Source: Trichomonas gallinae
Taxonomy: Eukaryota
Length of the DNA: 34,363 nt
Assembly (NCBI GenBank): GCA_008369845.1
Contig: MRSU01008502.1
Location: 1-34,363 of the forward strand
Reading direction: 5' to 3'
This document shows positions 1 to 34,363 of the stretch, one piece after another (the first letter of the stretch is position 1; each line of letters begins with the position of its first letter). The position numbers were made by a program, and so were the translations under genes. The notes beneath the pieces are model-generated. The model saw only the letters and a program-made list of their open reading frames with translations, was not told where the DNA came from and did not search any database.

Positions 1-2
1 GT

Positions 3-203
3 ACTGTTAAGCGTTATAACTCTAAATGTAAGATTTTCGAATTTTGTGTTTCTTATATAGTAATTTCCTTCGTTGCTATACATAGGTATTCCTTGATCTT
101 TAATCTCATAATTTGTTTCATAAGGATAATACCTTGTCCAAACTCCACTCGACTGATGCTTATCTAGTAAATAACACTCTTTGATGCGTCCGAAACATTC
201 ATA
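3..203 (-). pseudogene. 5' fragment of a possible surface-protein gene or pseudogene running off the left edge
   Basis: 67 stop-free codons (YECFGRIKECYLLDKHQSSGVWTRYYPYETNYEIKDQGIPMYSNEGNYYIRNTKFENLTFRVITLNS) preceded by an in-frame TGA (204-206). It resembles the N-terminus of the 28917 protein (W..Y...GNYY+.N). The only in-frame ATG is internal. Confidence 0.35.
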
Positions 204-553
204 TCATATTTTGAATCATTTACAAGCACATTACATTAAATGTGCTTGTTTAAAATGATTTTAATAGAATATTATCATTGAATATCATAAAAATAAGCAT
301 ATGCATATGATTTAATTCAATATTTTATTCAAAATTTGATTTATTGGCGAAAATATGTAAAATACACTTGTTAATGAACAAATATTGTCGAAAAATAATA
401 TATTTCTTCTTTCCAAAATACCTAAACACAAAAATTGAAAAAAAAAATTATTAAATACTCAAATTATACAAAACTCATTATGTATTTTTGTATAGATGTA
501 TGAGTACTGTATAGAGATAAATCGGAATGGCTTGAAAATGACTCTGTAAAATA

Positions 554-603
554 TGACATGTATAGTTAAATTTGTCATGTAAATATGAATTTTTGTCAAT
601 TTC
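554..603. promoter_or_regulatory. TGACATGTA/TGTCATGTAAA motif cluster upstream of the radical SAM gene
   Basis: tgacatgtatagttaaatttgtcatgtaaatatgaatttttgtcaatttc aligns closely with 26561-26606. Confidence 0.45.
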
Positions 604-691
604 TTCAAATTCGTTTTTTCTATGTTATTTCGATTTTTGGTAAAACATAGATTAATAATTACGGATGAAAATTTGGTGGTGACATGAGATG

Positions 692-699
692 TCACTTTT
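692..699 (+). promoter_or_regulatory. Initiator (Inr) element TCACTTTT
   Basis: Matches the trichomonad Inr consensus and lies just upstream of ATG 704, so the ORF-track start at 689 is probably upstream of the transcription start. Confidence 0.7.
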
Positions 700-703
700 A
701 ATA

Positions 704-2254
704 ATGGCAAATTCTCCCCTATATAAGCAACTTCCTGATAATTACATTCAGTGTGTCTGCTGCTCTCACTACTGCCAGATAGCTCCTGGGAAGCTCGGCA
801 AGTGCCGCATTCGAGGAAATAACAACGGCCAGTTAGTTTTGCCGACATTTGGTAGATATACAGTTGCTATTGATCCTATCGAGAAAAAACCGCTTCATCA
901 CTTTCTCCCAGGCTCAAGCATCTATTCATACGGTACTGTTGGCTGCAATTTTTCATGCCAATTTTGCCAAAATTCTAGCTTGAGCATGTGGAACCTTGAT
1001 ATCGAAGATGTAGGCTGCATACATGAAAGCGATATCGGCAGACTGAAAAGACTTACTCCAGAACGCGTCGTTAATGAAGCGCTCAAAAATCATTGTCAAG
1101 CAATTGCTTCTACATACAATGAGCCAACAGTTTCATCCGAATTTTCATACCAAGTATTCAAATTAGCCAAAGAAAAAGGACTTCACACAGTATATGTAAC
1201 GAATGGATACGAAAGTGTCGAATGCCTCGATTATTTAGCACCATATCTCGATGCAGTTAACATCGATCTCAAATCTTTCAATGACAAGTTCTATATGAAG
1301 ACATGTGGCGGACATTTAGAGCCAGTTTGTAATACAATTCGCCGCTGCTACGCAATGGGAATTCACACAGAGGTCACAACACTTGTTATCCCTCAAAACA
1401 ACGATAGCGATGAAGAACTTACGAAAACAGCTGAGTTTCTCGCAAGTGTAGGAAAAGATATTCCTTGGCACATCTCTGCATACCACGATGACTACAAATT
1501 CGAAGGTTTCGGCCGCACACCACTCGAAACGCTCAAGCGCGCAGCAGCAATCGGCAAGAAAGCTGGATTGCTTTATGTATACATGGGAAACGTCCAAGCT
1601 CCAGAGGCTCGCGTCACCCGCTGCCCGAAGTGCGGCAACTTGCTCGTCGACAGAGTCTGGTTCGGCGCTGATGTCAAGATGAAAGGCGGAAAATGCGATA
1701 AATGCGGCGAAAAAGTCCCAGGATTCTTCTCGGACGCTAACAACCTCAAGCCTAAGCTCACACGTGTCCCAGACCATCTCAGAAACCTCGCAAACGCACC
1801 AGAGCCGAACAAGCCACAAGGAAAGCTTCCATCTAAGTTAGTCATCTACGCATCACAAAATGGAACTGCCCAAGAATACGCTGAGCGCATTGCTATGTCG
1901 CAGGGTGTTGATTGCTTCAACATTGCAGACATCAAGCTCGAGGACCTTCTGCAGGCAGAGTCTGTCGTCTTCGCTGTTGCAACATATGGAAGAGGAGCTC
2001 CTCCTCCATCTGCTGCTGCTTTCTGGGAGAAGGCGAAGGACGTGAAGATCGATTTGTCTGCTTTGAAGTTTGCTGTTCTTGGCTGCGGATCAACAGGCTA
2101 CAAGAAGACTTTCTGCGGATTCGCCAAGTCTATTGAAGAGAAGATGAAGGAATGCGGTGCAAAGGAATTGTGCCCACTCTGCACACGCGATGACCTCGAC
2201 GATGACGAGACATATCCAGAAGTCACCAAATGGATTGACGCCCTCAAAATGTAA
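704..2254 (+). CDS. AmmeMemoRadiSam-type radical SAM enzyme (PFL-activase superfamily) fused to a C-terminal flavodoxin/FMN-binding domain
   Basis: N-terminal CVCCSHYC..GKCRIR; IDPIEKKPLHHFLPG; CxxxCxxC (CNFSCQFC, 944-967); YNEPT; VTNGY; NIDLKSF; YVYMGNV; CPKC...CDKC. Then flavodoxin motifs YASQNGTA, ATYGRGAPP and FAVLGCGSTGY..FCGFAK. Confidence 0.9.
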   Translation: MANSPLYKQLPDNYIQCVCCSHYCQIAPGKLGKCRIRGNNNGQLVLPTFGRYTVAIDPIEKKPLHHFLPGSSIYSYGTVGCNFSCQFCQNSSLSMWNLDIEDVGCIHESDIGRLKRLTPERVVNEALKNHCQAIASTYNEPTVSSEFSYQVFKLAKEKGLHTVYVTNGYESVECLDYLAPYLDAVNIDLKSFNDKFYMKTCGGHLEPVCNTIRRCYAMGIHTEVTTLVIPQNNDSDEELTKTAEFLASVGKDIPWHISAYHDDYKFEGFGRTPLETLKRAAAIGKKAGLLYVYMGNVQAPEARVTRCPKCGNLLVDRVWFGADVKMKGGKCDKCGEKVPGFFSDANNLKPKLTRVPDHLRNLANAPEPNKPQGKLPSKLVIYASQNGTAQEYAERIAMSQGVDCFNIADIKLEDLLQAESVVFAVATYGRGAPPPSAAAFWEKAKDVKIDLSALKFAVLGCGSTGYKKTFCGFAKSIEEKMKECGAKELCPLCTRDDLDDDETYPEVTKWIDALKM

Positions 2255-2659
2255 GTTTTTTTATTCATTTAAAATGATTTTAATACAACTTTTTTTTTAA
2301 TAAATGATGGAGATACGCATAGTCTCATTTTAAATTGTTTTAGACTGATGCAATACTATAAAAGAATGTCATTCGAGATAATTGCAAAATTTTTTGTTAA
2401 TTTTAGCATTTTTGCGGCATTAATTTATGCATTACGCTCATTATTATAATTGATGCTGATGATTCATTTTGTTCAAATCATTCATCAGCAAATGCAATAA
2501 TGCTTTTAATTGTGTCTCTAAATTATAGGCTACATGAAGATAGAGAAAATATTGTATTTAAGGAAGGAAATAATTAGGAATAGAAATATAATAAAATATC
2601 CTATTTTACTCTAAAATCTAAAAAAATCTATGATAAATAAAAATATATATATAAAAACT

Positions 2660-5122
2660 CTATTGTGGATCTGGTTGTGAACATAAGAATGTCAATGTGT
2701 CCAAATTGTTTCTCGCGACAACTTTGACAGGATCAATTCTTCCTGCAAATGCTTTCTGGATCAAATGCGCACTTGCTGATGCTGCTGATTCCTGTTTCAG
2801 TCTCTTTGAGTGATATCTCAAGCAGCTCTTCATCCAGAGAATGATAAGCTCGACTTCTGGTGTCTCTCTGAGCTGCTCTGACAAAAACTGCAAAAAGTCA
2901 GCAACGTATTTTTGCGGCAAATGATTTGCGACGAAATCGATCTGGTCGTCTGGCACAGACATCAAAGCGTCTCTAAGAATCGCGCGCTCTGTATGACCTA
3001 GTCTAACACCTAATGTAACAGCCAAAACGTATTCTCCGTTCTGAATTGCTTTCTTGATAGATTCAGGTGTTACATCAACTTCGAGTTCGATCGGATCAGT
3101 TATGACCTGGTCAGCAGAAATGTAAACTAGCAAACCTTCAGGAGTTGCTGCAGCGAGGCCTCTGCCTGTTGGGCAGAACTTGACGCCGTTAGATGCAGCA
3201 GTAATGACTGGTTTTTCGGCGAATTGTGCTCTAACGATATCATCAGCCTTTCCGCTGCCATGGAATTTTTGAATATATCCTTCGACGCCTGAAAACTCTG
3301 TGTTTCTCGTGTGAGCGAATCTCCTCATCAGGACCTTGTTTGCGACTGAGTAGACGCAGATGAACTTAGTTCTGCCGCCGCAGACAATAAATGAACCGTC
3401 TGGCGAGAAATCTAATGAATCGAAGAACCAACGTGTGTTTTTGGCTGATCTCTGGCCATCGATGAGCTTGCCACCACGAGCATCGTCGACTATGTTCATA
3501 TCTCCGAGATAGCTCTCATCTGCTGTCGTATAGAAAATAATTCTGCCGTTCGAGTTGGCAATGGCCAAAATCTTTCCGTCTGGTGACACTGCTGATGCTG
3601 TGACTTCGCCGTGTGCGTCGTAAGGCTGAGATGTTTGCGTTTCGAGGAAATCCCAAATTCTTACTGTTCCATCCCAGCTGCCTGAAACTAGATGAGACAA
3701 AGGAGTGAACGAGAGGCTGGAGATTGGCTGTGTGTGGCCTGTTAACTCTTCGAGGACTTTTCCTGTTGATATATCCCATAAAATAATTGCTGTGTCCGTT
3801 TTTGTTGATGCGGCAACGATTTCGCATTTAGGGTTGACTGCTACGTGTGTGAATTCGTGTGGAACTTCAGTTGTCATCTCTCTGAAGCATTTTCCTCTTA
3901 CAACATCAAATGCTTTGCAAGTTCCATCGAGACTTGATGTTACAACTGTTCTTCCTGACTCTCCGAAGACAACATCAGTGATTGGAGCCCTGTGCTCGTC
4001 GAATGTCATGAGGCAAGAACCAGAATAAGAATCCCAAAGCTTAAGCTTGCCATCATCGCCTCCTGTTGCGAGAACAATGCCATTTGGAGAATAAGCGAAG
4101 CAAGAAACGCCTCCATAGTGTCCCTGAGACCTCTGAGCGACAGATCCGGTTTGCAAATCCCATACAATGAGTTCACCGAGCTTAGCTGATGTGAAGGCAG
4201 CAAAGCGCTTGGATATAGCTAAAGCCTGAACCTTTTCTGTTGAGAAACGAACAGTGAAGTTAGACATAACAGGCATAGTTAATCCAGGAACCGCGTAAGT
4301 TTTGAAAGTGCCATTTCCATCACCAGTAATGATAACATCACCGTTATATGCACCTACGAGAAGTGTTTGGTACTTTGTTTTTGGTTTATCGAAGTCTTCT
4401 TCATCTAGACGTCTTCTGCTGATGATTTTGATGTTAAACTCATCATCGAGCTCCCAGACGAAGAGAGTTCCGTCGCCGCCGCATGTTGTAATTTGTTTTG
4501 GATTTTCTTTGTCGAAAAATGCGAAAAGTGGCTTTCCACGATGACCAGTAAGTGAAATTGGGGCGAAATTCTCGTTTGGCTCTGTCATCATGATGTGAAC
4601 AGAAAGATCTGATGAACATGTTGCAACTAATTTTCCATCTGGTGAAAATGCGATTGTGTTGATAGCGGCAAAGTGATGATCGCCGATAGGCGGTCGTTTC
4701 TTGATGAATGGTTTAAGCGAATTTACTTCAGATGGATGTTTGAAAAATCTAACTTTGTTTTGAGAGCCAACAATCAGTCCTGTCTTGCCTGGGCCGAATG
4801 CTATGGCTGTAATTTCCTCTTTGAACATCTTTCTGTAGCATAATGTGTTAGATCCGAGTTGTGATATAAATAAATTGTTTTTTGCATCTGATGTAGCAAT
4901 ATAATCATCTTTATCAGATACAGCGACGTGTGTAATTGTTGCTGGATGCTCTATATAGTGTGTTTTGCTTTCGCCGCGCGCACAATCGAAAATAACAAGC
5001 CTATTTCCTTGTGGAAGCAGCAATTTGTCGCCTGAAGGGAGAAATTCTATGGTAGAGCCACTGTAGGTACCACTCAGAAGATTGCTAAAAACAAAATCTA
5101 GAGAGGTTCCTCTGTTGCTCAT
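2660..5122 (-). CDS. PWP2: Periodic tryptophan protein 2 (Pwp2/Utp1), SSU processome WD40 protein
   Basis: N-terminal F.FSNLL.G.Y.G motif; QGH..GVSCFAYSPNG..LATGGDDGKLKLWD; SSLDGT..AFD..RGKCFR; LTGH..PIS; C-terminal Utp12-like helical domain. Confidence 0.92.
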   Translation of the reverse strand: MSNRGTSLDFVFSNLLSGTYSGSTIEFLPSGDKLLLPQGNRLVIFDCARGESKTHYIEHPATITHVAVSDKDDYIATSDAKNNLFISQLGSNTLCYRKMFKEEITAIAFGPGKTGLIVGSQNKVRFFKHPSEVNSLKPFIKKRPPIGDHHFAAINTIAFSPDGKLVATCSSDLSVHIMMTEPNENFAPISLTGHRGKPLFAFFDKENPKQITTCGGDGTLFVWELDDEFNIKIISRRRLDEEDFDKPKTKYQTLLVGAYNGDVIITGDGNGTFKTYAVPGLTMPVMSNFTVRFSTEKVQALAISKRFAAFTSAKLGELIVWDLQTGSVAQRSQGHYGGVSCFAYSPNGIVLATGGDDGKLKLWDSYSGSCLMTFDEHRAPITDVVFGESGRTVVTSSLDGTCKAFDVVRGKCFREMTTEVPHEFTHVAVNPKCEIVAASTKTDTAIILWDISTGKVLEELTGHTQPISSLSFTPLSHLVSGSWDGTVRIWDFLETQTSQPYDAHGEVTASAVSPDGKILAIANSNGRIIFYTTADESYLGDMNIVDDARGGKLIDGQRSAKNTRWFFDSLDFSPDGSFIVCGGRTKFICVYSVANKVLMRRFAHTRNTEFSGVEGYIQKFHGSGKADDIVRAQFAEKPVITAASNGVKFCPTGRGLAAATPEGLLVYISADQVITDPIELEVDVTPESIKKAIQNGEYVLAVTLGVRLGHTERAILRDALMSVPDDQIDFVANHLPQKYVADFLQFLSEQLRETPEVELIILWMKSCLRYHSKRLKQESAASASAHLIQKAFAGRIDPVKVVARNNLDTLTFLCSQPDPQ

Positions 5123-5143
5123 TATTTTCTAAAATTTTGCAAA

Positions 5144-5148
5144 AAAGG
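5144..5148 (-). promoter_or_regulatory. M5-like core promoter motif (CCTTT) of PWP2
   Basis: CCTTT about 22-26 nt upstream of the ATG with no TCA Inr in that interval; M5 is a known alternative trichomonad initiator. Confidence 0.4.
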
Positions 5149-5721
5149 TCACAAAAAAATCAATTTGCAGATTTAGCATTTTCATTGCCTATAAATGCTA
5201 TTTTTCTAATCAAAATTCGAAAATCTTCTGATTTTATTTTTGATATTTTTAAAATTGAAAATTGAGCAATATAATATAGTTTAATGTAATACATTTCACA
5301 TACTAAACATATTATTGATTTAAAAATTATATGTTATCGTTGATTTATTTTTGAATTAAAATTTTTATTAATGATTTTAATATAGCATTAAATAAACAAA
5401 TAGTATATCCATCAAATGGTAAAATTACATTGCAAATGATCGTTGAATTTGAATAAAAAATGTAAAATGAAATATCTGCAAATGTAATAATGGGATATTC
5501 TCAGGAAGTGGTAGAAAAAGATAAATAAATGGAAATGATTAAGGAAATTAAATAATATTTATTCTTTAGGAATAAAAATTAAGGAGAAATCTGCAGTAAT
5601 CATCAAGCAGTTGCCTGATAGATTGATGTTTAACATGCAAGTAAAAAGTTTTTTTTTTTTTTGATTTAATTAAATCAATTGAAAATAATTAACTGTGTGT
5701 TAGTATATTTAATAAAAAAAG

Positions 5722-5788
5722 GCGGCTCAGTTATCTCAAAAGCATCAGCATTTAGATGTCAGACGAGAGGAATAGTCGTCAGAGCCGC
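5722..5788 (-). ncRNA. Putative box C/D snoRNA
   Basis: Minus strand reads GCGGC-TC-TGACGA(C)-CTATTCCTCTCGT-CTGA(D')-CATCTAA-ATGCTGA(C')-TGCTTTTGAGATAA-CTGA(D)-GCCGC. It has a terminal GC stem, all four boxes in order, 13-14 nt guides, upstream Inr elements and a downstream T-tract. Confidence 0.75.
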
Positions 5789-5822
5789 ACTAAAAGATAC
5801 ATACTGCTTCTGGTCAGCCAGA

Positions 5823-5839
5823 AAAATGATGAAAAGTGA
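5823..5839 (-). promoter_or_regulatory. Tandem Inr elements (TCACTTTTCATCATTTT) upstream of the putative snoRNA
   Basis: Inr consensus repeated with no downstream protein-coding ORF of note. Confidence 0.55.
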
Positions 5840-6390
5840 CAAGGACATAACTTCATTTTTTATTATTTTCAAACAGTCACATTAAGTACATCATCTGCAT
5901 TAATATTTTCAAAAATAATCGTTATATGGCCCAATTGCTGTTAAAAATTCTGAATTTTTAGCTCATTCGTGAAAATCTTTCAATAAATCGATAATATTCC
6001 AATAACTCTACATATTTTATTATTTATTTTAGGATTTTACAAATTTATTATATGAAATTTTTGAAAATGATAGAGAAAAATACGTTTTTTTATCTAAAAT
6101 TTTTTTCAAAAAATTGAAAAATAGAGATTTATCCGTGTTATGGTGTTATTCTCCGACTTATGCGGAAATTTTGAGTTTTAAAATTTAACGAATCAAACGT
6201 GACAGCGTGTAAAGGTTATATTTCATCGATTTTCAAGTGCGAAATATTGATTGAAAAAACGGGTATTGAGGCGGAGTTACGTCCCACATACTTTATATTC
6301 ATGTAGATGTGTTTATTAAGCGTTGCTGTATGCTAAAGATTGATGATGAGCGATACAGAAATGTATTGAAATCTTTGTCAAAAATATATA

Positions 6391-7371
6391 ATGTTTGAAC
6401 CGGAAGAGCTTTTTGTTGTTGAAAGCCCAGCATGGACGGTTGATCCAAGTGGAAGCCCCTGCACGGCAGTGGATTATTCCATAGATGGTGCTTTCGTTGC
6501 TTATTCCAACAAACCAGGCATAATTACTATCGCGACATCATATACCGGCGAAATCAAGCGCGTTCTTGAGCAAAAATACACTACAAATCCAATCACAAAA
6601 ATCAGATTCCATCCATTCGAAGAAAACCTTCTCCTTTGCACTAGCAGAGATGGTTTCATCTTTTTATACAACATCGTCAAAGGAGAAATGGTCGAAATGT
6701 CAAGGCACCTTGGCAGCAACTTGCTCGCAATGAACGTCGACTCATTCGGCGAAACATTTGCTATTGCTTGTGCCGATGGATCAATCAGAGTTTATGATCT
6801 TGAGAATCTACAGAGAACTAAAGTCCTCGTTAAAATGGCATCAAGGACATCAGCATCACAGCAAGTTAATATATACGACATCTGCTTCCATCCTGAAGAT
6901 TCGAATGTAATCTTAGCGGCTGGCTGGAATGATAGAGTTCTTTACTGGGATATTCGTACAGGTAATGCAGAACGTAACATTGCCGGTCCACATATTCGTG
7001 GGTCTGGCTTAGATGTCCACAATGATACAATTATTACAGCATCCGCAAGAGATAAGAAGCAAATTGAAATGTGGGATTACGGAACAGGCAAAAAGCTTAG
7101 AGAAATCAACATTAACGTCGAAGCCGCCAAAAAAGATTGCTTCATCAACGCTTGCAAGGTTTCCAGAAACGGTTTGGCTCTTGCCGCTGGTGGTTCTGGC
7201 TGCAACCTTACACAGAGCTTCGAGTTTTCACATGGTACATTTATCGGACAAACAGCTACTTATTCTTCACCAGTTTCATATGTTGCTATGTCTCCATTTG
7301 GATCCAGCTTTGTTACAGGTACAGAAAATGGTGATATTTCTTGCCATATGATCAGACTTAAACCAAATTAA
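6391..7371 (+). CDS. WD40-repeat beta-propeller protein
   Basis: Repeats such as DGSIRVYD, AGWNDRVLYWDIRTG and IEMWDYGTG, plus FHP motifs. Confidence 0.88.
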   Translation: MFEPEELFVVESPAWTVDPSGSPCTAVDYSIDGAFVAYSNKPGIITIATSYTGEIKRVLEQKYTTNPITKIRFHPFEENLLLCTSRDGFIFLYNIVKGEMVEMSRHLGSNLLAMNVDSFGETFAIACADGSIRVYDLENLQRTKVLVKMASRTSASQQVNIYDICFHPEDSNVILAAGWNDRVLYWDIRTGNAERNIAGPHIRGSGLDVHNDTIITASARDKKQIEMWDYGTGKKLREININVEAAKKDCFINACKVSRNGLALAAGGSGCNLTQSFEFSHGTFIGQTATYSSPVSYVAMSPFGSSFVTGTENGDISCHMIRLKPN

Positions 7372-8514
7372 GTTTGATTTTCGTATTAGTAGAACTAAAA
7401 GTCCAGAATCGGAGTGTGAATGTAAACAATTTTACTTTTATTATATATAGGTTTAGTTAATTCGTTATAATATTAGATTTTATTATTGATCAAAAAATAT
7501 CTAGCCTTCATCTCAAATCTTCCTTGACATGTTAGATCTATGACAGAAATTTGTTGGAATATGAACTGTAAAAGTTTCTATCTCGTTAAAATGGAAAATG
7601 AATTTTTCTGACATTGTAATATTTTACATGACATAAATTTGGTTGCATCGTGATTTTATCATTCTATAGATCGTTAATATATAGTTACAATAGGATATTA
7701 CAAATAAATTCATAAAAATGCTTTGTTTTATAGAATCTAAATAGTGCAAACGCTATGATAAATTAATATGGATTGACGATAGTATGTTAATTGCTTGAAA
7801 AGTAACAGGGCATAATCCTTAGACAGTCCAAATTTATGCTCGGTAATTTGTAGACTCAGATATCAGTCCTTAATTTCGATGCCTTAAAAAAACACATTGA
7901 AATATTTGACAATGACATAAAACTTTTTTTACCCGTCAAATTTAGTTGGTTCTTGAAGTTTACGGGCGCAAAAGCATACCAAAAATTTCAAAATCTGAGA
8001 TTACCAGATGAATGAACATTTTTACTTTAAATTATTCTTAAATTTGAATAGAAAATAATCGTAAGTCTGCAAATTACATTTTACGCCCATCAAAATCGAC
8101 GGTTTTACAGTTTTTTTTATTTTGGATAAGAAAAATATCCACAATTTACATATATCGAATATGTTTTCTAGTGAAAAATTACATCAAACGATAATTCACC
8201 TGAATACGATAATTTTTCATTCAATTTCGAAAACTAAAAAATTGAAAACATTATATAAGTCTAATTAGGCAATTTGATTGCGCTCACACGCCCGTAAAAT
8301 GTTTCGAAATGTTCGAAATTTTGAATACTTTACATTTTATCATCAAAACACTTTAATCTCTTTTATTATATAATTATGAGTATATTTCATCAACGTGCCC
8401 TTTATCAAAAAATAATCGTAATTCTTTCAAAAATATTTCTCCCTTTTATAGCATATTATAGCCAACCAAATAAAATTAAAATGGTTAAAAATTGAATGAT
8501 GCCAATTTTGTTGA

Positions 8515-9765
8515 ATGAGCGAAACACCAAACATTCCGGCCTATATCGGGGAGTTCATGGTACTTAACAAGATTGGTAGTGGTGCATTCTCAACGGTCTA
8601 CAGGGGTATGCATAACGCGACGAAAATGGACGTCGCAATCAAAGTTATTGATAAGAGAAACTTCACAGACGAAAAGACAATCACGCGTTTCCAAAGGGAA
8701 GTAAGTCTACTGAAGCAAATGAATCATCCGATGATCAACGAGCTCTTCGCAGTCTACGAGGATGAGAATTATCACTACTTAGTCATGGAATATTCGCCAA
8801 ACGGCGATCTTTTGACGTTCATTAACAAAAATGGCAAGCTTATCGAACCAATTGCTAGGCGTTACTTCGTTCAGTTGTTCTCAGTTATAGAGTATTTGCA
8901 CAAAGAGAAAAAAGTAGCCCATCGTGATTTAAAGGCAGAGAATATCCTACTAGACAGGTTCTTCAACCTAAGATTGATTGATTTCGGTTTGAGTAACGTG
9001 TTTACAGATGATAATAATGTATTTGATACAAAGTGCGGTTCTCCTGCATATGTACCCCCAGAAATGATACTAGGCTATGGATATACTCCCGCTGCCGACA
9101 CATGGAGCACCGGGGTCCTTCTTTACGCGATGGCTCTTGGCTGTCTTCCTTTTGAGGACGCTAACATCAAGAAAACACTTCAACTCATTGCATACCAGCA
9201 GCCACAGATACCAACTTCGATTTCTCCAGCTCTAGCAGACCTATTGCAAAAATTATTGACAAAAGATCCGCTGCTTCGCATATCTTTAGACAAAATCAAG
9301 GAGCATCCTTGGTTCTCGAAACTCGAATACGATGCAATTTATGCTTATCAAAAGAAAGTCCAAGAAATTACAGTCGATCCCGAAATTGTATCGCAAATGG
9401 ATGGAATGGGCATCAACACTGATAGCCTCAGACAGAATCTATTCATGGGAGTCTATGATGATACAACTTCTGTCTACAGAATGTTGCGCAAAGCGAAAGT
9501 AACATTCGAAATGAAGACAGCAATGAGAGCAAGGCCCTCTGCATCTAATAGCACTCCTCAACCCAATAAAATGCTGTCAAATATCACTGTTAACCCTGTT
9601 AGTCAGGGAAAATCAATCCAAATTCGACAACCAATCCAGGAATGTGAGGTTCCGATGCCTCAGCCTGTTTTCTCACAAGCTCCTCAACAGATTGCATTCA
9701 GACCAATGGTTCGTCCAGCTGTCCGTGTATCTGTTGCAAGATGTTATTCAGTCAAACCCCAATAA
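8515..9765 (+). CDS. CAMK-group (SNF1/AMPK-like) Ser/Thr protein kinase
   Basis: IGSGAFSTV, VAIK, HRDLKAEN, DFG, CGSPAYVPPE, DTWSTG; low-complexity P/Q tail. Confidence 0.95.
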   Translation: MSETPNIPAYIGEFMVLNKIGSGAFSTVYRGMHNATKMDVAIKVIDKRNFTDEKTITRFQREVSLLKQMNHPMINELFAVYEDENYHYLVMEYSPNGDLLTFINKNGKLIEPIARRYFVQLFSVIEYLHKEKKVAHRDLKAENILLDRFFNLRLIDFGLSNVFTDDNNVFDTKCGSPAYVPPEMILGYGYTPAADTWSTGVLLYAMALGCLPFEDANIKKTLQLIAYQQPQIPTSISPALADLLQKLLTKDPLLRISLDKIKEHPWFSKLEYDAIYAYQKKVQEITVDPEIVSQMDGMGINTDSLRQNLFMGVYDDTTSVYRMLRKAKVTFEMKTAMRARPSASNSTPQPNKMLSNITVNPVSQGKSIQIRQPIQECEVPMPQPVFSQAPQQIAFRPMVRPAVRVSVARCYSVKPQ

Positions 9766-10707
9766 TATTGTTATACTTTCACTATCCTTTGTAAATATTA
9801 CCATTTTATCCTCAAAATGCTGTATTTTTTTCATTGTTGCGAAAAAAAATTCTAATTTTTTTTTGAAGATCAACGAATTAAACAAAATCATATTTATAAA
9901 AATATTACCACGCATCTACATAACAATAAAATAGTACTAAAATCGATCTAATAACAATATCTTCATTCAATATCTAAAATCGATAGATTTGGGTTTGAAT
10001 TTTAATACATTTTAGTGCATAGCTAAAGTCATTGATGCTGAATTCTTTGACAAAAAAATCAAAAAAAGTCGGAAATTTCAAAAGTGTTTCGGGGGAGCAA
10101 TAAATACAAAAAATATGAAATTTAGAAACTATATGCTATTATAATGCTATATTTAATGCCAAAAGTATATGGTGAGGTGAGGAAAACGGTTTCAGCATTT
10201 TTCTTCACAAGTCTCTGCCACTTTTCTGACACAACTTCAATCATATTAGACTCATATTCATATAAATAATAAAATTATACAAATTATGTTTTTGTGCGTC
10301 ACCTTTTTCAATAATTACACATTGATTTTTGTCCTGAAAAGCATTAAGATATTTGCTTAAGGAGTTGTATGCTATATTTTATATATGCATACATTAAATT
10401 CTTACATTAAGATTCTGGTTATTTCATTAAATCTAAGTAATATAATATTTATTAAAATTCATATGAGATAATCTATGCGTTCACCACATCAATTATTCTT
10501 TTTATTGGATTATATTAACCATTGCACTCATTAATCTTACCAACAAGGTGTATTCTCGCCGAAACACATCAATCATTTCAATTTTGCTTTTCTGTAAAAA
10601 AATTATATCATATAAACGATAATAAACAACATTTAATTATAAAACAATGCGCATTAATATTAAAAAAAAATGTAACATTTTTTTTTTCTGATAACAAGCG
10701 TCAGCGC

Positions 10708-11025
10708 TTAGAAATCAAAATAATTCGAGCCCTCGAGGGACTCAGATGAGAATTCTGGAGAATTTGGACTATCGAAGTCAGTAGAAATAGAATTCGCAGA
10801 ATCGAAGTTATATAAATTATCGCACATAATCGCTTCTGGGTTGGGCAGTATAGTTGTTTCAACGGGTTTAACATCATCGGAACTGAGAATTTCTAAGTTA
10901 TTTTTTGGTAATTTGCCATCTTTTTCTAATCTATATATGATAGGCTCTTGGTTACCCATGTATGGGCTCCTGAAAATGATAGTGATGACTTTTGGCTTGG
11001 AAGAAGTGTTCGCCTTTTTCACCAT
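10708..11025 (-). CDS. Small hypothetical protein (105 aa, acidic Ser-rich C-terminus)
   Basis: The ORF track starts at a GTG. The first ATG is at 11025, directly preceded by the Inr-like TCATTTTCATC. Confidence 0.55.
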   Translation of the reverse strand: MVKKANTSSKPKVITIIFRSPYMGNQEPIIYRLEKDGKLPKNNLEILSSDDVKPVETTILPNPEAIMCDNLYNFDSANSISTDFDSPNSPEFSSESLEGSNYFDF

Positions 11026-11764
11026 GATGAAAATGATGTTATGCACAAAAATTTGACTCCTCTATAGAATTTGTAGTCGTAAATTGTATTTTCTTATTTT
11101 GGCTACGAATCCAGCTTAGTTATCACAATACAAATAGCAGTTTAATTTCAAAATCCATATAATATAACCGGATTGCCATTTTTTAGGGTGAAATTTTTGT
11201 CTCAAAAAATTTGAGTCAGTATCACGAATGACAAATAAAATAATGGATTCGTCAGTCTACATGCCAGATTTTTTTTTTTCCTTTCATAAGGCTGTAGTAG
11301 TAATGCAATATTTTGCATGACTTTTTCATTTTTTCAGTTTTGTCGCTGGCATCAATAGCAAAATGACAACTTTGTATCCATTTTTATATGCATTAGATTC
11401 AATTTCATCGGTAATCGAAATTAATATATTACTCATGATGCAATTATATGGTATTTCATTATCGTTGTTGCATCATTAATCATTAGCATTCAGATTTACA
11501 TAGACATTACTGACAATGCTTGTTTAATTCATGGATTTGTAATTCAAAATTAATCGTATATGTCATGAATGATGCATCAGTTATATATTTTATTCATTAC
11601 AAGAAGAACTTACATCTAGTTCATGGATGCATGAAAATGATATTTCATATATTTTATAATGTGAACCAAAAAAATTATTTTGTTAATAATGAAATCATTT
11701 TAAATAAGCTGGTGAGATGCAGTTTATTTTTTGACAAACAATTATATATCGCATTTTATTTTAA

Positions 11765-14146
11765 TTATTGGGAGACAATATCAATTAGGGACTGATCACC
11801 CATGCTTTCAGCAATTCTCTCAGGAGTTAAACCATTGTTGTTCGGCATATCTGGTCTAGCTCCGAATTCCACGAGATTATATGCGCATTCGTAGTATTTC
11901 TTCTGTACAGCATAATGCAAGGGAGTGTTTCCTTGCTGATCTTTGAGATTTGGATCGACATTTCTCTTTAGCAGCATTCTGACGATATCTGGCATGTTCA
12001 ACTCTGTCCACTGGAACAAAAATGTTCTTCCTTTGTCATCTTTGATTGTTGGGTCGATTGCATACGTAATCAAAATCCTAACATACTCGATGTTTTCCTT
12101 TGGATCCTTTCCGAGTACATTCATCAAATGCTCTCCCTTTGCATTCCTAACATTTGGATCTGCGCCGTGTCTGAGGAGATACGCGAAGAGATTGATCTGC
12201 TTCTTCTTGTATGCTGTGAAGAGTGGCGTGTTTCCTGTCTTGTCTTCTTGAGAATTCAAGTCACAGCCGTGCTCAACAAATATTTGGACAGCGACGTGGT
12301 TCTTCTGGTTGATCGCGTAGTGGATAATCGACGATGTAGCTGTTCCATACTTCTCCATATTTGCGCCGCTGTTGACGAGGAGCTGTGTGATGTGGTTGTG
12401 GCCTCTTTCAACCGACATTTCGAGGGCTGATTTGATTGGAAGTGTTGTTTGCGTATCTAAATTGACGCCGATGTCAATCAATGCTTTGACTGACTTGAAC
12501 ATTCCGTATCTTGCAGCAATCATCAATGGAGTCATGTTATCTCTTGTAACATAGTTAACCTTTGAGCCGTGCTTGTATAAACACTTGATGGCGTTCAATG
12601 AGTCGAACTCAACAGCCTCAAGGAATGGATTATGTCCGAGAGTTGTCATGTTTTCAAGTTTAGCGCCGTATTTGAGTAAAAGATCAATCATCCTTGGGTC
12701 ATCGTGATTGGCAGCAAAGTGTAGTGCAGATCTGCCATCATTATTGTCGTGCAAATCTTTGTTCGCGTTCTTCTTCAAAAACATCTCCGCGGACTTGTAG
12801 TAGCCGCGCTCAGCGAGTGCCATCAAGTGTGTCATTCCGAGCTGGTCGATCGAGTTGATGTCGCAGTTCTTAGACATGAACAACTCATAGAGTTCTGTGT
12901 CCCAGCTGCACTTCTGGATCAAGGCGACGTAAGGAGAGATGCCCATTGCGTTCTTGGCTTTGACGCTGGCTCTCTTCTTGATAAGATACTTGGCGACCTC
13001 GTTTCCGTTGCCTGGAGGTTGTTGGTTGGCTTCAATTGCGAGGTGAAGAGGTGTGTTGCCCATTGAATCTGTTTCTGAGATGCTGAAGTTCTTTTCTTCG
13101 ACAAGGAACTTGGCAATCTCAAACGCGCCGTTTCCACATGCGACGTGTAGCCAGTTCTTCTGTCCTTCCATCTTCATACTCAAAACGCTTGGTTTTTGCG
13201 ACAAGAACCACCTGAAAGTATCGATGCAGTCGAAGCGGACGGCGTCGTAGACAGAGCCATTCGGGTTTAATTCGAATAATGGTTTGAGGAGAAGCTTCAT
13301 ATCTGCGCTAATTACAGCTTTTGGGACAGAAATCTTCTGGAAATCGACTTTCTTGATATCTTTGAGGTTTACGAGGATATCCTCGAAGACTGGGAAGTTA
13401 TAATAGTAAAATGCGGGGAAATAAGCATAATCAATTCCGACGCTGTGGCAGAAACTGATTAGTTGTTCATTATTTGCACGTAACGCGCCATCCATGTTCT
13501 CGTTGTTAACTCTGAAGACGCGGTCGTAGATTTCAATCATATCAAGATTTCTGCACGTGGAAAACTTTTGACGCAACAAGCTATCGCCTGGAACTTTGTT
13601 CATGACCAAAAATTTGAAGCAGTTGATGGCTCCGTACTGTGCTACGTAATCAAACATACTTTCTTTTGGCGGGCCGCCGAATGGGTCATTTTCGAGGAAC
13701 TTTTCGTAGAAGTTAGCGCAAATGTCTCTGAATTTCTCTATGTCGTCGTTGAAAATTACTTTGTTTTCTGTAGATGGTTCGTAATTTGTAACGATTTCTT
13801 CTGCTGTTGGCTTGAAATACCTTGATGGGCAGTCATACTGGATCTGATCGGTCTTAGAAAGGTAAGCAATTGTTCTTTCAGCCAAGATGTGAAATCCAAA
13901 ATTAAATGTAGCGTCTGTCTGAAGGAGTGGGATCATTTTTACGAATGTTGGGAGTCTATCATGGTTTGTGAGAATAGCTTCAAGAGCTCTAATTGTATTT
14001 TTGGACGTTAAATAATTTTTATTGATGATTGAAGCGGCTTCATCGACTAATTGTTGGAGATTATCATCTCTCACAGCAACTATATTGTTGTAGAATGCTG
14101 TCAAAGTGCGGAGCAATTCATGTGTCTCATCTTTGAGTTGAACCAT
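11765..14146 (-). CDS. Ankyrin-repeat protein with trichomonad DUF3447-like N-terminal region
   Basis: Many TPLH/TPLM/SALH ankyrin repeats in the C-terminal half; YVAQYGAINCFKFL segment typical of trichomonad ankyrin proteins. Confidence 0.92.
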   Translation of the reverse strand: MVQLKDETHELLRTLTAFYNNIVAVRDDNLQQLVDEAASIINKNYLTSKNTIRALEAILTNHDRLPTFVKMIPLLQTDATFNFGFHILAERTIAYLSKTDQIQYDCPSRYFKPTAEEIVTNYEPSTENKVIFNDDIEKFRDICANFYEKFLENDPFGGPPKESMFDYVAQYGAINCFKFLVMNKVPGDSLLRQKFSTCRNLDMIEIYDRVFRVNNENMDGALRANNEQLISFCHSVGIDYAYFPAFYYYNFPVFEDILVNLKDIKKVDFQKISVPKAVISADMKLLLKPLFELNPNGSVYDAVRFDCIDTFRWFLSQKPSVLSMKMEGQKNWLHVACGNGAFEIAKFLVEEKNFSISETDSMGNTPLHLAIEANQQPPGNGNEVAKYLIKKRASVKAKNAMGISPYVALIQKCSWDTELYELFMSKNCDINSIDQLGMTHLMALAERGYYKSAEMFLKKNANKDLHDNNDGRSALHFAANHDDPRMIDLLLKYGAKLENMTTLGHNPFLEAVEFDSLNAIKCLYKHGSKVNYVTRDNMTPLMIAARYGMFKSVKALIDIGVNLDTQTTLPIKSALEMSVERGHNHITQLLVNSGANMEKYGTATSSIIHYAINQKNHVAVQIFVEHGCDLNSQEDKTGNTPLFTAYKKKQINLFAYLLRHGADPNVRNAKGEHLMNVLGKDPKENIEYVRILITYAIDPTIKDDKGRTFLFQWTELNMPDIVRMLLKRNVDPNLKDQQGNTPLHYAVQKKYYECAYNLVEFGARPDMPNNNGLTPERIAESMGDQSLIDIVSQ

Positions 14147-14149
14147 TTA

Positions 14150-14209
14150 CCAGAACTAAATAGTACTCAAAGATGTTGTTCTTTTCTTGCCAGAACTAAA
14201 CAGTACTCA
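14150..14209. repeat. 20-bp direct repeat (40-bp period) in the ankyrin gene leader
   Basis: ccagaactaaatagtactca (14150-14169) versus ccagaactaaacagtactca (14190-14209); one mismatch. Confidence 0.85.
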
Positions 14210-15022
14210 TTCTAAAAGTGGGTTTTGTCAGCAAATTAAGTCAATATAGTGTAGATTATTTATTTTCAAAAAATATTTTAACGAAGACACAATAAATGCA
14301 ATGTATAATACAATATTTATGACGTAGATAAGATGATACAATTGTGATGAGCTATTATATAGCAATAAAATTAGATAGTTGATATATTATTTTGCTCAGA
14401 TTGCGAAATGATATCAATCTGATTTTTATGGTATATAATAGATCATGGCATGTTGTAACAATATCGGACGAAAATTCAAAAATTTAAGGTTATTGCGAAA
14501 TCTTATTAGTATAGCATGGAACATCATAATATATTGATATTTTTACGAAAATTCAAAATTTTCGAGAAAATGGAGAATTCAAAAAAAGTTCGAAATATTG
14601 GTTGTGACATCAGAATTATTTCATTCATTATTTACTTGTTTTAATTCAGCTTAAAATAATGCGTAACTTTTGAATTTCGAGTTTGGATAAAAATTAAACG
14701 AGTTATTTTTCAGTAATTTCGCATTGTATGGATTAATAAGCATATAAGCTATCTAATAAGCAAATCGAAAACGAAACTTTAGCAAAATACTTTCAGAACG
14801 AAATTTAAACATCGTCAGTATACAATACAGCAAGTATGCATTTATATGAATTAATCTAAAGTAACGGTAGAAAAGATGACAAATAGAATTTTGTTTTTTC
14901 ACCGACAATCATATGATTTCTTAGCATCAAATGATATATTTTAAGTAATAAAAGAGATATGCAAGGTAGATGATTGTCTAAGTCAATCCTATAATCGAGA
15001 AATTTTCGAAAAAAAAACATGA

Positions 15023-15111
15023 AATTTTGTCACTTTTCATTGAATTTTGTCACTTTTTGATCTCCCTTTTTTGTTTTTACAAATGACGGTTTTGCCAACT
15101 TTCTATTCAAT
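15023..15111 (+). promoter_or_regulatory. G-alpha core promoter: duplicated AATTTTGTCACTTTT, CCTTT, M3-like GACGGTTTT, Inr TCAAT
   Basis: 15-bp exact repeat at 15023 and 15043; GACGGTTTT at 15085-15093; TCAAT at 15107-15111. Confidence 0.55.
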
Positions 15112-15114
15112 TAT

Positions 15115-16308
15115 ATGGGTTGCTCCGCATCTAAGCCTAGTGAACCAGCCAATTCCGCTCTCCCGGCTGCGCCAGTGCAAAAGAAGAAGGTTGAGCCAGA
15201 GCCTCCGAAACCAGCTCCAGAGCCAGTTGAAGTAGAAACAACTCCACAAGAGCCGGAGCCAGTCAAGGCTGCTCCACAGCCGGAGCCACAGAAGCCAGTA
15301 GAGCCACCGCCAAAAGTCGTCGCTGTCGAAGATGATACAAATGAAGCTTATGGTCTTCTTCTCTGCGGCGCAGGTGAATCCGGAAAGACAACATTTACAC
15401 GCCAGTTGAAGCTTCGCTACCTCAACGGTTTCAACGAGAAGGATTGCCGTGATTTCTTGAGAACAATTCGCGGAAACCTTGTCGAAACAATGCAGCTCTT
15501 GCTTGTCTGGCTTGAGCACAACAGCATCGAAATCGAGGACGAAGATGCAGCTTCTATGGCACAGGAAATTGTTGATGTTGATCCACAAGACTGCGAATTC
15601 AACGAGGAGCTCGTCGACAAGCTCAAGATCCTCTGGGAGAACGAGCAGATCAAGAAGGCATTCGAGCACAAGGATGAAACAGCCGTTCCAGACCACATGC
15701 CATACTTCTTCGATAAAATCGACCAGCTCGCCGAAGAGGACTACATCCCATCCAATGAAGATGTTCTCCGCGCTCGTATCCGCTCAATCGGTATCGAAGC
15801 TATTACATTCGACCTTCAGGGCGCTAGAATCAGAATCTTCGATGTCGGTGGTCAGAAGTCTGAGCGTTCCAAGTGGGCCAACGTTATGGACCAGGTCGAA
15901 GGTGTCATCTTCTGTGTCTCATTCGCTGAATTCGACAAGCCAATGTTCGAAGATCAGAACGTCCTTCGTATCAACGATTCTCTCGAGATCTTCAGCAACA
16001 TCACACACCAGGAGAAGTTCGCCAACTCCCCAATCTTCCTCGTTTGCAACAAATTTGATGTCTTCGAGGAGAAGATCAAGAATACAGACGCTTTCATCAA
16101 GATCTTCCCAGAGTTCACAGGTGACAGCCACAATCCAGAGGTCTGCGCTCAGTATCTCATCCAGAAGTTCCTTGACAAGGCTGCTCCACTTTCCGAAGAT
16201 CGCCCAATTGTTGAATATAAGATCGTTGCTCTTAACGGTGATCAGGTCGTTCAGACAGCTGATGCTATTTGCAAGTACATCAGTGATAAGTACTATCAGG
16301 ATGCGTAA
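15115..16308 (+). CDS. Heterotrimeric G-protein alpha subunit
   Basis: MGC myristoylation/palmitoylation start; GAGESGKTT; LRARIRSIGI; DVGGQ; NKFD; strong codon bias. Confidence 0.95.
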   Translation: MGCSASKPSEPANSALPAAPVQKKKVEPEPPKPAPEPVEVETTPQEPEPVKAAPQPEPQKPVEPPPKVVAVEDDTNEAYGLLLCGAGESGKTTFTRQLKLRYLNGFNEKDCRDFLRTIRGNLVETMQLLLVWLEHNSIEIEDEDAASMAQEIVDVDPQDCEFNEELVDKLKILWENEQIKKAFEHKDETAVPDHMPYFFDKIDQLAEEDYIPSNEDVLRARIRSIGIEAITFDLQGARIRIFDVGGQKSERSKWANVMDQVEGVIFCVSFAEFDKPMFEDQNVLRINDSLEIFSNITHQEKFANSPIFLVCNKFDVFEEKIKNTDAFIKIFPEFTGDSHNPEVCAQYLIQKFLDKAAPLSEDRPIVEYKIVALNGDQVVQTADAICKYISDKYYQDA

Positions 16309-16544
16309 AGTCATTAAAAAACGTTCGAATTACTGTCTAACATTAAAGGATTATACTAAAAACATAATCATATTTTTAAAATTGATCAAAGTGCAAAATA
16401 ATTATCGATATAAAAAAATAAATAAAAATTACGATTTCACAGTTATTGTTTAAAACTATAGGATTGTGATATAATAATTTTGTGATTCAAATTATTTAAA
16501 ACTATATTAATTAATTTTTATTATAAAACAAAACATTATTTCGC

Positions 16545-19499
16545 TCAATAGTCATCTTCATCCTCATTGATAGGATGTGTAATTGTATCTATTGACTTTT
16601 CATCAAAAATCTTGTTGAGAATCTTTAATTCTCTCCTCCTCTTCATTTTCGCATAGATATAGATAGAAAGAATGACCAATGTGATGAACAGCACAATTCC
16701 AAGGGTAATTAGGAAGTATTTCAGCCATGTTCTCTTATTCGCTTTCACGATGTTCATGCAAACCTGGTCGTTATCAAGTTTAGTGCATTCAGCAGAAAGT
16801 CCACTATTTTTATCAACATCGAGGTCAAGTTTCCAATTCTTGCAGGAAGAATTCGAAATACAAACTAGATCTACATTAAATTCGCCTTGAATCCTACTAA
16901 GATTGATAGGAGTGGTATCTGTATTCTTTAATGTGATCTTTCCCTTCAAAGACTTACTTGGATCTCCAAATTGTAAATATGGGACTTTTGCGCCTGAAAA
17001 GTAGACTTCAAGATTAAACGGATCTTCTGGTGGATGCAAATTGATTAAAGCATAAGCATCTTCTAAAACTTTAATATCTGATACAACTAAATTTCCTCTT
17101 TGAAGGAAGCTTTTTGATGAAATTGTTGCTTTCTTGGCAATAATTTTACCTTTGCCGATTGTTGCGTTGTTTGATGAAATGAAAACTTCATCAGCATAGA
17201 CATCTTTATCTAAAAGTATGTCTAATTTCTTCTTCAGGTCTATCTTAGGCAGTTTGATTGTGAAAATATCTGGAATAATGAACTGAGTATCATTCGTGAT
17301 AATGAATTCAATAGGAATTTTACCGGAAACATTGATAAATGTGACAGTTCCTCCAGGAGAAACAGGGAATGATGGTGAATCTCCAATAACAGAGTCAATT
17401 TCTAAAATTGAATTTTGTTGATTATTATCAATGGAAAGATTCTGGCAAACAGGTGATCGAATCTTCAACATTGTATTCCAAGACATATTGCTTGTTATTT
17501 TGACTGTTGTATCTGTAAATCTGAATTGATCAACTAAAATAGAATCATTTTCGCATATGATTCTCTTCGGTGAGATTTCATTGAGGAATATCTTATCCGC
17601 TTTAATACTATGTGAATTATATTCTGAGCGCTGATCCATATAAAGTTTCGAAATTTGAACAATTTTATGTGATTTGATTGCTGCATTTTGAAGATAACAT
17701 TTTTCAATCTTATCGGCTTCTAAATCTAGTTCTCCATTATTAATCGTAAGAGAATTGATTTTACTTAATTTTAATGTGAATTTTTTGTTTGTTTTGAAGT
17801 TAATGACAAGAGATGAGGTGAAGTATGATAATTCGAGACTGTCGGGCATATTATCGCCAATGAACAACGTGAATTTTTCTGTTTTGGTTAAGCTTTTTTC
17901 CGAAATTTCGTCGTAGGACAGTTTGGTTATAGTTTTAAACTCCTTGTCGCTACAGCCGATATTGTTCGGTTCGGGTGATGAGCAGCACTCTTTGGAATAT
18001 CTTTGGGTAAAACTATAATTAATGCAATAGTTGTCATTTTCATGTACACATAGCGCTTTGTAGTCCTTGATTGCATTCTGAGAAACAAATGTTTCATTAT
18101 GGAAAACTTGACATAATAATTCTGATTTGCTGCAAAACTGATGATTGAATGCTTTATTAACATCTGGTGTTTGATAAAACATAACTGCTAATCTATTACT
18201 GTATTCGTTTTCTTTTGTTAAATTATCAAAAAATATGAACGGCTTTCCATCACTTTTTCCATATTCCGTGGATGATAAAAGTGTGTCGTTGTTAAACAGT
18301 GCATTCTCGAATGTAGCATTTTCATCTTTTTGATAAACATTTAGATTCGTTGTTGCTTTCGGAAGCAGATATGAGCCTCTGAAGTTAGATGAGCGGAATG
18401 TAAACTTATCTGGTTTTATTATTGATGATAAATTACTATAAACATTACTATTAATCACATTAATTGAATTAATAACGAGTTCGCTGTTTGGATTTTCGAA
18501 ATTGAATGAAATTTCGGTATTTCTAGCAGTAATCTCAGAAATTGACGATGAATTCTGCTGGAAATAAAAGTTTGCTTTTGTATTGTTCAAAACAAATTTA
18601 ACTAGATTTGAATCGGAGTGAGAATAAAAGTTCACTGGATGAGTTGATTCAATGTTTAAGTCATAGAATTCGTTAAATGCTGGAAAATATTCCGAAACAA
18701 CATTGAGTTCGTGTTTAGGCCTAAAAGTAAGAATTGACTGGAAAACTGTTTGTGATGAGAGATATTTGTACAATTTTAGTGTCGCATTTGGTGTTTCGAG
18801 TTCAACTTTGATAATCATCGTGCATCTTTCAGGAATGAGCTGAATTGTTGACTCGGAGTTCACTAGTTCGAACCTGAATCCGTGAAATTGGCAGCCTGAA
18901 ACCATGTCTCCTTTGCATCCAATTAAATTTAATTCAACTTGAAAAGAATCCGATTTAAATTTTGTCTTTGCATTAATCTTTGTATCTGAATCACTGCAAT
19001 TTATCGTGATTTTCGGAGTAGCCATGACTGTTACATTTGATAGTGAGTAAATATCAGTGTAAACGTTGGAAGATGAAACAGTTATGTCTTCAAATTTTGT
19101 TCGCTGCATTTCCAAAGAAGAAGCTCGTAGAATTGCGTGAGTTTTCTTTTCAGTGATTGTAATATTTTCGAGATAGATGTTAATATCGCCAAGAAAGTTG
19201 AATAGTGAGTTAAATATGATTGTTTTTGGTGATCCGACTCCAATTAAACGAAGTGTTGAAGAAGCTGGAATTTTTAAGTAGTTAAAATACTCGCTAGAAT
19301 ACTGCGATGATATTGAATCGAGGAATTTGAACGTAATATCGTTGCTAGAAACAATTTTATCAGATAAATCTAGCAAATTCTGATTAAATGTTGTTTCTAT
19401 ATGAATCTGCGTCGCATTCGGATCGCAGCCCTTATTGCTGCTAATATAAACGCAAAATTCAATTGCGCGCAGTTCATTTAAAAATAAAAACAAAAACAT
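16545..19499 (-). CDS. Type I membrane/surface protein with two similar ectodomain modules
   Basis: Short hydrophobic N-terminus MFLFLFL; Asn/Ile/Ser-rich ectodomain; TM YFLITLGIVLFITLVILSIYIYA followed by KMKRRR; acidic tail. Confidence 0.8.
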   Translation of the reverse strand: MFLFLFLNELRAIEFCVYISSNKGCDPNATQIHIETTFNQNLLDLSDKIVSSNDITFKFLDSISSQYSSEYFNYLKIPASSTLRLIGVGSPKTIIFNSLFNFLGDINIYLENITITEKKTHAILRASSLEMQRTKFEDITVSSSNVYTDIYSLSNVTVMATPKITINCSDSDTKINAKTKFKSDSFQVELNLIGCKGDMVSGCQFHGFRFELVNSESTIQLIPERCTMIIKVELETPNATLKLYKYLSSQTVFQSILTFRPKHELNVVSEYFPAFNEFYDLNIESTHPVNFYSHSDSNLVKFVLNNTKANFYFQQNSSSISEITARNTEISFNFENPNSELVINSINVINSNVYSNLSSIIKPDKFTFRSSNFRGSYLLPKATTNLNVYQKDENATFENALFNNDTLLSSTEYGKSDGKPFIFFDNLTKENEYSNRLAVMFYQTPDVNKAFNHQFCSKSELLCQVFHNETFVSQNAIKDYKALCVHENDNYCINYSFTQRYSKECCSSPEPNNIGCSDKEFKTITKLSYDEISEKSLTKTEKFTLFIGDNMPDSLELSYFTSSLVINFKTNKKFTLKLSKINSLTINNGELDLEADKIEKCYLQNAAIKSHKIVQISKLYMDQRSEYNSHSIKADKIFLNEISPKRIICENDSILVDQFRFTDTTVKITSNMSWNTMLKIRSPVCQNLSIDNNQQNSILEIDSVIGDSPSFPVSPGGTVTFINVSGKIPIEFIITNDTQFIIPDIFTIKLPKIDLKKKLDILLDKDVYADEVFISSNNATIGKGKIIAKKATISSKSFLQRGNLVVSDIKVLEDAYALINLHPPEDPFNLEVYFSGAKVPYLQFGDPSKSLKGKITLKNTDTTPINLSRIQGEFNVDLVCISNSSCKNWKLDLDVDKNSGLSAECTKLDNDQVCMNIVKANKRTWLKYFLITLGIVLFITLVILSIYIYAKMKRRRELKILNKIFDEKSIDTITHPINEDEDDY

Positions 19500-19729
19500 T
19501 ATAATTTTTGTCAGATTGACAGATTTTTCGGAAAAGATGTTTTATTCATCTATATATTGCATCTATAATATTTAACCAATTAAATTGTGTTTATTAAAAT
19601 TGGCCTCTTTGACTAAAATATATAATATAAAAAGGCCATAATTATTAAAAATTCTCAATAATGACAATTAACTTAATTTAATACCATATTCATACATATT
19701 TATGTATATGGAGGAAAATCAAAATCATA

Positions 19730-21208
19730 ATGATTAGTGATGATGAGGATGATGATCTTCAATTAAATGAGTTTAGCTTAAAAGATGAATTAAACATATC
19801 AGAGTTCACAAACTATGAAATTGATAATGCAATGGACTTAAATGATTCTAATGAAAGTCAAGATTTAAAACAGCTTATTAAATTGATAATAAATTTCAAT
19901 GAACAGAATCAAGAATTGCTGTTAATACAAGTTTTCAGTCAATTAAATAAGCGTATACAGTACAGATACGTTGATTTTGATTCCGAATTCAATCTGAATG
20001 CATTTTCATTGATTTTGTTTGATATATTACAGAAATATATCGGTTGTTTACCAGTTTTGCATCTTATCTTGGAATATTTGAGTATTATTTTTGATGTTAA
20101 AGAAAAAAATACGAATAAATACAAATTAAGTGAAATTCTCATAAATCATTCGGATCAAAATGGTAATTATAGTTTGATATTTCAGCTAATAGACATTGTT
20201 CATCATGAAATTAATTCAAGAATGCAAAAAACAAAGCAAGCAGACGATAACGGAGTTTTCACTCAAATATTTGACCTAATAATAATGATATTTAATCATT
20301 CTTCACTGCTAAAATTCCCTCTATCAAGATATGTTATTTTGATTCAAAATATCATTTCAATTGTTGATTTCACAAGTGAAAATGAAAGATATTTAGCAAT
20401 ACGGTCTATTTTATTTGTAGCAAATGTCGATTTACAAGATTCTAATGTTGATTTGCTTTTAGATTTCATTAAAACTAAATTCGACTTGATACAACTTATC
20501 ACTATGCTAGAAATAATCGAAAAATTGAATTGGAAGCCCGAATCTTCCTTACATGTGTTAAAATATTTAATTTATCAAGGAAATCCAACATTTAATATTA
20601 TTATGGGGTGTCTTAATGATACCAATCCACAAGTTTGTGCACAAGCTCTACACACTTTATCTTTGTTATCATTCGGAATTCCCAATTTTCAAACAATTTT
20701 TGGCGTAAATCCTCTTGCAATTGTTGCTGATCGTATAGGAGATCCAAACTATTCTGATGCATGCCTAGATATTATACAAAAAGGCCTAAAATATCCATGG
20801 ATTTTGAAAAATTTATTAACAATCCATATATTTGGTTTTATTTCTCAGAATTATGATAATTTTTGTCTCAATAACAAGAACAAAGTTGTAGATATCATAG
20901 CATATCTCATAGACAAAAAGATTGATGATGAAGCATTTCCAAACGAAATGAAGCAAGAATTTGTCATTCCAAGTATGATAGAGTATACAGAAATGATTAG
21001 TGATAACAACATATTTAACAAGCTCAGCAAAATCTTTATTTGTTTATTTGATCAAGATCAAAAATATGGAAATGGATGTATAAACAAATTTATCGAACTT
21101 GATGGATCGGAAACATTAGTTAGTCTTGCGGAGAGACTCCCACAACTTTCTGCGCGCATTTATACCTACTTGGATCTAATCAAATATAGATATGGAATTG
21201 AATATTGA
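19730..21208 (+). CDS. Hypothetical alpha-helical (ARM/HEAT-like) protein
   Basis: 492-codon ORF in AT-rich DNA; acidic N-terminus; Leu/Ile amphipathic pattern; Inr-like TCATA before the ATG. Confidence 0.7.
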   Translation: MISDDEDDDLQLNEFSLKDELNISEFTNYEIDNAMDLNDSNESQDLKQLIKLIINFNEQNQELLLIQVFSQLNKRIQYRYVDFDSEFNLNAFSLILFDILQKYIGCLPVLHLILEYLSIIFDVKEKNTNKYKLSEILINHSDQNGNYSLIFQLIDIVHHEINSRMQKTKQADDNGVFTQIFDLIIMIFNHSSLLKFPLSRYVILIQNIISIVDFTSENERYLAIRSILFVANVDLQDSNVDLLLDFIKTKFDLIQLITMLEIIEKLNWKPESSLHVLKYLIYQGNPTFNIIMGCLNDTNPQVCAQALHTLSLLSFGIPNFQTIFGVNPLAIVADRIGDPNYSDACLDIIQKGLKYPWILKNLLTIHIFGFISQNYDNFCLNNKNKVVDIIAYLIDKKIDDEAFPNEMKQEFVIPSMIEYTEMISDNNIFNKLSKIFICLFDQDQKYGNGCINKFIELDGSETLVSLAERLPQLSARIYTYLDLIKYRYGIEY

Positions 21209-22467
21209 GTTTTACAGATTATAATTGTAAAAATTAATATATTACTGTGATAAAAGTTATTTTTGTGTGTTAAGGAAAATAAGTCTAAAATGATGTGTGA
21301 TCGATAATCTCAAGGTTGAAATTGCATGTTTTTTTAATCCTAGCGATATAAATAATATTATTAGGTTAAGTATATGTGTATAATATAGTAAAAGATGATT
21401 AAAACCTTGAAAATATCAAAGAAATTTTCGACGAAAGAAATTTTGACATATGTAGAGTTTATTTGTCAAAAAAAAAAGAAGAAGGATTATATATTAAATC
21501 AAAAGAACTGTAAAAGCAACATGTTAATTAGGTGCTGATTAAGTAGAAATAAGAAAAAGACAAATAATCTCGAAAAATATGGTTAAAAACTTCTTATGAT
21601 ATTGTTCATTGGAATTCTCGTATAGTCATGTTTTTGAACGTCTCGATAAATATACAAAAAACACGATATTTTAGGTCAGCTGATTTTTTTCATTGGCTCG
21701 GTGAATCAAATGTTATCGTTGCAGTAATATAAGGAGTAAAAAATAATGAGAAAATATTTTAACAAAATTAATAATGTAAAAATCGATTCAAAAGTTGAAA
21801 AGATCAGATTTGAATCAATTAACAACATTGTGTAAATATGATTATTCTGATATCACATATTGATCTTTGCGTAACTGAAAAATTACAAAGCTCAACGTTA
21901 TTGCAGATAAAATATTTCTCTTATGATAAGGATCGATAATAAAAGAAAATTGCTCACTTCATTCAATTCGTGATTAATTCAAAAGTTACATTTTTTAATA
22001 ATCCTCTCAATATGTTAATAATTTCGATTTAATTTACGAATTTATTTGTTTTTATCTCTTTGATTGCTATACGATGTTACTAAAAAAATTGTAAACAAAT
22101 TTTGTTCGAAACGATATTTAGGAAGTGATTATAATAGTGTGTACTTTAATAATATCCACTTTCTTGAAAATTAATACAATTTTCTGTTAATTAAAATTCG
22201 CATCTATACCATATTAATAATCATGCAATAAACATTGAAAAATATTCAATTAATTCAAATATTTGAAAAGAATTCTGTAGTTTTAATCCACTCCTTATAT
22301 ACAATGAAAATGAGGTGGTGAATTTTTTTACATTCTGAAATTGAATACTTCTAACAAAACTTTTTTTTAACCTTCATGTTTCTGTTATTTAATTAGCTAA
22401 TACGTAAACAGAGATCAAAATAAAGTGGATTAACTTTTTTGTTAAAAATTCACAAATAATTTTAAAA

Positions 22468-23859
22468 ATGAGCCGTCAGCCCTTAAGCGCCTCCGTTCGT
22501 GGAAGCTTGGGAGCAAGAACCAGATCAATCTCTTCTATTATGGGTTTCCATGCAGCTACTACACGTCCACAAATCAAAATCATCAATTCTCAGGCATTCA
22601 ATACCAATGGTAGGGCTTCATTGCCATTACCTTCTTTGAACGATTCGAAGGAAAAGTCTATAAACCAAACCTATAATGCTTACAACAATATTATGCCGAT
22701 TTCTGTTAATAAGGAGCTCACCGCAAGAATTATGTCTCTTCATGCGGATGTTCAAGAAATATCGCTATTTACTATGGATGCTAGCCCTGGGGATTCATTT
22801 AAGCAAATTGCTGATGACACAGCTCACTATCTTTATGATCTTGTCGGGCAAATTATCTTTCGTAACCACGATGATATGACTTATCTTGACCAGTACAATG
22901 ATGATCCGTTCATCAGAGAAATTGTTGATTGGAGAGATCTCAAAAACATCTATGGTTTGCTTCAAAACATGATCACGGACTGTTGGCCAAGAGTTACATT
23001 AGATTGGTTGATGAACAAGAACGCAGAGTTGATATTCCATAATCTGTTGTCTCCAGATCCTCGCGAAGTTTCATTTATCGAGTCTCTTATTTTAAACATC
23101 TTCAAAACATGGTCGGATATCTCCGTCCATTTCGTTAAGGCCGCTTCAACAATAATCCAAAATTTCATTGACGGTTTACACAGTTTTTATGGAATCCCGT
23201 CCGTCCTTAAATTTTTGGATCTTTATTTCAGGACATGCCAATCGAAATGGGATGATTCTATGAATGATATGGTTGTCAAGCAGTTTATTCCCATCTTTCT
23301 CCATAATTTCGCATACAAATATTATCCGTCCTTAAATAGGATCTTATCTTATGCGTATACAAAGAATGACCAACTTGCAGTAACAGTTTTATCTAAGATG
23401 CTTCGCTGCTGGCCAATCACATGCTCTTCAAATGTTGTTTGCTTTATACATCACTTTTCATCGATTGTTACATTGGTAGGACCTGTTAAAATCGCGCCAT
23501 ATGTCGTCCAGATGTTCAATAAGATCATCGAGTCGGTCAAGAGTGATAACCATAAGATTTCCGTCTCAGCTTTGACGATTTCCTGCAATGTTACATTCAT
23601 CTTTGAGTTCCTGACAAAGTTTTCCCCGCAAGTAAGATCATTATACTCAGCTGCAGAAGATGTTTCAGTCAGCCACTGGTCTGAAGAAGCAAGATCTTCC
23701 GCTAAGCAGGCAATTATATCAATCAATAGCGCAGCTCCACAATTGAAGCTCCTTTCACCACCTGTTGTAGTTAATAATATTCCCGAGAAATTATCTTCAT
23801 GGAAGAACCTCTCACAACAGTTTGGAATCGAGTTAGTGGGTACAGTTCCTGCATATTGA
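22468..23859 (+). CDS. Divergent PP2A regulatory subunit B' (B56 family)
   Basis: LLSPDPRE, WPIT, SDNHKIS..AL and HW motifs in the same order as the B56 motifs SEDPRE, WPKT, SxHFQVAERAL and HW. Confidence 0.75.
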   Translation: MSRQPLSASVRGSLGARTRSISSIMGFHAATTRPQIKIINSQAFNTNGRASLPLPSLNDSKEKSINQTYNAYNNIMPISVNKELTARIMSLHADVQEISLFTMDASPGDSFKQIADDTAHYLYDLVGQIIFRNHDDMTYLDQYNDDPFIREIVDWRDLKNIYGLLQNMITDCWPRVTLDWLMNKNAELIFHNLLSPDPREVSFIESLILNIFKTWSDISVHFVKAASTIIQNFIDGLHSFYGIPSVLKFLDLYFRTCQSKWDDSMNDMVVKQFIPIFLHNFAYKYYPSLNRILSYAYTKNDQLAVTVLSKMLRCWPITCSSNVVCFIHHFSSIVTLVGPVKIAPYVVQMFNKIIESVKSDNHKISVSALTISCNVTFIFEFLTKFSPQVRSLYSAAEDVSVSHWSEEARSSAKQAIISINSAAPQLKLLSPPVVVNNIPEKLSSWKNLSQQFGIELVGTVPAY

Positions 23860-24633
23860 GTGCATATAATTGGCTACCTATCATTTATTTTTTTGTTATT
23901 TTTTATTTTTGTTTGGATGCAATTATCAGTATTCCTTATTTGGTAATTGAATCATTTTATCATGTATTAAATAATTTTTATTTCGGAAAACTCCTTTTTT
24001 ACTTTATCGAATTCAAAATATAATTTCGTTGGGAGTTAATATATAATCTATCTAAAATGATATCATTATCAATGTACGGAAAGGTTTAATCAATGAAATA
24101 CCTCAACATACTTAGATTTTTAATTCATCAAAATATATTTCAATGATTTGGTTAACGATGTTTTAAAATCAGAGAGAATCACATGTTCCTGACATAATGA
24201 CATACATATTTCGTTTTTTCAAGGAAAAATTAAATTGCTAAATATTTTTAAAAAAATGCATTTCATAGCGGATAAATAATTGATAACGTTTGCCAAGCAA
24301 GAGTAATAGCGAAATGCGTGAGTATTAGTATTCTATATCTAAAACGAAAATCGAAGAAAAATTGCCAATAATGCAAAATTCGCAAGGATAAATCGCATTA
24401 TTGCAATGCACACGTTATGTAATAATGAATTGTGCGATTAACAATCTCTCATTTCTATTTAGAAGGGAAAAAAAAATTGAAAATGTGATCCCCAAAAGTG
24501 CCAAAATTCTGAACATAACAAATCACAAAAAGTGACGATTTTTTAATCTTAAACACATGAAATAATGACCTACATATGGTGAACAAAATAGTATGAATTT
24601 TGGGGATCATTCAACTTTTTTTTTATTTATTTC

Positions 24634-26304
24634 ATGATTAAGGTCAAAATCAATGGTCAAGAAGCGTTTGTAAAGCGAAATATGACGATTTTAGAGGCAT
24701 GCAGGGCTCTTGGAATATATGTTCCAACACTATGCTCACATCCTGATCTTCCACCAATCGGCCAATGTGGAGTTGATGTAGTTAAGGTGAATGGATCATC
24801 ATTAGAGCGTGCATGTGTTACATACTGTCAGGAGGGAATGGTTATTGAAACGAATACCCTTGATGTGAAGCAAGCATCATTAAATAATCTTCAGAAATTC
24901 GCGCCAGGAACAATGATGCAAAAGACTCCGGATATAGAGGATCTTTGGAATTACTATCAGCCAAAGAAAGGCCAGCCTTACCCTCCACAACAAAATGTCT
25001 CTATTCAATGGGATCCAGAAAAATGTATCAACTGCCATCTTTGCATCCGCGCATGCACAAATGTTCAACAAATCGACTCAATTGACTCTATTACCCATCA
25101 CATTGATGAATCGTGCATCAAATGTGGACATTGCCTTACTGTTTGCCCAACTGCAGCACTTACTCCAACATCGGAAATCGGTAAGGTTCTTGCCGCACTG
25201 TCATCAGACAAAGTTTGCATTATACAAACTGCTCCTTCAGTTAGAGTTACAATTGCTGAAGGTTTCGGTGAACCACTAGGCACAATATGCACAGGAAAAG
25301 TAGTCGCTGCCGCCCGCATGATGGGCTTCAAGTACGTCTTTGATATCAATTATGGGGCCGATCAGACAATCATTGAGGAAGGCACTGAATTCATGCATAG
25401 ACTTTTGTACAACGAAGCTCCACTTCCACAGTTCACATCATGCTGCCCAGGCTGGGTCAACTACGTTGAAACGAAACATCCAGAAGTTATTCCACACCTT
25501 TCAACAGCCAAGAGCCCGCACATGATGAGTGGTGTTGCCATTAAGACGTACTTCTCCCATGTATCAGGTATTCCAGCAGAAAACATGTTTGTCGTTTCAG
25601 TTATGCCATGCACAGCAAAGAAGGACGAGATCGTCAGAGAGCAGCACAAAGGCGTTGTTGATGCTGTCCTCACGTCAGTGGAATTCGTCGAGCTTATCAA
25701 CAGATACCAGTTCGACTGGAAGACAATGCCAACGTCAGAATACGACGACTTGATTTCCGAATCTACTGGCGGCGCAACAATTTTCGGTGCTACAGGTGGT
25801 GTCGCTGAGGCTGCCCTCAGATTCTGCTATGAGCAGATGACAGGAATGCCGATCGGAACAATGATATACTCGGACTTAAGAGGTCTCGATGGTGTCAAAA
25901 CAGCAACAGTCAACATTGCAGGAAGAACAATCAGAATCGCCGTCTGCAATGGCGTTGGCTATGCTCACGACTTTCTCAACACTGGTGCATGGAAGAACTT
26001 CGACATCGTCGAGGTTATGGCGTGCCCAGGCGGCTGTGTCGGCGGCGGTGGACAGGTTATCCATCCAAGAACAGTCCCGAAGAAAGACATTCTTCAGGCG
26101 CGTGTTAATGCTTTGTATGCGATCGACAAGCAGAAGATTCAAGAAGGAAAGTCTACAACCAATGAGAACTCGCAGTTGTTGAAGATGTATAGAGATTACG
26201 TTGGCTCTCCTTATTCTGAGCGCGCCAAGCAGCTCTTCCATACATGGTATACTGATAGATCCATGAATAGATCAGCCAACTATTATAACCAATTCCGTAT
26301 TTAA
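24634..26304 (+). CDS. [FeFe]-hydrogenase with N-terminal [2Fe-2S]-like domain and 2x[4Fe-4S]
   Basis: H-cluster motifs FTSCCPGW, MPCTAKKDE and EVMACPGGCVGGGGQ; CINCHLCIRAC and CIKCGHCLTVCP; N-terminal PTLC...GQCGVD...AC. Confidence 0.96.
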   Translation: MIKVKINGQEAFVKRNMTILEACRALGIYVPTLCSHPDLPPIGQCGVDVVKVNGSSLERACVTYCQEGMVIETNTLDVKQASLNNLQKFAPGTMMQKTPDIEDLWNYYQPKKGQPYPPQQNVSIQWDPEKCINCHLCIRACTNVQQIDSIDSITHHIDESCIKCGHCLTVCPTAALTPTSEIGKVLAALSSDKVCIIQTAPSVRVTIAEGFGEPLGTICTGKVVAAARMMGFKYVFDINYGADQTIIEEGTEFMHRLLYNEAPLPQFTSCCPGWVNYVETKHPEVIPHLSTAKSPHMMSGVAIKTYFSHVSGIPAENMFVVSVMPCTAKKDEIVREQHKGVVDAVLTSVEFVELINRYQFDWKTMPTSEYDDLISESTGGATIFGATGGVAEAALRFCYEQMTGMPIGTMIYSDLRGLDGVKTATVNIAGRTIRIAVCNGVGYAHDFLNTGAWKNFDIVEVMACPGGCVGGGGQVIHPRTVPKKDILQARVNALYAIDKQKIQEGKSTTNENSQLLKMYRDYVGSPYSERAKQLFHTWYTDRSMNRSANYYNQFRI

Positions 26305-26514
26305 TTTATATTATTTAAATGTTTATTTCATTATGATATGATTAACCAAAAACCTTTTTCTTGCTATTAATTGATTGAGAATTTGTAAAAGTTTGTCTTT
26401 ATCTGAGAAATTCTTGATAAATAACCTTATATTTCCGTGTATTTTAATAATTTTTGGTAAAGAGATGATGTTTCCAGTGAGTTTATTGATGAAGGAATTT
26501 ATTTGAAGATTTTA

Positions 26515-26660
26515 GTCATGTAAAATTAATTTTGACTAAGATCAAAAGTTTTTTGTATTTTGACATGTATAATGAATTTTGTCATGTAAAATAAATTGTC
26601 AATTTCGTTGGAATTTGTCGTGTAAATATGATATTTGACACGTAAAAAGATTTTTGACAA
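26515..26660. promoter_or_regulatory. Array of TG(A/T)C(A/G)(T/C)GTAAA-like motifs upstream of the Pumilio gene
   Basis: gtcatgtaaa, tgacatgtat, tgtcatgtaaa, tgtcgtgtaaa and tgacacgtaaa, several about 20 nt apart. Confidence 0.5.
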
Positions 26661-26716
26661 TCAATTATCCATTGAAAATTTGAAATAATTTTAAATTTAC
26701 AAAATTTTTAACAAAA

Positions 26717-27916
26717 ATGTCAACTCCAGAAGCTCATGTTGCTTATTCTGTGCAAAGGGTTCCATCTTCTGGGTTCTCCACTCCACAAATAAGTCGTGTC
26801 GTTCCAAAATATTATGAATACGCTCCAGATAATTGCGCTGCCTTGATTCCTGCGAGTCTTTGGGAAGCTGTAACAGGAGAAAAGTATAAATTAGATATCC
26901 ATGTTGGCCATAATACTGCCAATTACTATACAACTCAAACAAATGATAAAAGAAAATACGCGATTTTAGCAAAAGACAGACAATCATGCCGAAAATTACA
27001 AGATGATTTACATTATGGTACAAATGAATTCAGACAAACAGTTTTAAATTCAATAATACCTTTTTTGGAAGAATTAATCTGCGATCCTGCAGCGAACTTT
27101 GTTGTACAAAAATTGCTTGAGTATGCATCGAGAGAACATAAAGTTGCGTTTCTCCAAGCATTTAAACAAGATCCATATGAGATCGCTAATCATCCTTGCG
27201 GCTCAAGAGTCATGCAGAAGTTTATCGAGTGCGCAGACGCAGATCTCATTGATTCTTTGTATTTGTCGGTGCGCTCATCACTTCTTCAGCTGTGTTATTC
27301 ACTACACGGAAATCGAATCGTCCAGCAATTCATTGATTACCTGCCATCACGCGTAACTGAGATCATAGACAAAATAACACCACAGGCAATACAATTGGTT
27401 GGTGATAACTGCGGCTGTAGGGTAGTACAGCACCTTTTTCAACCCTTCGATCAGAAAAAACTCGCTCCACTCATTAGCGAGGTCATAAAAGCTGCGCCAG
27501 ATCTCACTATAAATCAATATGGAAACTATGTCATTCAGAATATTATTGATGACGGCAATGACGAACAGATTTCAGCTTTAATCAAATCTTTTCAAGGGTA
27601 CTTTTTCTCTTTCTCTATGCACAAGTTTGCGTCCAATGTCATAGAAAGGTGTATTATCAGAGCGAATGAAACGCAAAGGAACTTTATTTTTACTGATATT
27701 ATTGGATCGGATGGAAAATACGATTTAAACCGCATACACGACTTGATTTGCGATAAGTTTGGAAATTACGTTATTCAGAGAATTCTAGAATTTGGTTCAG
27801 CCACTCAGCAACAAGCGATCTTCGAAGCAGTATCAATCCACTTCAACGAACTCGTAAATTCCGGTTATTCAAAGCATGTCATCACTAAACTCAGGACGCT
27901 CGGATTCATTATTTAA
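26717..27916 (+). CDS. Pumilio/PUF family RNA-binding protein
   Basis: Eight Puf repeats: SCRKLQ, ANFVVQ, GSRVMQ, GNRIVQ, GCRVVQ, GNYVIQ, ASNVIE, GNYVIQ. Confidence 0.95.
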   Translation: MSTPEAHVAYSVQRVPSSGFSTPQISRVVPKYYEYAPDNCAALIPASLWEAVTGEKYKLDIHVGHNTANYYTTQTNDKRKYAILAKDRQSCRKLQDDLHYGTNEFRQTVLNSIIPFLEELICDPAANFVVQKLLEYASREHKVAFLQAFKQDPYEIANHPCGSRVMQKFIECADADLIDSLYLSVRSSLLQLCYSLHGNRIVQQFIDYLPSRVTEIIDKITPQAIQLVGDNCGCRVVQHLFQPFDQKKLAPLISEVIKAAPDLTINQYGNYVIQNIIDDGNDEQISALIKSFQGYFFSFSMHKFASNVIERCIIRANETQRNFIFTDIIGSDGKYDLNRIHDLICDKFGNYVIQRILEFGSATQQQAIFEAVSIHFNELVNSGYSKHVITKLRTLGFII

Positions 27917-28293
27917 TGTTTATATAATAAAATTTGTTATTATTTATCTATTACTTCAAACTATTTAATATTGTTTTGCCTGTCGAATAGATATAAAAGA
28001 GATGTGATAGAATTTATAAATTCGTAAAATGATAAATTGAATTCCCATTCACATGTCATCAACTAATCATACTAAATATCTTAGATTATCAGTATATATG
28101 AAGTTTGTACGACAATTCTGAAAGACGCATGATTAAAATCTAGATAAAGTAATTTGAAAAAAATTAATTCCAGAACAACAACTAACCATATCACAGGTAT
28201 TACACTATTGGTTGTTAGGATGTTTGTATGACGACTGTGAAAGAGACATGTCTATAAGATTGATAGCTCAAAATTTAGATAATAGTAATTAAA

Positions 28294-28440
28294 AGGGTTT
28301 ACCAGAACTAACAAGGGGATATATTCAAAATCATGATTTTTAAAACAGGGTCCATAGAAAATAATAAGGGGATTGATTCAAAATCTGTATTTTAAATCAG
28401 GGTCTGCTAAAGTTAATGAGGGAACGGATTCAAATCTGAA
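28294..28440. repeat. Degenerate tandem repeat, about 52-53 bp x about 3
   Basis: Units start at 28294, 28347 and 28399, each roughly agggt...aa.aagggga...attcaaaatc...ttttaaa.c. Confidence 0.75.
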
Positions 28441-28916
28441 GAATATTCTAGAGTATATACTGTTACGAATATTTTAAAATGAATCGTTCGCTCTCAGAAA
28501 TTTGCTGTGAAGTTCATCCTCATCGGAGAGATGCAAAGCAATGGATAAACACTAATATCAGTCACGGAATAATCAGTATTTAATGCTTTTATCAAAATAA
28601 CAAACACTAAATTACATTTGGCCATGAATTCGTGTAACGTGCTTTTTAAATTGAGAACCTTATGCAGCACGTTATACAAACATCACAAAATTCTAAAAGT
28701 GACAATAAATATTTAAAAAGCACGGTGCCGATATTTTTCAAAAATTTTCGAATTTTTGCTATCTCAATATCATATATTTTCCATATCTATTATAAAAAAT
28801 CAAATAGTATTTTTAATTTCAAATATATTAATATCTATGATAAAGAGATCTAATGACGAAAAATCTTGAAAAGCACGTTTTTGTAAAATTCTGAAATAAT
28901 TTTTAAAAAACTTGCA

Positions 28917-30188
28917 ATGCTTATCTTTTTGTTTAATATTATATGCCTCTGCGCCTGGGAAACCTATTTTACAGGGCAACCAAACCTCACGCTTTCAAGT
29001 TATTTAACGCCAAAAACAATATCGATTGGAAATTACTATTTAGAAAACGCAATTGCAATAAATTTCATCGATGGAGTCATTTACATGAGGGATGAAAACG
29101 CAGACGCAAATTTACTCATCGAGGATTCCTTCTTTTTCAACTGCATGAAATCTTATGCTGGGGGTATAGCATATCTTTCCACAGGTGGAAGCCTTATCGT
29201 GCAAAAATCATGCTGCATCCTATGCTCTACGATGACCGTTACCTATACAGGGGCAACATTCTACACGCAAGTCTCAGGAAATGTAACAACGAATATGGTA
29301 ACTTACTATCAATGCTCCAATAATAAATACATCTCGCTAAGTACTGTCGCATTCAAAGCATCCTATGTTTACGTTGAAAGTATCAACAATACCCAGTGCC
29401 ATTCAACGGCTGGTGCTTTCGATCCAATAACTCACGGCTATATACAATACTCTAACTTCGATGGAACAAACTGCACAGAGCCAACACAAGTTTATCTCAT
29501 TTTTGTTAGTCTAACTGATGTTTCTTATTGCAATATTCTCAAAAGCAATTTTGAAATACCTACTGCTGTTACCGCCCTATACTGCTGCCGTAGTACTGAA
29601 GATGTTTTGGTATCAAACGCTTGCTTTGCGAATAACATTGTTGATTATGTGACATATTATTACCGTAAAGCTGGCCAGACATTCAAATTCAGAATGGTAG
29701 ACTGCTATGTAGATAGAGGCTATGTCGAATGCCGCGACACAATCAATATTATGTCTCTTGCATCTTCACATGAATTTACATTTCTCAATTCTTTCGATTG
29801 CCAGGCAGCGTACACCCCAAGCGAAGATAATAGGGTTCAGCAAGCAGTTAAAACTGCGGCCATCGTTGGTGGCTCAGTCGGCGGAGGTATTTTAATTGCT
29901 GTCGGAATTTGGCTCGGAAAGAAACTCTTCTGTGCAGGTGCATCCAAGGCTATCTCCACAGCCGTTTATCATTCCGATGACGACTCGGAATACACCTATA
30001 CAACATATACTGCTGAGTCTGAATCGAAAGATGCGGAAAAGCCCAAAGAGGAATCAGATATCAAGGATGAATCTGGTACTAACCAAGAAATCACCAATGA
30101 AAACGAACATAAGAAAAAAGATGCCGCTAATAATAATGAAAGTAGTTCAGAACATGGTGATGTATCAATCGATAACACCAGTGACTAA
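28917..30188 (+). CDS. Type I membrane protein with Cys-containing, Pmp-like beta-helix ectodomain
   Basis: Hydrophobic N-terminus; DGVIY/GGIAY/GATFY with SFFFNC-type motifs; Gly-rich TM AAIVGGSVGGGILIAVGIWLG then KK; long acidic tail. Confidence 0.8.
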   Translation: MLIFLFNIICLCAWETYFTGQPNLTLSSYLTPKTISIGNYYLENAIAINFIDGVIYMRDENADANLLIEDSFFFNCMKSYAGGIAYLSTGGSLIVQKSCCILCSTMTVTYTGATFYTQVSGNVTTNMVTYYQCSNNKYISLSTVAFKASYVYVESINNTQCHSTAGAFDPITHGYIQYSNFDGTNCTEPTQVYLIFVSLTDVSYCNILKSNFEIPTAVTALYCCRSTEDVLVSNACFANNIVDYVTYYYRKAGQTFKFRMVDCYVDRGYVECRDTINIMSLASSHEFTFLNSFDCQAAYTPSEDNRVQQAVKTAAIVGGSVGGGILIAVGIWLGKKLFCAGASKAISTAVYHSDDDSEYTYTTYTAESESKDAEKPKEESDIKDESGTNQEITNENEHKKKDAANNNESSSEHGDVSIDNTSD

Positions 30189-30267
30189 GCTTTTTATATT
30201 TGTTTTTTGTTTGTATTTAAATGTAGTTTTGTTTGAAAGAAATTTTATTATGAAAAAAAAAAATAAT

Positions 30268-31257
30268 TTAATACCACAAACTGGAATTAATAAACTCTGG
30301 AGGTGAATCTGATATCTGATCAGGAAACCCATCAAATGGAGGCGTGAAAGAAATACAATGATCAAACTCTATATTATCAGATCTTGGTAATTTAAGGATG
30401 TCAAACAACATAGATTCTAATGAATTTGTTGTTTTCAATCCAACACTTTCTAAGATAACTCCATATATTCCTGATCGCGGATGATCTATGATAATGTCAT
30501 TTTTAATGGTATGAACTACTATTGTCTTGTTTCTGATATACATACACCACTCTGAACCATATGGAATTGTTTCATTGAACCAACTATGCAATCTACCTTT
30601 TTCAAAGTCTATTACAGTCTTGAAAAACTCTATCATAGCACTCCCTGCGCCATACTTTGTACATAATGCATGATATATATCATATGTAATAGTATTGTAA
30701 TGAATAAGCAATTCTACGATTTTCCTAATATCTACATGATTAGAAGGTAATGGTTGTTGAATGAGTTCGTCCATAATTCTGTTAACAAATTCGGATTTTG
30801 TTAATACGACATTTTTCTGAGCTAAAGTTTTCCATACAGTATCTACATTATCATCTATCTTCCATACCATCTTTGTTTGTACACAAGGCACTTTAGTACA
30901 CATAGAATTTTTCTGAAAAATGCAATTTCTGTTTTCCCTTAATTTCCATTCTTTATGATTAGGTGCTATTTCTATGGGAATGTCACTACATTGAATTCTC
31001 ACGAGTTCGAAACCATACATTTTAAGATTCTTATTTATCGAATTCTTTTTGATAAAAAGAACATTGCTTAAATTGTCATTGTTGATCCAAAACTGACTGT
31101 TGTTTGTGTGCCAGAAAATTCCTAAGTTTTCTTTCAAATGTGGTTTTTCTTCCGAATATTGCAATAATTTTTTCAATTTATCGCAGAATCGTAGTGCGTT
31201 CTCTTTGACATCCTTCTTTATTTCCTCCAGTTCGTTTTCATATGTAGAACTCGTCAT
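30268..31257 (-). CDS. Initiator-binding domain (IBD, IBP39-like) protein
   Basis: RF..KL..LL......LGIFW......F.IN...L..VL.IK.NSIN.NL..YGF matches the trichomonad IBD pattern. Confidence 0.8.
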   Translation of the reverse strand: MTSSTYENELEEIKKDVKENALRFCDKLKKLLQYSEEKPHLKENLGIFWHTNNSQFWINNDNLSNVLFIKKNSINKNLKMYGFELVRIQCSDIPIEIAPNHKEWKLRENRNCIFQKNSMCTKVPCVQTKMVWKIDDNVDTVWKTLAQKNVVLTKSEFVNRIMDELIQQPLPSNHVDIRKIVELLIHYNTITYDIYHALCTKYGAGSAMIEFFKTVIDFEKGRLHSWFNETIPYGSEWCMYIRNKTIVVHTIKNDIIIDHPRSGIYGVILESVGLKTTNSLESMLFDILKLPRSDNIEFDHCISFTPPFDGFPDQISDSPPEFINSSLWY

Positions 31258-31649
31258 GAAAGCAAAGATTTTATACTTAAATTTTGATGTTATAATTCAA
31301 TGGTTTACAACACATCAAGCCAAATGAATTCTATCAACATCTGAGTTCTCTATGACTATATGATTATAAAAAACGAGTTTTTGTCGCCAAATTCCAATTA
31401 TTTAACTGAAATGGATTTAAAATTAAGAATTCTGGTAATGCACTAAATGATTATGGCATTATATTTGCTACTAAAGCGATATTTCTACTTTTTAATGCTG
31501 AAATATATGATTTAAAGCTTATTGTTGAATTATCAAAAAAAAATCCGAATATTCTGCATCCTCATGTATAATAGCTTTTCTTGTTTATTTATCATGAATT
31601 TATTAACATAAACAATGTATTTATTTTATTACAAAAGATAGATCTATTT

Positions 31650-33176
31650 TCAAGCTGGTGGTTTCGTGTTCGATCCGAAGCCATTTCCTGCTGGTTTAGA
31701 TGCAGCAAACGGGTTAGGTGCTCCTCCTCCTGCTGCGCTGGAAAACGCTGATTGTGTTCCACTTCCTGCTCCTCCAAATGGTGATGCTGGTGCAGTTCCT
31801 GCTGGCTTCGCTCCAAAAGCACTTGTTGTTCCTGTTGTTGATTTATTTTGCCAGTTTCCTCCAAAAGCACTTGTTGATCCGGTCGCTGTTGTACCAGCTG
31901 GTTTACCAAAGATACTACCGCCAGTTGCAGCGGTTGTAGTAGAACCAAATGCTGATGTCTTAGCTTGGCCAAATGCTGAGCTCGTTTCGACTGTAGTTGG
32001 GCCTGATCTGACCTCTTCAAAGCCAAACCACCTGCCTGTGCCTGGCTCCTGTGGAACTCCATCTTTTTCCGCAGCGTGCTGCGTATTGGCAGTAGCAGAG
32101 AATCCACCTGCAGCTCCTGTGGCACCAAACCCACCTGTGGTAGACACAGCTGCTGGTTTCGCTCCAAATCCACCTGAAGCACTTGTAGCAGGTGCAGCGG
32201 CTGGTTTCACGCCAAACCCACCTGCAGCATTTGGTGCACCGAATCCACCTGAAGCATTTGTAGCAGGTGCAGCGGCTGGCTTCACTCCAAATGATGTTGT
32301 GGATGCTGGTTTTGAAGCAGTAACACCAGATGCCAAGGGATTTGGTTTTGGTTGTGTCGCAGTTGATGCCGTAGTTGAAGAAGATTCTGCGGCGTCTTCT
32401 TTTGGCTTTTCTTGCTCGGCTGTCTTAGGGAAGCCTCCAGTTGGAGGTGCAAAGCTTGGTTTAGAACCTGTTGGCGCGGTAACTGGCGATACTGGTTGTG
32501 CTAGACTTTTACCAAACGTTAGTGCTTTCGTTGAAGATGTAGATGATGTAAATGAAGGTGCAGCCTTGTTTGCTTCATTAGAAGGAGTCTGTCCGGCTGG
32601 CTTGTTAGATATTCCTCCACTAAGCGGAGCATTTGCTTGTTTTGCACCAGTATTAAATGGTGATGGTGATGAGCCGAGCTTTGCACCACCAATTCCTGTT
32701 CCAAGACCACCAGGTTTTGAATTTCCAGTTATTGACGATCCTGAGCCAATTGCAGAGTTGGAAATACCCGATTTTGCCTGCGTTGTTGGTTGTGCTGCAC
32801 TAGCTGGAGTAGCTGTAGACTTATCTTTAGGTGCACCGAATCCCGTAGTAGCTGTTGTAGATTTTTGTCCAACAGCACCTGAAGTAAATCCTGTAGTTGA
32901 TGGCGAACCAGTGTTCGAAGCAAAAGATGAAGATTTTGATGCATGCGAATTGTTTGTTGGAGTTTGAGATTTATCTCGTTGGAGATTCTTGTTGAATGCG
33001 ATTATAGGCTGATTTTTCTCTTCTTTTGGGATGCGGTGTCTCTTAGAGAAAATTTTATCATAATCAAAATTATTTGTTTGGTTATCTTGATTTTCTGTTT
33101 TGTTTCTGGGTGTCGTTTGCTCAGTTTCTGAAGTCTTAGCTTGCTTCCAGGTATTAATAGAAGAATTTTTGTTCAT
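31650..33176 (-). CDS. FG-repeat nucleoporin-like low-complexity protein
   Basis: 15 FG dipeptides (GGFG, SAFG) in S/T/A/G/P-rich spacers; no folded domain recognised. Confidence 0.75.
   Translation of the reverse strand: MNKNSSINTWKQAKTSETEQTTPRNKTENQDNQTNNFDYDKIFSKRHRIPKEEKNQPIIAFNKNLQRDKSQTPTNNSHASKSSSFASNTGSPSTTGFTSGAVGQKSTTATTGFGAPKDKSTATPASAAQPTTQAKSGISNSAIGSGSSITGNSKPGGLGTGIGGAKLGSSPSPFNTGAKQANAPLSGGISNKPAGQTPSNEANKAAPSFTSSTSSTKALTFGKSLAQPVSPVTAPTGSKPSFAPPTGGFPKTAEQEKPKEDAAESSSTTASTATQPKPNPLASGVTASKPASTTSFGVKPAAAPATNASGGFGAPNAAGGFGVKPAAAPATSASGGFGAKPAAVSTTGGFGATGAAGGFSATANTQHAAEKDGVPQEPGTGRWFGFEEVRSGPTTVETSSAFGQAKTSAFGSTTTAATGGSIFGKPAGTTATGSTSAFGGNWQNKSTTGTTSAFGAKPAGTAPASPFGGAGSGTQSAFSSAAGGGAPNPFAASKPAGNGFGSNTKPPA
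32167..32291. repeat. 75-bp-period coding duplication within the FG protein
   Basis: aatccacctgaagcacttgtagcaggtgcagcggctggtttcac at 32167 and a near-identical copy at 32242, encoding FGVKPAAAPAT(N/S)ASGG. Confidence 0.85.
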
Positions 33177-34166
33177 GGATTTTGATCAAAACAAGAAAAT
33201 TTTTTGTCCTTAAAAAAAAAACTTGATAAAGAAAATTTATTAATAAATATAGTGCCTATAAGTGAATCTATATAACAAGAAAACAACTTAATTATAAATT
33301 TGACGTGTAAATAAATAATATGTCAAAAATTCAAATCTCCTTGTTATGTAAAACAAGGTTGTATGATTTAGGTTCTTCAGTGTTGGGCATGCTTGTAGAT
33401 TTCATTCGACTGTTTTCATTCCTTTTCACGTCAATTTTTTTCACCGATTTGGATCAAAAACATCTTTTCTTCCTGAGTTGCATTTCTGAGAAAGAGGATG
33501 TTGTATATTGTATATAGTTGATTCATTAGGAATTATTAATAATGGGAATCTAAAGACTAGTCACCATGGGTACCTATGTCAAGTATTACATCATTGAACC
33601 TAGTATCTACATCAAGTAAAATGATTCGGCAAGTGAACAAATGTATAATTTTAAAAATTTAATCATTTGTTTTTAAAAAAATTAATATGCTTCTATGATT
33701 TATTCCTTCCTAAATATCGTATTATATCGGTATTTATCCGATTTTCAAGAAAAACGAAATTCATAAGATATCTTTAATTATCAGACTCATTTTCGATTAT
33801 AATTATATTATTCTTGTTTATTTAATTCTTTTATATCTTATATATAAATGAGGTACTCTTCTAGATGAGTATGGCTTCCTCCATTAGACAAAAAAAAAAT
33901 AGTCGGTGTTGAAACACGATGAGTTATTCAATTTATGGATTGTTATTCAAAATTTTGCTCTTACTGGTTTGTCAAAAACCCCATGATGTATATGTTGTTT
34001 GATTTTACCAATTATATCTTTCGTATTTAAGAAGTAGTAGCGAAGATACATCATTTGATCGTGTATAGTTCGGGATATTTTATTAGACAAATATCTATGA
34101 AACTCAAGCTGACATATATATATGCCATTAATAACCATATATGGATTAATAAAAAATATATATTTG

Positions 34167-34361
34167 TTAATTAATTAGGGGGATCGTTAGAATAAGTTTG
34201 ACAACTTCATCATGACTATTACATGAAGCAATCATCAAAGCTGTCCAATTGTCTTTGTTTTTTGCATTGACATCTATTCCAGGAACTGTGAGAAGGAGTT
34301 TGACAACTTCAAGATGACCAAACTCAGAAGATTCTATCAAAGCTGTATTGTTATCTCTGTT
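34167..34361 (-). CDS. 3' end of an ankyrin-repeat gene (partial; starts beyond the window; not in the ORF track)
   Basis: Translates NRDNNTALIESSEFGHLEVVKLLLTVPGIDVNAKNKDNWTALMIASCNSHDEVVKLILTIPLIN*; 102-bp nucleotide period. Confidence 0.9.
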   Translation of the reverse strand, partial: NRDNNTALIESSEFGHLEVVKLLLTVPGIDVNAKNKDNWTALMIASCNSHDEVVKLILTIPLIN

Positions 34362-34363
34362 TT

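Follow-up and report, generated by a model that had tools for sequence, protein, structure and literature searches.

The tip of the sarcin-ricin loop (SRL) ranks with the most conserved regions of the ribosome, and the yeast and plant sources covered map no modification there. A 67-nt element in a trichomonad window (the whole stretch of DNA analysed, 34,363 nt) raises the question of whether a small RNA directs a methyl group to this tip and, if so, what such a methyl would be for.

Layout and setting of the RNA gene

The minus strand from 5788 to 5722 reads GCGGC-UC-UGACGA-CUAUUCCUCUCGU-CUGA-CAUCUAA-AUGCUGA-UGCUUUUGAGAUAA-CUGA-GCCGC, with the stem, the boxes and the guide all at the positions given in a preliminary description of this DNA. 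The box C/D RNA gene proposed there (5722..5788, minus strand, 67 nt from stem to stem, a gene span and not mature ends) is borne out by this layout, an architecture scan and a weak Rfam match to SNORD60. The arms of the terminal stem, GCGGC (5784..5788) and GCCGC (5722..5726), are evident in both sequence and fold and form a 5-bp GC helix that closes the C/D motif. Box D (CUGA, 5727..5730) adjoins the 3' end and agrees with the consensus, and box D' (CUGA, 5759..5762) is perfect in the window. Box C (UGACGA, 5776..5781) is a variant, preceded by C where a purine is expected: the region CUGACGA has two deviations from the consensus RUGAUGA, both kink-turn GA steps are present, and the UCU running into the box would supply the 3-nt kink-turn bulge. 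Box C' (AUGCUGA, 5745..5751) deviates once, having C for the A of the sheared pair, and this loss from the tandem G-A pair was missed in the preliminary description. The boxes enclose a D' guide, CUAUUCCUCUCGU (5763..5775), and a D guide, UGCUUUUGAGAUAA (5731..5744). By sequence criteria the element is a box C/D guide.

In chance tests, the window holds a single C-D'-C'-D array closed by a terminal stem of 4 bp or more, and 3 of 200 dinucleotide shuffles contain such an array, under thresholds picked with the finding in view; the four boxes without the stem requirement occur in 20 of 200, and the box-guide-box pattern in none of 100 shuffles. A 10-nt match to rRNA accompanies 2 of the 267 CUGA sites in the window, with 4.4 kb of E. 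coli 16S and 23S serving as a proxy for the rRNA background. The Rfam check returned none of 4227 families at gathering scores across the window, and its best match to the element, SNORD60 (19.9 bits against a gathering score of 42, E=0.78), is weak and lies exactly over 5722-5788. The element thus belongs to no described Rfam family. Fold z-scores are -3.75 for the minus strand and -4.16 for the plus strand; since both strands fold well, the strand is assigned by the boxes and not by energy. In the naked-RNA fold, box C pairs with the 3' end of the guide. The "GC-rich island" of the preliminary description is right in direction and only modest in size, at 48% GC against 28% in the 500-nt bin.

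The flanks offer possible control signals. The upstream block (5789..5872, minus strand) may be a promoter or leader and contains initiator-like TCAYW motifs at 5829-5825 and 5839-5835, a type of motif no commoner than background (422 found against 498 expected). The downstream block (5693..5721, minus strand) begins with a U7 run directly after the stem, a possible 3'-end or termination signal. The stretch 5793-5872 also holds a 7-bp hairpin with CUGA in its loop (minus strand, ~5824-5807) and, on the plus strand, an AUGAUGA motif with a weak snoR44_J54 match. A second C/D RNA just upstream (U30, E=3.7, 5899-5817 minus; snoR44_J54, E=9.2, 5819-5862 plus) was rejected for now because it lacks both a terminal stem and a complete set of boxes and is not retained in the second related copy described below.

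The window consists of long single-frame genes with AT-rich spacers between them. Sequence comparison gives the gene at 6391-7371 95% identity to T. vaginalis TVAG_010570, so the host is a Trichomonas close to T. vaginalis, in agreement with the trichomonad host of the preliminary description. The snoRNA gene lies in the spacer between this gene and a PWP2/UTP1 gene (5122-2660, minus strand, E=2e-122 against solved Pwp2 chains). This ribosome-biogenesis gene is on the same strand, 600 nt downstream of the snoRNA, and the two possibly share regulation. A tRNA search of the whole window found none. Elsewhere, a bacterial-looking ORF of 521 aa (689-2254, plus strand) resembles a fusion of an AmmeMemoRadiSam-type radical SAM enzyme with a flavodoxin-like domain at its C-terminus, and an ORF of 556 aa (24634-26304, plus strand) has motifs that resemble those of an [FeFe]-hydrogenase.

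Predicted pairing with the sarcin-ricin loop

The D' guide was proposed to be antisense to the SRL over 10 contiguous pairs. The 10 nt adjoining D' indeed pair Watson-Crick (-15.9 kcal/mol) with all three eukaryotic LSU fragments obtained, which come from other organisms and were found among 19 loci, and 9 nt pair with E. coli and Bacillus 23S. These fragments were fetched with a pattern requiring C after GGAA and therefore cannot bear on the longer, 13-nt target that had been predicted; the three loci matched in a search with that predicted motif were viral and included no rRNA. By the usual rule, the duplex used by a C/D RNP is no longer than ~10 nt. As such a duplex suffices, and as a metagenomic RNA with the same guide (L016, below) has A at guide position 11, the three extra guide bases need not pair. 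The eukaryotic LSU fragments lie within IMG/VR viral contigs (L037 3478-3858, L044 1-361 and L047 2245-2589) and may be captured host sequence or mis-assembly.

Counting five nucleotides from D' places position 5767 opposite the second G of GAGA, which has index 2662 in E. coli rrlA. Because the rrlA index runs one ahead of standard numbering at the SRL, this nucleotide is G2661, the register given in the preliminary description. The tetraloop comprises G2659-A2662; alpha-sarcin cuts between G2661 and A2662, on the 3' side of that G as had been stated, and ricin-type enzymes target the base of A2660 (PMC6562825).

In line with the preliminary description, the mass-spectrometry table for yeast 25S, in the part covered, maps no modification at the G2661 equivalent; its last entry is pseudouridine 2973 (PMC5062969), and the yeast SRL adenine is A3027. 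In plants, the SRL "does not seem to be 2'-O-methylated" (PMC11542601), while the human SRL region is said to carry more modifications (PMC8351944). Neither a guide nor a 2'-O-methyl for G2661 came up in the literature covered, which took in yeast, plant, human, archaeal, Tetrahymena and T. vaginalis sources. A literature search with the exact sequence gave only unrelated reports.

The kind of RNA is known, and the novelty of the Trichomonas element lies in its target. It shares a terminal stem, C-D'-C'-D order, 13-14 nt guides and flush pairing with eukaryotic C/D methylation guides, among which its neighbour SNORD60 (RF00271) has unlike guides, whereas the Trichomonas RNA would target the SRL tetraloop. 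Human SNORD91 is likewise a C/D guide to the SRL helix, directing modification of 28S G4618 in helix 95 (PMC12288042); this site lies outside GAGA, 13 nt to the 3' side of adenine A4605 in the loop, and the guide differs from that of Trichomonas. Tetrahymena TtnuCD32, also a C/D RNA of a protist, is complementary to the SRL helix over a long stretch, pairing 15 of 16 nt at the helix base, and the U3036 methylation predicted for it is described as absent. TtnuCD32 is U14-like and pairs with the stem base next to box D, whereas the Trichomonas guide covers the loop tip from D'. Closer in host are eight C/D snoRNAs of T. vaginalis, which snoscan detected against rRNA and reads confirmed (Chen et al. 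2009, PMC2817412), of the same genus and class as the element at 5788-5722. These eight are described as lacking C' boxes and stems, and one of them may be the present element (PMC2817412). Archaeal C/D sRNAs (snoPyro_CD, RF00095) have the compact double-guide layout in common with the Trichomonas RNA and differ in host domain; its guide core occurs in none of the 489 sRNAs of seven archaea in the published set.

Copies and look-alikes in other DNA

Two records from one public DNA run listed as a bird metagenome (X1) were aligned with the window. The first is syntenic, with 73 substitutions over 4500-6082 and a single listed substitution within the RNA itself, a change at 5751 that leaves a purine in place in C'. 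One change against 4.3 expected (P=0.07) is not significant alone, and the rate behind this expectation may be overestimated. The stretch 5793-5872 has no listed substitution over its 80 nt in this contig (P=0.006, post hoc). In the interval 6082-7500, the match to the syntenic contig ends at 6082, and the WD40 gene is covered in X1 by several short contigs of differing identity; the break may reflect a rearrangement, paralogues or two trichomonads in the sample.

The second record (8.4 kb, similar depth) has unrelated flanks and aligns over 5693-5807 only, taking in the downstream block and the upstream block up to 5807. It may be a paralogue or come from a second trichomonad in the sample. 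Its listed substitutions (5748, 5751, 5752, 5754 and 5761) are accompanied by two internal indels, and the listed changes all fall within C', the spacer and D', none of them in either guide. Five of the 12 substitutions are listed and the rest lie near the ends of aligned pieces; as listed rows are at least 35 nt from an end, statements about the guides and boxes of this copy are vouched for over 5728-5772 only, a stretch that excludes the stem, box C and as many as three bases at the 5' end of the guide. Hand-read from the difference tables, its D' is CAGC and its C' is GUGUUGA, and the two would pair as a plain helix. The first base of C' is changed from A to G in both X1 copies, with a further C-to-U change in the second. 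The D guide has no listed change in either contig and is as conserved as the D' guide, a feature that the preliminary description missed together with the degenerate D' of the second copy. That the guides are retained as the internal boxes drift speaks for a functional RNA. The same drift weakens methylation from D' without excluding it; divergent C'/D' motifs direct methylation in yeast assays (PMC3116282).

The guide recurs outside trichomonads. A pattern of box, SRL guide and box matched 21 JGI metagenome loci, 15 of them distinct, and three of the distinct loci are four-box C/D RNAs: L016 306-249 (minus), L005 2095-2165 (plus), and L008 126-194 (plus), which is the same as L018 2566-2498 (minus). 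All three carry the same guide in the same G2661 register before a perfect CUGA, at the D position in two of them, and each has a second C/D half, which was not part of the search pattern. Loose rules put the background rate of such a second half at 4.9% (P=0.035) and stricter ones, set after the fact, at 1.5% (P=0.0013), and none of seven bacterial-genome matches to the guide pattern has one. Since the register was chosen by the search pattern, with no control over other registers, these RNAs show recurrence and not preference. A viral collection gave one match in the exact register, two in other registers and none with four boxes. No trichomonad homologue was recognized among the 21 loci, one of which (L015) is retroelement-like and has no second C/D half.

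The three RNAs are of archaeal type. L016 has 12 guide bases identical to those of Trichomonas and matches Rfam snoPyro_CD with E=0.0032, below the gathering score. The neighbours of L005 are archaeal, with the Sso10a family above cut-off and, as a lead only, atlas clusters that are 81-100% Archaea (scores 0.88-0.89). The second guide of L005 pairs 10 nt with E. coli 23S near position 1948, and that of L016 fits, by eye, a neighbouring stretch of an archaeal 23S alignment (PMC4644070); both point to 23S near E. coli 1933-1948. The contigs that bear these RNAs contain many unknown genes and may be mobile elements. The match between these guides and that of Trichomonas is explained as well by convergence on a conserved target as by descent.

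Possible roles in methylation, pairing and protection

The best explanation, to which we assign roughly an even chance, is that the RNA serves as a methylation guide for the G2661 equivalent, with a structural role. Its basis is the layout, the 10-nt match, the register, the guide-keeping second copy and the archaeal-type look-alikes. The RNA would be transcribed from its own upstream signals, and the terminal stem with boxes C and D would form a kink-turn that loads Snu13, Nop56/58 and fibrillarin. The guide would open helix 95 in pre-rRNA before the loop folds, and the methyl would be placed 5 nt from D'. Its likely effect is structural, first holding and then stiffening the loop tip contacted by EF-1A and EF-2. 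In a GNRA loop, the hydrogen-bond network draws on the 2'-OH of the first G and not on that of the third base, which makes methylation of G2661 structurally plausible. Counting against this reading are the C' box without its sheared-pair A, the second-copy C' and D' that would close into a plain helix, and a box C with two deviations that pairs with the 3' end of the guide in the naked-RNA fold. The comparative sources covered weigh in the same direction, with no mapped yeast modification, plants described as unmethylated, no match among the 489 archaeal sRNAs and a TtnuCD32 without its predicted methylation.

Several of these points would also suit a real snoRNP that pairs with the SRL without methylating it and keeps helix 95 open or sets the time at which it folds in 60S assembly; methylation would then fall to the D guide alone, which adjoins a canonical D box. 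We regard this as possible, although with less confidence. With the guide kept, the second copy has a degenerate D' box and all three copies depart from the C' consensus; TtnuCD32 provides a precedent for pairing at the SRL base without methylation, double-guide archaeal sRNAs have been proposed as chaperones (PMC4644070), and the yeast and plant accounts covered map no Nm at the loop tip. However, a pure chaperone needs no duplex flush with a perfect CUGA, as found in the window copy and in three archaeal-type RNAs, and divergent C'/D' motifs can be active (PMC3116282). It is very unlikely that the element is instead a snoRNA copy that is silent or in decay, or that its match is due to chance. 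The two deviations in box C, the failure to reach the gathering score of any Rfam family and the weak conservation signal of the syntenic X1 copy taken alone would fit such an origin, but the shuffle tests argue against it, as does a second copy that has unrelated flanks and keeps both guides in all listed rows.

If the methyl exists, protection from ribotoxins follows chemically, and a selected role for it is hypothetical. Cyclizing ribonucleases such as alpha-sarcin need the 2'-OH at the cut bond, and its loss blocks them. For a methylation guide, this block at the G2661 bond would probably be a by-product. We consider it unlikely that the methyl was selected as a shield against ribonucleases that cut the SRL, such as fungal ribotoxins or VapC-type toxins of co-resident microbes. 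Alpha-sarcin does cut between G2661 and A2662 (PMC6562825), VapC20 and VapC26 cut the SRL (PMC5175351), and the guide recurs in unrelated lineages, but no ribotoxin exposure of trichomonads was found in the literature among the matches listed, and ricin-type enzymes act on the base of A2660 and would not obviously be blocked (PMC6562825). Also unlikely is the broader proposal that G2661 methylation is real and recurrent across domains, with trichomonads and uncultured archaea (or mobile elements of the latter) both using it as an RNA-encoded shield, by which ribosomes become uncleavable by SRL ribonucleases yet stay active.

A natural methyl on G2661 would show modification to be tolerated at the nucleotide next to the GTPase-activating A2662 phosphate, and the 67-nt gene with its swappable guide would be a genetic handle for asking if one methyl shields ribosomes from sarcin-type toxins. 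Even without methylating, the RNA would be one of the rare snoRNAs to cover the loop tip while 60S subunits assemble. On both readings, a lineage in which few snoRNAs have been described gains a defined one.

A second rRNA site is the likely target of the D guide. Its best match among six bacterial and partial eukaryotic rRNA references is 7 nt Watson-Crick, or 8 nt with G-U. With the 5' end of a typical eukaryotic 18S it would presumably pair over 11 nt, including two G-U pairs, in a stretch where we take the parabasalid SSU to be divergent.
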